Positions 1 through 64,000 are shown, counted from the stretch's first letter. The stretch: 64,000 nt of DNA from Clostridia bacterium (GCA_017461545.1 JAFTXP010000003.1:15549-79548), one strand, 5' to 3'. Made by a program: numbers and translations. The notes: generated by a model from the sequence alone, not told the origin.

Positions 1-759
1 CAGTTCATAAAAGAATATTCCATTCATGTCGGCGCATCTGTTTTTTTATATATGACATCGTGCGTATATATGTTTGCTTTTGCTGCTATAAAGCAGTCAT
101 TGGCAACCGCGCTTATGATGATTGCCTTTACATTTGCGGTGGAGAAAAAGTGGGTCAGATTTTTTATGATACTTGCAATCGCTATGTCTATACATGCATT
201 TGCGTTTGTCTTTGTCGTGACGCCGCTGTTTGTAAAAAGCGCGTGGGGTAAATGGTCGTATGCGGTGCTTTTCGGCTCGCTGGGAGTCGGTGTGCTATTC
301 AACAGCTTTATAGGAGTTTTCCTTTCTATTCTCGGTTCTATTGACGATTATTATACTGCCGATGTATTGTCAGGAAACGGTGTGAGCTTGTTCCGTGTAA
401 TGGTTTTCTTTGTTCCGGTTGGTCTTTCATGGCTATGCAGAAGTTATATAAAAAAACAGAATGACAGGATGCTGAATCTTTGCTGTAATTTTTCTTTGAT
501 AGGATTCGCGTTTATGTTTATTGCCATGTTCGGAAATCCTGTATTGTTCGGAAGAATGGGCAACTATTTTCTGCCGTTCTCTTTGGTAACGGTGTGTTAC
601 ATGGTCTTCAGATGTTCAAAAAAACAAAACAGACTTATTATGATAATAATAATGGGTATGGGATATCTGGTATATTTCTATGTGTATTTTAAAATCTATA
701 TAGATGCGGGCTGGAATGACTTCTTTGCGCATGCTGAGTTTATGTCACTTTTTAAATAG
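1..759 (+). CDS. EpsG family / Wzy-like polysaccharide polymerase (5'-truncated by window edge)
   Basis: The frame is open from base 1. The protein is multi-TM hydrophobic with EpsG-like motifs (IKQSLA, IHAFA, GRMGNYF) and lies upstream of GT genes. Confidence 0.75.
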   Translation, partial: QFIKEYSIHVGASVFLYMTSCVYMFAFAAIKQSLATALMMIAFTFAVEKKWVRFFMILAIAMSIHAFAFVFVVTPLFVKSAWGKWSYAVLFGSLGVGVLFNSFIGVFLSILGSIDDYYTADVLSGNGVSLFRVMVFFVPVGLSWLCRSYIKKQNDRMLNLCCNFSLIGFAFMFIAMFGNPVLFGRMGNYFLPFSLVTVCYMVFRCSKKQNRLIMIIIMGMGYLVYFYVYFKIYIDAGWNDFFAHAEFMSLFK

Positions 760-778
760 ATAAATTGGGAGCGGTTTT

Positions 779-1909
779 ATGAGACGTGTATTACACATTG
801 TAGGAAATATGAATATGGGCGGCACCGAGACATATCTAATGAACATTTACAGAAATGTTGACCGCGAAAAGCTTCAGTTTGATTTTGTCACCTACGGTAG
901 AATAGGCGAAAAAGACTACTATGAGGATGAAATTATTTCGCTGGGAGGTAAGGTATATAAGCTGCCTTCAGTCGGCGCGATGGGTTTTGGCGGATTAATA
1001 AAAGAGCTCCGTAAGTTATTAAAAGAAACCCACTATGATGCCGTACATGCACATACAATGTATAACAGCGGATTTGCAATGATTGCAGCAAAAAAAGAAA
1101 AAGTGCCGATCAGAGTTGTACATTCGCATACTACAAAAAAAGATACGTCAAAATCGATAAAAAACAAACTGTACAACGGCGTGATGCGTTCAATTATAAA
1201 CCGGAATACAACTATGTGCTGCGCTTGCAGTAAAGCGGCGGCAGAGGTTATGTTTACGCAGAAATCAATTGCAAGAAAATATAAGTTTATGGGAAATGCC
1301 GTTGACTTTTCCAAATACTACAGTACAACGGAACAGACAGACGCTGTTCGAAGTGAGCTCGGAATACCGGATGACGCAAAGGTTTTAGGGCATGTCGGAC
1401 GTTTCGGCAAATCCAAAAACCATGCATTTGCTGTAGATGTTTTTAAAGCGTACACAGAAAAATATGATAAAGATGCATATATGATTTTTGTCGGCGGCGG
1501 AGATCAAAAGGTGAGAACTGCAACTGAAGAAAAGGTAAAAACTCTCGGCTTGTCTGATAAAGTGATATTTACGGGGGTCAGAGGAGATGTTCCTGCGGTA
1601 ATGGGCGCTATGGACATATTTGTTTTCCCTTCTATATATGAAGGCTTGGGAATAGTCCTTTTGGAGGCGCAGGCGGCAGGTCTGAACTGTGTTGTATCGG
1701 AAAATATCCAGCCTGAAGCTGACCTCGGAATAGGCATGTTGCACTGGGTAAATTTGTCCGAGGGAGCAGAGGCGTGGGCTGATGAAATTCACCGGAATAT
1801 CGGAACAAAAATCACCGATAAAGATTATGTAAAAGAAAGCATAGAAAAAAGTTCATTCAGACTTGATAAAGTGGTAAATGATTTTTACTGTATATATGAT
1901 GTGAAATAA
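779..1909 (+). CDS. Glycosyltransferase family 4 (EpsF-like)
   Basis: MNMGGTET N-terminus, HSH, and FPSIYEGLGIVLLEAQAAG (ExFG/E-x7-E-type) motif. Confidence 0.9.
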   Translation: MRRVLHIVGNMNMGGTETYLMNIYRNVDREKLQFDFVTYGRIGEKDYYEDEIISLGGKVYKLPSVGAMGFGGLIKELRKLLKETHYDAVHAHTMYNSGFAMIAAKKEKVPIRVVHSHTTKKDTSKSIKNKLYNGVMRSIINRNTTMCCACSKAAAEVMFTQKSIARKYKFMGNAVDFSKYYSTTEQTDAVRSELGIPDDAKVLGHVGRFGKSKNHAFAVDVFKAYTEKYDKDAYMIFVGGGDQKVRTATEEKVKTLGLSDKVIFTGVRGDVPAVMGAMDIFVFPSIYEGLGIVLLEAQAAGLNCVVSENIQPEADLGIGMLHWVNLSEGAEAWADEIHRNIGTKITDKDYVKESIEKSSFRLDKVVNDFYCIYDVK

Positions 1910-1947
1910 TATTGTTATAAAAAATTAAAAACGAGGGAGGTGTATTT

Positions 1948-3162
1948 GTGAAAAAGATACTGTTTGTTATGAGCGGTATGAATATAGGAGGCGCCGAGAG
2001 AGCCTTATTGGGATTATTGAGTGCCATTGACTACACCAAATACACGGTTGACCTTTTTTTGCTGCGTCATTCCGGAGAACTTATGACGCATATAGATAAA
2101 AGAGTTAATTTGTTACCGCCGGATAAAAACTATAATATTTTTGCACGTCCGCTCGGTGCTATTATCAAGGCAGGACGTTTTAATGCAGCTTTCGGACGTA
2201 TTCGCGCAAAGATTTCGGCAAAAAAATATAACCGCAGCCACGGTTATTCTAAAACTAGCGGTGTTGAGCTCGAATACAGCCATAAGTATACCGTAAAAAA
2301 TTTGCCTGAGATTAATCCTCAGGTTGAGTACGATTTGGCGGTAAGTTTTATAACACCACATTATATTGTTGCTCAAAAAGTAAGGGCTAAGGTAAAAATT
2401 GCGTGGATTCATACTGATTATTCCAAGATGAATATTGATGAGGTTTCTGAACTTGCCATGTGGGACGCATATGACCGTATAATATCAATTTCAGACAGCG
2501 TGACGGAAGGTTTTTTGAAAAAGTTCCCTGAATTGGAAAGAAAAATCACAGTAATAGAACATATAATTCCGAAAGATTTTATATGTTCTCAGACTGAGTC
2601 TGTTGAAATGTATATAGCAGAGGAAGAAATGCCAGAAGAGAAAGGTGTAATAAGGCTGCTTTCAATAGGCAGATTCTGTTATGCGAAGAATTTTGATAAT
2701 GTTCCCGAGATATGTAAACTTGTGAGGGACATGGGTGTGAACGTAAAATGGTATCTGATAGGATTCGGCCCTGACGAAGCTTTTATAAAAGAGAAAATAG
2801 AAGAATTCGGTATGCAGGATTATGTGATTGTTCTGGGAAAAAAGGCAAATCCGTACCCGTACCTTTCAAAGTGCGACTTTTATGTTCAGCCGTCGAGATT
2901 TGAGGGTAAGGCGGTTACCGTGTGCGAGTCGCTTGTACTTAAAAAACAGACTGTTTTGGCAGACTATATGACTGCAGAAAGCCAGATAAAAAACGGTATT
3001 GACGGAGTTATTTTGTCTCAGGACACAGCGGAATTTGCCAAAGGTCTTGTTGATTTTATAAAGAACAGTGAATTACAGGCATCCATTTCAGCGGAAATGT
3101 CTAAAAACGATTATACAGGCAGCCATGAAGTTGAAAAGCTTTATAAGTTGATGGGAGAATGA
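1948..3162 (+). CDS. Glycosyltransferase family 4
   Basis: IGGAE N-terminal motif, WIHTDY, QPSRFEGKAVTVCE; GGAGG RBS before the GTG start. Confidence 0.9.
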   Translation: MKKILFVMSGMNIGGAERALLGLLSAIDYTKYTVDLFLLRHSGELMTHIDKRVNLLPPDKNYNIFARPLGAIIKAGRFNAAFGRIRAKISAKKYNRSHGYSKTSGVELEYSHKYTVKNLPEINPQVEYDLAVSFITPHYIVAQKVRAKVKIAWIHTDYSKMNIDEVSELAMWDAYDRIISISDSVTEGFLKKFPELERKITVIEHIIPKDFICSQTESVEMYIAEEEMPEEKGVIRLLSIGRFCYAKNFDNVPEICKLVRDMGVNVKWYLIGFGPDEAFIKEKIEEFGMQDYVIVLGKKANPYPYLSKCDFYVQPSRFEGKAVTVCESLVLKKQTVLADYMTAESQIKNGIDGVILSQDTAEFAKGLVDFIKNSELQASISAEMSKNDYTGSHEVEKLYKLMGE

Positions 3163-3167
3163 GCTAA

Positions 3168-4166
3168 ATGGTCAGGTACAGCATTATAATGCCGGTATAC
3201 AACAAAGAAGATTTTATCGAAAAAACTGTCCGTTCGGTTATGGCGCAGAACACCGCAGAATGGGAAATAATAGCGGTTGACGATGAATCGACCGACGAAA
3301 GTCTTGAAATATTGCGCCGCCTGGAGGCTGAAGATTCTCGGATAAAAGTATTCACAATCGAGAACAAAGGCGTATCAAATGCCAGAAATTTTGCACTTTC
3401 GAAGGCTTGCGGCGAGTATGTGATGTTCCTTGATGCGGACGATACCATGAAGGCCGGCCTTTTAGAAGAATTTGACCGCATATTGTCAGAGCAGGATGTC
3501 GATATAATATTTACACCGTTTGATTATATAAACGAAAAAGATGAGTTGTTTGCATCGTGTGAGTCGGGTTTTGCGGAGGGTGTCTGCGATATTGAAAAAT
3601 TTTTCAGTACATTGCCCGATAAGCAGGCCGAAAACGGATTCTTCGGATTTGTTACAAATAAGCTTGTTAAAATAAGCATTATTGCTGAAAACGGTATTGA
3701 GTTTGACACAAATATAAAGCTTGCAGAGGATCTGGACTTTTTCCTTCGTGTATACGACAAGGCTGAAAAATTTTATTTTTCCGACAAAAAGTCATTTAAT
3801 TATCTTCAGTATTCACAGAGCAGTTCAAATACGATGACGGTTGATTATTATTCCCAGATAATCATACAGCTGAGACTGAAAAAACTTTTACAAAACAAAG
3901 GTTTGAACCTTAAAAAAGGCGGCATAACCGACAGACAGATAACAAAATATATTTGCTGCTACATAATCGAGCAGCTTCCGGGCAGTATGAAGGCGTTTTG
4001 TGATAAGCAAAAGATTTTATACAAGAATGCAGATGCCATGAAGTCGATTACTTTAAACGGCTTTCCGGTGTTCAAAAAGCTGATGCTTTTGCTTGCCAAA
4101 GGAAAAATGAGCAGACTGCAGTATTTCGTGCTTAACGCAAAAAGAAAGTTGAGGGGCGGAAGATGA
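3168..4166 (+). CDS. Glycosyltransferase family 2
   Basis: SIIMPVYN, VDDESTD, GVSNARN, FLDADD, ED motif. Confidence 0.92.
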   Translation: MVRYSIIMPVYNKEDFIEKTVRSVMAQNTAEWEIIAVDDESTDESLEILRRLEAEDSRIKVFTIENKGVSNARNFALSKACGEYVMFLDADDTMKAGLLEEFDRILSEQDVDIIFTPFDYINEKDELFASCESGFAEGVCDIEKFFSTLPDKQAENGFFGFVTNKLVKISIIAENGIEFDTNIKLAEDLDFFLRVYDKAEKFYFSDKKSFNYLQYSQSSSNTMTVDYYSQIIIQLRLKKLLQNKGLNLKKGGITDRQITKYICCYIIEQLPGSMKAFCDKQKILYKNADAMKSITLNGFPVFKKLMLLLAKGKMSRLQYFVLNAKRKLRGGR

Positions 4167-5131
4167 ATGATAAACCTTTGATAAGCATTGTGATGCCTGT
4201 GTATAAGGTTGAAAAGTATATTAGAAAAAGCTTGGATTGTGTTGTAAACCAAACTTACACTAATCTTGAAATTATACTTGTGGATGACGGTTCTCCGGAT
4301 AATTGTCCTAAAATATGTGATGAGTATGCTGCAAAGGATTCACGTATTAAAGTTATACATAAGGAAAACGGCGGAATAGGCAGTGCGAGAAATGCAGGTC
4401 TAAAGAATTCGACGGGAGATTATATTATAATTTTTGACCCTGACGATTATGTTACTTCGGATATCTGTGAAAAAGCGATAGATGCGGCTGTTAGGCATGA
4501 TGCGGATATTGTAGTTTTTAATTATAAAAAAATCGATGCAGACGGTAATTTTATAAAAAAAATAAATCGCAAAAATCCAATAAAGCTTCCGGGCGAGGAG
4601 ACCGAGTTGACGAGCGGCAAGCTGTTTGACATGATTGTATCTGTTGACAGCGAAATCGGAGGTTTTACGTGGAATAAGCTGATAAAGCGTGAGAAAATAA
4701 AAGATATGCGGTATATTGAGGAGCGTATAGCATCTGAGGATCTTCTTTTTATGCAGAGAGTTCCGGAAAGACTTGAAAATATTATATATATTCCGGATGA
4801 GTTGTATTTTTATATTATGCATCCAAGCAGTGCATCTAATGCGGCATCTGATACTGATATTACCGAAATTTATATAAGAGACGAGATAATGGTAACTGCA
4901 AAGAAATATTTCCCGGAGCATATAGATATGTGCCTTTTTTCTATGGCAGAAATCAGTTTTCAAGTTATCAAAAGAGTTAAAAATCACCGTGATGCGGTAA
5001 AAAAATGTAGTAAGATAATGCGAAAATACATGGGCGATATTGTGAAATGTAAAAGAATTTCTGCAAAGCAAAGATTTTTCTATGTGCTTTGTTCGATATG
5101 TCCGAGAGTTTATTTGACTTTGCGAAAATAA
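4163..5131 (+). CDS. Glycosyltransferase family 2
   Basis: SIVMPVYKVE, VDDGSPD, NGGIGSARN, DPDD; ATGA overlap with the previous gene. Confidence 0.92.
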   Translation: MNDKPLISIVMPVYKVEKYIRKSLDCVVNQTYTNLEIILVDDGSPDNCPKICDEYAAKDSRIKVIHKENGGIGSARNAGLKNSTGDYIIIFDPDDYVTSDICEKAIDAAVRHDADIVVFNYKKIDADGNFIKKINRKNPIKLPGEETELTSGKLFDMIVSVDSEIGGFTWNKLIKREKIKDMRYIEERIASEDLLFMQRVPERLENIIYIPDELYFYIMHPSSASNAASDTDITEIYIRDEIMVTAKKYFPEHIDMCLFSMAEISFQVIKRVKNHRDAVKKCSKIMRKYMGDIVKCKRISAKQRFFYVLCSICPRVYLTLRK

Positions 5132-5146
5132 CAGGAGGTCTTTTAG

Positions 5147-6247
5147 TTGGTAGCTTTGATTGTAAGCACACCGTATCAGTTGATAAATTATTTGAATCTA
5201 ATAAAAAGTCAGGGTAGGGAATGTGTTATTTTTGTAAGATTGGTTGGGAAAAACTCAAAAATACTTGCCAAGGATTTTAATTTGGCAGGATTGAAAGAGG
5301 ACTTTATAAAGGATGTTTATCTTTTCGATACTACAGCTTTTAAATCTCCCGGTTTTATCAAAAAACTTTTCTACAAAATAAAATATGGAGATAAAAGTGT
5401 CATAAAGTTTTATGTTCCGGATATGAATTTGAAATACAAATTTGACGAAGTTTTTATGCCTAAATTTGAAACATACTTTAATATTTTTTCCTCGCTTTAT
5501 ACGGATGACGTAAAGTTTTCTTTTGTCGAAGATGGTATCGGTGATTATCTATATGATGATTTTTTGGACGAAGGTGTCAAATGCCCCGGATATATCAAAC
5601 CGATTGTATCAAAGATTGATTCAAGGTATCTTGTGGTGTGGGAGCTTTTTAAGAAGAAAACACAGGTGCCGATAAAAAAACTACCGCTTTTGAAGTTGGA
5701 TTCGATGCCTAAAACTTTACTTGATTGTTTTCCGTGCAGAGAAGATAAATCGCGTTTTAATCGGTTTGTGTATTTTGCGCAGATGTTTGACGCACTACCT
5801 ATTCAAACGGAATGTCCGAGGATAGAGAAAGAAATTTACGATACCATAAGAGATGTTTTATCTGAAGATGAGATAACAGTTAAGTTGCATCCGCGTTCCG
5901 AGGTAAATATGTATGGTGATGGTGCTATAATAACAAATACTCCATGGGAGCTTACTGCTGTCATTGATGAGAATATTGAAAACAGAGTACTGATATCAAT
6001 GTGTTCGGGTTCGGTTTTTTATTCAAAGCTTTTATGCGACAAAGAACCGTATGTAATCTGCGTGATGAAATTGTACTTGCCGTATGTATATACAGATTCC
6101 GAAAAAGATACAGCTGAAAAAGAACGCACGATGGATTTTATTTACGGAGTAAAAAACACTTACAAAAATAAAGAAAAATTTATGATACCGGAGACTGTTG
6201 AGGAACTCCGGGAGATGCTGGAAAGTATTAAGCAAGGAAAGGTGTAA
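5147..6247 (+). CDS. Putative sialyltransferase / nonulosonic acid transferase (GT-B)
   Basis: STPYQL N-terminus, VEDG and KLHPR motifs typical of bacterial (poly)sialyltransferases; directly upstream of neuA/neuB-like genes. Confidence 0.65.
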   Translation: MVALIVSTPYQLINYLNLIKSQGRECVIFVRLVGKNSKILAKDFNLAGLKEDFIKDVYLFDTTAFKSPGFIKKLFYKIKYGDKSVIKFYVPDMNLKYKFDEVFMPKFETYFNIFSSLYTDDVKFSFVEDGIGDYLYDDFLDEGVKCPGYIKPIVSKIDSRYLVVWELFKKKTQVPIKKLPLLKLDSMPKTLLDCFPCREDKSRFNRFVYFAQMFDALPIQTECPRIEKEIYDTIRDVLSEDEITVKLHPRSEVNMYGDGAIITNTPWELTAVIDENIENRVLISMCSGSVFYSKLLCDKEPYVICVMKLYLPYVYTDSEKDTAEKERTMDFIYGVKNTYKNKEKFMIPETVEELREMLESIKQGKV

Positions 6248-6249
6248 TT

Positions 6250-7275
6250 ATGAAAGACAAGAAAGTTGTTGCAATAATTCCCGCACGTAGCGGTTCGAAA
6301 TCCGTAAAAGACAAAAATATAAGAGTTATGAACGGCAAACCGATGATAGCATATTCTATCGAACAGGCACTTGCGTCGAAACACATTGACCGCGTTATTG
6401 TAAGTACCGATAGCGAGGAATATAAGAAGCTTGCCGAAGAGTACGGTGCAGAAGTCCCTTTTTTGAGACCTGCAGAGATTTCGGGAGATTTTTCTCTTGA
6501 TATTGACGTTTTCAAACATGCTCTCAGCTGGCTTAATGAGAATGAAAATTATGTGCCGGATATATTTGTACATTTGAGACCGACTCATCCGATAAGAGAA
6601 GTAAAAGATATTGACACAATGATTGAATTGCTGATCAATGACAGCGAGGCAGATGCGGTCAGAAGTTTGTCTCCTGCGGCACAGACTCCGTATAAGATGT
6701 GGCTTGTCGATGAAAACAGCACTCTTTCACCTGTTGCCACCTGCGACGTAAAAGAAGCGTACAATGCTCCGCGGCAGATACTTCCGAAGGCATATATGCA
6801 GAACGCCTGTATTGATGTTATAAGAAGCAGTACAATCGGAGAGAAGTCCTCGATGACAGGTGATAAAATACTAGGTTATCCAATGGATTATGACTTTGAT
6901 ATTGACACTGAAGCAGACTTTTTGAGAGCCGAGCAGCATATTTTTCTCAAATCATGCATGGATTCAGATAAGAAATTGACAATCGTGTGTGACATTGACG
7001 GAGTTATCGCGGGAAAGACTGCGGAAAATAATTATGCAAAAGCCTTCCCAATTAAGCACAATATTGATATAATTAATAAAATGTATGACAAAGGACATAA
7101 GATAGTTTTACACACTGCCAGAGGATATGTTACGGGTATTGACTGGTCTGAGGTTACAAAACAGCAGATGGCTGACTGGGGGCTTAAGTACCACGAGCTC
7201 AGATTTGGAAAACCGAATGCGGACATTTACATCGACGACAGATTTTATGATATTTCGGCATTGGAAACATTGTGA
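6250..7275 (+). CDS. neuA: CMP-nonulosonic acid synthetase (NeuA family) fused to C-terminal HAD phosphatase domain
   Basis: AIIPARSGSKSVKDKN, VSTDS and DIDT..DF motifs; C-terminal CDIDGVI (DxD), TARG and GKP..DIYIDD HAD motifs. Confidence 0.88.
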   Translation: MKDKKVVAIIPARSGSKSVKDKNIRVMNGKPMIAYSIEQALASKHIDRVIVSTDSEEYKKLAEEYGAEVPFLRPAEISGDFSLDIDVFKHALSWLNENENYVPDIFVHLRPTHPIREVKDIDTMIELLINDSEADAVRSLSPAAQTPYKMWLVDENSTLSPVATCDVKEAYNAPRQILPKAYMQNACIDVIRSSTIGEKSSMTGDKILGYPMDYDFDIDTEADFLRAEQHIFLKSCMDSDKKLTIVCDIDGVIAGKTAENNYAKAFPIKHNIDIINKMYDKGHKIVLHTARGYVTGIDWSEVTKQQMADWGLKYHELRFGKPNADIYIDDRFYDISALETL

Positions 7276-7316
7276 TAATGCCAAGTGTTTGACAGAATAA
7301 GCAAAGGAGAAAAATT

Positions 7317-8804
7317 ATGAACGAGAGATTTAAGGATTTAATTATCTTTGAGATGGCCAACAATCATCAGGGCGATGTTTCGCACGGCCTTAAGATAATA
7401 GAGAAGTTAGGTTCCGCTGTACATAAGTACGGTATAAATGCTGCGGTTAAGTTCCAATACAGAGATCTTGACACAATGATTCATCCTGATTTCATCGGAA
7501 GACCCGACGTGAAACACATACCGAGATTCTTGTCCACAAGACTTTCGGCAGATGAGTTTTTTACAATGGTACAGGCCGTAAAAAACGCCGGTATGCAGAC
7601 TATGTGTACTCCCTTTGACGAGGTGTCTGTTGACCTTTGCATGGATCACGGAATCGATATCATAAAAATTGCAAGCTGCAGTGCGCTTGACTGGCCGCTT
7701 CTGGAGAAGATTGCGGAGACAAAGAAACCTGTCATAGTTTCCACAGGCGGAAAAACATTCTCCGATATCGATAAAATTTACAGTTTCTTTACTCACAGAA
7801 ATACCGATTTTGCTATGCTTCACTGTGTGGGTATGTACCCGGTTAAAGATGAGGATGTGCAACTTGACTGTATGGACCGTATGAAAAACCGCTATCCGGA
7901 TATTGCTATCGGTTATTCGGGACACGAGAATCCGAAAGACTTCAGCATTGCTAAAATGGCCATTGCAAAGGGAGCGGATATCGTAGAAAGACATGTAGGT
8001 CTTGCCACCGATACAATAAAGTTAAACGCATATTCCACAAACGCAGACGATGTTGACGGATGGATAGAAGCAATTTTGTCAGCGAGAAAAATCTGCGGTA
8101 AAAAGAATGTTAAAAATATTCCTCAGAGTGAGCTCATTTCTATGGACGAGCTTGCAAGAGGCTGCTACGCTGCCGTTGCCATAAAGAAAGGTGACACAAT
8201 AAAACGCGAAGATGTATTCTTTGCGATGCCCTGCGGAAGGGAGCAGACCACAAGCGGTCAGCTCTCTCCGACGATGGTTGCTTCAAAGGATTATGCTCCG
8301 CGCGAGGCTATTTTGGAGAAACCTGTCGTGTCACTCATAAAAGATACAAGAAGCATAATTCACGATGTAAAAGGTATGCTATATGAGGCAAAAATCGTTG
8401 TCGGAAGTGAGTTTGAGCTTGAACTTTCGCATCACTACGGTATGCAACATTTCAGACACTACGGCGCAACCATTATAAATGTCATAAACAGAGAATATTG
8501 TAAAAAATTGCTCGTAATACTTCCGGAACAGCAGCATCCGATCCATTACCACAAGGTGAAAGAGGAGACTTTCCAGGTTCTTTACGGAGATATGACACTT
8601 ACTCTTGACGGACAGGTTCGTCATATGAAAGCCGGAGAGGTTGCGACTGTAGAGAGAGGCGTTCCTCATGCATTCTCGTCTGTAAACGGATGTATTTTCG
8701 AGGAAGTTTCAACAACTCATGTTAAGAATGATTCGTACTATGATGACGAAAAAATTTCTTCGCTTGATATTATGGAGAGAAAGACAATTCTCACTGATTG
8801 GTAA
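7317..8804 (+). CDS. neuB: Nonulosonic acid synthase (NeuB family) with SAF/AFP-like domain and C-terminal cupin domain
   Basis: FEMANNHQG, VKFQ, TPFD, KIAS, GYSGHE and VERH motifs; C-terminal HPIHYHKVKEETF..PHAF..EEVST cupin. Confidence 0.88.
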   Translation: MNERFKDLIIFEMANNHQGDVSHGLKIIEKLGSAVHKYGINAAVKFQYRDLDTMIHPDFIGRPDVKHIPRFLSTRLSADEFFTMVQAVKNAGMQTMCTPFDEVSVDLCMDHGIDIIKIASCSALDWPLLEKIAETKKPVIVSTGGKTFSDIDKIYSFFTHRNTDFAMLHCVGMYPVKDEDVQLDCMDRMKNRYPDIAIGYSGHENPKDFSIAKMAIAKGADIVERHVGLATDTIKLNAYSTNADDVDGWIEAILSARKICGKKNVKNIPQSELISMDELARGCYAAVAIKKGDTIKREDVFFAMPCGREQTTSGQLSPTMVASKDYAPREAILEKPVVSLIKDTRSIIHDVKGMLYEAKIVVGSEFELELSHHYGMQHFRHYGATIINVINREYCKKLLVILPEQQHPIHYHKVKEETFQVLYGDMTLTLDGQVRHMKAGEVATVERGVPHAFSSVNGCIFEEVSTTHVKNDSYYDDEKISSLDIMERKTILTDW

Positions 8805-8826
8805 TATTCGGGGGTAGTTTTTCGAT

Positions 8827-9510
8827 ATGCTCACAGAGTTTACAAGAGAAGAATTCATAAATTACATAAATAACCAGCTTTTTAATATCTTTTGTTTCAG
8901 AACTGATATTTCAGAACTCGGAGAATATTATGATGTTGCGATAAAGCGTACTGAAAAGTGTTTTTCTGTTACTCAGAACAAATACTACAAAAATGCCGAA
9001 GGTGTTAGTCGCTTTTCACCGTTCCATTCGGGTCAGTATTCTATTTTCCTGTACTACTTGGCGAATGCTGCACATAAGGGTGGAAACAGTGCTCTTGCAA
9101 CAAAGCTTTATTATCTGAACAAGGTGTTGAACTGCGTTGAGTGGTATTACGAAATAGAACTTCCCGATGTATTCGGCGTAGAGCATCCCGTAGGTTCTGT
9201 TTTAGGCAGAGCAAAGTATGGTAACGGATTTTTTGTATATCAGGGTTGCACGGTGGGTGCAAACAAGAGAGTGTATCCGAAAATGGGAGACAATGTTTTG
9301 CTTTATGCCAATGCTACGATTCTCGGAGACTGTAATATCGGAAACAATGTAATAGTTTCTGCATGTACATATATAAAGGACGAAGATATTCCGGACAACT
9401 GTATAGTTTTCGGCACTTCTCCGAATTTGACGATAAAAAAGTATCCTGAAGAAATTATGCGAGAAAAGTTTTCTGCTTTTTGGGATTTGGATAAGATACA
9501 GCATGGGTAA
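8827..9510 (+). CDS. Hexapeptide-repeat (LbetaH) acetyltransferase, serine acetyltransferase-like
   Basis: HPVGSVLG, QGCTVG, GDNVLLYANATILGDCNIGNNV repeats. Confidence 0.8.
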   Translation: MLTEFTREEFINYINNQLFNIFCFRTDISELGEYYDVAIKRTEKCFSVTQNKYYKNAEGVSRFSPFHSGQYSIFLYYLANAAHKGGNSALATKLYYLNKVLNCVEWYYEIELPDVFGVEHPVGSVLGRAKYGNGFFVYQGCTVGANKRVYPKMGDNVLLYANATILGDCNIGNNVIVSACTYIKDEDIPDNCIVFGTSPNLTIKKYPEEIMREKFSAFWDLDKIQHG

Positions 9511-9558
9511 TAATCTTTGCCGATAAAATTGTAATATGGCGGTATTTGGAGGATTGTA

Positions 9559-10563
9559 ATGGTTAGTATAGTAGTTCCGGTTTACAACGGAGAAAAGTAT
9601 GTTGCTTCGTGTGTGGAGTCACTTTGCAATCAGTCATACAAAGATATAGAAATTATCTTGATAAATGACGGCTCTGCGGACAATACCGGAAGAATTCTTG
9701 ACGAACTGAAGCACAAAGATGACAGAATCACTGTAATACATAAGGAGAACGGCGGAGTGAGTTCTGCTCGTAACCGCGGAATAGAAGAAGCAAGCGGAGA
9801 ATATCTTTTGTTTTGCGATTGTGATGATGCTCCTGAAAAAGAATGGTGCGAAGAGTTAGTAAAATGTTCAGAGGCACACTATGACAAATTACCGGTCTGC
9901 TTCATACGGTTGTATGTTGACGGAGAGTTATCCGATTGGCAGTATTGTATAAAAGAAAAGCTTGATTCTGCGGAGGCGTATTCCGTATACGGTAAAAATG
10001 ATTTGTCGATGTTTCTTGTCAACCGTTTGATCTTTTCCCCATGCAATAAATTGTATCGTGCAGATATCGTAAAGCAGAATAATATAAAATTTGATTTAGG
10101 CGAATCTCTCGGAGAGGATGCTGTTTTTGCATTTAGGTATATTGCTGCAATAGGTGGAAGTATCGTTACAGTAAATAAATTTTTATACAACTATCTGCGT
10201 CAGAATCCGAATGGGTTGACTACCAAAAGAAGAACAACCGATGTAAAATCTTTTGACTATATGTATTTTAACTTTAAAAAAATGCTGTCAGTTTTGGATG
10301 TAGATAAAAAAGAAGTTTATGATGAGTTTTATTATTTCTTTTATGAGAACTATATCAGAGATTTATATATGTGCATAAGAAATAAAACGGTTAAAAAGTC
10401 CGAAAGAATTTATCAGTGCCGCAAAATCGTCAAAATGCCGGGTTTTTACGAGTGTTTAAATGAAGTTGATAAAGAAAGAGTCTGTGACAAAAAAATCGTT
10501 AAAATGGCAAAATCAAAGACGATTTTGTTTATGTATTTGACAGTGAAGATATTACTGGGATGA
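9559..10563 (+). CDS. Glycosyltransferase family 2
   Basis: SIVVPVYN, INDGSAD, NGGVSSARN, FCDCDD, LGED. Confidence 0.92.
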   Translation: MVSIVVPVYNGEKYVASCVESLCNQSYKDIEIILINDGSADNTGRILDELKHKDDRITVIHKENGGVSSARNRGIEEASGEYLLFCDCDDAPEKEWCEELVKCSEAHYDKLPVCFIRLYVDGELSDWQYCIKEKLDSAEAYSVYGKNDLSMFLVNRLIFSPCNKLYRADIVKQNNIKFDLGESLGEDAVFAFRYIAAIGGSIVTVNKFLYNYLRQNPNGLTTKRRTTDVKSFDYMYFNFKKMLSVLDVDKKEVYDEFYYFFYENYIRDLYMCIRNKTVKKSERIYQCRKIVKMPGFYECLNEVDKERVCDKKIVKMAKSKTILFMYLTVKILLG

Positions 10564-10708
10564 AAGTAATCGTAGAGGTAATTTCGGTTTCTTGGCTTTG
10601 CGATGGGAAGGTATTTATGCAGGGGTGGCTTGGATATTACAGAATAGCGGAAATGAATACACTGCTATTGCAGGTAATGGAATATTACACCGCGCCATAA
10701 CAAATAAA

Positions 10709-10756
10709 AGACTTGCATACCGCGGATATTATGATATATCCGCGGTATGCAAGTCT
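10709..10756. terminator. Perfect 21-bp inverted repeat between convergent genes (probable bidirectional terminator)
   Basis: AGACTTGCATACCGCGGATAT-6nt-ATATCCGCGGTATGCAAGTCT. Confidence 0.65.
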
Positions 10757-10867
10757 CTGTACTCAATATGATTAAACCGCCGTGTGCCGAACGATACGCA
10801 CGGTGGAGGGAGATGTCGGTTGGTCAACTAATGGTCAGCCGACATCTCGATTTTAATATTTATTAAA

Positions 10868-12124
10868 TTATATTTCGTGACAATCCTGCACTTCCATTTT
10901 GTCAAATCGTACATTGCCCCAATAACATCTGTTATATATGATATCAGATTCTTCCATCTTGAAAGTAAAGGCTTTCTGTACGACATCAAGTCTTGTTTGA
11001 ATTTCACCATCAAACTTACACAAAGACATATCAGCATAATATCTTCCTGCAAGAAGTCTGTCGCTTTTGAATTTTAAAGAAACCTGTGATTTACCTTTGA
11101 ATACATTAAATGTATTGGAATGAGCGGTTCCGACAACATTTCCTGCCATATCTTTCAAAACAGTACGTATCATACCATTGTCAAATTGTTCGCCGGATTC
11201 AATTTCGACTGTAAAATTAAAGTCGTCTCCGAATGGAATTTCAAGTTCGTCTATATAGAGCTTTGTAAGGCGGATATTTTCCTCAACATTCATCGGTCTT
11301 TTTATCAGTGTCAGATCCTGCATTTTCTCATTAAGGACTTCACTGTTATTTGAGTAAATAGTGATAGCAGAATCTACATCGCCGTCGTATATACAGTGTC
11401 CTTTGCTGAGCACAATACTTCTGTTGCACAACTGTTTGACTGTATTCATATTATGGCTGACATATAAAATTGTTCTACCTTCTTCTGTCGCAACAGAACG
11501 CATTTTCTTTAAGCATTTCTGTTGAAAAGTCATATCGCCGACAGCCAGAACTTCATCCATAATCATTATTTCCGAGTCGAGATGTACCGCAACGGCAAAA
11601 GCGAGCTTTACATACATACCGCTTGAGTACCTTTTTACAGGTGTGTCTATAAATTTTTCCATTTCGGCAAATGCAACGATTTCGTCAAATTTTCTGGAAA
11701 CTTCTGCTCTTGTCATACCGAGAATAGCACCATTAAGGTATACATTTTCCCTGCCTGTAAGCTCGGGATGAAAACCTGTTCCTACTTCGAGCATACTGGC
11801 AATACGTCCGTCAATTTTTATTTCACCTGTCGTAGGTGCAGTTACTCTGGAAAGTAGCTTCAAAAGTGTGGATTTTCCTGCTCCGTTGTGACCGATTATT
11901 CCGACGGCGTCACCTTTCTGAACACTGAAAGATACGTCGGAAAGTGCAAGAAATTTTTCATTGTGCGCAGCTTTTTGCTGACCTATCTTTGAGTTCGGAT
12001 CGTCCTTTCCTCTCACCTTTGCAAGGAAACTCTGGAGATCACCGCGCAGTGTTCCTCCTCCGATAGCTCCTAATCGGTATTCTTTGGATACATTATCTAG
12101 TTGAATTATTGTATTCTGGTCCAT
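10868..12124 (-). CDS. wzt: Polysaccharide ABC transporter ATP-binding protein with C-terminal Wzt_C-like domain (copy 1)
   Basis: GHNGAGKST, YSSGM, DEVLAVGD and SH motifs plus a C-terminal extension. Start placed at ATG 12124 after GGAGG. Confidence 0.92.
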   Translation of the reverse strand: MDQNTIIQLDNVSKEYRLGAIGGGTLRGDLQSFLAKVRGKDDPNSKIGQQKAAHNEKFLALSDVSFSVQKGDAVGIIGHNGAGKSTLLKLLSRVTAPTTGEIKIDGRIASMLEVGTGFHPELTGRENVYLNGAILGMTRAEVSRKFDEIVAFAEMEKFIDTPVKRYSSGMYVKLAFAVAVHLDSEIMIMDEVLAVGDMTFQQKCLKKMRSVATEEGRTILYVSHNMNTVKQLCNRSIVLSKGHCIYDGDVDSAITIYSNNSEVLNEKMQDLTLIKRPMNVEENIRLTKLYIDELEIPFGDDFNFTVEIESGEQFDNGMIRTVLKDMAGNVVGTAHSNTFNVFKGKSQVSLKFKSDRLLAGRYYADMSLCKFDGEIQTRLDVVQKAFTFKMEESDIIYNRCYWGNVRFDKMEVQDCHEI

Positions 12125-12137
12125 AACTTCCTCCGTA

Positions 12138-13001
12138 TCAGACAGTATCCATAAACGTCTTTTCAACTCTGCTGAACAAAATTATTCCGAAGAATAAAAC
12201 TACAAGAGTAATTGCCCAGCTGATAAGATAATACATTAAATTAAAACTACCGACACCGAGGTAAGCATATCGCATAGTTTCTATTACAGGAGTCATCGGA
12301 TTGAGCATATAAACTTGTCCCCAAGTACTTCCTAGCTTTTCTATAACAATATCTGATGAATAAGCTACCGGTGTGGCATACATCCAAAGCTGAACTCCGA
12401 ATGAAACTAACATCGCTAAATCTCTGTACTTAGTGGTCAAAGCTGATACGATTACACCGAAGCCCAATCCCAACATAGCCATTTGGATGATTATCAAAGG
12501 TGTAAGCGCCATATATCCCCAGGAAGGTGTGAATTCGCCTTGCACAAGATAAAATACCCAGAAGCACATAAAGAAAACAAACTGGATGGCAAACGATATG
12601 AGCTGAGTGAGTACTGTAGATATCGGCATAACTAGTCTTGGAAAATATACCTTACCCATAATAGCGCTGTTACTTATAAATGTATTTGATGTAGAAACTA
12701 AACAACTGGAAAAATACGCCCATGTAATGTTTGCGCTCATGTAAAACACCAAGTTCGGCGTACCGGTGTCGTTAAGACCTGCAATGTTGCCGAATATTAC
12801 AGAGAATATAACCGTTGTCAAAAATGGTTGAATTATTGCCCAAAGAGGTCCTAATATGGTTTGCTTGTAAAGGGAAGTAAAGTTTCTTTTTACAAAGAGC
12901 ATAATAAGATCTTTGTATCTGAACAATCCCTTGATATCAATATCAAACCATCCGGTTTTGGGTTTGATGACAGTCATCCATTGTTTTTCTTGATTTTCCA
13001 A
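12138..13001 (-). CDS. wzm: Polysaccharide ABC transporter permease
   Basis: YKQTILGPLWAIIQP, KVYFPR, YRDL, TPVAY and LNP motifs of ABC-2 O-antigen/teichoic permeases. Confidence 0.92.
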   Translation of the reverse strand: MENQEKQWMTVIKPKTGWFDIDIKGLFRYKDLIMLFVKRNFTSLYKQTILGPLWAIIQPFLTTVIFSVIFGNIAGLNDTGTPNLVFYMSANITWAYFSSCLVSTSNTFISNSAIMGKVYFPRLVMPISTVLTQLISFAIQFVFFMCFWVFYLVQGEFTPSWGYMALTPLIIIQMAMLGLGFGVIVSALTTKYRDLAMLVSFGVQLWMYATPVAYSSDIVIEKLGSTWGQVYMLNPMTPVIETMRYAYLGVGSFNLMYYLISWAITLVVLFFGIILFSRVEKTFMDTV

Positions 13002-13062
13002 TTTCAGTAACTCCTATTCATCATAATTAATATTGTAATGATATACCATATTATAACATAAA

Positions 13063-14208
13063 TCAACGACGTAAAAGTTTCTTGATCTTCCTTTTCACTT
13101 TTTGCAAAAATGGTGTTTTTTTGCAAGCTTTTACGGCTTTGTCAAAATCAATCCGGCTCTTTTTTGAAAGTGTCATCATTATTTTATCTCTGTTTTGCGG
13201 TTTTGCGACAGAACTGTAGAATGCACTGTTTGATGCAGTTATTTTCTCCTGTTTTACTGATTTATAAATTGCAGTTTCTTTTATTATATCAAAGAGTTTT
13301 CTGCCTTTTTCTGTGTATACTGTCAAAGCAGAAATGCCGGTATCGTCATTGAGTTCAGGCAGACAATTATCTATGCCCCAAAAGTCGCCGATAGTTATAT
13401 CTGCAAACCTGTTGACATCTTTATTCGAACAATCATAGCAGGAGGGCCGTAAAATAAAATTATCAAGAAACAGTCTCATATACGGGTCGTCAGGAAAAAT
13501 TCTGACATATGAGTTGTTCTTTGAATCTATCCTCATGGAAAATGTTGCCCAACCGTTAGTTTTGTCACGGAAGTTTACTTTTGTCACGGTGTCATTGCCC
13601 GCAACGCTTTTTAAGTATTTTTGCCAGACCATAGGTGAAGGTACTCCGTGGCAGATAATGTCTATCAGAATAAGATTTTCATAATCTTGTCCCAGGTATG
13701 TGCGAAGTGCATTTACCTGGCAGGGCGTACCGGAAAATAAAAAGAGCCTACCGGACAAAACAATTTTTTTGATTTCAGAGAAAGTGTTATGTACAGTGCT
13801 TTGCAGGTACTTACTTGTTTGGATTTTGTATAAATCGTCGCAGTTGTCAATTATTATGTGCTGAACCGCCCAATTTTCATCAAATGCTGCACCGCAGACC
13901 GCACCGCCGTTTTCGAGTACATATTTTGCTAATAAGTTGAAACAGCCGCCGCTGGAGCTTGCCTGTTTTGCAACGGAGTCTTTCGAGTAAATTGCATAAC
14001 AATCCATAAAGGATTCTCTTTTTTTGTCCTGATTTGACGGACATTTTGATATGCATTTCTTGCATTTTTTGCATAAAGAGTAATCCACAGACGGATACAG
14101 GAATCCTTCTGTGTCACGATTCATTTTAATTGCTTCAAATTCACATACATTTGCGCAAACACCGCAGCCTGTACATTTGCTTTTGTTTTTTATAACCGTG
14201 TCAATCAT
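13063..14208 (-). CDS. 4Fe-4S dicluster + coenzyme F420 hydrogenase beta-subunit (FrhB C-terminal)-like protein
   Basis: CTGCGVCANVC and CKKCKKCISKCP, SSSGG, GTPCQ, ICHGVPS, RPSCYDC, DITIGDFWG. Confidence 0.88.
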   Translation of the reverse strand: MIDTVIKNKSKCTGCGVCANVCEFEAIKMNRDTEGFLYPSVDYSLCKKCKKCISKCPSNQDKKRESFMDCYAIYSKDSVAKQASSSGGCFNLLAKYVLENGGAVCGAAFDENWAVQHIIIDNCDDLYKIQTSKYLQSTVHNTFSEIKKIVLSGRLFLFSGTPCQVNALRTYLGQDYENLILIDIICHGVPSPMVWQKYLKSVAGNDTVTKVNFRDKTNGWATFSMRIDSKNNSYVRIFPDDPYMRLFLDNFILRPSCYDCSNKDVNRFADITIGDFWGIDNCLPELNDDTGISALTVYTEKGRKLFDIIKETAIYKSVKQEKITASNSAFYSSVAKPQNRDKIMMTLSKKSRIDFDKAVKACKKTPFLQKVKRKIKKLLRR

Positions 14209-14229
14209 TGTGTGAATACTCCGTATGTT

Positions 14230-15318
14230 TTATATATTTAATGCCTTTTTCAAATACACGAATGCCTTTTGGCGTTCTTGTTCGATTGCTTCGTCAACAT
14301 CTGTATAGTCACAGTCAATGATTCGTTCAGGCGGCTCGCTTATATTTCCGAGGCACCATTTACCGATATGAATTTTGTCTAATAATTCCTGTGTTCTGCT
14401 GCTCATGTTTAAATCTTTTCTTTCGAATATTCTGAAAGGTTGTTTGAATATGATTGAAAAAACGCTTGCGTGAAAAGAATCAGTGATAACTGCTTTAGCA
14501 TGCGAAATCAGGTAAACAAATTCTTGCGGATCGGCGCAGAAATATTTGGGATCAGGAATTTCTACCCACTGAGCACAACCTGATTTTAAGGTAACTACTT
14601 CACAGTCATGTAACTCAGATGCTGATTTTATATATTCTTTTATATCATCTGAGAGAGATGATATAAAATAAACTACTATAAAATCTTTTTTAGGCAGATT
14701 TTTAGGTTTCTTTGCAAATTTTACCCATTTTTGTCTATCAAGCATAAGAGTAGGATCAATTGTGGTTTCAGGTCTTGTATCGCAGTGCTTTTCGATGATG
14801 TCTGCTCCTTGTGTTTCTCTTACCGAGATGTTGCTGAAGTCTTTGACCGAGTTTGCAAAAAAAACTTTGAATTCTTCCGGGATTTTATCCGTGCCTATAC
14901 TGGCTGAGTATGCTATTTTTTTTTCGGCAGGTACAAAGGTAAGAAACATAAGGTCTCTGTATTCTACTATATCTTTGAAGTAAAGATTCCATACTTGATC
15001 AGAACCAACTGAAAACATATCATAGCCTGATATGTCAAATTTTTCGCCGCATTTATATTTTTTTTTGCTGAAATTTATTTTCTGTTTGTTGAATATACAA
15101 AACTTATCTCGTTTTTGTAAATGATAGATTTTTTTTCTCAGAATTTTTGCTTTTATAAAATGTAAGAGTAAAAGTTTTACAGTACAATTATATTCTGTAT
15201 CATATGCAATGGTTTCTGCGCGGCATCCCATTTTCCGGAAAACCTCTTGTACGGCATAGTTCTGTAATCTGTTGCCGTAGTTTGCTCCCTGTGCTATTGT
15301 CACAATACCGATTTTCAT
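14230..15318 (-). CDS. Polysaccharide pyruvyl transferase family protein
   Basis: NYGNRLQNYA, VGSDQVWN, ISVRE, DPTL, TDSFH motifs. Confidence 0.9.
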   Translation of the reverse strand: MKIGIVTIAQGANYGNRLQNYAVQEVFRKMGCRAETIAYDTEYNCTVKLLLLHFIKAKILRKKIYHLQKRDKFCIFNKQKINFSKKKYKCGEKFDISGYDMFSVGSDQVWNLYFKDIVEYRDLMFLTFVPAEKKIAYSASIGTDKIPEEFKVFFANSVKDFSNISVRETQGADIIEKHCDTRPETTIDPTLMLDRQKWVKFAKKPKNLPKKDFIVVYFISSLSDDIKEYIKSASELHDCEVVTLKSGCAQWVEIPDPKYFCADPQEFVYLISHAKAVITDSFHASVFSIIFKQPFRIFERKDLNMSSRTQELLDKIHIGKWCLGNISEPPERIIDCDYTDVDEAIEQERQKAFVYLKKALNI

Positions 15319-15438
15319 ATGCAATTCACCTAAAAATTATTTATGGAATTAACTCAAATGTGCGACGATTATACGCTATATTTAAATATATTTTAATATA
15401 TATTAAGGAAAAAAACAATGAGATAAGTATCCTGTTTT

Positions 15439-16443
15439 TTACAAATAAATTATCCTGAAATGATACAACCATGTCAAAATCCTTGACTTATATATTTTTA
15501 TCAGCTTTTTATGATAAGATTTTTCAAGATCAATTTTTGAACGACAGTGTTGAAAGCCCGGAAGAAATACATACTTAAAACTTTTCTTAAGCTTTTCGTG
15601 TTTACTCAATTCTTCTGCCTTGAAAATATCGCTTAAAGTATTAATGTATCTGTCGCAGAAAAGATTATAGAAGTTTTCGTTTAATACTGCATCTGAAATA
15701 TGTAAATTTAAAAAAAGTTCTTCCTCTTCGAGGAATATCATTTCGGCTGCCGCAATTTCTTTATCAATATTTCGCGCAGTCAGACAATTTTCGTTTTGCC
15801 TTACATATGTGTAAAGAATTTTGTTAAGGAATATTGTTTTACCACAGGTATGAGTCAAATATTGAAAGTTAAACATGACATCCTCACCCATGCTCAGAGC
15901 CTCGTCAAATCTTAAACAATTCTTTTTTATGGTTTCTGCAGAATATATTTTATTCCAAAGGGAATAGAGAAAACCGACATCGTCTATTGACGGTAAATCC
16001 TCTTTGCTCAGGAGGACGTAGTTTTTGTCAGAGAGTTGCACATGTGATAAAGTAAAAATATACTCAGGTGTGTTGGTCAGCAAATCGATATTTTTTACGG
16101 CACAAAAAGGAAGCCGGTCGGGGAATTTTTCTATGCATAGCACCAATTCTCCGCACCAGTCGCGGTGGGGGATATCGTCTACATCACAAAACATTATGTA
16201 TTCTCCGCTCGCAACATCAAGACCTGCGTTGCGTGCAGAGCTTACGCCGCCGTTTTCCTTTGTGAGAATTTTTACTCGGGAATCTCTTTGCTGAATTTCT
16301 TTGAGTATGTCCGGAGTATTGTCACTTGAACCATCATCTACAAAAATGATTTGGATGTTCTTGTATGATTGTGCCATAAGAGCATCAGCACATTTATTTA
16401 TATAATTTTCGCCGTTATATACGGGAACAATTATACTAATCAA
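15439..16443 (-). CDS. Glycosyltransferase family 2
   Basis: ISIIVPVYN, VDDGSSD, NGGVSSARN, FCDVDD, MGED; likely TTG start after GGAG. Confidence 0.9.
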   Translation of the reverse strand: MISIIVPVYNGENYINKCADALMAQSYKNIQIIFVDDGSSDNTPDILKEIQQRDSRVKILTKENGGVSSARNAGLDVASGEYIMFCDVDDIPHRDWCGELVLCIEKFPDRLPFCAVKNIDLLTNTPEYIFTLSHVQLSDKNYVLLSKEDLPSIDDVGFLYSLWNKIYSAETIKKNCLRFDEALSMGEDVMFNFQYLTHTCGKTIFLNKILYTYVRQNENCLTARNIDKEIAAAEMIFLEEEELFLNLHISDAVLNENFYNLFCDRYINTLSDIFKAEELSKHEKLKKSFKYVFLPGFQHCRSKIDLEKSYHKKLIKIYKSRILTWLYHFRIIYL

Positions 16444-16647
16444 GAAAAACACTCCCATCTTGTAAAATTCTTTATAATTATATCAATCGTCGGATTTTAG
16501 GACAACAAAAAGTTCATGACGATCTAAAATTAACTTTACCCCCGCCAAAAATTTGTTGAAATAACAACAATAATAATGTATATTACAGTCATTCAATATA
16601 AAAGACATGAATTGTAAATCAGTTGATATTTTTCATTAGGAGAAGCT

Positions 16648-17415
16648 ATGATTCCAAAAATATTACATTATTGTTGGTTTGGCGGTGCAGAAAAAACTAA
16701 ATTACAAAAAAAGTGTATTGAAAGTTGGAAAAAGCACTGTCCCGATTATGAAATAATTGAGTGGAATGAAAAAAATTTTGATGTCAATTGCAATGCCTAC
16801 TGCAAGGAAATGTACAGGAATAAAAAATGGGCATTTCTGTCGGATTACGCACGTTTGAAAATTATATATGATAATGGTGGTATCTATATTGACACGGATG
16901 TCGAACTTTTAAAATCCTTTGATGATTTACTTTATAAAGATGCTTTCATGGGAGAAGAACAGACCGGAAGAATAGCTACAGGACTGTCATTCGGCGCGGT
17001 CAAAGGTCATTATGCAATTAAAGAAAATGCAGAGTACTATGAAAAACAAAGCATTCCTTCGACTGCCATATGCGTAGATATTACTACAGATATTTTCAAA
17101 AAATACGGATATATTGGTTGCGATAAAACCCCAGTCTTAATAAACGGAGTAATGATATATCCAGAGGAGTATTTTTGCCCGTACAGTTACTTTACCGGAG
17201 AAAAAAATATAACAAAAAACACATATTCTGTTCACCACTACGAGGGGTCTTGGGAATCAGACGAGAAAAAGAAAAAACATAAAAAGGAAATTCGTAAGGA
17301 GAAGATCGAAAGAAGAATAGACTATATCAAGCATATTCCGAATCGCCTAATTCGTAAGCTGTTAGGGAAAAAAAGATATAAAAAATTAAAAGACTCTGTG
17401 AAAAAAAGTCCGTAG
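16648..17415 (+). CDS. Glycosyltransferase family 32 (DXD sugar-binding, OCH1-like)
   Basis: MIPKILHYCWFGG, AFLSDYARL, GGIYIDTD, HHYEGSW. Confidence 0.92.
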   Translation: MIPKILHYCWFGGAEKTKLQKKCIESWKKHCPDYEIIEWNEKNFDVNCNAYCKEMYRNKKWAFLSDYARLKIIYDNGGIYIDTDVELLKSFDDLLYKDAFMGEEQTGRIATGLSFGAVKGHYAIKENAEYYEKQSIPSTAICVDITTDIFKKYGYIGCDKTPVLINGVMIYPEEYFCPYSYFTGEKNITKNTYSVHHYEGSWESDEKKKKHKKEIRKEKIERRIDYIKHIPNRLIRKLLGKKRYKKLKDSVKKSP

Positions 17416-17430
17416 AAGTTTAATGATAAG

Positions 17431-17462
17431 GCCGCCCATGATTTTATTTTATCATGGGCGGC
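17431..17462 (+). terminator. Stem-loop downstream of the GT32 gene
   Basis: GCCGCCCATGAT...ATCATGGGCGGC perfect 12-bp inverted repeat. Confidence 0.6.
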
Positions 17463-17501
17463 TGTAATTATGGCGAAAAAGAAAATTCGTTCACATAATA
17501 T

Positions 17502-17530
17502 TTGCGAACTTTAGCAAAGCATTGTATAAT
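17502..17530 (+). promoter_or_regulatory. Sigma-A-like promoter for the second wzt operon
   Basis: TTGCGA-17 nt-TATAAT. Confidence 0.6.
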
Positions 17531-17583
17531 AAAAATGTATAGTTGTACCTAAGTAGCATAATTTTCATTCACGGGGATTATTT

Positions 17584-18873
17584 ATGAGTGATTTTGCTGT
17601 AAAATTTGAAAATGTATACAAAGAATATCGTCTCGGCGCAATCGGGGGCGGTACTTTGCGTGATGATTTGCAGAGTTTTATGGCTCGCATCCGTGGAAAA
17701 GAAGACCCAAATCTTAAAATCGGTGATACAGGCGGAAAAAGAAATGACAAGTTTTTGGCTCTTAATGATATTTCTTTTGAAATAGAAAAGGGCAGCGCTG
17801 TAGGAATAATAGGACATAACGGCGCCGGGAAGTCCACACTTCTTAAGTTGCTTTCAAGAGTTACCGCTCCGACAAAGGGAAACATTTATGTGAATGGCAG
17901 AATTGCGAGTATGCTTGAGGTTGGTACAGGTTTTCACCCGGAACTTTCGGGCAGGGAGAACGTATATTTGAACGGCGCTATTCTGGGTATGTCAAAAGCT
18001 GAGATAAGCAGAAAGTTTGACGAGATTGTGTCGTTTGCAGAGATGGAGCAGTTTATTGATACACCGGTAAAAAGATATTCAAGCGGCATGTATGTAAAGC
18101 TTGCATTTGCTGTTGCTGCGCATCTTGACTCGGAGATTCTTGTGATGGACGAAGTTCTTGCTGTCGGCGATATGAAATTCCAGCAGAAGTGTCTCGGAAA
18201 AATGGGCGATGCTGCTGATAAAGAAGGCAGAACAGTTCTTTATGTAAGCCACAATATGAATACTATCCGTCAGCTTTGTGACCGATGTGTTGTATTGGAA
18301 CACGGAAAACTTGTGTATGACGGAGATGTTGAGGACGGCATAGGTGTTTATATGAATCAGGGTGCGGGCTCTACTGCGGTGTTCCATGATTTTACTGATG
18401 CGAGACGTCCCGATATTGACTTTGGACAGAAAATTTTTCTTGAAAGCTTTACTTTTTTAGGTAAAGAATCAAGTGTTTTCCTTCCGAAAGAAAAGATGAG
18501 ATTCAGTATCAGGTGGAGAGCGAATCAATCGATAGAAGATATAAGAATACGTCTTGAAATTTTGTTTGCCGACTCGACTCCTGCCGGCATGACAGAATCA
18601 AAGGCGTTTAAAAATGCTGTAGCCGGCGAGGTTTACGACAGCGAGTTTGAGTTTGATATATCAAATATCGCTCCCGGCAGATACTATTTTAAGATAGATG
18701 TTTTTACTATGAATGAGTTCGGTACACATTCGAGTGTCGATCATCCGCTTCAGTATGTATATTTCGACATCGAAGAGGACAACCGTGATTCGCTGATTTG
18801 GCAGCATAACTATTGGGGACATGTAAAACTTAACGGACTTCAGTGTATTGATACCGTGAGTATAGAAGAGTAA
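17584..18873 (+). CDS. wzt: Polysaccharide ABC transporter ATP-binding protein with C-terminal Wzt_C-like domain (copy 2)
   Basis: Same NBD motifs as copy 1 with a near-identical N-terminal half; divergent C-terminal domain. Confidence 0.92.
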   Translation: MSDFAVKFENVYKEYRLGAIGGGTLRDDLQSFMARIRGKEDPNLKIGDTGGKRNDKFLALNDISFEIEKGSAVGIIGHNGAGKSTLLKLLSRVTAPTKGNIYVNGRIASMLEVGTGFHPELSGRENVYLNGAILGMSKAEISRKFDEIVSFAEMEQFIDTPVKRYSSGMYVKLAFAVAAHLDSEILVMDEVLAVGDMKFQQKCLGKMGDAADKEGRTVLYVSHNMNTIRQLCDRCVVLEHGKLVYDGDVEDGIGVYMNQGAGSTAVFHDFTDARRPDIDFGQKIFLESFTFLGKESSVFLPKEKMRFSIRWRANQSIEDIRIRLEILFADSTPAGMTESKAFKNAVAGEVYDSEFEFDISNIAPGRYYFKIDVFTMNEFGTHSSVDHPLQYVYFDIEEDNRDSLIWQHNYWGHVKLNGLQCIDTVSIEE

Positions 18874-18886
18874 AGGAAATTGTTAT

Positions 18887-19894
18887 ATGCGGACTGTTAA
18901 AATTAAGTTTGTGGGTTTTTGGGGGCATCTGCAACCGGAGGAAATGCACATTTACAACATTCTGAAAAAACATTATAACGTAGAGATTTGTGACGACCCG
19001 GACTATATAATTTGCTCGATGTTCGGCGATTTGTACGATTACTGTTTCTATGACGGCATCAGAATTTTCTATTCGGGAGAGAACTATACGCCTGATTTCA
19101 GTTTGGTGGATTATGCCATAGGTTTTGACAATCTGAAGTACCATGACAGATTCCTGCAGTTTCCGGAGGCTTTAAAGTACAGGCATTATCTGAAACAGGC
19201 GGAGGACAAGCACAAGGATATAGAAGATGACTTTCTGAAAAATAAAACGAAATTTGCAAACTTTATCTTCTCTCACGAATCCGAAAAGGGCGAAAGAGAA
19301 AAGATATTTGAATTGCTTTCAAAGTATAAAAAAGTTGACTCTGTCGGAACATTTTTGAATAACTCGGAGACCGGTTATGTAGCTGACGATTATGACAAGA
19401 AACTGGATTTTCTTGCTGAGTGCAAGTTTACAATAGCGTTTGAGAGCACGGAGCTGGAGGATTTTTATACGGAGAAAATTATTCATGCATTCGGTGCAAA
19501 GACGGTTCCGATTTATTTCGGAAATAAGAATATAAATGACATATTCAACCCTAAAGCTTTTATAAACTGCATGGACTTCCCGAGTCTGGAGGCAGCTGCG
19601 GAGTATGTGGCTAAAGTTGATCAGGATGATGAGTTGTACATGGAAATGCTCAGAACTCCCGCGTTTAAGGATCCCGATTATGTCGACAAAAAGTATAAAG
19701 AGCTGGAAGATTTCATCCTGAATATTTTTGAACAGGATTACGAGAAAGCATTCAGAAGGCCGCGCCATTCAGCTCCGATGTGGTGCAATGATGCGATAAA
19801 GGGTTGGATTGAAAGGTCAAGGTACGAGCAAAGAAACAGTTCAAAGTTTCTTTTCAGAATTTTAAGAAAGATAGAATCTATTTTTTATAAATAA
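18887..19894 (+). CDS. Glycosyltransferase family 10 (alpha-1,3-fucosyltransferase-like)
   Basis: FYSGENYTPDF, KFTIAFES, YTEKI..AF...TVPIYFG, FNPKAFIN. Confidence 0.88.
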   Translation: MRTVKIKFVGFWGHLQPEEMHIYNILKKHYNVEICDDPDYIICSMFGDLYDYCFYDGIRIFYSGENYTPDFSLVDYAIGFDNLKYHDRFLQFPEALKYRHYLKQAEDKHKDIEDDFLKNKTKFANFIFSHESEKGEREKIFELLSKYKKVDSVGTFLNNSETGYVADDYDKKLDFLAECKFTIAFESTELEDFYTEKIIHAFGAKTVPIYFGNKNINDIFNPKAFINCMDFPSLEAAAEYVAKVDQDDELYMEMLRTPAFKDPDYVDKKYKELEDFILNIFEQDYEKAFRRPRHSAPMWCNDAIKGWIERSRYEQRNSSKFLFRILRKIESIFYK

Positions 19895-19921
19895 CAGCAA
19901 TATAGATTTGAAGGGGTTTCT

Positions 19922-21499
19922 ATGTTAAAGGATTTACTCGATACAAGGAAAGATTTGCAGAAGCATTTATTTGTCAGAGGTTTTATGATAACCAATGACA
20001 AGTTTACTGTGTCGGCCCAGTTCCCTTTCTACGGAAACTGGAAACAGCAGAAGATCGGAAACTACACATTTTGCGTTCACAATCTTCAGCAGTATTATTT
20101 TGTTGAAAGAGAAGGAAAGACTTTTTTTCTGATAGGACACGCCTATAATCCGTATACAATGGATTATGAGGAAGAAGTTATACTTACGAAGATTGCTGAG
20201 GCGTACTCCGAAGACAGAGAAGTATGGTTAAATTTTATAAATGAACTTACCGGTTTGTTTATAATAGGATATACGGAAGGTGACAATGCGGAGTTTTTAC
20301 TTGATGCTTCGGGTATGCAATACGCTTGTTACGGTGTTTTTAACAAAAAAATTTACATTGCATCGCATATGCAGCTCCTTGATGACTTGCTTGACCTAAA
20401 GAAAGATCCGTATATAGAAAAACTCATTAGATATAAATGGTACAAATATGTCTTCGGGAATTATTTCCCGGGAGACCTGACGAGATTTGTCGGTCTCAGA
20501 AGAGTTATCCCGAATACATTTGTAAGATTTGAAAAAGGACGATGTGAGTCGGAAAGATTCTATCCTAAGAAGAATCTTGATATGTGTAAAAATGAGGATG
20601 AATACATGGCTGTTGTGCATGAGGCCGCGGACATTATGCGGAATACAATGCTTCTTATATCAAAGAAATGGAAGGATGCCGGAATTTCACTGACGGGCGG
20701 TGTGGACAGTAATACGACACTTGCCGCGGCAAAAGGTCTTTACGACAAATTTACAAGCTTCAGCTATGTTGCGCTCCCTTACGAACGGGTTGACGCGGAG
20801 GCTGCGGAAGTTATCAGTAAAGCTGTGGGAATCGAACACAAAACAATTTATGTTCCCGAGAGAAATGAGGATATAAGGGATTTTGAAGCATTCAGCAAGA
20901 TTCTTCTTCACAACGACGGATATATCGGCAGAATGAAAGATCCGGATGTCAGAAAAAAGATTTTTCTAATGCAGGAAAACGTCTGTGACATAGAGGTTAA
21001 ATCATGGATATCCGAGACAGTCAGAGCTTATGCTTACAAGTATTACGGCAGAAAGACGATGCCGAAAAATATGAAGCCGAGACATTACAGCGCACTTTAC
21101 AAAATGTTCTTTTTCAGGAGAACATTGCTCTATAAAACAGATAAGGCCTTTGAAAAATATATTGCTGACACAAAAATAAAAGAGCATCTGTTTAACTATG
21201 ACGAATCAGACTTGTTTGTGTGGGAGATGATGCACGGAGGAAAGTGCTCGACAAATATAGGTACAATGAGATTTTGTTTTGATATAACAATTCCCTACAA
21301 CAACAGAAATCTTATTGACTTGTTGCTTCGTGTGCAGCTCGAGGACAGACTGTCGGACAGACATCACCTGGATATGAAAAAGTATCTTAATGAAGACATT
21401 ACGGCGCTTAATATATGTGTTGCAAACGAAAACCAGACATTCAGACGAAAGAGACTGTTAAATACAATATATAGAATAAATACGATTTTACCTTTTTAA
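19922..21499 (+). CDS. Asparagine synthase-related ATP pyrophosphatase protein lacking N-terminal Cys
   Basis: SLTGGVDS PP-loop, DASG, PYNNR; no N-terminal CGI. Confidence 0.6.
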   Translation: MLKDLLDTRKDLQKHLFVRGFMITNDKFTVSAQFPFYGNWKQQKIGNYTFCVHNLQQYYFVEREGKTFFLIGHAYNPYTMDYEEEVILTKIAEAYSEDREVWLNFINELTGLFIIGYTEGDNAEFLLDASGMQYACYGVFNKKIYIASHMQLLDDLLDLKKDPYIEKLIRYKWYKYVFGNYFPGDLTRFVGLRRVIPNTFVRFEKGRCESERFYPKKNLDMCKNEDEYMAVVHEAADIMRNTMLLISKKWKDAGISLTGGVDSNTTLAAAKGLYDKFTSFSYVALPYERVDAEAAEVISKAVGIEHKTIYVPERNEDIRDFEAFSKILLHNDGYIGRMKDPDVRKKIFLMQENVCDIEVKSWISETVRAYAYKYYGRKTMPKNMKPRHYSALYKMFFFRRTLLYKTDKAFEKYIADTKIKEHLFNYDESDLFVWEMMHGGKCSTNIGTMRFCFDITIPYNNRNLIDLLLRVQLEDRLSDRHHLDMKKYLNEDITALNICVANENQTFRRKRLLNTIYRINTILPF

Positions 21500-21519
21500 T
21501 CTTATGTGAGGGGATAGTT

Positions 21520-23400
21520 ATGTGCGGTATAAACGGATATGTGCAGTTTAAAGAAAGTTTAGATCCGGGCGGAATCGAAAGACTGATCAATCTGATGAAT
21601 GACAAAATCATTCACAGGGGCCCCGACGAGGACGGCGTATTTGCCTGTGACTCACTGGGGCTCGGTATGCGAAGGCTTTCTATTATTGATATTTCAACGG
21701 GAAAGCAACCGATATACAACGAGGACAAATCTCTTGTTATCGTGCTGAACGGAGAGGTTTATAACTATAAGTCCCTGCGTGAAGATTTGATACAAAAAGG
21801 TCACATATTTACTACGACAAGTGACACCGAGACGGTTTTGCACTGTTTTGAAGAATACGGCACAGGCTGTTTTGATAAACTCAACGGAATGTATGCTTTC
21901 GCCGTATACGATTTTAAGAATAAAAAAGTAACCGTTGCAAGGGACCGCATAGGCGAAAAGCCTCTTTACTATTATGCGGACGGCGAAAAGTTGTTGTTTG
22001 CTTCGGAACTCAAAAGCATCATTGCTACAGGCTTTGCGGAAAAGAAGATATGCAAAAAAGCTCTTTGCCAATATCTGCAGCTGACATATATACCGGCACC
22101 CCTTACCATTTTAGAAAATGTATATAAACTTTGCCCGGGAAATTATATGGAAATTGATCTGAGCGGCAAATTTGAAATAAAACAATACTGGAACGTTACA
22201 TACAGCGAGAAGTCGTTGATAACAGACTATGAGGAATGTAAACGCGAACTCAGAAAGGCGATGTTTAATGCTGTAGAGGAGTGTATGGTTTCAGATGTTC
22301 CCGTAGGCGCTTTCCTGAGCGGCGGTATAGATTCCACGACGATTGTAGGTATCATGTCTAAGATTTCATCAAAGCCGATTGACACATTTACTATCGGATA
22401 TAATGAAAAGTCGTACGACGAGAGCGACAGAGCGAAGCTTACGTCAGATCTGCACCGCACAAATCACCATGTATTTACACTTGATTATAACGACGCCCTG
22501 CCGGAGCTTGAAAGACTTGTAGGCAATATTGACGAACCGTTTGCGGACTCATCTTTAATCCCGAGTTATATGGTTTCAAAGTTTGCACGCAAGCATGTAA
22601 AGACCATTCTTACAGGCGATTCGGGAGACGAGCTCTTCGGCGGGTATGAAAAATATCTTATAGAATATTTTTCAGAGCGGTTCAACCGCATACCTTCATT
22701 CATGCGAAAGGGTATAAAAAAGGCGGTCTACGCGATGCCTCCGCAGAACACCTTGGCAAGACGCGCAAGGAAAGTAATCGATAATGCTGAAATGGATATA
22801 TTTGAGCAGCGAAGAAATCTTATGTGCCTGGCGTTTAAGAAAACGGAGCTGCCGGATCTGCTCTGCGGCGAATATAACGAAGAGGGTACGACGGACTTTA
22901 TAAGAGAGTACTATGACACGTACGCAAACGATATCGACGAGATGTCTTGCGCTTTGTATACGGATCTTAAGGTTGTACTTGAGGGAGACATGCTTCCGAA
23001 AGTTGACCGCGCGAGCATGCTCAATTCTCTTGAGACAAGAGTTCCGATGCTTCACCGGGAAGTTGTGGAACTTGCGGCGAGAATTCCGATAAAATATAAA
23101 ATAAACTCAAAAAATAAGAAAATCATCTTAAAAGAGACGTTTTCGGACCTAATACCTCCGGCGTTGCTTACTGCGTCAAAGAAAGGTTTTGCCGTTCCGA
23201 TTGCCTTCTGGTTTAAGAACGAGCTCAAGGCTGAGCTTATAAAATGTCTTGACGAAGAGAAAATAAGAAGTCAGGGAATTTTTAACTACGAATACATCGC
23301 CCGGATAATGGAAGAACACTTTTTCGATAAGCGTGACAGAACTCCGGAGCTCTGGTCGCTGTATGTATTTGAGAAGTGGTATGAGAATTATTTTAATTGA
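21520..23400 (+). CDS. asnB: Asparagine synthase (glutamine-hydrolyzing) family amidotransferase
   Basis: MCGI, HRGPD, RRLSIID, LSGGIDS, TGDSGDELFGGY, DRASM..SLETRVP, KKGF. Confidence 0.93.
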   Translation: MCGINGYVQFKESLDPGGIERLINLMNDKIIHRGPDEDGVFACDSLGLGMRRLSIIDISTGKQPIYNEDKSLVIVLNGEVYNYKSLREDLIQKGHIFTTTSDTETVLHCFEEYGTGCFDKLNGMYAFAVYDFKNKKVTVARDRIGEKPLYYYADGEKLLFASELKSIIATGFAEKKICKKALCQYLQLTYIPAPLTILENVYKLCPGNYMEIDLSGKFEIKQYWNVTYSEKSLITDYEECKRELRKAMFNAVEECMVSDVPVGAFLSGGIDSTTIVGIMSKISSKPIDTFTIGYNEKSYDESDRAKLTSDLHRTNHHVFTLDYNDALPELERLVGNIDEPFADSSLIPSYMVSKFARKHVKTILTGDSGDELFGGYEKYLIEYFSERFNRIPSFMRKGIKKAVYAMPPQNTLARRARKVIDNAEMDIFEQRRNLMCLAFKKTELPDLLCGEYNEEGTTDFIREYYDTYANDIDEMSCALYTDLKVVLEGDMLPKVDRASMLNSLETRVPMLHREVVELAARIPIKYKINSKNKKIILKETFSDLIPPALLTASKKGFAVPIAFWFKNELKAELIKCLDEEKIRSQGIFNYEYIARIMEEHFFDKRDRTPELWSLYVFEKWYENYFN

Positions 23401-23426
23401 GAATTTTGCCGGAGAAAAGTTAAGCT

Positions 23427-23613
23427 ATGAAAAAAATTATTATTGTACTCAGTTCTCTTCATATAGGCGGAGCGGAAGTGCGGATGACCGATATTGCGAA
23501 AAAGCTGCTGAAGGATAAATATTCGGTGGATTCTCTTGCTTAAAGAACCGGTACAAAAGTTGTGCGAAGAAATAATAAAGGTACATTCTGTAAAAAAACG
23601 TCAACATCGCTGA
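23427..23613 (+). pseudogene. Remnant 5' end of a GT4 glycosyltransferase
   Basis: ATG 23427 reads MKKIIIVLSSLHIGGAEVRMTDIAKKLLKDKYSVDSLA* (stop 23541-23543). This is a GGAE-type GT4 start, apparently frameshifted and then truncated. Confidence 0.7.
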
Positions 23614-23709
23614 TAAAACAACGTTTTGAGGACAGGAAATATATGGTTGAAAGTGAAGTTAATCAACTTATGAATATATATGATAGAATTTGATTTGAAG
23701 GTGCTTAAA

Positions 23710-24792
23710 ATGAGTAAGAAAATTGCATGTTTTTTTCCTACCGTCTCAGGACATAAGTTTTTGGGAGGCTCCGAACGACGTATGTCGAGAGTTCTCAGCA
23801 GATTGACCGAGGACGATTTTGATGTGTCAATTGTTATAAAGACCTCCGCGGGAAATTCTGATGTTGTGGTAGGTCTGTATAAAAATTTCTGTAATGAGAA
23901 GGTAAAACTTGTAACTGTTAAAAGCAATATGGGGATTGTCAGACATTTTGCGAAAAATAAGTATGATTGGGTTTTATATCCGGATTGTTGCTTCAGAGCT
24001 GTTCCCGTGATTTTTGGATCGTTCTTTGCAAGAAGCAAACGAATGATTCTCAATGTCAATTCCGGTGCGGATATACTGTACAGCAATTCTTTTCTGCGGA
24101 AAGCGGGATATAATTTTGCAGTAAAGGCTTCGCATAGGGTTGATTGTCTGTATCCGTGGATTTTTGATGATTTTAAAACACGATACAGTAAAAAAACGAT
24201 AACTCTGACGCCATGTTCTTTTACAGATTTTAATAAATTTTTTGCAGCACCTGAGAAGGAAAAAAATATTATATTTTCAGGCCGACTTGTTCCGCTGAAA
24301 AATTCTGATCTGTTTGTGGATGCTATGATAAAAATTAAAGAGCAGCTTGACGGGAAGGGATATAAATGTCTCTTATGCGGAGACGGTGATCCGGTAATCA
24401 GGAATAGCCTTGAGGATAAAATAAAGCATGACAAATGTGAGGATATTATAAAGCTGATCGGATATGCAGATATGGCAGAAATACTTCCTTATTCGCGCAT
24501 TTACTGTTCGCTTCAGAAAATATCAAATTATCCGTCGCAGGCACTTATTGAGGCGATTGCATGCGGTAATTACTGCATAGCGACGCAGCATCAGAATGAT
24601 GATTTACTCATAAGACCGGAATTTGCAACGTTCATAGAAGAGAGTGCAGATTCTCTGGCGGAGGCGGTACTTAATGCGATTGAGTTCAGCGATGAAAAGT
24701 GGGAGCAGATAAGTAAAGATGCTCATGAATATGCTCTGAAAAACTGTCATATCGACAATCAGGTAAACCATTACAGAAATTTATTGAGTTAA
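23710..24792 (+). CDS. Glycosyltransferase family 4
   Basis: LGGSERR, FSGRLVPLKN, NYPSQALIEAIACG. Confidence 0.82.
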   Translation: MSKKIACFFPTVSGHKFLGGSERRMSRVLSRLTEDDFDVSIVIKTSAGNSDVVVGLYKNFCNEKVKLVTVKSNMGIVRHFAKNKYDWVLYPDCCFRAVPVIFGSFFARSKRMILNVNSGADILYSNSFLRKAGYNFAVKASHRVDCLYPWIFDDFKTRYSKKTITLTPCSFTDFNKFFAAPEKEKNIIFSGRLVPLKNSDLFVDAMIKIKEQLDGKGYKCLLCGDGDPVIRNSLEDKIKHDKCEDIIKLIGYADMAEILPYSRIYCSLQKISNYPSQALIEAIACGNYCIATQHQNDDLLIRPEFATFIEESADSLAEAVLNAIEFSDEKWEQISKDAHEYALKNCHIDNQVNHYRNLLS

Positions 24793-24824
24793 TATATTTA
24801 TTAATTAGTAAAGGAGATTTTAGT

Positions 24825-25895
24825 ATGAAGTACGGATTAATAGGTTGCGGAAGAATTTCCCCGAATCATATTGCGGCAGCGTTAGCAAATAATTTAGAAA
24901 TAGTTGCTCTGTGTGATGTTGTTGCAGATAATATTGAAGATAAGATACTTAAATTTGATTTGCCGAGAACTATAAGGGTTTATACTGACTACAAAGAAAT
25001 GCTTGCAACCGAGTCACTTGAGCTTGTATCAATCGCTACCGAAAGCGGAAAGCATGCGCAGATTGCTCTGGATTGCATAGATGCCGGATGCAATTTAATT
25101 ATTGAAAAACCTATTGCACTCTCTTTGGAGGATGCCGATAAAGTTATTGCTGCGGCAAAGGCAAAAGGCGTTAAAGTATCAGCGTGCCATCAGAATCGGT
25201 TTAATAAGTCTATTCAGAAAATCAGAGAGGCGGTAGAAAGACGAAGATTCGGAAAGCTTTTCTATGGAACTGCACATATTCGATGGAACCGTGGTTACGA
25301 ATATTATTCTCGTGCCAACTGGAGAGGAACATGGGCACAGGACGGCGGCGCGTTGATGAATCAGTGCATTCACAATATAGATCTTCTCAGATGGATGATG
25401 GGAGGGGATATTGTTGAAGTAGTAGGTATGACAGATAAATTGAACCATGATTATATAGAGGCTGAGGATCTGGGCATTGCGCTGGTTCGTTTTGCCAACG
25501 GCAGCTACGGTATCATTGAAGGAACTACCGACATATATCCGCAGAATCTTGAGGAAACTTTATACATTTTCGGTGAAAAAGGAACTGTTAAAGCCGGCGG
25601 AAAATCAGTTAATATAATTGAGGAGTGGCGTTTTTCCGATGCGCTCGATGACCCTGATGATATTAAAAAACAGTATCATGAAAATCCGCCGAATGTATAT
25701 GGATTCGGACATACTCCGCTTTATGCAGATGTAATTGATGCAATAATGACAGGCAGAGAACCATATGTAACTGCAGAAGACGGAAGACGCGCATTGGAGC
25801 TTGTGCTTGCGATATACAAATCTGCGTCAGAAGGTGTTTCGGTTAAATTACCTTTGGAAAAATGCAGTACACTTGATTTTGTAGGTAGGTTTTAA
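24825..25895 (+). CDS. Gfo/Idh/MocA oxidoreductase, UDP-GlcNAcA 3-dehydrogenase-like (WbpB/WlbA)
   Basis: IGCGRI, EKP, QNRFN, DGGALMNQCIHNIDLL; adjacent to wbpD/wbpE-like genes. Confidence 0.85.
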   Translation: MKYGLIGCGRISPNHIAAALANNLEIVALCDVVADNIEDKILKFDLPRTIRVYTDYKEMLATESLELVSIATESGKHAQIALDCIDAGCNLIIEKPIALSLEDADKVIAAAKAKGVKVSACHQNRFNKSIQKIREAVERRRFGKLFYGTAHIRWNRGYEYYSRANWRGTWAQDGGALMNQCIHNIDLLRWMMGGDIVEVVGMTDKLNHDYIEAEDLGIALVRFANGSYGIIEGTTDIYPQNLEETLYIFGEKGTVKAGGKSVNIIEEWRFSDALDDPDDIKKQYHENPPNVYGFGHTPLYADVIDAIMTGREPYVTAEDGRRALELVLAIYKSASEGVSVKLPLEKCSTLDFVGRF

Positions 25896-25899
25896 TTTT

Positions 25900-26475
25900 A
25901 TGGCTGATTATTTTGTTCACGAAAGCAGTTACGTAGATGATGGCGTGACGATAGGAAAAAATACGAAAATCTGGCACTTTTGCCATGTGCAGAGAGGTGC
26001 TGTAATCGGTGAAAACTGTTCTCTGGGTCAAAATGTAAACATATCCAATAATGTCAAAATCGGAAACGGAGTAAAGATACAGAATAATGTATCAGTATAC
26101 GAAGGAGTCGAGTTGGAGGATTATGTTTTTTGCGGACCTTCCATGGTTTTTACAAATGATTTAACACCGCGTGCAAAGTATCCGAAGGGACCGGCAGGTT
26201 ATCTGAAAACAAAAATTTGTGAAGGTGCTTCTGTAGGTGCGAATGCCACAATTGTGTGCGGTAATACAGTGGGGCGGTGGGCATTGATTGCATCAGGCGC
26301 TGTAGTTACTAAAAATGTGAAAAATTATGCTCTTATGGCAGGTATTCCTGCAAGGCAAATAGGTTGGGTATGTGAATGCGGCGATGTGCTTGGAAAATCG
26401 CTCCGCTGCAATAAATGCAATCGGGAATATGTACTTGAAAACGATGAATTAATAGAAAAAAAGGATGATGTTTAA
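25900..26475 (+). CDS. Nucleotide-sugar N-acetyltransferase (WbpD/WlbB-like)
   Basis: KIWHFCHV, KIQNNVSVYEGV, GPSMVFTND, GIPARQIGWVCECG. Confidence 0.9.
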   Translation: MADYFVHESSYVDDGVTIGKNTKIWHFCHVQRGAVIGENCSLGQNVNISNNVKIGNGVKIQNNVSVYEGVELEDYVFCGPSMVFTNDLTPRAKYPKGPAGYLKTKICEGASVGANATIVCGNTVGRWALIASGAVVTKNVKNYALMAGIPARQIGWVCECGDVLGKSLRCNKCNREYVLENDELIEKKDDV

Positions 26476-26476
26476 A

Positions 26477-27610
26477 ATGGAATTTCGTGATCTGAAAAAA
26501 CAGTATGCTGTTCTCAAGAATAAAATAGATAAATCTGTGTTGGATGTTATGGCATCAGGCGGTTATATTATGGGAAAACCTGTAACCGAGCTCGAAATTT
26601 CCCTTGCCGAATATGTAGGCAGTAAGCATTGTGTTTCGTGTGCAAACGGCACGGATGCTCTGTCTCTTGCACTAATGGCAATGGGAATAGGTTCAGGCGA
26701 CTGTGTATTTGTACCGGACTTTACATTTTTTGCGACAGCCGAGGTTGTGTCTTTTGCAGGAGCTTATCCGGTTTTTGTTGATGTTGACCGTGATACGTTT
26801 AATATAGACTCTGCTAAACTTGATGAAGCTGTCAGACGTGTGAAATCAGAGGGGAAATATATTCCTAAAGCAGTTATTGCCGTTGATTTGTTCGGGCTTC
26901 CTGCAAATTATCAAGAGATAAGAAAAGTTGCTGATAAATATGGTTTATATGTAATAGAAGATGCAGCTCAGGGTTTCGGTGGTTCGATAAACGGCAAAAA
27001 AGCATGCAGTTTCGGCGATATCTCTACTACTTCATTCTTCCCTGCAAAACCTCTGGGTTGTTACGGGGACGGAGGTGCTGTATTTACTGACAATGACGAG
27101 TGGGCATCAATCATGACATCTCTTAAATATCACGGCAAGGGTTCCTATAAATACGACAATGTCAGAATAGGAATGAATTCACGGCTTGATACGATTCAGG
27201 CAGCTATTTTAAAACCTAAGTTTGATGCGTTCAAGGAATATGAACTTGACTCGGTAAATGAATTTGCCCGGACATATTCGTCTATGCTTGCCGGATATGT
27301 TAAAATTCCGCAAATACCGGAGGGCTTTTATTCATCATGGGCGCAATATACAATTACACTTGAAAATCAGGAGCAGCGAGACTCGTTGCAGATGTATCTT
27401 AAGGAGCGCGGAATTCCTTCGACGGTATATTACCCGAGAGCGATGCATGAACAGACTGCTTTTTCGGATGTTGCTTCAGATGTCAGTTCTTTGCAGATAA
27501 GTAAAATTCTCAGCGAAACAGTTCTTTCCCTTCCTATGCACCCATATATGGAGCAGGAGGATATTGAGTATATATGTAATTCAATACAGGAGTTCATAAG
27601 GAGCAGGTAA
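26477..27610 (+). CDS. DegT/DnrJ aminotransferase (WbpE/WlbC-like)
   Basis: ANGTDAL, EDAAQ, SFFPAKPLGCYGDGG, NSRLDTIQA. Confidence 0.9.
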   Translation: MEFRDLKKQYAVLKNKIDKSVLDVMASGGYIMGKPVTELEISLAEYVGSKHCVSCANGTDALSLALMAMGIGSGDCVFVPDFTFFATAEVVSFAGAYPVFVDVDRDTFNIDSAKLDEAVRRVKSEGKYIPKAVIAVDLFGLPANYQEIRKVADKYGLYVIEDAAQGFGGSINGKKACSFGDISTTSFFPAKPLGCYGDGGAVFTDNDEWASIMTSLKYHGKGSYKYDNVRIGMNSRLDTIQAAILKPKFDAFKEYELDSVNEFARTYSSMLAGYVKIPQIPEGFYSSWAQYTITLENQEQRDSLQMYLKERGIPSTVYYPRAMHEQTAFSDVASDVSSLQISKILSETVLSLPMHPYMEQEDIEYICNSIQEFIRSR

Positions 27611-27613
27611 AAT

Positions 27614-28504
27614 ATGAAAACACTTACTGTAATTACTACTACTTACAACAGAGCTTATTGCATAGGTAACTTATACGAGTCATTAAAGAGACAGACATGT
27701 GATGATTTTGTATGGTTAATAGTCGATGACGGTTCTTCTGATAATACTGCGGATGTGATAAAAGGATTCATCGAAGAAAATAAGGTTGAGATAATCTATA
27801 TAAAGCAGAAGAATACAGGTATGCACGGTGCAAGAAATACCGCTTATGACAATGCGGCTACCGAGATCAACACTATAATTGATGATGATGATTATATGAC
27901 CGATGATGCTGTTGAGAAAATCACTTCATTCTGGAAGGTAAATAAACGCGGCGGAATTGCTGGTTTTGTCGCATATAATGTTGATTTAAAAGGCGACATA
28001 ATCGGTTCTCCGCTTCCTGAGGGCGTTGTTGAAACAACTACAACGGAGCTTTTTGAGAAGTACAAAGTTACAGGAGACAAAAAGCTTGTATATCGTTGTG
28101 ATGTCATAAAAAAATATCCATTCCCTGTTTTTGAAGGTGAAAAGTTTTTTCCTGCAAGCTACAAGTACAGATTGCTCGATTTAGAATATAAAATTTTGAT
28201 GATGCCCGAACCAATCTGTGTTGTTGACTGTAATCAGAACAGTATGACATTTAACAAAGTTGCCCAGTACCGTTCGTGTGCAAAAGGTTTTGCTTTCTAC
28301 CGCAATGAAATGATACGCATATCGAAAAATCCTAAGTTCATTATAAAGGAGACAATTCACTATATTGCGGAAAGTTTGCTCGGCGGAAATAAACATTTTA
28401 TAAAATCTGCTCACAAAAAGGGCTATGCAATATTATGTACGCCCGTAGGAGTTGCTCTTTATTTTTACATTAAAAGAACAAAGAAAAAAGCAATAGGAGT
28501 GTAA
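27614..28504 (+). CDS. Glycosyltransferase family 2
   Basis: TTTYNRA, VDDGSSD, IDDDD, GEKF. Confidence 0.9.
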   Translation: MKTLTVITTTYNRAYCIGNLYESLKRQTCDDFVWLIVDDGSSDNTADVIKGFIEENKVEIIYIKQKNTGMHGARNTAYDNAATEINTIIDDDDYMTDDAVEKITSFWKVNKRGGIAGFVAYNVDLKGDIIGSPLPEGVVETTTTELFEKYKVTGDKKLVYRCDVIKKYPFPVFEGEKFFPASYKYRLLDLEYKILMMPEPICVVDCNQNSMTFNKVAQYRSCAKGFAFYRNEMIRISKNPKFIIKETIHYIAESLLGGNKHFIKSAHKKGYAILCTPVGVALYFYIKRTKKKAIGV

Positions 28505-28505
28505 T

Positions 28506-29363
28506 TTGTTACATAAGAACATTAAAAATAAAGGAAAATACAGACGTATTATTGCGGCAGTAGTTCCGCTCATAATTGTAATGGGATATGTTTATTCCTA
28601 TTTAAATGTCATTCAATACAATTTAGGCATAACCGAATTTACCGTTGCAGACGAAAAGGTTGAAAGCGGCATCAGAGTTGCACTGATTGCTGACCTGCAC
28701 AACCATGAATACGGCGAAGATAACAGTGAGCTTTTGACTATGATTCGTGATGGAAAACCTGATATCATCGCGGTCGTAGGGGACACGGTGCTGAAAAAAT
28801 CCGACGATACAGATGTTATGAAAAAGTTTTTCTCTGATCTTGCGGAGATTGCGCCTACATATTGCTGCCTGGGAAATCACGAGCTGAATCTCATGGAACG
28901 CGGCATCGATATCAAGGGGATTGTATCTGAAACAGGTGTGACAATGCTGGACGATGAAACAGTGTTTACCGAAATAAACGGAAACAGAGTTGCAATCGGG
29001 GGACTTACTTACAATCCTGATTACGGAACTGATTCTCTTGTGTATTTAAAAGAATTTGCCGCTCTTGACGAATACAAACTATTATTGTGCCATTTTCCCG
29101 AGTACCAATGGCAATTTTTAAAGATGGATATAGATCTTGTTCTGTGCGGACATGTACACGGAGGACTTGTCAGAGTGCCCGGTGTCGGCGGGCTGTTCGC
29201 TCCCACGCAGGGTTTCTTCCCTGAATACACGGAAGGAGTATATGAGTCTGATAATGCGACGATGATAATATCACGAGGTCTCGGATCGTCGTCATTTGTA
29301 CCGAGAGTAAATAATCCGACAGAGCTTGTATTTGTGAATATAGAAGAAGTCGTTCGGAATTAA
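28506..29363 (+). CDS. Membrane-anchored metallophosphoesterase (YkuE-like)
   Basis: N-terminal TM; DLH, GD, GNHE, CGHVHGG, SRGLG motifs. Confidence 0.88.
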   Translation: MLHKNIKNKGKYRRIIAAVVPLIIVMGYVYSYLNVIQYNLGITEFTVADEKVESGIRVALIADLHNHEYGEDNSELLTMIRDGKPDIIAVVGDTVLKKSDDTDVMKKFFSDLAEIAPTYCCLGNHELNLMERGIDIKGIVSETGVTMLDDETVFTEINGNRVAIGGLTYNPDYGTDSLVYLKEFAALDEYKLLLCHFPEYQWQFLKMDIDLVLCGHVHGGLVRVPGVGGLFAPTQGFFPEYTEGVYESDNATMIISRGLGSSSFVPRVNNPTELVFVNIEEVVRN

Positions 29364-29366
29364 TAT

Positions 29367-30365
29367 TTACAGTATTTCTTTTACTAAAATATAAAGCATA
29401 AGAAGCGGCCTGAATTTTGAAAGCTTAAACAGCTTTCGGTCGCCTGTTTTTTCTTCGGAGACTTTTTTGCGGCATCGGTTGAATGCCGGAAGATATATAA
29501 ACTCTTTAAAAGCTTTCATGCGGGCTTTCTTTGCCATTGATTTGTCCGTTGCATACAAAATTGCGGAGCTGAGTATCTCTTTGTAGTGATACGAGTGCAA
29601 ATCAGCGATGTTTTCAGGGGTGTTTGCGTCAAGCTTTGTAAACAACTCGTTGTACGCATTGAATATGCTTTCATACGACTTTGCATACGCATAGCAATCT
29701 GCTTTGCACAGGCTGTTTGGATTTACGTCATAATACGAGTAAAGTATTTTGTCAATATATGCGATGTGTCCGCCGAGGTAATACAAATAATTCATATTAA
29801 ACACAGCATCCTCTCCGAGTGAATTGTCCGTGTCAAATCTCATATTGTTTTTCTTTATGATATCGCTTCTGTAAATTTTGTTGACGGGATTGTATATAAG
29901 ATATGAATTGCTCAGGTACATAAGGCGGTTTATATCAAACAATCTGTATGAGTCCGATGGCTCTTTTGAAGCAGGCAGTTTGCGGTATTCAGGATCGCTT
30001 CCCTCTGCCAGAAAAACAAGACCGCACACCGGGAGATGTCCGGGAAATTCGATTGCACATTTAACTAATTCCAAACACCAATCTTTATCTGCAACGTCAT
30101 CACTATCGCAAAACATTATGTACTCACCGTTTGCAATATCAAGACCGGCATTGCGTGCGGAACTTACACCGCCATTTTCCTTGTGAATAACTTTTATACG
30201 GTAATCTTTGTTTTTAAATTCGTCGCAGATGACGCCGCTGCTGTCCTCTGAACCGTCATTTACAAGGATTATTTCAATGTCATTATATGACTGATTTATC
30301 AAAGAGTTTATGCAATTTTTCAAATATTTTTCCGCATTGTAAACGGGTACTATAATACTAATCAT
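29367..30365 (-). CDS. Glycosyltransferase family 2
   Basis: ISIIVPVYN, VNDGSED, NGGVSSARN, FCDSDD, LGED. Confidence 0.92.
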   Translation of the reverse strand: MISIIVPVYNAEKYLKNCINSLINQSYNDIEIILVNDGSEDSSGVICDEFKNKDYRIKVIHKENGGVSSARNAGLDIANGEYIMFCDSDDVADKDWCLELVKCAIEFPGHLPVCGLVFLAEGSDPEYRKLPASKEPSDSYRLFDINRLMYLSNSYLIYNPVNKIYRSDIIKKNNMRFDTDNSLGEDAVFNMNYLYYLGGHIAYIDKILYSYYDVNPNSLCKADCYAYAKSYESIFNAYNELFTKLDANTPENIADLHSYHYKEILSSAILYATDKSMAKKARMKAFKEFIYLPAFNRCRKKVSEEKTGDRKLFKLSKFRPLLMLYILVKEIL

Positions 30366-30424
30366 GTGAATCTCCTCGCAAAAAGCATATCAACGCAGAA
30401 TAACTATGTCAAATGTTATTTGTC

Positions 30425-30453
30425 TTGCCCTATTTGTAAATATTTGATATACT
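30425..30453 (+). promoter_or_regulatory. Sigma-A-like promoter of the rfbFGHA operon
   Basis: TTGCCC-17 nt-TATACT with extended -10 TG. Confidence 0.55.
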
Positions 30454-30538
30454 GTTACGGAATCATTGGGTGATTGTAATTAATTTGAAATTTTGTAATT
30501 AATTCTATTGCTACAAACCAAAAAAGGAATTGAAACAA

Positions 30539-31321
30539 ATGAAAGTAGTTATTTTGGCCGGTGGATTCGGCACAAGAATTTCAGAAGAGAGTCATCTTAA
30601 ACCGAAGCCGATGATTGAAATCGGAGGCATGCCTATTCTTTGGCATATTATGAAGCATTATTCTACATACGGTTATAATGAATTTGTAATCTGTCTCGGA
30701 TATAAGAGCAGCGTTATTAAGAACTTTTTTGCAAATTACTTCCTTTATGCATCTGACCTTACTATTGATCTCAGCACAAATGCTAAGGAAATTCATGACA
30801 CTCATGCAGAAAATTGGAAAGTAACATTGGTTGAGACAGGTCTCAACACGATGACAGGCGGAAGAATAAAACGCATTCAGAAATATATCGGCGATGAGCC
30901 GTTTATGCTTACATACGGCGATGGAGTGTGTAATGTAAATATTGATGAATTGGTTAAGTTCCACAAGAGCCACGGCAAACTCGCTACGCTGAGCGCTGTT
31001 CCTACGGGACAAAGATTCGGCGTTCTCGGTATCGAAGACGGCAGTGACTGTATCAGTGAGTTCCGCGAAAAGTCCAGTGAGGACAGTGCTGTTATAAACG
31101 GCGGATTCATGGTTCTCGAACCGAAAGTATTTGATTACATAAAAGACGGTGATTCTACTGTGTTTGAGAAGGCTCCTTTAGAGGATATTGCACATGCAGG
31201 CGAGCTTATGGCTTACAGACATAACGGTTTCTGGCAGTGTATGGATACACAGAGAGACAAGCAGCAGCTCGAAGAACTTTGGGCCTCGGGTAAAGCACCG
31301 TGGAAAACATGGAAAGATTAA
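30539..31321 (+). CDS. rfbF: Glucose-1-phosphate cytidylyltransferase
   Basis: ILAGGFGTRISEESHLKPKPMIEIG, TMTGGR, LTYGDG, FWQCMDT, APWKTW. Confidence 0.95.
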   Translation: MKVVILAGGFGTRISEESHLKPKPMIEIGGMPILWHIMKHYSTYGYNEFVICLGYKSSVIKNFFANYFLYASDLTIDLSTNAKEIHDTHAENWKVTLVETGLNTMTGGRIKRIQKYIGDEPFMLTYGDGVCNVNIDELVKFHKSHGKLATLSAVPTGQRFGVLGIEDGSDCISEFREKSSEDSAVINGGFMVLEPKVFDYIKDGDSTVFEKAPLEDIAHAGELMAYRHNGFWQCMDTQRDKQQLEELWASGKAPWKTWKD

Positions 31322-31390
31322 TTATTTGATTGTATTGCTGCATCTGTTTAAGATAGGTGCAGCTATAACATTGTTTAGGACGGCATTTTT

Positions 31391-32464
31391 ATGACAGAAA
31401 ACAAATTGTATAATTTCTATAAAGGTAAACGTGTTCTTGTTACAGGACATACAGGATTTAAGGGGTCTTGGATGCTTAAGGTTCTCAATATGGCAGGCGC
31501 TGATGTGATGGGATATTCACTCACACCGCCGACAACCCCGAGCCTTTTTGACATAATAGGCGGAGATAAGCTTTGCAAGTCGGTTATCGGCGATATCCGT
31601 GATTTGGATAAATTGAAAAGATGTTTCGAAGAGTTTCAGCCTGAGATTGTGTTGCACCTTGCAGCGCAGCCGATTGTAAGAGATTCTTATAAAGAACCTG
31701 TTTATACATATGAGACAAACGTGATGGGTACGGTTAATATTATGGAATGTGTACGCCTTAATCCTTGCGTAAAATCGTTCCTTAATGTTACAACCGACAA
31801 GGTTTACGAAAACAAAGAGTGGGAATGGGGCTACAGAGAAAACGAGCCTCTTTGCGGATACGATCCGTATTCAAACAGTAAGTCCTGCTCAGAGCTTGTG
31901 ACATACAGTTACAAAGTTTCATTCTTCGGGGAGAGTGATACCGCTATTTCTACAGCGCGCGCCGGAAACGTAATCGGCGGCGGAGATTTTGCAAATGACA
32001 GAATCGTTCCGGACTGTGTCAGAGCTGCAGAGAAAGGTGAAAATATCATAGTAAGAAATCCTCACTCGACGAGACCTTACGAACATGTTCTGGAGCCTGT
32101 ATTTGCGTACCTCATGATTGCTATGAAACAGTACGAGGATAAGTCTTTTGCAGGGAATTACAATGTCGGACCGGACGAAGTTGACTGTGTAACAACCGCA
32201 ACGATTGTCCAGCTTTTCTGCGACAAATGGGGAGACATCACATGGGAGAACCGCTTTATGGGCGGTCCGCATGAGGCGAACTTCCTTAAGCTTGACTGTT
32301 CAAAGATAAAGAAAACTTTCGGATGGCATACAGGATGGAATATCGAAAACGCTATAGAAAAAACAGTGGAGTGGACAAAAGTTTACTTTGGAAAAGGCGA
32401 TATAGATACTTGTATGGACAGCCAGATTGATGAGTTTGCATCAAGACTCGGCTTTTTAAAATGA
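31391..32464 (+). CDS. rfbG: CDP-glucose 4,6-dehydratase
   Basis: VTGHTGFKGSW, HLAAQPIV, TTDKVY, YSNSK, ARAGNVIGGGD. Confidence 0.95.
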   Translation: MTENKLYNFYKGKRVLVTGHTGFKGSWMLKVLNMAGADVMGYSLTPPTTPSLFDIIGGDKLCKSVIGDIRDLDKLKRCFEEFQPEIVLHLAAQPIVRDSYKEPVYTYETNVMGTVNIMECVRLNPCVKSFLNVTTDKVYENKEWEWGYRENEPLCGYDPYSNSKSCSELVTYSYKVSFFGESDTAISTARAGNVIGGGDFANDRIVPDCVRAAEKGENIIVRNPHSTRPYEHVLEPVFAYLMIAMKQYEDKSFAGNYNVGPDEVDCVTTATIVQLFCDKWGDITWENRFMGGPHEANFLKLDCSKIKKTFGWHTGWNIENAIEKTVEWTKVYFGKGDIDTCMDSQIDEFASRLGFLK

Positions 32465-32506
32465 AATAAGATTGCCAAATATATATAGAAACGGAGAAGA
32501 TTAATC

Positions 32507-33844
32507 GTGTTTGAAAATATGAATGAAAAACAGGCTAAGGATGAAATTCTGACAGCCGTAAAAGAATACTGCGACAAATTCCACAATGTAAAGAAACCGT
32601 ATACAGAGGGACAGAGAATTCCTTATGCGTCCAGAGTATACGACAGCGCAGAAATGGTTAACTTAGTTGACAGTTCTCTCGAATTCTGGCTCACTGCCGG
32701 AAGGTATACAGACCTTTTCGAAAAGAAATTTGCTGAGTATCTCGGCGTAAGATACTGCTCACTTGTTAACTCCGGTTCATCCGCAAATCTTCTCGCATTT
32801 ATGACACTTACATCACCTCTTCTCAAAGAGCGTGCAGTAAAGCCGGGCGACGAAATGATTACAGTTGCGGCAGGATTCCCGACAACAGTAACTCCTGCGA
32901 TTCAGTACGGCGTAGTTCCGGTATTTGTTGATGTGACCATTCCTCAGTATAATATCGACATCGACAAACTCGAAGCGGCTTTGTCAGATAAGACAAAGGT
33001 TGTTATGGCAGCTCATACACTTGGCAACCCGTTTGATTTGTCAGCAGTAAAAGAATTCTGTAAGAAACACAATTTGTGGCTTATTGAAGATAACTGTGAT
33101 GCTCTCGGTTCAAAATATACAATCGACGGAGAGACTAAATTCACAGGTACAATCGGCGATATCGGAACATCCAGCTTCTATCCTCCGCACCATATGACAA
33201 TGGGCGAGGGCGGTGCAGTATATACAAACGATCCGCTCCTTAATCGTATAGCACGTTCACTCCGCGATTGGGGACGTGACTGTGTATGTCCTTCTGGTTG
33301 TGACAATATCTGTCAGCACAGATTTGACAAGCAGTACGGTGAGCTTCCTTTGGGTTATGACCACAAGTATGTATATTCGCATTTCGGATATAATCTTAAA
33401 GCAACTGATATGCAGGCCGCTGTAGGTTGTGCACAGATTGAGAAGTTCCCTTCATTTGTTGAGAAGAGAAAAGCAAACTTTAAGAGACTCAGAGCAGGTC
33501 TTGAATCGGTAAGTGACAAACTTATTCTTCCTGAGCCTTGTGAGAATTCAGAACCGAGCTGGTTCGGATTCCTTATCACATGCCGTGAGGGCGTGAGCCG
33601 TAATATGGTTGTTCAGTATCTTGAGAACAACGGTATTCAGACAAGAATGCTATTTGCAGGTAACCTTATAAAACATCCTTGCTTCGATGAAATGCGTGCA
33701 AGCGGAAAAGGATACCGCGTAGTCGGAACTCTGGAGAACACTGACAGAATTATGAATGATACATTCTGGATTGGTGTATATCCGGGAATGACTGATGAAA
33801 TGATTGATTTCATGATTAAGAAAATAACGGAGGCAGTCAGATGA
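32507..33844 (+). CDS. rfbH: CDP-4-keto-6-deoxyglucose 3-dehydrase (DdhC/E1)
   Basis: [23 protein letters not shown] (His in place of Lys), [15 protein letters not shown] Fe-S motif, YDHKY. Confidence 0.95.
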
Positions 33845-34713
33845 AAGGCATAATTCTTGCAGGCGGAAAGGGCACCAGACTCTATCCGATGACAAAGGTT
33901 GTTTCAAAACAACTTTTGCCGCTGTATGATAAGCCGATGATCTACTACCCATTGTCAGTGTTGCTGCTGGCAGGTATAAGAGATATATTGATTATTTCAA
34001 CGCCCGAAGACACACCTTCCTTTAAGAAATTATTAGGGGATGGCGCTCGTTTGGGCGTTTCTCTTTCATACAAGGTGCAGGAGAATCCGAATGGCTTGGC
34101 TGAGGCTTTCATATTAGGCGAAGATTTCATAGACGGCGATAATGTGTGCCTTATTTTAGGCGATAATGTTTTCTATGGTCAGAATCTTACAAAAACATTG
34201 CGTGAAGCACGTACGATGGTTGAGTCGGGCGATGCGGGCGCAGTAATTTTCGGATATCCGGTAAAGGATCCGAGAGCTTTTGGCGTTGTGGAGTTTGACG
34301 AGAACGGAAAGGTATTGTCGATAGAAGAAAAACCGTTGGAACCAAAGTCAAAGTATGCTGTTCCGGGACTCTATTTTTATGACAGCACTGTTTGCGATGT
34401 TGCTAAAAATATAAAACCTTCTGAACGCGGAGAGCTTGAAATAACGGCGGTAAACAATGAGTATCTGCAAAGCGGAAAGCTCATGGCACTGCCTTTTGAC
34501 AGAGGATTTGCTTGGCTTGACACCGGTACGCCCGAGGGTATGCTTCAGGCGGCCGAGTTTATTGAAGCGATGCAGGTAAGACAGGGATTTTATATTTCGT
34601 GTATCGAAGAAATTGCTTGGCGCAGAGGATTTATAACGCATGAGCAACTTATGGAGCTCGGCGAAGAATTAAAAATGACAGAGTACGGAGAATATCTTCT
34701 CTCACTTAAATAA
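33841..34713 (+). CDS. rfbA: Glucose-1-phosphate thymidylyltransferase
   Basis: [41 protein letters not shown]. Confidence 0.95.
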
Positions 34714-34724
34714 AGAGGTACTGT

Positions 34725-35744
34725 ATGGATAAAAAAGTGTCGGTTGTCGTTCCGATTTACAAGGTTGAAAAGTATCTGGACAGATGTGTCGGGAGTATAA
34801 TAAACCAGACTTATAAAAATTTAGAGATTGTATTGGTCGATGACGGTTCTCCTGATAATTGTCCTGCGATGTGTGAGGCATGGGCGGAAAAAGACAGCCG
34901 CATTAAAGTCGTTCACAAGAAAAACGGCGGACTTCCGGATGCGAGAAATGCCGGCATAGATGTTGTCACAGGGGAGTATCTTCTTTTTGTTGACAGTGAT
35001 GATTGGATAGAGCCGCAAACTGTAGCTGAGCTTGTTGAAGTTATCGAAGAAAAGAATGTTGACTTTGTCACGTTTGGCGCCGTGTGGGACGGCAGAGCGG
35101 GAATTCCGGACGGTACGCCATGCACTTATGAAAAGTCGAGGCAAGTCGGAAAAGGTTATTATGACAAAGCTCGTATACAGAAGGAAATTTACCCGAGAGT
35201 TTTAGTAACTCCGGATTTGTATTTCGGACCTATACTTTCAGCGTGTTTCTCTATATATCGAAAAGAGTTTCTTGACAAAAACGGCATCAGATTTGATGCG
35301 GAGATAAAATACTGTGAGGATCATGTATATAACTGCAGAGTTGCTGTTTTTGCGGAGTCCTTTTATGTGACGGATAAGCATTACTACCACTATTGTTTTA
35401 ACGGTGCTTCGATATCGCAGAGTTTTCATGCGGATGCTTGGGATATTGCAAAAAAACGCTGCACATACTTTGAAAAATATTTCACCGGCTGCACGAAATT
35501 TGATTCAGAGCTGCAACTTAAGCGAATTGCGATTTTCTGTGTATTAAACGGACTTTCTGAGCGCAGATATATAAAAAATCCTGACGAAAAGGTTGCCTAT
35601 ATAAGAAAAATATTCAACGATCCGATGACTAAAAAAGCAATGAAGCATATCGGTGTCGCAAAAGTTCCGCGCAAGAAGAGATTTTTGCTCATATTGGTAA
35701 AACTCAGAATGGTAAAGCTGTACAACCGTATATATTGCCATTGA
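34725..35744 (+). CDS. Glycosyltransferase family 2
   Basis: VVPIYKVE, VDDGSPD, FVDSDD, CED. Confidence 0.92.
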   Translation: MDKKVSVVVPIYKVEKYLDRCVGSIINQTYKNLEIVLVDDGSPDNCPAMCEAWAEKDSRIKVVHKKNGGLPDARNAGIDVVTGEYLLFVDSDDWIEPQTVAELVEVIEEKNVDFVTFGAVWDGRAGIPDGTPCTYEKSRQVGKGYYDKARIQKEIYPRVLVTPDLYFGPILSACFSIYRKEFLDKNGIRFDAEIKYCEDHVYNCRVAVFAESFYVTDKHYYHYCFNGASISQSFHADAWDIAKKRCTYFEKYFTGCTKFDSELQLKRIAIFCVLNGLSERRYIKNPDEKVAYIRKIFNDPMTKKAMKHIGVAKVPRKKRFLLILVKLRMVKLYNRIYCH

Positions 35745-35772
35745 TATTGGCTTAAAAAATGAGGTGTTTTTT

Positions 35773-36807
35773 ATGGATGTCAAGGTTTCCGTAATTATTC
35801 CTGTTTTTAAAGTTGAAAAGTACTTGGACAGATGTGTAAAAAGCATCTTTAGTCAGACATATAAAAACTTAGAAATAATATTGGTCGATGACGGTTCTCC
35901 AGACAACTGTCCTGCGATGTGTGACGGATATGCAAAAGAGGACAGCCGTGTTACGGTTATTCATAAGAAAAACGGCGGACTTTCCGATGCAAGAAATTTC
36001 GGAATGAATGCGGCTACAGGCAAGTATATTCTTTTTGTGGACAGCGATGACTGGATAGAGCCTGATACAGCCGAAGAACTTGTAAAGATAATTGAGGATA
36101 GGAAAGTTGATTTTGTGAATTTCAGAGCTGTCTGGGACGGAAGAGCGGGAATTCCCGACGGGACCCCCTGTAATTATGAGCCTTCACGTGAGCTTGATTT
36201 AGGACTTTATGACAGAGAAAGAATGAAAAGTGAACTGTATCCGAGACTTTTGGTGACTCCGGATCTTTTCTTGGGACCTGTGCTTTCTGCGTGGTCCGGG
36301 TTTTACAACAGAGAGTTTTTAGATTCACATAATATTCGCTTTGATACGCCTATAAAATATTCCGAAGATTCTGTGTTCAGTGCCCGCGTTGTAATGGCGG
36401 CTGAATCGTTTGCGGCGATTGACCGGTATTTTTATCACTACTGCTTTAATGGTGAGTCAATTTCTTTTGGCACACATTCCGATTGGTGGGATGTTGCAAA
36501 AATCAGATACGGCTACTACGAGAAATATTTTGCCGACTGCGAAAATTACGATTTTACCGTTCAGTTCAAACGTATGGCAATTTTCTGCGTTTTGGACGGA
36601 CTTTCAGAGTGGAAAGCTTATGCTTCCGATGAAGTGAAGCTTAGCCAGATTCGTATGGTAATGAATGACGAGTTTTCCGTGAATGCTATGAAACATATCG
36701 GTGCAGCAAAAGTGCCGCTGAAGAAGAAATTCATGCTCTGTCTGATAAAGTTCCGTATGGCAAGGCTTTATTTTTGGATATTCAATGAAAAGAAGGTTGA
36801 AAAATGA
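35773..36807 (+). CDS. Glycosyltransferase family 2 (tandem paralog of the preceding gene)
   Basis: Same motifs plus the shared WDGRAGIPDGTPC insert. Confidence 0.92.
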   Translation: MDVKVSVIIPVFKVEKYLDRCVKSIFSQTYKNLEIILVDDGSPDNCPAMCDGYAKEDSRVTVIHKKNGGLSDARNFGMNAATGKYILFVDSDDWIEPDTAEELVKIIEDRKVDFVNFRAVWDGRAGIPDGTPCNYEPSRELDLGLYDRERMKSELYPRLLVTPDLFLGPVLSAWSGFYNREFLDSHNIRFDTPIKYSEDSVFSARVVMAAESFAAIDRYFYHYCFNGESISFGTHSDWWDVAKIRYGYYEKYFADCENYDFTVQFKRMAIFCVLDGLSEWKAYASDEVKLSQIRMVMNDEFSVNAMKHIGAAKVPLKKKFMLCLIKFRMARLYFWIFNEKKVEK

Positions 36808-37595
36808 TAATAAAAGTTTTGACTGAAAACCGTACGTCAAAAGAAGGTTTTATCCCGGAGCACGGACTGAGTCTTTATATAGAAGTAAACGGTAAAAAAA
36901 TATTGTTTGATATGGGAAAGTCAGATGCTTTTGCAAAAAACGCAGAGCTTTTGGGTGTAGATTTAACGGAAATTGATTTTGCCGTTTTGTCTCACGGTCA
37001 CTACGACCATGGCGGCGGTCTCAAAGAGTTTTTGAAAATAAACGACAAATCGCCTGTATACGTGAGCCGATACGCGTTTGGAGAGCATTATGCTGACAAT
37101 TCAGCGCGTTTTATCGGAGTTGACAAATCGCTCAAAGAAAATGAAAGATTGATTTTTGCAGGCGATTATTTAACGATTTCTGACGGATTTGAACTGTTTT
37201 CTTTTAATGACCGCGAGCGCCCGTTTAAGACTGAGGCTTTCGCTCTCACCGCAAAGATTGACGGAGAATTCGCAGAGGACGATTTTCGCCATGAGCAGTA
37301 TCTCATGATTAATGAGAACGGAAGAAAAATTTTAATAAGCGGTTGTTCCCATAAGGGTATACTGAACATCATGGAATGGACAAAGCCGGACGTTTTGGTG
37401 GGTGGTTTTCACTTCTTTAAAGTTGATACAGACGGCGGCAAGTCGGAGTTCCTTGATAATGCCGCGAGGGTACTCAGCGGATACGGTACTTCATACTACA
37501 CATGCCACTGTACCGGGGAAGTTCAGTTTGATTATTTAAAAACAAAGATGAATAATTTGGAATACATCTCCTGCGGAGATATTGCGGAAATATAA
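36804..37595 (+). CDS. MBL-fold metallo-hydrolase
   Basis: EHGLS, LFDMG, SHGHYDHGGG, GCSH, GGFH, CHCTG. Confidence 0.9.
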   Translation: MIIKVLTENRTSKEGFIPEHGLSLYIEVNGKKILFDMGKSDAFAKNAELLGVDLTEIDFAVLSHGHYDHGGGLKEFLKINDKSPVYVSRYAFGEHYADNSARFIGVDKSLKENERLIFAGDYLTISDGFELFSFNDRERPFKTEAFALTAKIDGEFAEDDFRHEQYLMINENGRKILISGCSHKGILNIMEWTKPDVLVGGFHFFKVDTDGGKSEFLDNAARVLSGYGTSYYTCHCTGEVQFDYLKTKMNNLEYISCGDIAEI

Positions 37596-37607
37596 TCCGA
37601 TGAATTT

Positions 37608-37642
37608 GCGCGCGGAGTCCGGGAACGCCGGATTCCGCGCGC
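37608..37642 (+). terminator. GC-rich stem-loop ending the rfb operon
   Basis: GCGCGCGGAGTCCGG...CCGGATTCCGCGCGC followed by T-rich sequence. Confidence 0.65.
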
Positions 37643-37704
37643 TTGGTGTTTTATTCTGCGCAGAATTTAATTCACAAATAAAAGAATAAATTTGTGCAGA
37701 ATAG

Positions 37705-37810
37705 TGTTACAATAATGCTGTAATAATTGCAATTTTTGTTACAATGTGTTGCTTTAAAATAGAAATAATGTTACAAATGTATTGGGATTTTTGCTGAATT
37801 ATGTTACGAT
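37705..37810. repeat. Four phased TGTTAC(A/G)A motifs
   Basis: TGTTAC starts at 37705, 37737, 37769 and 37802 (periods 32, 32, 33). Confidence 0.6.
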
Positions 37811-37983
37811 ATCTGCGCTGAATATATTCGGAGGTTTGGAGGTGTATTGTTCATAAACTCTGCTACGAGAAATTTATTGTCACCTAATATATGCAAAATT
37901 AAAACCATCAGCATCGACACTATTCTGAGCAAGTCGATGCCGTAGTTGCGTTCCGGTTTTGTTACAGAAGTGTTTGAATCCAT
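37804..37983 (-). pseudogene. Truncated acyltransferase-3 (OafA-like O-acetyltransferase) 5' fragment
   Basis: MDSNTSVTKPERNYGIDLLRIVSMLMVLILHI matches the acyltransferase-3 N-terminal R..D..R...H motif and then stops after about 59 aa. Confidence 0.7.
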
Positions 37984-37986
37984 AAA

Positions 37987-38041
37987 AATACCTTCCTGAG
38001 CAGTTATACAATTGTATGATAGCATAAATCAGGAAGGTATT
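37987..38041 (-). terminator. Inverted repeat downstream of degV
   Basis: AATACCTTCCTGA...TCAGGAAGGTATT perfect 13-bp arms. Confidence 0.5.
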
Positions 38042-38066
38042 ACAAATTTTATCTTTTTATATAATC

Positions 38067-38936
38067 TTATCTATCTTTTGCCAGGAAGAACAAAGCCAGT
38101 GTTCCGGGACCCGAGTGTGAACCGATAACAGGTCCTACATAAGAAATAAATACTTCTTTTATACCGAGCTCTGCTTTTATTTTTTCTGCTAAGTACTCAG
38201 CGTCTGCGAGGCAGTCACCGTGGCTGATGAAAACAGGAGAGTCTACGGGATTTATAGTAGAGGCTTTCATCTTTGCAAGCATGGCATCGATGGAATTTTT
38301 TCTTCCGCGAACTTTGTCAACGGCTACGAGCTTTCCTGCATTGTCTACATGCATTACGGGTTTGATGCTGAGCATTGTTCCGACAACCGCTGATGTAGCG
38401 CTTACTCTGCCGCCTCTTTTAAGGAAGAAAAGATCGTCTACCGTAAACCAGTGTGCCATACTCATCTTGTTGTTTTCTGTCCAGTCTCTTACTTCTTCGA
38501 TGGTTTTTCCTTTTTCTTTCTCTTTACATGCAAGGTATACCAAAAGTCCCTGACCGAGTGATGCGCAGAGTGTGTCAACCGCATAGAGTTTTCTGTCCGG
38601 GTACTTTTCCTGAAGATTTTTCATTGCGACAGCACCCGAGCTGAAAGTACTGCTGAGGCCGGAGGTAAAGCCGAGATATAAAAGGTCAATATCGTCCTTC
38701 AGAAGTTCTTCAAAAACGTCATTGAAACGTTGAATGGTGGCTGCTGATGTTGTAATTGTTTTTTTTGCACGAAGTTGTGCGTAAACTTCCTTAACGTCAA
38801 CCTTGTCGTTGGGAATCGGTTCTGCGTGTTCGATAACGATATCAAGCGGAATCGAAACGATACCGAGTTCTTTTATCTGCTCCTGTGTCAGATCTGCAGA
38901 TGAGTCTGTTACGATTACGAAATCTCTCATAAACAT
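38067..38936 (-). CDS. degV: DegV family fatty-acid-binding protein (FakB-like)
   Basis: VTDSSADL, TTSA, SGLSST, LKRGGRV, IKP, IGSHSGPGTL. Confidence 0.93.
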   Translation of the reverse strand: MFMRDFVIVTDSSADLTQEQIKELGIVSIPLDIVIEHAEPIPNDKVDVKEVYAQLRAKKTITTSAATIQRFNDVFEELLKDDIDLLYLGFTSGLSSTFSSGAVAMKNLQEKYPDRKLYAVDTLCASLGQGLLVYLACKEKEKGKTIEEVRDWTENNKMSMAHWFTVDDLFFLKRGGRVSATSAVVGTMLSIKPVMHVDNAGKLVAVDKVRGRKNSIDAMLAKMKASTINPVDSPVFISHGDCLADAEYLAEKIKAELGIKEVFISYVGPVIGSHSGPGTLALFFLAKDR

Positions 38937-39001
38937 TCGTATGATGAAAATTCACCATACACTCCTTTCTTTTATAAAAATAAGTCAAACTAAAAATAAG
39001 T

Positions 39002-39460
39002 TTATTTTTTATTATCAAAAAATACCTTTTCGGATTCCCGAATCCTGTTGCAGATTTTCTCAAGAGTGAAATAAAATTCTTTCAAATCTTCGTCGGGAAT
39101 GTCTCCGCTGACAAAATCGCATATTTCGGTAATGCGTCTGTTTATGTCTCTGGCGATTGTCTGTCCTTCGGGAGTGAGCATATAAATCTTGTTATAAATT
39201 TTATCTCCTTCGCAGGAAACAACATAGTTTTTTTCAATAAGGTTACTCAGTACCCTGGATGTCTGGGCTTTATTAACTTCACATTTTTTGGATATCTGAT
39301 TCTGTGTGAGGCCGTTCCTGCTCAAATACAGATATCTGAGACAAGCAGTGTGTGCACTGCCGAGATCGTAATCGCGCATTGCTGTCAATTTTATCTTCAG
39401 TAATCCTTTGGATGCTGTATTTATAAGTGAAGAAAAACGGTCAAAACCTCTTTGAATCAT
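39002..39460 (-). CDS. MarR family transcriptional regulator
   Basis: Winged-helix pattern LTQNQI..C.VNKAQTSRVL..L..KNYV and LTPEG. Confidence 0.85.
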   Translation of the reverse strand: MIQRGFDRFSSLINTASKGLLKIKLTAMRDYDLGSAHTACLRYLYLSRNGLTQNQISKKCEVNKAQTSRVLSNLIEKNYVVSCEGDKIYNKIYMLTPEGQTIARDINRRITEICDFVSGDIPDEDLKEFYFTLEKICNRIRESEKVFFDNKK

Positions 39461-39624
39461 TCCCAAACCCTCTTTCAATAATTCACTTTTAAATTATATT
39501 GCCGATTTGATGAGATGTCAACAAACTTGATAACACTTCACATGATATGTTATCATATATATAAGTTATTTAATAGAATTGCTGGTTATTTTTCTGTAGG
39601 AAATATTGAAAGCAGAGGTTTAAT

Positions 39625-40611
39625 ATGAGACCGATAAAAGATATTTTTACCGAAGAGTATTGGGATGTTTTATACAGAAGCGTTGAGTCTCCCCAAAAGG
39701 GTATTTTCGGCGGATGCAAAGGTAAATTCCGATGTGTGGGCTCGGGCTTGAGATATTGGTATGCCGACCCGTTTCTTTTTGAGGATAAGGGCGAATTGTA
39801 TCTTTTTGCCGAGTTTTTTGACAATAAAGCTGAAATTGGCAGAATCGGATGCCTTAAATACAAAAACGGCAAATTTACCGAACCGACTGTTGTTATATCA
39901 GAAAATTTTCACATGTCATATCCGTATGTCTTTAAGCGTGACGGAATAATATATATGATGCCGGAGACATGTCTCAGCAGAAAGCTTCAGCTTTACAAAG
40001 CGATTGAATTTCCTTACAAGTGGGAGCAGTGCCGTACGATATTTGACGGTGTAGAATATGTTGACTCGGTTATTTACAAAGATTTCATCATTTCAAACAA
40101 AAGATACTGGCCCGAGGATTCTTTGAGTGTTGATCTTAATATATACGATTTTGAGACGGGACAGCCTCACAGAATGAATCCTATTGCGGTAAAAAGTTAC
40201 TGTGACAGAGGCGCAGGTGCTGTCTTTGAAATGAACGGCGAACCTGTAAGACCGGTGCAGAATTCTGTAGGCAAGGTTTACGGAAAGAGCATTGTTTTTA
40301 AGAAGATAAAGAAGCTTGATATTGATAATTTCGAACAGGAAGAGTTTTTCACATTTTCCCACGACATGATAAATTATGACAAGTCTCAACAGCCGGGGGG
40401 AACTCATACGTATGCTTTCTTAAACGGCATGGAGATTGTGGATGTAAAGCTGAAACGGTTCAATCCGAAACGTATTTTCTGGATTCTCCTGAGAAGGCTT
40501 AAAGGCGAGAACAGCGCGGCTAAAATGACCGATGAAGAATGGCGGAAGTTTAACGAAATGAAGGCCAAAGAAAAGGCTGAAAAGATAAGTGCAGATAACA
40601 AAATTTCTTAA
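39625..40611 (+). CDS. Beta-propeller protein of the glucosamine inositolphosphorylceramide transferase N-terminal (GH43-like) family
   Basis: YADPFLF, HMSYPYVF, MMPE, RGAG, RPVQ..YG and HT motifs. Confidence 0.7.
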   Translation: MRPIKDIFTEEYWDVLYRSVESPQKGIFGGCKGKFRCVGSGLRYWYADPFLFEDKGELYLFAEFFDNKAEIGRIGCLKYKNGKFTEPTVVISENFHMSYPYVFKRDGIIYMMPETCLSRKLQLYKAIEFPYKWEQCRTIFDGVEYVDSVIYKDFIISNKRYWPEDSLSVDLNIYDFETGQPHRMNPIAVKSYCDRGAGAVFEMNGEPVRPVQNSVGKVYGKSIVFKKIKKLDIDNFEQEEFFTFSHDMINYDKSQQPGGTHTYAFLNGMEIVDVKLKRFNPKRIFWILLRRLKGENSAAKMTDEEWRKFNEMKAKEKAEKISADNKIS

Positions 40612-40614
40612 CAA

Positions 40615-40671
40615 AAATTCTCAAATCAAATGCAGCCTTTATCTCAGAGGCTGTATTTGATTTGAGAATTT
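40615..40671 (+). terminator. Long stem-loop downstream of the beta-propeller gene
   Basis: AAATTCTCAAATCAAATGCAGCCT...AGGCTGTATTTGATTTGAGAATTT. Confidence 0.65.
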
Positions 40672-40874
40672 ACCAAAAGATGAAACGGCATATAATTCAA
40701 GATGTTGAGTAGTAAACGATTTTGGTTATATAATAACAGCCTTGCTTTGTTAAAGCAGAGCAGGGCTGCCCAAAGGGAGACACTTCGTAAGGAAGTTGTC
40801 TCCCTTTGGCTTTTGTAATCAGCCAGAATGATTGAATTGTAAGGATAATTCAATTCATAACGGAGGATTACACA

Positions 40875-41177
40875 ATGGCAAACTTTATTGAAGAATTTTT
40901 CTACGGCAATATTGAGCCGCAAGCGAGAAGCAGGAAACAAAGCAAGGCTGTTCAAAAGCAAATGGAAATCTTGATGACAAACGAGGATTTGTTGACGGCG
41001 GCTTTGACCGATGATAACAAAAAGATGTTTCTTGACTATGTGAACGCTTGGGGCGTTGTAAACGGCGAATCAATATTAGACAGTTTCATAATGGGTTTTC
41101 GGTTGGGTGCGAAATTCACATACGACACCTTTATCGGAACGGATACTCCGTTCGAGGATCTCTTGAAGGAGCGATGA
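40875..41177 (+). CDS. Small conserved mobile-element protein (DUF6809-like)
   Basis: IEEFFYGNIEP...F..GFRLGA pattern; GGAGG RBS. Confidence 0.75.
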   Translation: MANFIEEFFYGNIEPQARSRKQSKAVQKQMEILMTNEDLLTAALTDDNKKMFLDYVNAWGVVNGESILDSFIMGFRLGAKFTYDTFIGTDTPFEDLLKER

Positions 41178-41179
41178 TA

Positions 41180-41359
41180 ATGAAGAAGTATTACATAGTA
41201 TTTGATGAATACGAAAAAGGAATTATCATCAACTCTCTTAATGACAAACGGAACGCTCTCATAAAAGAAGGGCGATATACCGATGCAGTTGACGAAGTTC
41301 TGCTGAAAGTCATAAACGCAAAGCAAAAGAGATTTAAGATTAGATATACGGAGGATTAA
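41180..41359 (+). CDS. Small hypothetical protein common in Clostridial mobile elements
   Basis: MKKYYIVFDEYE..IINSL...RN.LI.EGRYTDAVDE; AAGGAG RBS. Confidence 0.7.
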   Translation: MKKYYIVFDEYEKGIIINSLNDKRNALIKEGRYTDAVDEVLLKVINAKQKRFKIRYTED

Positions 41360-41363
41360 GATT

Positions 41364-41735
41364 ATGAAAAAGACTATATTTGAGCAAATGGGCGGCACAT
41401 ATACAAAAGTTGGTGATTATTACTTACCTAACCTTTTGCTCGCTGAAAAAGGAACAGAAATCGGCTTGTGGGGGCAGCGGCACCTACGGTACATTAAGCA
41501 GCACAGAAAAGTGTTATATACCAATCTGCTGACAAGCGGCAAGCTGAACGGCTATCTCTCTGACATTGACAAGCAAGCCGAGGATATGTTTTTTCGGCTC
41601 GTAAAGCAGATAGCAGAGCGTGAGGGCGTGACGGAACAACTCAAAGCGAACAACCAAATGGAATGGGTTGCCCATATGAACAACATCCGTAGCAGAGTCA
41701 CGGAAATCGTAACCCACGATATTATTTTCAACTAA
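41364..41735 (+). CDS. tnpV: Transposon-encoded TnpV protein
   Basis: FEQMGGTY..VGDYYLPNL, IG.WG.RH, GVTEQLKA..QMEWV..MNNIR. Confidence 0.9.
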   Translation: MKKTIFEQMGGTYTKVGDYYLPNLLLAEKGTEIGLWGQRHLRYIKQHRKVLYTNLLTSGKLNGYLSDIDKQAEDMFFRLVKQIAEREGVTEQLKANNQMEWVAHMNNIRSRVTEIVTHDIIFN

Positions 41736-41744
41736 CTGAAGCAC

Positions 41745-41773
41745 GGCGGCAGCGAGATTAACTCTCTGCCGTC
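41745..41773 (+). terminator. Stem-loop after tnpV
   Basis: GGCGGCAG...CTGCCGTC followed by T-rich sequence. Confidence 0.5.
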
Positions 41774-41824
41774 CTTCTATTTGTAAATTTTTTCGGACAA
41801 ATTACTGCAATTATCAGAAAAGCA

Positions 41825-41853
41825 TTGCAAAAAGCAAGGTTTTATGATAAAAT
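41825..41853 (+). promoter_or_regulatory. Sigma-A-like promoter of the tetR-surface protein operon
   Basis: TTGCAA-17 nt-TAAAAT with extended TG. Confidence 0.6.
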
Positions 41854-41907
41854 TGCATTAGTGCAAAAACAAAAACGTGTGCAAACTGTGGTTACAGGAG
41901 GTGCCAA

Positions 41908-42648
41908 GTGGCTGGGAAACGAGTTAAAACAACGAAATATGAGATCATTCAGGTAGCGTCCGAGTTCTTTATGAGTGTTGGCTATTCTGCAACCTCACCG
42001 AAAATGATCGCAAATGAATTGAATATAAGTACGGGCAATATTACCTACTATTTCCCCACAAAAGACCATCTGCTATTAGAAATAGTCAAGATGCTATGTG
42101 ATTATCAGTGGGAGCTGATAACAGAGAAGACCGGCAATAACGGAGGGAACATTTCTTCTATCTGCCTTGAAATGATGACAGTCGTTTCCGGCTGTGCCGA
42201 GAGTGATATTGCAAGAGATTTCTTTACTGCGGTGTTCCAAAGCGAAATGTGTCGCAACTATTTGCGCAGGAATCATGAGGAACGTGCAAAGAAGATTTTT
42301 GCAAAGGAATGTGCCGATTGGACGGACGAGCAATTTACAGAGGCGGAATTGCTTGTTATGGGGCTTCAATACACAAGTGTTGTTGCAACGGATGCCAAGG
42401 TTTCTGCCGAAAGAAAAGCATTGCGAGCACTTGAACATATCCTTGGCATCTATAACGTGGATAAGGAAGCTCGTAAAGCAGAAATCGAAAAGGTTGTTTC
42501 GTCTGACTACCGGGAAATGGGAAAACCTATGCTTCGGCAGTTCATCAAGTATGTTGAAGATACGAATATACAGACACTGGAAAATATGTTGCGAGGAAAT
42601 CGCAGAAACAAAATAACCGGTACTTCAGTATTGGAGGTTTCAATATGA
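41908..42648 (+). CDS. TetR/AcrR family transcriptional regulator
   Basis: N-terminal HTH: F...GY.ATS...IA..L.IS.GNI.YYFPTK. Confidence 0.88.
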   Translation: MAGKRVKTTKYEIIQVASEFFMSVGYSATSPKMIANELNISTGNITYYFPTKDHLLLEIVKMLCDYQWELITEKTGNNGGNISSICLEMMTVVSGCAESDIARDFFTAVFQSEMCRNYLRRNHEERAKKIFAKECADWTDEQFTEAELLVMGLQYTSVVATDAKVSAERKALRALEHILGIYNVDKEARKAEIEKVVSSDYREMGKPMLRQFIKYVEDTNIQTLENMLRGNRRNKITGTSVLEVSI

Positions 42649-45600
42649 ATAAGAAGTCCTTTGTGAAAAGAATTCTGGCTGTGGCCTTGAGCTTGATTAT
42701 GGTACTGGGTTTGATGCCAATGACGGTATTTGCCGATGGGACATACACGTTTACACCGACAACGCAGTCGGGAAACAATACAAGCACCATACAGTATTCT
42801 ATGACTGATGAAAATGCAGGTGACTTCACCCTTACCCAGAATAACCAACGGATAGAGCTGGTGCTTATGCTCGACGAGGGCTGGTATTTTGAAAAATGGG
42901 ATACGTATTTTGACGGTTATGAGGATGTAGCGATTCTAACAGACCCCAAGATCGAGGGGGTCAACCCTAAACCCGATAACGGTAGCTACACCTTTTTTAA
43001 TCAAGGTGGAGATGACCCCATTTACGATGAGGAAGGCCCCTCTAACAACAGTTACTACAGCGGGACCAGAGTTGAAAATTGGGCGAAAGACATATATGTC
43101 CTAATCCATACGCCCTATTACGGTCGCCACACCATCACCGCCGTTTTAAAGCCGATCTTAACCGTGAACGCAGGCGATGGTATTGACTATCAGATAGCCA
43201 CAAACAGCCCCTCGTACAGATATTTGGCAGAAAACCAAGCTGCTGTAAAATACGGCGATAATGCAACCGTTACCTACAGCGTTGACAATAAGTACGTTGT
43301 GACGGGCGTGAGCGCTAACTATAACACCAATTATTCCGAGAACGGAACAGTCGTCACGGTAAACTCTATTAAAAAACCGGCTACCGTCACCATTCGAACA
43401 AGACTAAAACAGCACAACATTGTTTTCGATGCAAACGGTGGCGAAGGTACAATGGCCCAGCAGAGTTATTCCTACGGCGAAGCACAGGCGTTAACTGCTA
43501 ACAGCTTTACAAGAAGTGATTATACATTTGCAGGATGGAATACAAAGTCGGACGGTTCTGGCACAGCTTATACCGACAAACAATCTATCACCTTTACCCC
43601 TGCAAATGACGGCGACAGCATTACTCTGTATGCCCAGTGGGAACGGAGCAATTACACCGTAAGTTTTGATGCCAATGGCGGCACGAATACAATGGATGCG
43701 GTCAAAGTAGATAGGAACAGCGAATATACTCTGCCTGTAAACGGCTTTACTGCGCCAAGCGCATATCAGTTTAAGGGCTGGGCAACCTCGGCAAACGGTG
43801 ATGTTATCTCCGCCGAGACGATAACCGTAACTGCCGACACCACCCTTTACGCCATTTGGGAAAAGATCCCCGCAGAGGCACCCATCGTGCAGATCAGTGG
43901 TAATTTGGAACTCATCTATGGTGAATTTACGAATCAGAAAATCACCGTTACCGTTGAGGAAAAGGAAGGCTATGCCTATTCGTACTACTGGGTAGATCTC
44001 GCCTCTGAAAATTTTGATGAGGTGGTTGCAACAACCGATACTTTTAACATTCCCGATAATATGAGCGTGGGCGATCACTTCTATGACTGTGCCGTTATCG
44101 CAACGCGCGAAGACAACGGTGAATCCAGTTCGACCATCATTCGGGATATATATGTCGGGATCAAGCCAAAGGAGATCGACAATAATGGTGCCGATGTTAC
44201 CTTGAGCAAAACTGAGTTTACCTATAACGGAGAAGATCAAAAACCTGATGTTGCCATAACCTATAAGGGCAAACCCTTGACCGAGGGCACCGATTACACG
44301 ATTAGTTGGCCGGCTGATTGCAAAAATGCGGGTCTTAAGACCATAACGGTAAACTTTATGGGCAACTACAGCGGTAGTGTACAAAAGACCTTTACCATCG
44401 AAAAAGCCACCCCTGTGATCGGAACGGTGAGCGTTGATGGCGTAGTGAATGATACAACGAAGCCTTACGATGTCGTGCTTACCCGCACCGATTTGACCAT
44501 TGACGGTAAGCTGGAGCTGGATATGGCAGACGATGATGCAATGCTCGCAAACAAGTCTGCTTACAACTGGGTATTTACACCGACCGATACCGCTAACTAC
44601 AACGTAATTAAAGGTAGCGTGCAGATTGATGTGCTTGATACCGTAGTACCTAACGGCACTATCAAGGTAGATACCAACGAGTGGAAGCAAATTATCAACA
44701 ACATTACCTTCGGCTTGTTCTTCAAGGAAACGCAGGAAGTGACCATCACCGCAGCCGATAACGAAAACGGCAGCGGAATCAAGGACATTCTCTACTTCGT
44801 TTCGGATAAGGAACTGAGTGACGACGACCTTGCAGCCGCAGAGTGGAAATCCTATACCGAAGCCTTTGACATTGAGCCAGACGGCAAGTTTGTGGTCTAC
44901 GCAAAGATTACCGATAACGACGGCAACGCAGTTATTATTAACTCGGACGGCGTGGTGGTTGACGAAACCGCAGCAGTAGTCAGCGGCATTACCGATGGCG
45001 AGACCTATTATGGTCAGCTTGTGTTTACCGCTACAGACGCTCTTGCCGGTATTAAGTCGGTTGAAATCGACGGCATTGACAAGACCCATTTTGAAGGTCA
45101 GTATGTTATCAACGCCGACAATGCCGAGCACACGGTTGTCGTTACCGATAATGCAGGAAACGTGACTGAGTATAAAGTGACGGTTTACAAGAATTACACC
45201 GTGATTTACAAGGCGAACGGCGAAACGGTTGCAGAAATCACGGTTGGCCATGGTGAGAATGCCGCCTTCCCGAAGGTTCCGCCGAAAGACGGTTACGTTG
45301 GCAAGTGGGATCGGAACAATGAGAATATCACTTCCGACACGGTTATCAATGCGGTCTACACCGAGATTCCGGTTGTGAAACCCGATGAAGTTAAGCCGGG
45401 GGATAAGGCAGATCTTGAAGATACCAAAAAGCAGCTTGAAGATATGCTGGATGATGATTCCTACACCGAGGACGACAAGAAGGACATCCAAGATGCCATT
45501 GACAACATCGACGATGCTCTTGCAGAGCTGAATAAGCCTGTAACAAATCCCGACAGCCCTCAAACCGGCGATAACAGCCAAATAGCACTGTGGATCACAC

Positions 45601-45674
45601 TCCTCTTCATCAGCGGCGGCGCAGTAATCACTCTGACCGTCTATGACAGAAAGAGAAGAACGGCAAACAGATAA
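42645..45674 (+). CDS. Sortase-anchored surface protein with InlB B-repeat (Listeria-Bacteroides) and Ig/MBG-like domains
   Basis: Signal peptide; two FDANGG..G.M...F.GW repeats; TYNG..QKP...GTDY module; C-terminal SPQTG + TM + basic tail. Confidence 0.88.
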   Translation: MNKKSFVKRILAVALSLIMVLGLMPMTVFADGTYTFTPTTQSGNNTSTIQYSMTDENAGDFTLTQNNQRIELVLMLDEGWYFEKWDTYFDGYEDVAILTDPKIEGVNPKPDNGSYTFFNQGGDDPIYDEEGPSNNSYYSGTRVENWAKDIYVLIHTPYYGRHTITAVLKPILTVNAGDGIDYQIATNSPSYRYLAENQAAVKYGDNATVTYSVDNKYVVTGVSANYNTNYSENGTVVTVNSIKKPATVTIRTRLKQHNIVFDANGGEGTMAQQSYSYGEAQALTANSFTRSDYTFAGWNTKSDGSGTAYTDKQSITFTPANDGDSITLYAQWERSNYTVSFDANGGTNTMDAVKVDRNSEYTLPVNGFTAPSAYQFKGWATSANGDVISAETITVTADTTLYAIWEKIPAEAPIVQISGNLELIYGEFTNQKITVTVEEKEGYAYSYYWVDLASENFDEVVATTDTFNIPDNMSVGDHFYDCAVIATREDNGESSSTIIRDIYVGIKPKEIDNNGADVTLSKTEFTYNGEDQKPDVAITYKGKPLTEGTDYTISWPADCKNAGLKTITVNFMGNYSGSVQKTFTIEKATPVIGTVSVDGVVNDTTKPYDVVLTRTDLTIDGKLELDMADDDAMLANKSAYNWVFTPTDTANYNVIKGSVQIDVLDTVVPNGTIKVDTNEWKQIINNITFGLFFKETQEVTITAADNENGSGIKDILYFVSDKELSDDDLAAAEWKSYTEAFDIEPDGKFVVYAKITDNDGNAVIINSDGVVVDETAAVVSGITDGETYYGQLVFTATDALAGIKSVEIDGIDKTHFEGQYVINADNAEHTVVVTDNAGNVTEYKVTVYKNYTVIYKANGETVAEITVGHGENAAFPKVPPKDGYVGKWDRNNENITSDTVINAVYTEIPVVKPDEVKPGDKADLEDTKKQLEDMLDDDSYTEDDKKDIQDAIDNIDDALAELNKPVTNPDSPQTGDNSQIALWITLLFISGGAVITLTVYDRKRRTANR

Positions 45675-45690
45675 ACAATCGACTCAACCC

Positions 45691-45722
45691 AAAGGGTGGC
45701 AGACCGAAATCTGCCGCCCTTT
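45691..45722 (+). terminator. Terminator of the surface-protein gene
   Basis: AAAGGGTGGCAGA...TCTGCCGCCCTTT followed by ATTT. Confidence 0.65.
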
Positions 45723-45789
45723 ATTTGTGCCTAAACTAAATAGTATTCCCATAAATTATGACAAATATTCAAAACCGTCACTAAAACCA

Positions 45790-45819
45790 TTGACAAACGT
45801 TAGTTCGATAGTATATAAT
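45790..45819 (+). promoter_or_regulatory. Consensus sigma-A promoter
   Basis: TTGACA-18 nt-TATAAT. Confidence 0.7.
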
Positions 45820-45825
45820 AAAATT

Positions 45826-46073
45826 CCTCTTATGAGGGACTACAACTGAATACGATGTAAGATTGAGATGTGGCAAAGCCACCCAACGCCGACGGTATGC
45901 TAAGAGAAAATACCGTCACCCACCACTCTATGCGTTTTGGTACTGTTAGCGAGTGTATGGGTGCGATAACAGTCCCGTCTTTGAATTTCAAAGCCGTTAC
46001 ATAGAACATCATTTTGAAGCGAGAGTAACGCTCCCGCCGATTTTTGATGTCTGTGTAGCGGCTTTTTTGTTTT
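45826..46073 (+). ncRNA. Candidate structured ncRNA / long leader RNA
   Basis: Promoter upstream. Nested stems GGGACT/AGTCCC, GTGGC/GCCAC, GACGGTAT/ATACCGTC and CACCCACCACTC/GAGTGTATGGGTG, then a long G-U-containing terminal hairpin and T tract. No credible ORF. Confidence 0.55.
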
Positions 46074-46370
46074 GTCCTTTTTCGGCTTCAGAAAAAGTTT
46101 ACAAAAATAATTTGTCCAAAATCCGAAAAAAGTCAGCAATTAAATATTAGAGAAAATTTTTGCGAAAAGATTGGATTTTTTGCCCTTCTCGCTGCCTACT
46201 TATTGAGGGGTAAATAAAGCCGCTTGTACTTAACAACAGAATGACCGTCTGAATGGGATACGATTTTGCGATGATATGAGCGAAACAACGCCGCTGAAAA
46301 GCAGGGGCAGGAACGACATTTGGGTAGAACGGCAAAACCCAAAGACACCAGCCGAAAGGAGTGATTAAAA

Positions 46371-46736
46371 ATGCAGATGACCAAAGGTGAACGACTTGTA
46401 GCCGAAATGCTCGGAGATATACCGCAGACGGGGATGCCCGTGCTGACCGAGGAACACCCTTTTCTTCGGAAAGTAATTGCCTTTATGAAAACGAGGAAGG
46501 AATGGCTCGGTACGGCTACCGATCTGCTGAACGCTATTGGAGATAACTATACCCCGCCCAACACCCTCACCAAACTGTTGCGGAAATATGATTATCAATA
46601 TCTATACAAGGAAAAAGGAATTGATGTGTCCTTCCGCCGTACCAACCGTAAAAGGCTCATAGGGTTATGCAACAGATTTTATTCCCGTAATGACAGTTCC
46701 GTGTACGGTAGCGGTGACGGTTGTTTTCAGAGATAG
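46371..46736 (+). CDS. Hypothetical protein resembling the C-terminal winged-helix part of mobile-element AAA/RepA-like proteins
   Basis: AAGGAG RBS; W.GTATDLL...PNTL.KLL pattern. Confidence 0.55.
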   Translation: MQMTKGERLVAEMLGDIPQTGMPVLTEEHPFLRKVIAFMKTRKEWLGTATDLLNAIGDNYTPPNTLTKLLRKYDYQYLYKEKGIDVSFRRTNRKRLIGLCNRFYSRNDSSVYGSGDGCFQR

Positions 46737-46757
46737 GAGTAATCAAAAGAGAAAGCC

Positions 46758-46860
46758 CTATGCCTGTCCACAGGTATAGCGAGCATCGGATTTTGACACC
46801 AAAATCCAATCCACACCCTAAAGGGATGTGGACTATACTCAGGGGACACCCCCTGAATAC
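46758..46860. other. Putative oriT region
   Basis: Four adjacent inverted repeats directly upstream of mobC (e.g. GGATTTTG/CAAAATCC, TCCACA.CCCT/AGGG.TGTGGA, TCAGGGG/CCCCTGA). Confidence 0.45.
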
Positions 46861-46884
46861 CCCTAATACAAAGGAGATGATTTT

Positions 46885-47172
46885 ATGAAAGATAAGGATA
46901 CTGTTCGCATTTCAGTACGGCTATCCGAAGAAGAAAAAGAACTTTTGGAACGCTCGGCAAAGCTGTGCGGACTATCCCAATCGGAATTTGTACGGCAGCT
47001 TTGCAAAGGTAAAACACCGAAGCCGCAACCGTCAAAGGAGTTTTGGAAACTGCTTGAAGCACTCTACGATGTTCACAAAGGCTTTAAGGAGTGTGCAAAG
47101 TATGAGCCTTCCGCATTGAATGTCTGTAAGGAAATTGAGTGCCTTATCCTCGATTTACAGGAGGTGGGATAA
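46885..47172 (+). CDS. mobC: MobC-like ribbon-helix-helix mobilization protein
   Basis: ISVRLSEEE..L...A..CGLS.SEFVR RHH pattern, immediately upstream of the relaxase. Confidence 0.8.
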   Translation: MKDKDTVRISVRLSEEEKELLERSAKLCGLSQSEFVRQLCKGKTPKPQPSKEFWKLLEALYDVHKGFKECAKYEPSALNVCKEIECLILDLQEVG

Positions 47173-48534
47173 ATGGCAACTACAAGTTTATGGCATATTG
47201 AAGGTCGGTTAAAAGACCTTATTGCCTATGTAGAAAATCCCGAAAAGACGGTAGCGAATAATCCGAGCTTACAACCGCTATGGGAAGTAATGTCTTACGT
47301 CAGCCGCCCCGAAGCTACCGAGCAAGGCGAATATGTTTCCACTATAAACTGCTTGAAGGAGATCGCCTTGCAGCAGATGATCCTAACGAAAAAACAGTAC
47401 GGCAAAGAAAATGGATATATCGCTTGGCACGGTTATCAGAGCTTTAAGCCGGATGAGGTTACGGCAAAAGAAGCACACGAAATCGGTATGCAGACCGCAA
47501 GAGAAATGTGGGGTGATCGGTATCAAATCATTGTTACCACCCACCTTGACAAAGACCATCTGCACAATCATTTCTGCTTTAATTCCGTGTCCTTTATTGA
47601 CGGTAAAAAGTATGACTATTCCAAGACAGAGCAACGAAAACTCCGTAGCGTATCTGACCGTATTTGTGCCGAGCACGGCTTATCGGTAATAAAGAATCCG
47701 CATAAAGCACCATCACGGCAAGTATGGCTCGACGAGAAAAGCGGTAAGCCTACCCGATACAATGTGTACCGTGAGGATGTTAGAGAAGCCATTGATTACA
47801 GCCGCACGCCCTACTATATGGAGGACTACCTACGGCGAAAAGGATATATTACCGACTTTACGGGAAAGCATTGGAAAATCAAATTGCCGCAGTATAAACA
47901 CTTTACCCGCCTTGATACCCTTAATGAAAAATGGACACCCGAAAATATCCGTTACTCTATGGGCAGATACGCTTCTTTTGGTAATCGCAGAGCGTATATC
48001 TCATATCCGAAAGATATGCCACAGGACTTGAAGGATTGGTTTCAGCCGTTTCGCAGGACAAGCCATATTTACCGCTTGTATCTGCACTACTGCTATCTGC
48101 TTGGCTACTTGCCAAAAAATACAGATTACAAGCCGACAAGTCCCTATCTCAAAGAGGACTTAAAAAAGCTCGAAGAAATCTCCGAGCAAGTACGGTATAT
48201 GAGCAAATACGGCATTGAAACCTTTGACGATCTGTATGCAGACCGAGCAAAGATTGAAAGTGATATGGATAGGCTGATTGAAGTCCGTACCAAATTGCAA
48301 AACAAAATCCGCAGAGCAACACCCGCCGAAAAAGAACGCCTACGAGAAGAAAAGGCGGGCGTTACGGCTCGGATAACTGAACTGCGGAAACAACTGAAAA
48401 TGAACAAAGGCATTGAGGAACGTTCCGTTAAGATCCAAGAGAAAACAGATATGTTCTTCGCCAACGAAATTGCGGCAAAACAAGCCGAACAACAACGAAT
48501 CAGAGAAAGACAGAGAGGAGGTTGGGAACGATGA
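47173..48534 (+). CDS. Relaxase/mobilization nuclease (MOB_P / VirD2-like)
   Basis: MATTSLW, YV.NPEKT, HGYQSF, THLDKDHLHNHF.FNSVS (3H motif). Confidence 0.92.
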   Translation: MATTSLWHIEGRLKDLIAYVENPEKTVANNPSLQPLWEVMSYVSRPEATEQGEYVSTINCLKEIALQQMILTKKQYGKENGYIAWHGYQSFKPDEVTAKEAHEIGMQTAREMWGDRYQIIVTTHLDKDHLHNHFCFNSVSFIDGKKYDYSKTEQRKLRSVSDRICAEHGLSVIKNPHKAPSRQVWLDEKSGKPTRYNVYREDVREAIDYSRTPYYMEDYLRRKGYITDFTGKHWKIKLPQYKHFTRLDTLNEKWTPENIRYSMGRYASFGNRRAYISYPKDMPQDLKDWFQPFRRTSHIYRLYLHYCYLLGYLPKNTDYKPTSPYLKEDLKKLEEISEQVRYMSKYGIETFDDLYADRAKIESDMDRLIEVRTKLQNKIRRATPAEKERLREEKAGVTARITELRKQLKMNKGIEERSVKIQEKTDMFFANEIAAKQAEQQRIRERQRGGWER

Positions 48535-48770
48535 CAAATACCGATAGAAACGATGATATTTACAAGGTCATAGATGAAATTACAGATTACCTTGCAACGC
48601 TTACCAAAGAGGAACGTATTGTTTGGTTTAAGAGGAATATGTACCTTGAACCGCTGAACTTCGTAAAGGAGATTGACGGTACTCTTTATGCGGTCAGAAC
48701 TTTCTTTAAGGAAGATGCAAAGGAAAACATCACCGAAAAGGTTGAACGCATAATTTTGAAAAAACAATGA
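48531..48770 (+). CDS. tnpW: Transposon-encoded TnpW family protein
   Basis: KEIDGT.Y.V..FF...AKE....KV.RII pattern, directly upstream of the recombinase. Confidence 0.65.
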   Translation: MTNTDRNDDIYKVIDEITDYLATLTKEERIVWFKRNMYLEPLNFVKEIDGTLYAVRTFFKEDAKENITEKVERIILKKQ

Positions 48771-48798
48771 AAAACTTTCGATTTACCGCATTAAAGTG

Positions 48799-50543
<1,745 letters not shown>

Positions 50544-50636
50544 CCAATGGCTACACCGCTTAACGAAATCAATTATTCAGTTTAGATACAAGAGCCACCC
50601 ATTGGGGCACCTTCCTTACGGAGGGTGCCCCAAGGT

Positions 50637-51530
50637 TCACATTTTTATTTCAATTTTCTTCGAAGCAGGCAGTTCTAAAAGCTCAGGATTTTCCAGCACA
50701 TATTTGAGCAATTTTATTGTTTTTGAATAATAGTAACCGTCGGCAATTCTCTCGTCGACTGTCAGACCTAAATCAATACTTTCTTTCATTTCATACGTGC
50801 CGTCATCGTTAAAGAACGGACGTTTTTTTATTTCACCGATTGCAGTAAACACCGAATTTGTTCCCCAATTTGTAAGATGGTGATATCCGCTGTGAAGTTT
50901 TATCGAGCCCAGATTTGTAAGAACGACAGAAGCGTAGTAGGGGTCGGTTGCGATAAGTGCATGAGGCATTTTGCCGTGCTTATCAAGCCATCTCGCAATG
51001 CGGATAAGAAACTTTGCAAGAAAACGCGGCATTTTATTGAAAATATCCATAGCATCGCTGGAAGCATCTCCATTGCCGCCGCGGCAGGATGTGACCATAC
51101 GCTTTATATCGTTATGTACGGAGTCTATTGTGGTATTTTCGTCAGCATGAATGATTGCCAGCCCCTCCTTGGACTCGTCCTGATACTGCTTTTTTATGAC
51201 AAATGCTGCGGTTACTTCATTTCTTTGGTATATGTTTCCGTTTGCAATAAAACGGTTCATCTTAGGGCGTAAAGTGATAACTTTAATCATTGCGGTGACA
51301 ATAAGCTGAAAGACATTATATTTGTAGTCTTTCGCGTCAATATTTTTATTTTCCAAATATTTAACTGCATTGGTCAAATCAATTTTTTCCGAAACAAAAG
51401 CCTCGTTGTCACATCTGTTCGGATAGATAAGCGGCATAACAAAATGCATGCTGTCAATGTCTCTTATCAGATATCCGTCTCTGCGGTCCCCTAAGCGACG
51501 TTTTCTTTTTTTCTGTGTGTTTTTTTGCAT
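50637..51530 (-). CDS. Stand-alone 2-oxo acid dehydrogenase E2-like acyltransferase catalytic domain
   Basis: RPKMNRF, TNLGSI, TVDERIADG, LENPELL; no lipoyl domain. Confidence 0.78.
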   Translation of the reverse strand: MQKNTQKKRKRRLGDRRDGYLIRDIDSMHFVMPLIYPNRCDNEAFVSEKIDLTNAVKYLENKNIDAKDYKYNVFQLIVTAMIKVITLRPKMNRFIANGNIYQRNEVTAAFVIKKQYQDESKEGLAIIHADENTTIDSVHNDIKRMVTSCRGGNGDASSDAMDIFNKMPRFLAKFLIRIARWLDKHGKMPHALIATDPYYASVVLTNLGSIKLHSGYHHLTNWGTNSVFTAIGEIKKRPFFNDDGTYEMKESIDLGLTVDERIADGYYYSKTIKLLKYVLENPELLELPASKKIEIKM

Positions 51531-51607
51531 ACAAATATCCTCCGAAATGATAAAACCATAAAATAATTATAAACAAAATGTAAAGTTCTGACAAGATTGC
51601 AAAAAAA

Positions 51608-51638
51608 CGCCTCCGCTGCAAATTTTGCAGCGGAGGCG
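51608..51638 (-). terminator. Intrinsic terminator of the lipoprotein gene
   Basis: CGCCTCCGCTGCAAA/TTTGCAGCGGAGGCG preceded by an A run (U tract on the minus strand). Confidence 0.75.
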
Positions 51639-51664
51639 GTCAGCCGTATTTATTACTGATTTTA

Positions 51665-52258
51665 TCAGAATTCGTATGAACCGATAAGTTCTCCATTAAT
51701 ATCAAAATATCTGAAAATAACTTTTTCTACAGCAGCGCATTCTTTTCTGATGGAATTTGCACTGGCTGTAAAGATGTCTTTTGAATTTTCAATTTGTGCA
51801 TCCATTGCTTCTTTGGCATTATCTGCAGTTTCTACTAAGTAATTGTAGTTGTAAACAAGATTGTTTCCTTCAGCTTCTATGCTGACATTAAATACTGAAG
51901 AACTTTGTTTGCTCACTAAATCTTTCGCACTGTCTACATATTCCTGTACAGTCATACCGGATGTCTCAGTAGGTGTTTCTGTCTCGGGGGCATCTGTCTC
52001 AGGAGCTTCTGTTTCCGGAGCATCTGTCTCAGGAGCTTCTGTTTCCGGGGCATCTGTCTCGGGAGCATCTGTCTCGGGAGCGTCTGTCTCAGGAGCGTCT
52101 GTTTCTTCCGGCTTTTCTGAATTTTTAAGGGCTTCCTCAAGTTTTTCTGTTGCCTCTTTAAGTTCGTCTATCTTTTTTGATGTCTCTGAATCTTCTCCGC
52201 ATCCGAAAAGTGTAAATACCATTACGAATGACAATACTATCATTAATACTTTTTTCAT
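51665..52258 (-). CDS. Lipoprotein with acidic APET(D/E) repeat linker (DUF4854-like C-terminus)
   Basis: Lipobox LFGC; eight pentapeptide repeats; small globular C-terminal domain. Confidence 0.8.
   Translation of the reverse strand: MKKVLMIVLSFVMVFTLFGCGEDSETSKKIDELKEATEKLEEALKNSEKPEETDAPETDAPETDAPETDAPETEAPETDAPETEAPETDAPETETPTETSGMTVQEYVDSAKDLVSKQSSSVFNVSIEAEGNNLVYNYNYLVETADNAKEAMDAQIENSKDIFTASANSIRKECAAVEKVIFRYFDINGELIGSYEF
51977..52096 (-). repeat. 15-bp coding tandem repeat x8
   Basis: (N)TCTGTYTCNGGRGC units encoding APETD/APETE. Confidence 0.9.
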
Positions 52259-52438
52259 TGTTTGCCTCCACTAGTAACTTATATTAGCGCGTGCTTGTTA
52301 ACGACTTGTTACACGCATAAAACGTATAATATACTTTTTTTGATTTTTTATCAAGATAATATTTACACGCATTGTGAAAGAAAACAATCCGTGCTAAACT
52401 GATATACGACTAAAACGAAAGGAACTGATTTCATCACA

Positions 52439-53176
52439 ATGAAAGATTTTGATGAGGAGCGTCTTTTCTCTTCGCGTATAAAGGACCTCGCAAGGTCTGC
52501 GGAAAAAGGAAATATATGCTATTCCGACTTTCTCACGCCTGCGGAGCGTTCACTTGTGCTGTGCATGAAAGAGCTTGCAGGAATATGCAGGGTGAGTTTT
52601 GACGGCGGATATCCTGAGGCCGAGAGAGTGCGTGCGAAATTTTTGCCGATTGACTTTGAATATGAAGTTGATTCTCCTGTCTTTGCTGTGGAAATCAGCT
52701 GCCGCATGGGTGAGTTCAGCCATCGCGAGGTGCTCGGTTCTGTGCTCGGTCTCGGCATTTCAAGAGGCAAAATCGGTGATATTATAATGGGTGATAAAAA
52801 ATGTACCGTTATATGCGACCCCGGGATTGCTTCATATATTATAGACAATCTTAAACGTGTAGGACGCATGGGTGTAAAAGTAAAAGAATGTACAGAGATA
52901 AACGTTTTTGAAACCGAAAATGAGACAATAACAGTATCGGTTGCGTCGCTTAGACTTGATATAATTGTTGCAGAGGGATTCTCAATATCAAGGACTCTTG
53001 CTGCCGAGATGATACGAGGCGGTCTTTGTTTTGTGAATTGGATTAAGACGGAGTCGCCTTCGAATACAGTGAAGCTCGGCGATGTGATTACACTGCGGGG
53101 AAAGGGCAGAGTAAAGCTCTCAAATATAGGCGGTCAGAGCCGTAAAGGTAAGACGTTCATTGACCTTTTAAAGTAG
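52439..53176 (+). CDS. ylmH: YlmH/Sll1252 family S4 RNA-binding protein
   Basis: DFLTP, GGYPEAER, HREVLGSVLGLGI.R.KIGDI, SLRLD, LRGKGR. Confidence 0.9.
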   Translation: MKDFDEERLFSSRIKDLARSAEKGNICYSDFLTPAERSLVLCMKELAGICRVSFDGGYPEAERVRAKFLPIDFEYEVDSPVFAVEISCRMGEFSHREVLGSVLGLGISRGKIGDIIMGDKKCTVICDPGIASYIIDNLKRVGRMGVKVKECTEINVFETENETITVSVASLRLDIIVAEGFSISRTLAAEMIRGGLCFVNWIKTESPSNTVKLGDVITLRGKGRVKLSNIGGQSRKGKTFIDLLK

Positions 53177-53263
53177 GGATTTATTTGTTTCGGTCTGTTT
53201 GACAGGTGTTATTATTTACGCTACTATATGAAACATTGTGACATGAATTTTACGGAGGATAAA

Positions 53264-54856
53264 ATGAGTTTTTTAAAAAAATCTATATTATATATAACAA
53301 TATTCTTAATTGCTCTATCAATGGTTGCCTGCAAAGACACTTCAGATGTTCCGGCTGTTTCGGATAGTCCGAACGGCAGTGTGGAAAACACAGACATTAT
53401 TATTCAATCAGCATCAGATATGCCTTCTGTTACAGACTTACCTGTCAGCAGCATATCAAATTCAGAGTCAATTTCTCCCGAAGCAACTGCATCTGCCGAT
53501 ATAAGTACACCCCCGACTCAAACGGCATCTGTTGCTGCTTCTCCGAAAAATACATCTGTTGTTCAGCCAACTGCGACAGCATCTGTTTCCGCAGCGACAT
53601 CAAGCCCTTATAACAGCAATAAGCCGGCGGGCACGTCCAAGCCCACGAATACATCTAAACAAACAAGCACTGCAAAACCGACAAGTTCTTCGGCATCGGC
53701 CGTAACTTCCAAAGCTACAACAACGCCGAAGAAAACAAGTCAAACTGCAACAGCTGCGACTCCGAAACCGACTGCGTCTTCAGGCATAAAAAGCAGTGAA
53801 CAGTACATAGAGTTTTTAAATAATAATTATAAGAATTATCAGGAAGTTGAATACGGACTTGATATCACAAAAAAAACTGATTTAGTGGGAATATGTTATA
53901 GCACATGGTTTACGGCTATTCATGCAGGAAACGGCAGATTGGTGAATTCGCACAACATTACAGACATCCTTGAAGGAAACGGAACATGGGGCAGTGCGGG
54001 ACAATTTCATTACTGGGCTGAGCCTGCGCTCGGATATTACACGAGCCATGATGAGTCCGTCATTCGTACACATATGACGCAGATTGCCGAAATGGGAGCA
54101 GACTATATAATAATTGACAATACAAATGTACAGATGCAATGGCAGAACAACCAGGACTGGTTCAGATTTGTAACGCGTCCCTGTACGGCACTTCTTGATA
54201 CCATTGTCGAGATGCGCGCAGAAGGTTTGGAAACGCCGTACGTAGTTTTTTGGAATAAGACAAGTGACGGACAGAATTGGGATGTTGTAAACGAAATATA
54301 TGACGAATTCATCTCTGTGGAAAAATGGAAGGACTGTTTTGTTTACTGGGAAGGCAAGCCTTTTGTACTTATAACTTCAAAAGTGTCCGGAACCCCTGAT
54401 TGCGATATTACAACCCGTGTGCAGTGGGGATTGAAACAAAGCCTCGGGACGAGTGAGTGGAGTTTTCTCAATATAACAAATGTTCCGTCGGTTGATGCTA
54501 ACCGTTTTGCAGAGCAGATATGTGTATGCACCGCGGTACAGGAAACATATATGTCCGACACAACGACAGCTCACGGACGAAATCACGGAATATTTATGTA
54601 TAATCAATGGAAAAATGCATTTAAATACAGACCGAAAGCAATCACTTTGACGTGGTGGAATGAATGGTGCGCACAACTCTCATACAGTGCAAACGGTACT
54701 CCGCAGTTCGTAGATAATTACAATCAGGAATACAGCCGTGATATAGAGCCGATGAAAGGCGGTCACGGAGATCAGTATTATCAATGGACAAAGCAGTATA
54801 TAACGGCATACAAAAACCACAGCAGCTGCCCGAGACTTGTCGAGGCAGGGTACTAA
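53264..54856 (+). CDS. Lipoprotein with Ser/Thr/Pro-rich linker and GH99/GH71-like glycoside hydrolase domain
   Basis: Lipobox MVAC; long S/T/P/A linker; VGICYSTW, HYWAEPALGYY, TWWNEW, SRDIEP motifs. Confidence 0.7.
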   Translation: MSFLKKSILYITIFLIALSMVACKDTSDVPAVSDSPNGSVENTDIIIQSASDMPSVTDLPVSSISNSESISPEATASADISTPPTQTASVAASPKNTSVVQPTATASVSAATSSPYNSNKPAGTSKPTNTSKQTSTAKPTSSSASAVTSKATTTPKKTSQTATAATPKPTASSGIKSSEQYIEFLNNNYKNYQEVEYGLDITKKTDLVGICYSTWFTAIHAGNGRLVNSHNITDILEGNGTWGSAGQFHYWAEPALGYYTSHDESVIRTHMTQIAEMGADYIIIDNTNVQMQWQNNQDWFRFVTRPCTALLDTIVEMRAEGLETPYVVFWNKTSDGQNWDVVNEIYDEFISVEKWKDCFVYWEGKPFVLITSKVSGTPDCDITTRVQWGLKQSLGTSEWSFLNITNVPSVDANRFAEQICVCTAVQETYMSDTTTAHGRNHGIFMYNQWKNAFKYRPKAITLTWWNEWCAQLSYSANGTPQFVDNYNQEYSRDIEPMKGGHGDQYYQWTKQYITAYKNHSSCPRLVEAGY

Positions 54857-54867
54857 TTATAAAAAGC

Positions 54868-54924
54868 ATCCCGCTGGAAAAAACCAAAATCCTAAAGGAT
54901 TTTTAATAATTTTTCCGGCGGGAT
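54868..54924. terminator. Inverted repeat between convergent genes
   Basis: ATCCCGCTGGAAAAA...TTTTTCCGGCGGGAT. Confidence 0.6.
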
Positions 54925-54976
54925 AACTTTTTGCGTAATGAAGGTTTAAAGCATGATTTTTATGCCGTAAATCGGT

Positions 54977-56917
54977 CTATTTAAGTTCGTTTAAATCGTT
55001 TACGGGCGGCATGCAACTGTGATTACGGCATACATAGTAAGTTGTTTTACCGTTTTTGAGAGGATATTCTTTTGTGGGTTTCTGCAAAAGAATAATGGCG
55101 GCTTCGGGGGAAATGTCAGGCGGAAAAATGTTTCTGTCTGTTTCTTTGTCGGGTACAACAGTCACTTTCATCGGCGGGTCGTTATAATCCAAAAGCGCAG
55201 TCAAAAACATTGAATATCCGGACGGATACCGTGATGCGAAGGCTGCGATAAATTCCAGCTGCCGCTCTGCCGCTGCTGCATATTTTTTATCGGAAGTAAT
55301 AAACGATAAGCGCACAAAATTGTATGCCATTAAAGAATTCCCGCTCGGAATCGCACCGTCGTATGTTTCTTTCGGACGCAATATCAATTCTTCGCTGTCA
55401 TTGCCGTATAAATAAAATCCTCCTGTATTGTCACCGAATTCTGTTGTGACCTTATCGCAAAGACGGATTGCTCTTTCTGAATACTTAGAATCCAGGGTCG
55501 CTCTGTACAAGCTGAGCTGAGCAAAAATATATGCGGCATAATCGTCTAAAAAACCTTTTACTCCGCGTTTTTCGTCCCGGAAACTTACAAACAGAGTATC
55601 ATTTTCGCACAGGTGCTTCTGTATAAAATCATCTGCATTTTTGGCAGTATTAAGATATATTTCTTTTTTGCTGACAAGGTACAGCTTGCACATGGCGGCT
55701 ATCATCAGTCCGTTCCATGAAGTCAGAATCTTATCATCAAGGTGGAGAGAGTACCTGTTTTTTCTGTAATTATCCAGTTGCCGTAAGAAAGTATCAAATG
55801 TTCTGTCGCACGGGTCGCTTTTAAGCAAATTAGGGATATTCTTTCCTTCGAAATTTCCTGCAGCGCTTATGTCAAAATGGCGGTTAAAAGCCTCTCCGCC
55901 TTTTTGTCCCAATACTTTTATTGTTTCGTCTGGGGTAAGAAGATAATACTTTCCCTCTTCGCCTTCGCTGTCGGCATCCTGTGCGCTGTAGAATCCGCCG
56001 TCTGGAGATGTCATTTCACGCATAATATACTCTGCGGTTTTTTCTGCGATTTCAAGATACAGCGTCTTTTTTGTGACATCGTATGCCGTACAGTAGGCCA
56101 ATATCATCAGCGCGTTATCATAAAGCATCTTTTCAAAGTGCGGAACAAGAAACTTTTTGTCGGTGGAATACCGGCAGAAACCAAATCCGATGTGGTCGAA
56201 CATACCTCCGCGGTACATTTGTGTGAGCGTGTGTTCAGCCATTTTTAAAAAATTTTCTTTTTTGAAGCGTTCATAGTAAGAGAGCAAGAATATCAGATTG
56301 TGGGGAGCAGGGAATTTCGGCGCGCGTCCGAAGCCTCCGTTATTTTTGTCGTAGAGTTTTTCGTAAATTTCCGCTGCAAAATGGGTTAACTGCATATCTG
56401 CGTTCCCGTATGTCACATCCGTGCTGTCAATATGGTTTATGATTTCATTTGACTGTTTAAGCAGAGCGCTGCGGTTATCGGTCCATGCTTTGTGAATCGC
56501 AATCAAAAGTTCCCGCAGACCGATCATGCCTCCGTACGCACTTTTGGGAAAATAAGTTCCTGCAAAAAACGGTTTTTGGTCTGACGTCATAAAAATACTT
56601 GTGGGCCATCCGCCGCTTCCGGTAAATGCCTGACATACTGCCATATAAACGTTATCAATATCAGGACGTTCTTCTTTATCAACTTTTATTGATATAAAAT
56701 ATCGGTTAAGGATATCTGCAATTTCCTCATCCTCAAAGCTCTCGTGTGCCATAACATGGCACCAATGGCATGTGCTGTATCCGATGCTCAAAAAGATCGG
56801 TTTGTCCTCCTCTTGTGCACGTTCAAACGCTTCATCGCACCAGGGATACCAGTCAACAGGGTTCTCTTTGTGCTGAAGCAAATAAGGACTTGTCTCATTT
56901 TTCAATCGATTACTCAT
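54977..56917 (-). CDS. yyaL: Thioredoxin-domain (DUF255) + six-hairpin protein, YyaL/SPATA20 family
   Basis: [53 protein letters not shown]. Confidence 0.92.
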
Positions 56918-56930
56918 TTGATTACCTCCG

Positions 56931-59156
56931 TTACAGTTCAGGGTGATTGGCCTGTGCTTTTAAACGTCTCCAGCGGAGATCGATTTCCTGCCGGATTGCA
57001 TCTCTGATTTCGTCATATTTTTCTTCGCAAAGATGTTTCGTTCTTCCCATCATTTTAAGCCAATCCTCCACGGGGATTTTTTTGCCACGCTGTTCCGGGT
57101 CATATGAGAGTGAAGTACAGCCGCGTTCTATCTCATACAGCGGGAAGTAACAGCAGTCTACGGCAGCCGAGATGACTTTACGCTCTGTATTTGGCTTATC
57201 TCCCCAGTTGAGAGGACAGGCAGAAAGACACTTAATGTAGGCTGTTCCGTAATTTTTTGCATAGTACTGAGCTTTAGCGGCCTTTTTTATAAAATCTGAC
57301 GGGTCTGACTCCGCCGCAGTTGCAACGTAGGGCATTCCTGTGGCAGCCATGATGTGCGGCATATCCTTATGAAAGAATGTTTTTCCCCACTGTTTTGACC
57401 CTATATGAGACGTGGCGCTTTTTGCCCCTATAGGCGTGGAGTAGGACAGCTGGTAGCCGGTGTTCATATATCCTCCGTTGTCGTATTCAAACAGTATCAG
57501 CGGATCTCCGCGCAACGCAGTTCCTATGGCTGACCCCATTCCGATATCCATGCCGCCGTCGCCGCTGACCATTATGAAAGTTATCTGACCTGCAGGCATT
57601 TCGCCGCGTTCCTGCCGCTGATGATACATTTTTGCAAGACCTGCAAGTGTCGCGGCACCGTTCTGAAAAAGATTGTGTACGTAAGGCACTCGAAAGGCTG
57701 TTTTAGGATATCCCGTGGTCACTACCATGCCGCAGCCTGTCTGGAAAAGAAGTACGACATTTCCTTCAATGCCTCGAAGAAGCAGATTCACATTGACCGG
57801 TATACCGCAGCCGGGACAAGCGCTGTGACCCGGTGCTAGCCGTTTGGGTCTTGCAGTTGTATCTCGAATATTGCCGCCTTTTACAGTTACTTTTCCGTTT
57901 TCTTCACTGCACGAGATAATTCCTGAGGCATCGGATTCCGTTATAGGTTTGAAGTAAGGATTTGAAGCAACTTCTGCATCTCCGGGATAAACTCCGATAT
58001 AATCAAACACGGGAGGGTTTTCCTCATAGCAGGTTTCAAGTAAACTTATAGCATCTTTTTCATAGAAATCACGGCCGCCGAGCCCGTATATTCTGCTGAG
58101 AACACGGGGCGTGAGTCCTTTTTGCTGCAGCGCTGCGCGGATTTCAAGCGACATATTTCCTCCTCCGGCGCCGTAACTGTCCTGTCTGTCCGCTATCAGA
58201 ACAGTATGGGCGTTTTTGCACAGATGCGCGATTTCCTCTGACGGAAAGGGGCGTAATATGCCCAAAGTGAATACACCTACACGCTTGCCGCTGCTCCGAA
58301 GACGGTCTACCGCGGATTTGGCGGTGCGGTATGCCGAACCAAGTACAAACAGCAGAACTTCAGCATCCTCTGTTCTGTATGATTTCAATATTTCAAGCGA
58401 TCTGCCCGACAGCTGTTCGTATTCACGGAATACGTCGGGAATCAATGTCCTCGCTCTCTCCATAGCTAAGTGAAGCTGATATTTGTTGTTCATCAGATCC
58501 GGTTCGTTCATGTAAGAACCAATGGTGACAGGATGCTCTGTGTCCAATATTCCGTAATTGCCACTGCACGGCCCTATGAATTCTCTGACGGTTTCATCAT
58601 CGGCAAATACATAGCTGTTACATTTTTGATGGCTTGTGAAAAAACCGTCAAATGCCAATATGACGGGAAGCCTTAATTGTTCTGCAATTTTCAGAGCACA
58701 GATGTTGATGTCGTACACTTCCTGCGGTGAATCGGCAAACAGTATCACCCAACCCGTGTTGAGCGTATACATCACATCGCTGTGGTCTCCTTTTATGGAA
58801 AGCGGTCCCGATACAGTGCGGCATGCAATGTTCAATACCATAGGAAGTCTTGTTCCCGACTGTACTGGCAGCTGCTCAAGTGCGTAGAGAAGTCCGTTTG
58901 CAGAGGTTGCATTAAATACTCTGCCTCCGCCTGCAGATGCTCCGTAGCAGATGCCGGCAGCACTGTGTTCGCCTTCGGCAGGTATCAGCGCAACGGTATG
59001 TTCTCCGTCCGCTCCCATTTGATCTAAGTATTCCGCTATCTGTGTAGAAGGAGTGATAGGGTAGTAACCCATCACATGATAATTGATCTGTTTTGCGGCA
59101 TAAGCTGCCATCTCGTTGCCGCTTTCAAATAAAAGTTTTTGTTCTGCCTGTGCCAT
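56931..59156 (-). CDS. 2-oxoacid:ferredoxin oxidoreductase, fused alpha+beta subunit
   Basis: SGNE, YPITPST, EGEHSA; C-terminal ACPGC, TGC and [16 protein letters not shown] motif. Confidence 0.9.
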
Positions 59157-59157
59157 T

Positions 59158-60285
59158 TTACATGAGCCCTCCGTCAACACGTTTTTCGTCTAAATAGGAT
59201 TCGCCCGTAATCCACGGGTCTGCTCCCCACGGGTCGAAATCAAGATTGTCTGCTATCAAATCTTTATTTCGGACAAACCATTGCTTTTCAGGGTGTTCCT
59301 GTTCTTTTCCCGTGATAAGTGCGCCTGTAGGACACACATCGACGCATCTGAGACAACCTTTGCAATGGTGATAATCAAGTCCGCGGTTTATCATAGAAGG
59401 CGTGCCGCGGTATTCCCCCGGCAAAAACTGAAACACCATATCGGGACAGGTTGTGTCACACATACCGCAGTGAATACATTTTTCAAAAAGAAATAGCGGA
59501 ATAAAGCCTTCTCTTGAGGTTGAAAGGTCATTTGATACAGTGCTGCCGAAATGCGGATTTGCGCCGCCCAAAGGTGCATTCCCATATCCCCATTTGCTGC
59601 GGATTTCCCGATAGGGAATTGCGTTATATCGTCCGTCGGGTTTGAAGATCTGGATTTTTAAATTGTTGCAGCCCTGTTCTATGCCTGCGAGATTATTCTG
59701 AAGCATTGAAGGGTACTTCTTTCCCAATGTATCTGAAACTAAAGCTTTTACCGCCTCAATGGGGATAAAGCCCGACGCCTTGGCAACTGCGCCCAGTATC
59801 ACCATGTTTACGCGGCTTTTGCTTTGAAGCGCCAGTTCCAATGCGTCAACACAGCAGACTGTACCTGCATGAAGTTGCAGCTTATCACGTATTTCCTCCG
59901 GAGAGGAATTTGTGTTTACAACTACTATGCAATCTTCTTTCACACCTGCTGTTACGGGCAGTGTCTTTGAAAGAGCGCTGTGGAACAGTACCAAAATATC
60001 GGGATGCTCCACGGGACTGTTATGAAGAATTTCACGCTCAGGTGCGCTCCAACGTATATATGACTTAACAGGCGACCCCCTTTTTTCCGAACCGTAGCTC
60101 GAAAAGGCAGATGCGTTAAGTCCTAAATATGCAGCGCCCAGTTCTCCGAGCAGTTTACCGCATAGATTAGCTCCCAGACCGCCGATACTTTCAAGACGCA
60201 TTTCATAACATCCGTTTTCGTTTATACGGGGAAGGCTGACCGGATAGCTTGCGTGTTGCTTTTGTTCTGTTGAATGTTTTTTCAT
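59158..60285 (-). CDS. 2-oxoacid:ferredoxin oxidoreductase, fused gamma+delta subunit
   Basis: IGGLGA, SYGSEKRG.P, NMVILGA; CIHCGMC..CPD and CKGCLRC..VCP 4Fe-4S motifs. Confidence 0.9.
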   Translation of the reverse strand: MKKHSTEQKQHASYPVSLPRINENGCYEMRLESIGGLGANLCGKLLGELGAAYLGLNASAFSSYGSEKRGSPVKSYIRWSAPEREILHNSPVEHPDILVLFHSALSKTLPVTAGVKEDCIVVVNTNSSPEEIRDKLQLHAGTVCCVDALELALQSKSRVNMVILGAVAKASGFIPIEAVKALVSDTLGKKYPSMLQNNLAGIEQGCNNLKIQIFKPDGRYNAIPYREIRSKWGYGNAPLGGANPHFGSTVSNDLSTSREGFIPLFLFEKCIHCGMCDTTCPDMVFQFLPGEYRGTPSMINRGLDYHHCKGCLRCVDVCPTGALITGKEQEHPEKQWFVRNKDLIADNLDFDPWGADPWITGESYLDEKRVDGGLM

Positions 60286-60368
60286 ACAAAACTCCTTTAA
60301 TCTTTTATATTATCATTGACTTAACAAGGCTTTGTTATGCGAGATTTGTTATATAAATATTCATACCT

Positions 60369-60397
60369 TTGACGGTAGCAAAAAACTGATGTATCAT
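60369..60397 (+). promoter_or_regulatory. Sigma-A-like promoter upstream of the HAD hydrolase gene
   Basis: TTGACG-17 nt-TATCAT. Confidence 0.5.
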
Positions 60398-60526
60398 GTC
60401 TGTTACAGTCTGCCTGTGAATAGAATGTATTTAAAATGCAGACCGGACTTGCGATAAATATGATTACAATCCGTAACAGATCGGCATCGGAGATCGTCGC
60501 GCTATATCACAAAAGAAAGGTAAACT

Positions 60527-61243
60527 ATGATGAACATAACAACGGTTTTATTTGACCTTGACGGAACTTTGGTTCCTATGGATCAGGATGTATTTGTAAA
60601 GGACTATTTTTCAAGACTTGCAGCTAAGATGTCTGTCTGCGGATATGAGCCGGAGGCGCTTTTGGGAGCTATGTGGCAAGGAATTAAGGCGATGATAAAA
60701 AATGACGGGGTGAAAACCAACGAAGAAATTTTCTGGCAGGTTTTTTCTTCTGTTCTCGGCGAAGAAATTTTAAATCATATGCCGAAGTTTGAAGAGTTTT
60801 ATGAAAAAGAGTTTGACAAGGTGAAGAGTGTGTGCGGATATAATTCCGCCGCTGCAGAAACTGTACATAAAATTAAGGGAAGCGGTTACCGTGTAGCCCT
60901 GGCAACAAATCCGCTGTTTCCCTCAATCGCAACTGAATTGCGTATAGCATGGGCAGGACTTAATCCTGAGGATTTTGAACTGGTTACAACTTATGAAGAT
61001 ATAGGTTACTGTAAACCAAACATTGAATATTATAAAGAGGTTGTAAGACGATTGGGGGTAAAACCCGAGGAATGTCTTATGGTGGGAAACGATGTGCGTG
61101 ATGATATGATTGCGGAAAAACTCGGCATGAAGGTTTTTCTGCTTACAGATTGCCTGATAAACAAAGCCGATGCAGATATATCACAGTATCCAAAGGGCTC
61201 TTTTGATGAATTGCTTACATATATTGACAGCCTGAAAAATTGA
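60527..61243 (+). CDS. HAD family hydrolase
   Basis: FDLDGTL, ATN, KP, MVGND..DD. Confidence 0.92.
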   Translation: MMNITTVLFDLDGTLVPMDQDVFVKDYFSRLAAKMSVCGYEPEALLGAMWQGIKAMIKNDGVKTNEEIFWQVFSSVLGEEILNHMPKFEEFYEKEFDKVKSVCGYNSAAAETVHKIKGSGYRVALATNPLFPSIATELRIAWAGLNPEDFELVTTYEDIGYCKPNIEYYKEVVRRLGVKPEECLMVGNDVRDDMIAEKLGMKVFLLTDCLINKADADISQYPKGSFDELLTYIDSLKN

Positions 61244-61319
61244 AATTTTCTTTATATAATTTTATTATTTGTATGATATTGTAGTAAATATTTTTAAACA
61301 TCTGACTGTGGAGGTAATC

Positions 61320-62027
61320 ATGCCTGAACACTATATTGAATTTGATAAAGTTACAAAAAGTTACGGTTCGGGAAATACAAAAATTGATGCACTTTCCGAA
61401 GTAAGCTTTCATGTGGACAAAGGCGATTTTTGTGTATTGCTCGGTTCGTCCGGCGCAGGAAAAACAACGCTGCTCAATATGCTGGGCGGTATGGATACCA
61501 TTACAAGCGGTCAGATCCGTTTTGACAGCAGAGATATATCGGCGCTCAGAAAAAAAGAATTGATTGAATATCGCCGCCATGACGTCGGATTTGTTTTTCA
61601 GTTTTATAATCTGATACCAAACCTTACTGCGCTTGAAAATATTGAAATCGCGGCGCAGCTTTGTAAGGATCCTATTCCTGCGGCAGACGCGCTTGCTATG
61701 GTAGGTCTTTCCGACCGTGCAAATAATTTTCCGGCGCAACTTTCAGGGGGTGAGCAGCAGCGTATTTCAATTGCTCGCGCTTTAGCGAAAAATCCGCGGT
61801 TGCTTCTTTGTGATGAACCTACGGGAGCGCTTGATTATGTGACAGGCAAAGCTGTTCTTAAGCTTTTGTATGATTTGAGTAAAAAACATAATACGACTGT
61901 TATAATAATCACTCATAATCAGGCTATCGCACCGATGGCTGACCGTATTATTCGCATAAAGAGCGGCAAAATACTCTCAAACAAGGTCAATTCGCATATT
62001 GTACCGATTGACAAGATTGAGTGGTGA
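61320..62027 (+). CDS. ABC transporter ATP-binding protein (LolD/MacB type)
   Basis: [37 protein letters not shown]; GGAGG RBS before ATG 61320. Confidence 0.93.
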
Positions 62028-62032
62028 TCGCT

Positions 62033-64000
62033 ATGTCTTCGGTATTTAAGATGACTTGGCGAACGATCCGGACTTTTTTCGGGCGGTTTATGGCATTACT
62101 TTTAATTGTCGCGCTCAGCGCCGGCTTTTTTGCCGGGTTGAAAGTCACAACTGATGCCATGCTCAAAACCGGCGAAAAATATCTTGATGATCAGAATTTC
62201 TATGATTTCCGCCTTTTCTCAACTCTCGGTTTTTCTGAAAATGATGTGGAGCGTTTTGCCGGATTAGACGATGTAGAGGCTGCTGAAGGCTCAAACAGTG
62301 CGGATGTTTTAATATGGTATGATGATGCGGTACATCCGTTTAAGTTATATTCGCTTACAGAGAAAATCAATCTTCCTTCTGTCACTGCCGGCAGACTTCC
62401 TATTGCTGAAAATGAATGCCTTGCCGACACGGATATGTTTACTGAGAAAGATATCGGAACAAAGATATGGTTGTCTGACGAAAATGACAGTTCTGCTGCT
62501 GAGAAGTTAAAAATAACTGAATTTACTATTGTGGGACTTACAAACTCTCCGATGCATCTCGGCATAGACCGCGGTACAACAAATATAGGAAACGGTGCTG
62601 TTTATACGTTTTTGTATATACCGCAGTCAGCTTTTACGGGAGATGTTTTTACTGAAATAAATATCACTCTGAACGAATCTGCCGATATTTACAGTGATGA
62701 ATATGACAATCTGATTGAAAAATATAAAGGTGATGTTACTGCATTATGTGAAAGTCTTGCTGATGACCGTTATCAAAGTATTCTTGCAGAGAGCGGTATT
62801 CCCGCAGAGCTTGCAGAACAGGCCGGCATTGAAAAACCTGCGACTTATGTATTGACTCGAAATGAAAATACAGGATATGCCAGCTTTGAAAATGACACAG
62901 GAATCATCGGCGGTGTTGCAAATATATTCCCGATTTTCTTTATTGCCATAGCAATACTTGTATGTGTTACCACTATGACAAGAATGGTCGATGAGGAGCG
63001 TACACAGATCGGTGTACTCAAAGCAATGGGATTCAGCAACGGCGCCATTATGGGGAAATACATTCTCTACGCCGGAAGTGCGACAATAATCGGCTGGGGT
63101 ATCGGTTTCTTTTTGTGTACTTGGGCATTACCTAAGATATTTTGGATTGCCTATAATGAAATTTACAATTTCGCGCCTATTTCATATTTGTTCAGCCCTG
63201 CACTGGCAATAATAACTCTGGCAATTTCGCTGGTCAGTATTCTAGGAAGTACTTTTATATCATGCCGGAAGGAACTTGTGAGTGAGCCTGCGGCACTTAT
63301 CCGTCCGCGTACCGGTAGAGCCGGAAAAAGAGTTATATTTGAATATATCAAACCACTGTGGAAGAGATTGAACTTTTTACAGAAGATTACCGTACGCAAC
63401 ATGCTTCGGTATAAACAACGTCTCGTTATGATGTTGGTCGGTATAGGTTGTTGTGCCGGTCTCGTTGTAACAGCATTCGGTGTGCGTGACTCGATGATAG
63501 ATGTGGGTGAACTTCAGTACAACACTATGCAGAAGTATGATATTGAAGCAAGCTTTGACAGCGAAAACAAGGACTCTGTTGTTGCGAAACTGAATGACAT
63601 TGAAGGAGTATCACAGTGCATAACGGTTGTTTCGGGATATGCGGATGTCATTGCGGATGAATCAATGAATTCGGTTAATCTATTGTGTTTCCGTGAGTTT
63701 GACGATTTGTCGGGATTCTGGGATTTTCACAATGCGGATAAAAAAATTTCAGCTCCGAAATCAGGAGAAATAATTATAAGTCCTAAAATTGCAGAAAAAC
63801 TTTCGGTGTCATCGGGGGATACGGTGCAGATAAGAAATTCCGATATGAAATCCGGAACAGTTAAAGTGAGTGCGGTTTTTGATAATCACATACATGATTA
63901 TATTGTTATGTCCTGTGATACATATATAAATCTTTTTGGTGAATGTTATGAGAATACGGCATTGATTGTTGCAGGAAAAGACTGCGATGACCTTGCAAAG
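62033..64000 (+). CDS. ABC transporter permease, FtsX-like (3'-truncated by window edge)
   Basis: ATG 62033 reads MSSVFKMTWRTIRTFFGRFMALLLIVALSAGFFAGL; later FPIFF...TTMTRMVDEERTQIGVLKAMG; appears open to the window end. Confidence 0.88.
   Translation, partial: MSSVFKMTWRTIRTFFGRFMALLLIVALSAGFFAGLKVTTDAMLKTGEKYLDDQNFYDFRLFSTLGFSENDVERFAGLDDVEAAEGSNSADVLIWYDDAVHPFKLYSLTEKINLPSVTAGRLPIAENECLADTDMFTEKDIGTKIWLSDENDSSAAEKLKITEFTIVGLTNSPMHLGIDRGTTNIGNGAVYTFLYIPQSAFTGDVFTEINITLNESADIYSDEYDNLIEKYKGDVTALCESLADDRYQSILAESGIPAELAEQAGIEKPATYVLTRNENTGYASFENDTGIIGGVANIFPIFFIAIAILVCVTTMTRMVDEERTQIGVLKAMGFSNGAIMGKYILYAGSATIIGWGIGFFLCTWALPKIFWIAYNEIYNFAPISYLFSPALAIITLAISLVSILGSTFISCRKELVSEPAALIRPRTGRAGKRVIFEYIKPLWKRLNFLQKITVRNMLRYKQRLVMMLVGIGCCAGLVVTAFGVRDSMIDVGELQYNTMQKYDIEASFDSENKDSVVAKLNDIEGVSQCITVVSGYADVIADESMNSVNLLCFREFDDLSGFWDFHNADKKISAPKSGEIIISPKIAEKLSVSSGDTVQIRNSDMKSGTVKVSAVFDNHIHDYIVMSCDTYINLFGECYENTALIVAGKDCDDLAK

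Follow-up and report, generated by a model that had tools for sequence, protein, structure and literature searches.

We analyzed a window of 64,000 nt from the genome of a Clostridia bacterium. Pfam scans outlined a mobilizable element of about 10 kb in this window, in which the gene for a large surface protein is followed by a promoter, a predicted RNA of about 250 nt (here called the leader RNA), a second structured element (block 2), and the mobilization genes. The features are given below, with positions counted from the first nucleotide of the window.

40875: DUF6809 (Pfam)
41364: TnpV (Pfam)
41908: TetR (Pfam)
42645-45674: 1009-aa surface protein with Listeria-Bacteroides repeats, the gene upstream of the leader RNA
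45790-45819, + strand: sigma-70-type promoter, TTGACA-18-TATAAT
45795-45806, no strand: LexA (Cheo)-like box AAAC-N4-GTTC in the promoter spacer, one mismatch to GAAC-N4-GTTC
45826-45837, + strand: P0, a small 5'-terminal hairpin (CCTC/GAGG) just 3' of the predicted start site
45842-45852, + strand: invariant motif ACAACTGAATA, predicted to be unpaired
45870-45882, + strand: hairpin P2 (GTGGC/GCCAC), covariation
45891-45917, + strand: hairpin P3 (GACGGTAT/ATACCGTC), covariation
45917-45963, + strand: hairpin P4, outer and inner stems (CACCCACCACTC/GAGTGTATGGGTG), covariation
45939-45976, + strand: H-type pseudoknot, P4 loop strand 45939-47 paired with 45968-76, covariation
45979-45993, + strand: small hairpin P5, whose 3' strand overlaps the base of P6
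45990-46065, + strand: long two-part hairpin P6 (lower stem 45990-46011/46045-46065), covariation
46063-46073, + strand: U tract (T tract 46063-68), forming with P6 an intrinsic-terminator-like site
46080-46223, + strand: variable insert (about 145 nt) that separates the hairpin from block 2, absent in genome G015
46233-46335, + strand: block 2, a conserved structured element that opens with a copy of the motif and folds into a three-way junction, covariation
From 46371, + strand: ORF121 (121 aa, no family)
46885-47172, + strand: NikA-like MobC (Pfam)
47173-48534, + strand: MobA/VirD2-type relaxase (Pfam)
48522-48770: TnpW, after the relaxase gene
48861-50543: TnpX-like large serine recombinase, after TnpW

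The promoter described in a first-pass annotation of this DNA agrees with the consensus at 12 of 12 positions. It was the only promoter-like site on the + strand between 45400 and 46600 in a simple consensus scan, which sites of other sigma factors would escape. The placement of the RNA directly ahead of the mobilization genes also held, with ORF121, mobC, and the relaxase gene downstream on the same strand. ORF121 had no Pfam match even at E ≤ 10 and no NCBIfam match, and it was found in the Protein Atlas in unnamed clusters only.

The + strand of the leader RNA (about 250 nt) folded with a minimum free energy of -82.9 kcal/mol, compared with -60.8 ± 4.2 kcal/mol for 200 shuffled sequences (z = -5.2; none of the 200 was as good). 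The minus strand was about equal (z = -5.0), so energy alone does not fix the strand. In P6, a lower stem of 21 bp, interrupted by one bulge, is separated by a 7x7 internal loop from an upper stem of 7 bp, for 28 bp in total. The second copy of the motif, ACAACAGAATG, lies at 46233-43, and both copies share ACAAC.GAAT.

Family members and their hosts

A BLAST search with positions 45780-46090 against 399 genomes of the same class identified 10 genomes besides that of the window at E ≤ 0.001. Matches longer than 70 nt were found in G015, G317, G127, G308, and G172, which share the promoter, the motif, and the terminal hairpin and diverge in the middle. A pattern derived from P6 and scanned over one genome per species gave at least 119 loci. 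AAC.GAATA was present 119-183 nt upstream of the pattern (mostly 138-162 nt) in 99 of the 119 loci listed; the ACAACTGAATA motif served only as a filter after the pattern scan, and the 20 loci without it were left out. After short-flank loci and exact duplicates were dropped, the alignment held 91 distinct sequences plus the window. These form four subtypes with a common architecture: A (25 sequences, the window included), B (17), C (40), and D (10). Eight positions of the motif are invariant across the 92 sequences.

The family occurs in 99 or more genomes at the species level. By record title, nearly all are Clostridia (for example Oscillospiraceae, Lachnospiraceae, Ruminococcus, and Acutalibacteraceae). 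The carriers include many metagenome bins of animal or human gut origin together with a few isolates; the labels of a few bins name other phyla. The P6 pattern matched one of 2.9 million viral contigs, which indicates that the RNA is not a phage feature. In blastn searches with positions 45680-46370, none of 72,556 plasmid records matched, and a phage collection returned a single record, similar over 69 nt of block 2 only.

The first-pass annotation could not assign the RNA to a known family, and Rfam 15 gave the same answer. No family matched at its gathering score anywhere in the 64-kb window, and a search of 20 related loci that represent the four subtypes gave none at E ≤ 0.01. Positions 45600-46450 searched at E ≤ 10 returned chance-level matches only, of at most 18.6 bits, to unrelated eukaryotic and viral families. 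Term searches of the open full-text literature and of papers on noncoding RNA discovery, with subscription-only papers and supplements outside their reach, found no description of the motif or the family, and the motif strings themselves matched unrelated primers only. Judged from comparative sequence data, this is a real family of structured RNAs, widespread, well supported, and uncatalogued.

Conserved fold and covariation

Each subtype folded alone gave the same plan: P0, the unpaired motif, P2, P3, P4 with its loop pairing to a strand further 3', P5, and P6. The hairpin at the position of P0 differs in sequence in the other subtypes, as judged by eye from the alignments, and its register varies between rows and was left uncounted. 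RNAalifold on a MAFFT alignment of all subtypes returned only two helices because the subtypes were misaligned; P3 was recovered on this plain alignment. We therefore rely for the 5' domain on a covariance model, R1, built on subtype A only with P2-P4 as its structure. At E ≤ 0.01, full-length matches to R1 numbered 76 in the 97 sources searched, and 21 sources had none. Its matches include members of subtypes B, C, and D, at 22-46 bits.

In the R1 alignment, which was fitted to the P2-P4 pairs and thus favors them, P2-P4 comprise 22 pairs, with 92.7% of cells paired and 19 pairs changed on both sides (covariation 0.541, versus 0.191 shuffled [0/500] and at most 0.080 slid). By helix, both-side changes affected four of the five pairs of P2 (89.8% of cells paired), five of the seven pairs of P3 (95.4%), and all 10 pairs of the two helices of P4 (89-96%). 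The pseudoknot pairs lie outside the R1 model and are therefore free of this bias. There, 97.9% of cells are paired over nine pairs, six of which changed on both sides (covariation 0.306, versus 0.154 shuffled [0/500] and at most 0.145 slid); one pair, for example, is A-U in 41 rows versus U-A in 26. P6 and P5 were scored on the plain MAFFT alignment. The 28 pairs of P6 are 94.5% paired, with six changed on both sides (covariation 0.175 versus 0.141 shuffled), and its sequence conservation is partly built in because the collecting pattern lies within it. P5 has five pairs, 96.7% paired, of which two changed on both sides. Because column 272, which lies at the base of P6, has a possible partner in either P5 or P6 (A-U in 47 rows and G-C in 37, a compensation on the P6 side), P5 and the P6 base are alternatives to each other. 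In all these counts, the relatives are not independent of one another.

Read on the + strand, the helices together contain 418 G-U cells versus 95 A-C cells, and P6 alone contains 227 versus 40. This excess indicates that the + strand is the one that folds. The check for covariation in homologs that the first-pass annotation had proposed gave both-side changes in P2-P4, P6, and the pseudoknot.

Block 2 was examined in the same way in a set of 37 sequences, picked with two conserved strings so that its sequence conservation is overstated. Its 25 pairs are 97.9% paired, with six changed on both sides (covariation 0.234 versus 0.144 shuffled [0/500]), and its closing stem uses a further CYGAAUG. 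Block 2 begins either 16-25 nt after the U tract, as in many loci, or 140-250 nt after it, as in the window and many other subtype A loci. The search pattern found no recognizable block 2 in some loci (for example L033 and L053), and it missed a divergent form of block 2 in subtype B loci.

These comparisons agree with most of the anatomy first proposed for the window. The promoter, the conserved fold, and the terminator-like hairpin make up the discrete, promoter-driven, multi-stem element that had been described. Its three hairpins correspond to P2, P3, and P4, all kept by compensatory changes in homologs; the G-U-containing stem of roughly 21 bp followed by a T tract is the lower part of P6; and the start motif with a similar copy near 46233 is the pair of copies at 45842-52 and 46233-43. 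That annotation likened the motif to boxA-like sequences of Firmicutes conjugative elements; in our comparisons, the second copy marks the place where block 2 begins. The proposed closing stem between GGGACT (45836-41) and AGTCCC (45971-76) fared differently. Both strands are present in the window, but by eye the stem has no counterpart in the alignments of subtypes B, C, and D, and its 3' strand belongs to the pseudoknot, so that the pseudoknot takes the place of this stem. A four-pair closure, ACUG/CAGU, predicted for subtype A, was likewise set aside, as inspection found no counterpart in subtype D.

The absence of a credible open reading frame was also upheld. The ORFs that overlap the leader RNA encode 44-79 aa and cross regions with subtype indels and covarying helices, and none is conserved when the subtypes are compared. 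A leader peptide was considered, since an ATG in the P0 loop of the window is in frame with a TGA inside the motif; it was rejected for lack of a ribosome-binding site and because other members do not keep the frame.

Promoter, terminal hairpin, and neighboring genes

A promoter agreeing with the consensus at 10 or more of 12 positions occurs at the equivalent place in 88 of the 92 aligned members, and the distance from the end of the -10 element to the motif is 24-41 nt, depending on the subtype. The spacer often contains an operator-like box. The sequence GAAC-N4-GTTC, which we take to be the consensus of the Gram-positive LexA (Cheo) box, is perfect in nine of the 10 subtype D members and in three of the 25 of subtype A. 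The variant AAAC-N4-GTTC is found at the same offset in 15 of 17 subtype B members and in seven subtype A members, including the window, and none of the 40 subtype C sequences has a box of this type in the spacer. These patterns suggest that LexA may control the promoter.

At the other end of the RNA, at least six T residues are found in the nine bases spanning the end of the P6 stem in 90 of 92 members. P6 and its U tract, on the + strand, have the sequence features of an intrinsic terminator, and termination there is predicted on that basis. A simple terminator scan, with a loop limit of 8, misses P6.

Promoter and U tract both bear on the possibility that the conserved entity is single-stranded DNA. 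The sso elements (ssoA, ssoU, and ssoT) of rolling-circle plasmids and of ICEBs1 and Tn916 are hairpin-rich, noncoding cassettes of 150-300 nt that adjoin mob genes, on rolling-circle plasmids independently of relaxase type, and that move between backbones; in ssoA, the apical loop holds a conserved hexamer. By analogy, the locus could be an sso or ssi priming site, or a Frpo-like promoter, whose DNA hairpins direct complementary-strand synthesis after transfer. It is noncoding, has long imperfect hairpins, and lies near genes for Mob_Pre and other relaxases irrespective of relaxase type. Moreover, both strands fold about equally well by energy, and G-T wobbles are tolerated in single-stranded DNA too. 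The family differs from sso elements, however, in its double-stranded promoter at a conserved position, its U/T tract, a pseudoknot kept by compensatory changes, and its lack of blastn similarity to the plasmid records, and the apical loop of P6 is variable, in contrast to the ssoA hexamer. We consider a single-stranded DNA element improbable.

To survey the genes downstream, Pfam was run on 90 same-strand ORFs from the 46 loci with at least one downstream ORF of 70 aa or more, within a reach of about 1.15 kb. By our reading, 29 of the 46 loci have a relaxase or accessory gene, ParB_N, AAA_25, or D5_N on the same strand. MobC/NikA and/or a PF03432 relaxase was found in 11 loci, DUF3847 with a PF03389 MobA/MobL relaxase in seven, and a PF01076 Mob/Pre relaxase in three. 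Five loci, all of subtype B, encode a ParB_N protein, and three, all of subtype D, have AAA_25 or D5_N genes of the primase/helicase type. A homolog of ORF121 is present, as in the window, in seven further loci, and unrelated genes follow in two others (RecA in one and VTT/CYTH in the other). The upstream genes (48 ORFs) are diverse: VanZ, ABC transporter, GNAT, type I restriction-modification subunits, nitroreductase, ATPases/helicases, and regulators. With unrelated cargo upstream and a conserved module downstream, the RNA marks the seam at which the conserved module starts.

This range of neighbors makes two readings hard to sustain. The suggestion in the first-pass annotation that the RNA is a partner of TnpX, TnpV, or TnpW is unlikely, given that the modules that follow the RNA encode relaxases of three unrelated families, ParB, or primase/helicase proteins and that its neighbors vary. 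An origin of transfer for the relaxase of the element, with the repeated ACAACTGAAT as nick sites following hairpins, would suit a position upstream of mobC and the relaxase gene, where the motif copies do follow hairpins (P0, then P6). The RNA nevertheless precedes three non-homologous relaxase families (PF03432, PF03389, and PF01076) and so is not the oriT of any one of them. It also stands ahead of ParB_N, AAA_25, and D5_N modules with no relaxase in reach, and PF03432 loci have a separate inverted-repeat region by mobC, further downstream, that is a better oriT candidate. We give the oriT explanation almost no weight.

Possible roles of the leader RNA

How the mobilization genes are transcribed is central to the remaining readings. 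Between the cargo and the start codon of the mob genes, a simple scan found no promoter-like site besides that of the leader RNA, whether in the window or in the relatives L046, L053, and L025, one locus for each of the three relaxase families. Compact loci, with only 16-25 nt between the U tract and the start of block 2, are too tight to hold another promoter. Transcription of the mob genes therefore most likely passes through P6, which would make the RNA a leader and P6 an attenuator. Of the roles proposed in the first-pass annotation, that of an attenuator is the best supported, as no other promoter-like site precedes the mob genes in these four loci. We tentatively favor a cis-acting transcription attenuator in the 5' leader of a transfer operon, a specific reading to which we assign slightly less than an even chance; that the RNA has some regulatory role is likely.

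According to the attenuator model, RNA polymerase would start at the strong promoter at 45790-45819, whose spacer holds a LexA-type operator in many relatives and a version with one mismatch in the window. It would then transcribe the short 5' hairpin, the invariant ACAACUGAAUA stretch, and the pseudoknotted multi-helix domain (P2-P4 and the pseudoknot) before meeting the unusually long hairpin and U tract of P6. By default, most transcripts would end there, yielding an RNA of about 240-250 nt, and some polymerases would pass P6 into block 2 and then ORF121, mobC, and the relaxase gene. The fraction reading through would be set by the folded 5' domain, through either a bound factor or alternative pairing with the 5' arm of P6. 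Both termination at P6 and regulation of read-through, with the agent responsible, are what we infer from the sequences.

Terminating riboswitches and protein-dependent attenuators have a promoter, a conserved pseudoknotted domain, a terminator hairpin, and same-strand genes, in the order found in the leader RNA. The leader RNA differs from them in having neither a ligand-linked gene set nor a clear switching helix; with mob or rep genes downstream, no ligand can be inferred. Unlike in riboswitches, its conserved single-stranded core is mainly one 11-nt motif, and its terminator is conserved in sequence. P6 and block 2 are more conserved in sequence than is usual for expression platforms, in the case of P6 partly as a result of the collecting pattern. 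Subtypes B, C, and D have a candidate antiterminator, in which the 5' arm of P6 would pair with the 5-7 nt located 3' of the motif. Its register shifts between subtypes, it is missing from the prediction for the subtype of the window, and it would leave the 16-bp lower stem free. We found no convincing conserved antiterminator in these folds, and this pairing of 5-7 bp is a weak idea.

Leader attenuators are described as common ahead of Gram-positive conjugation operons (PMC13401043). The nearest systems described are cATT, conAn, and canT. The zipper-type attenuator cATT of pLS20 and related Gram-positive conjugative plasmids shares several features with the leader RNA (PMC13401043): each is a structured 5' leader that separates the first gene of a transfer operon from its main promoter, each combines a long imperfect stem-loop with an intrinsic terminator, and each is widespread on Gram-positive mobile elements. 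In cATT, the long stem-loop is the core of the antiterminator and a separate small terminator lies 3' of it, whereas here the long hairpin itself bears the U tract. The leader RNA also adds an upstream pseudoknotted domain and the downstream block 2, and no conAn genes follow it. The hosts differ as well, being Bacillus and lactobacillus plasmids for cATT and integrated mobilizable elements of Clostridia for the leader RNA. The zipper arrangement calls for a long stem-loop with a weak hairpin on its upstream side and a separate terminator on its downstream side, the strands of these two being complementary and extending the long stem. We did not see this arrangement here: no separate terminator lies 3' of P6, and the only flanking alternative is P5 versus the 4-bp base of P6.

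The conAn2 RNA of the two-part conAn antitermination system (PMC8191782) and the canT RNA of Tn916 (PMC11658703) are further large structured RNAs at the start of transfer operons on Firmicutes mobile elements, which act or are proposed to act in cis on the transcribing polymerase. Structured leaders of transfer operons in Gram-positive bacteria are thus a known kind of element. conAn2 lies downstream of the conAn1 gene (PF17362, pXO2-34) (PMC8191782), and no such gene was found here; PF17362 had no match in the genome of the window, which is 69% complete, and none in 14 control genomes either, making this a weak negative. The canT RNA is 341-452 nt long, with no defined consensus for comparison (PMC11658703).

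Such RNAs raise the prospect that the leader RNA, block 2, or both remain on the polymerase as a cis-acting processive antiterminator of the put/EAR/canT/conAn2 kind, allowing it to pass P6 and later terminators, with P6 itself insulating the operon from polymerases arriving from upstream cargo. The location is suitable, close to a promoter and at the point where variable cargo, transcribed upstream, gives way to long transfer or replication operons. A complex pseudoknotted fold conserved independently of the downstream genes would fit a host partner such as RNA polymerase, and RNAs of this type are known on Gram-positive conjugative elements (PMC8191782; PMC11658703). Transcripts reading in from the cargo would contain the RNA too, however, so that the logic of insulation is not obviously satisfied. 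Long stems are, moreover, reported to resist antitermination: a typical terminator stem has 7-9 bp, and TerR, with a 15-bp stem, is resistant (PMC10325885). No ConAn1-type gene was found, ORF121 has no Pfam match, and Rfam detected no similarity to the known examples. Processive antitermination and insulation by P6, taken together, are in our judgment quite unlikely. TerR resembles P6 in having a stem far beyond 7-9 bp, followed by a U tract, on a mobile element; it ends an operon, whereas P6, with 21 + 7 bp and a conserved internal loop, starts one, 170 nt after the promoter (PMC10325885).

A stem of 28 bp with a full U tract is no less compatible with a tight stop and a stand-alone RNA than with a switch. 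The leader RNA could also be read as an abundant trans-acting small RNA with its own promoter, stabilized by its 5' hairpin and ended by P6, that acts through the exposed ACAACUGAAUA stretch while the mob genes are transcribed otherwise. It could work by competing with the two copies of ACAACUGAAUA in block 2 for the CAUUYGG strand of the block 2 closing stem, or else by titrating a factor that binds the motif. All parts of a gene are in place (consensus promoter, 5' hairpin, and a terminator with a strong long stem and a U tract). The motif, which is invariant and predicted to be unpaired, recurs at the head of block 2, and its CUGAAU could pair, one G-U included, with the conserved 3' strand of the closing stem in block 2. 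The spacing of 140-250 nt between terminator and block 2 in the window and many subtype A loci is also compatible with a separate transcript. The lack of a second promoter-like site ahead of the mob genes and the 16-25 nt spacing of compact loci argue against it, as do the proposed trans pairing of only about 6 bp and the loci in which the search pattern recognized no block 2 (for example L033 and L053). We regard a stand-alone RNA as possible but rather unlikely.

A more novel reading, which we hold to be speculative and rather unlikely, is that the pseudoknotted leader, with or without block 2, represents a new class of sensing or polymerase-modifying RNA. Whether as an ON switch resembling a riboswitch or as an antiterminator in its own right, such an RNA would determine if transcription induced by the SOS response continues into the transfer genes, and it would be a portable cassette that elements of gut Clostridia freely combine with three unrelated relaxase families, ParB, or primase/helicase modules. 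The gut microbiome would then have an RNA checkpoint on horizontal gene transfer that is common to these elements. Conjugation-gating leader RNAs have been worked out for a few Bacillus and Enterococcus plasmids and for Tn916; to our knowledge, nothing comparable is described for the integrated mobilizable elements, which dominate in gut Clostridia. Should the leader RNA control transfer, it would offer a single handle on the mobility of many elements, and annotation would gain a clean marker of where their core modules begin; should it stand alone, it would be an abundant element-borne small RNA.

In four RNA-library runs, assembled contigs, in which DNA carry-over is possible, contained related sequence, and contigs from two studies span the body of the RNA, the hairpin, and block 2, which gives the attenuator reading weak support. 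Contig X7 covers 45841-46336, and X10 covers 45733-46074 and then 46218-46333; such contigs show no transcript ends, strand, or levels. Contigs beginning at 45841 occurred in two runs, which probably reflects a break at the variable P0 region.

Probable mobilizable element and the cargo upstream of the RNA

The gene span at window 40875-50543 looks like a Tn4451-like mobilizable element. It comprises DUF6809, TnpV, TetR, surface-protein cargo, the leader RNA, ORF121, MobC, a relaxase, TnpW, and a TnpX-like serine recombinase, and is placed somewhere between a GINT1_N-like gene and a 2-oxoacid dehydrogenase-like gene. Among related loci, defence-type genes are often the cargo immediately upstream of the RNA (L032, L053, L071, L073, L081, and others), and these encode subunits of type I restriction-modification systems or ATPases of the AAA_13, AAA_14, or UvrD-like kinds.

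Promoter of the leader RNA

The spacer of the RNA promoter contains a LexA-like box, present at the same offset in related loci:

Window 45795-45806: GAAC-N4-GTTC-type box within the promoter spacer

The box is perfect in nine of 10 subtype D and three of 25 subtype A members of the RNA family. A form with one mismatch is found in the window, in six other subtype A members, and in 15 of 17 subtype B members. The box suggests that these elements are subject to SOS induction.

Structured elements in and downstream of the RNA

Two structured features were delineated, one within the long terminal hairpin (P6) and one beyond it:

Window 46012-46018 with 46038-46044: 7x7 internal loop of P6
Window 46233-46335: block 2, a second conserved structured element between the terminator of the RNA and the first mob-module ORF

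In the P6 loop, GA faces GA and U runs flank it on both sides, an arrangement that alignments show to be kept in subtypes A to C, not in D. These residues may form tandem sheared G-A pairs of the sort that occur in kink-turn or loop-E motifs.

Block 2 opens with the second copy of the invariant motif of the RNA and folds as a three-way junction. Its sequence varies less from subtype to subtype than that of the RNA's own 5' domain. A 69-nt portion was matched at 82% identity by positions 3113-3183 of MT839657.1, a 4.1-kb phage-collection record from human faeces labelled "Bacteriophage sp.," which may be a mislabelled piece of a mobilizable element.

A ~40-nt piece (window 46171-46211) of the window's 145-nt insert has three further copies downstream of the RNA in the related genome G172 (L006 810-845, 886-927, and 945-968; 84-92% identity), and may represent a small repeat or operator array.

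ORF121 and an oriT candidate

Two features are associated with the start of the mob module:

Window 46371-46736: ORF121 (121 aa), first ORF after the leader
L033, L053, L074, L081, and L090, about 60-130 nt past the U tract: inverted-repeat region

Searches of ORF121 found no Pfam or NCBIfam family, and Protein Atlas returned unnamed clusters only; homologues with 58-93% identity lie downstream of the RNA in eight other loci. The inverted-repeat region is conserved and, where the relaxase belongs to PF03432, closely precedes mobC; it is a better candidate for oriT than the RNA. It also follows block 2 in further loci of subtype C.
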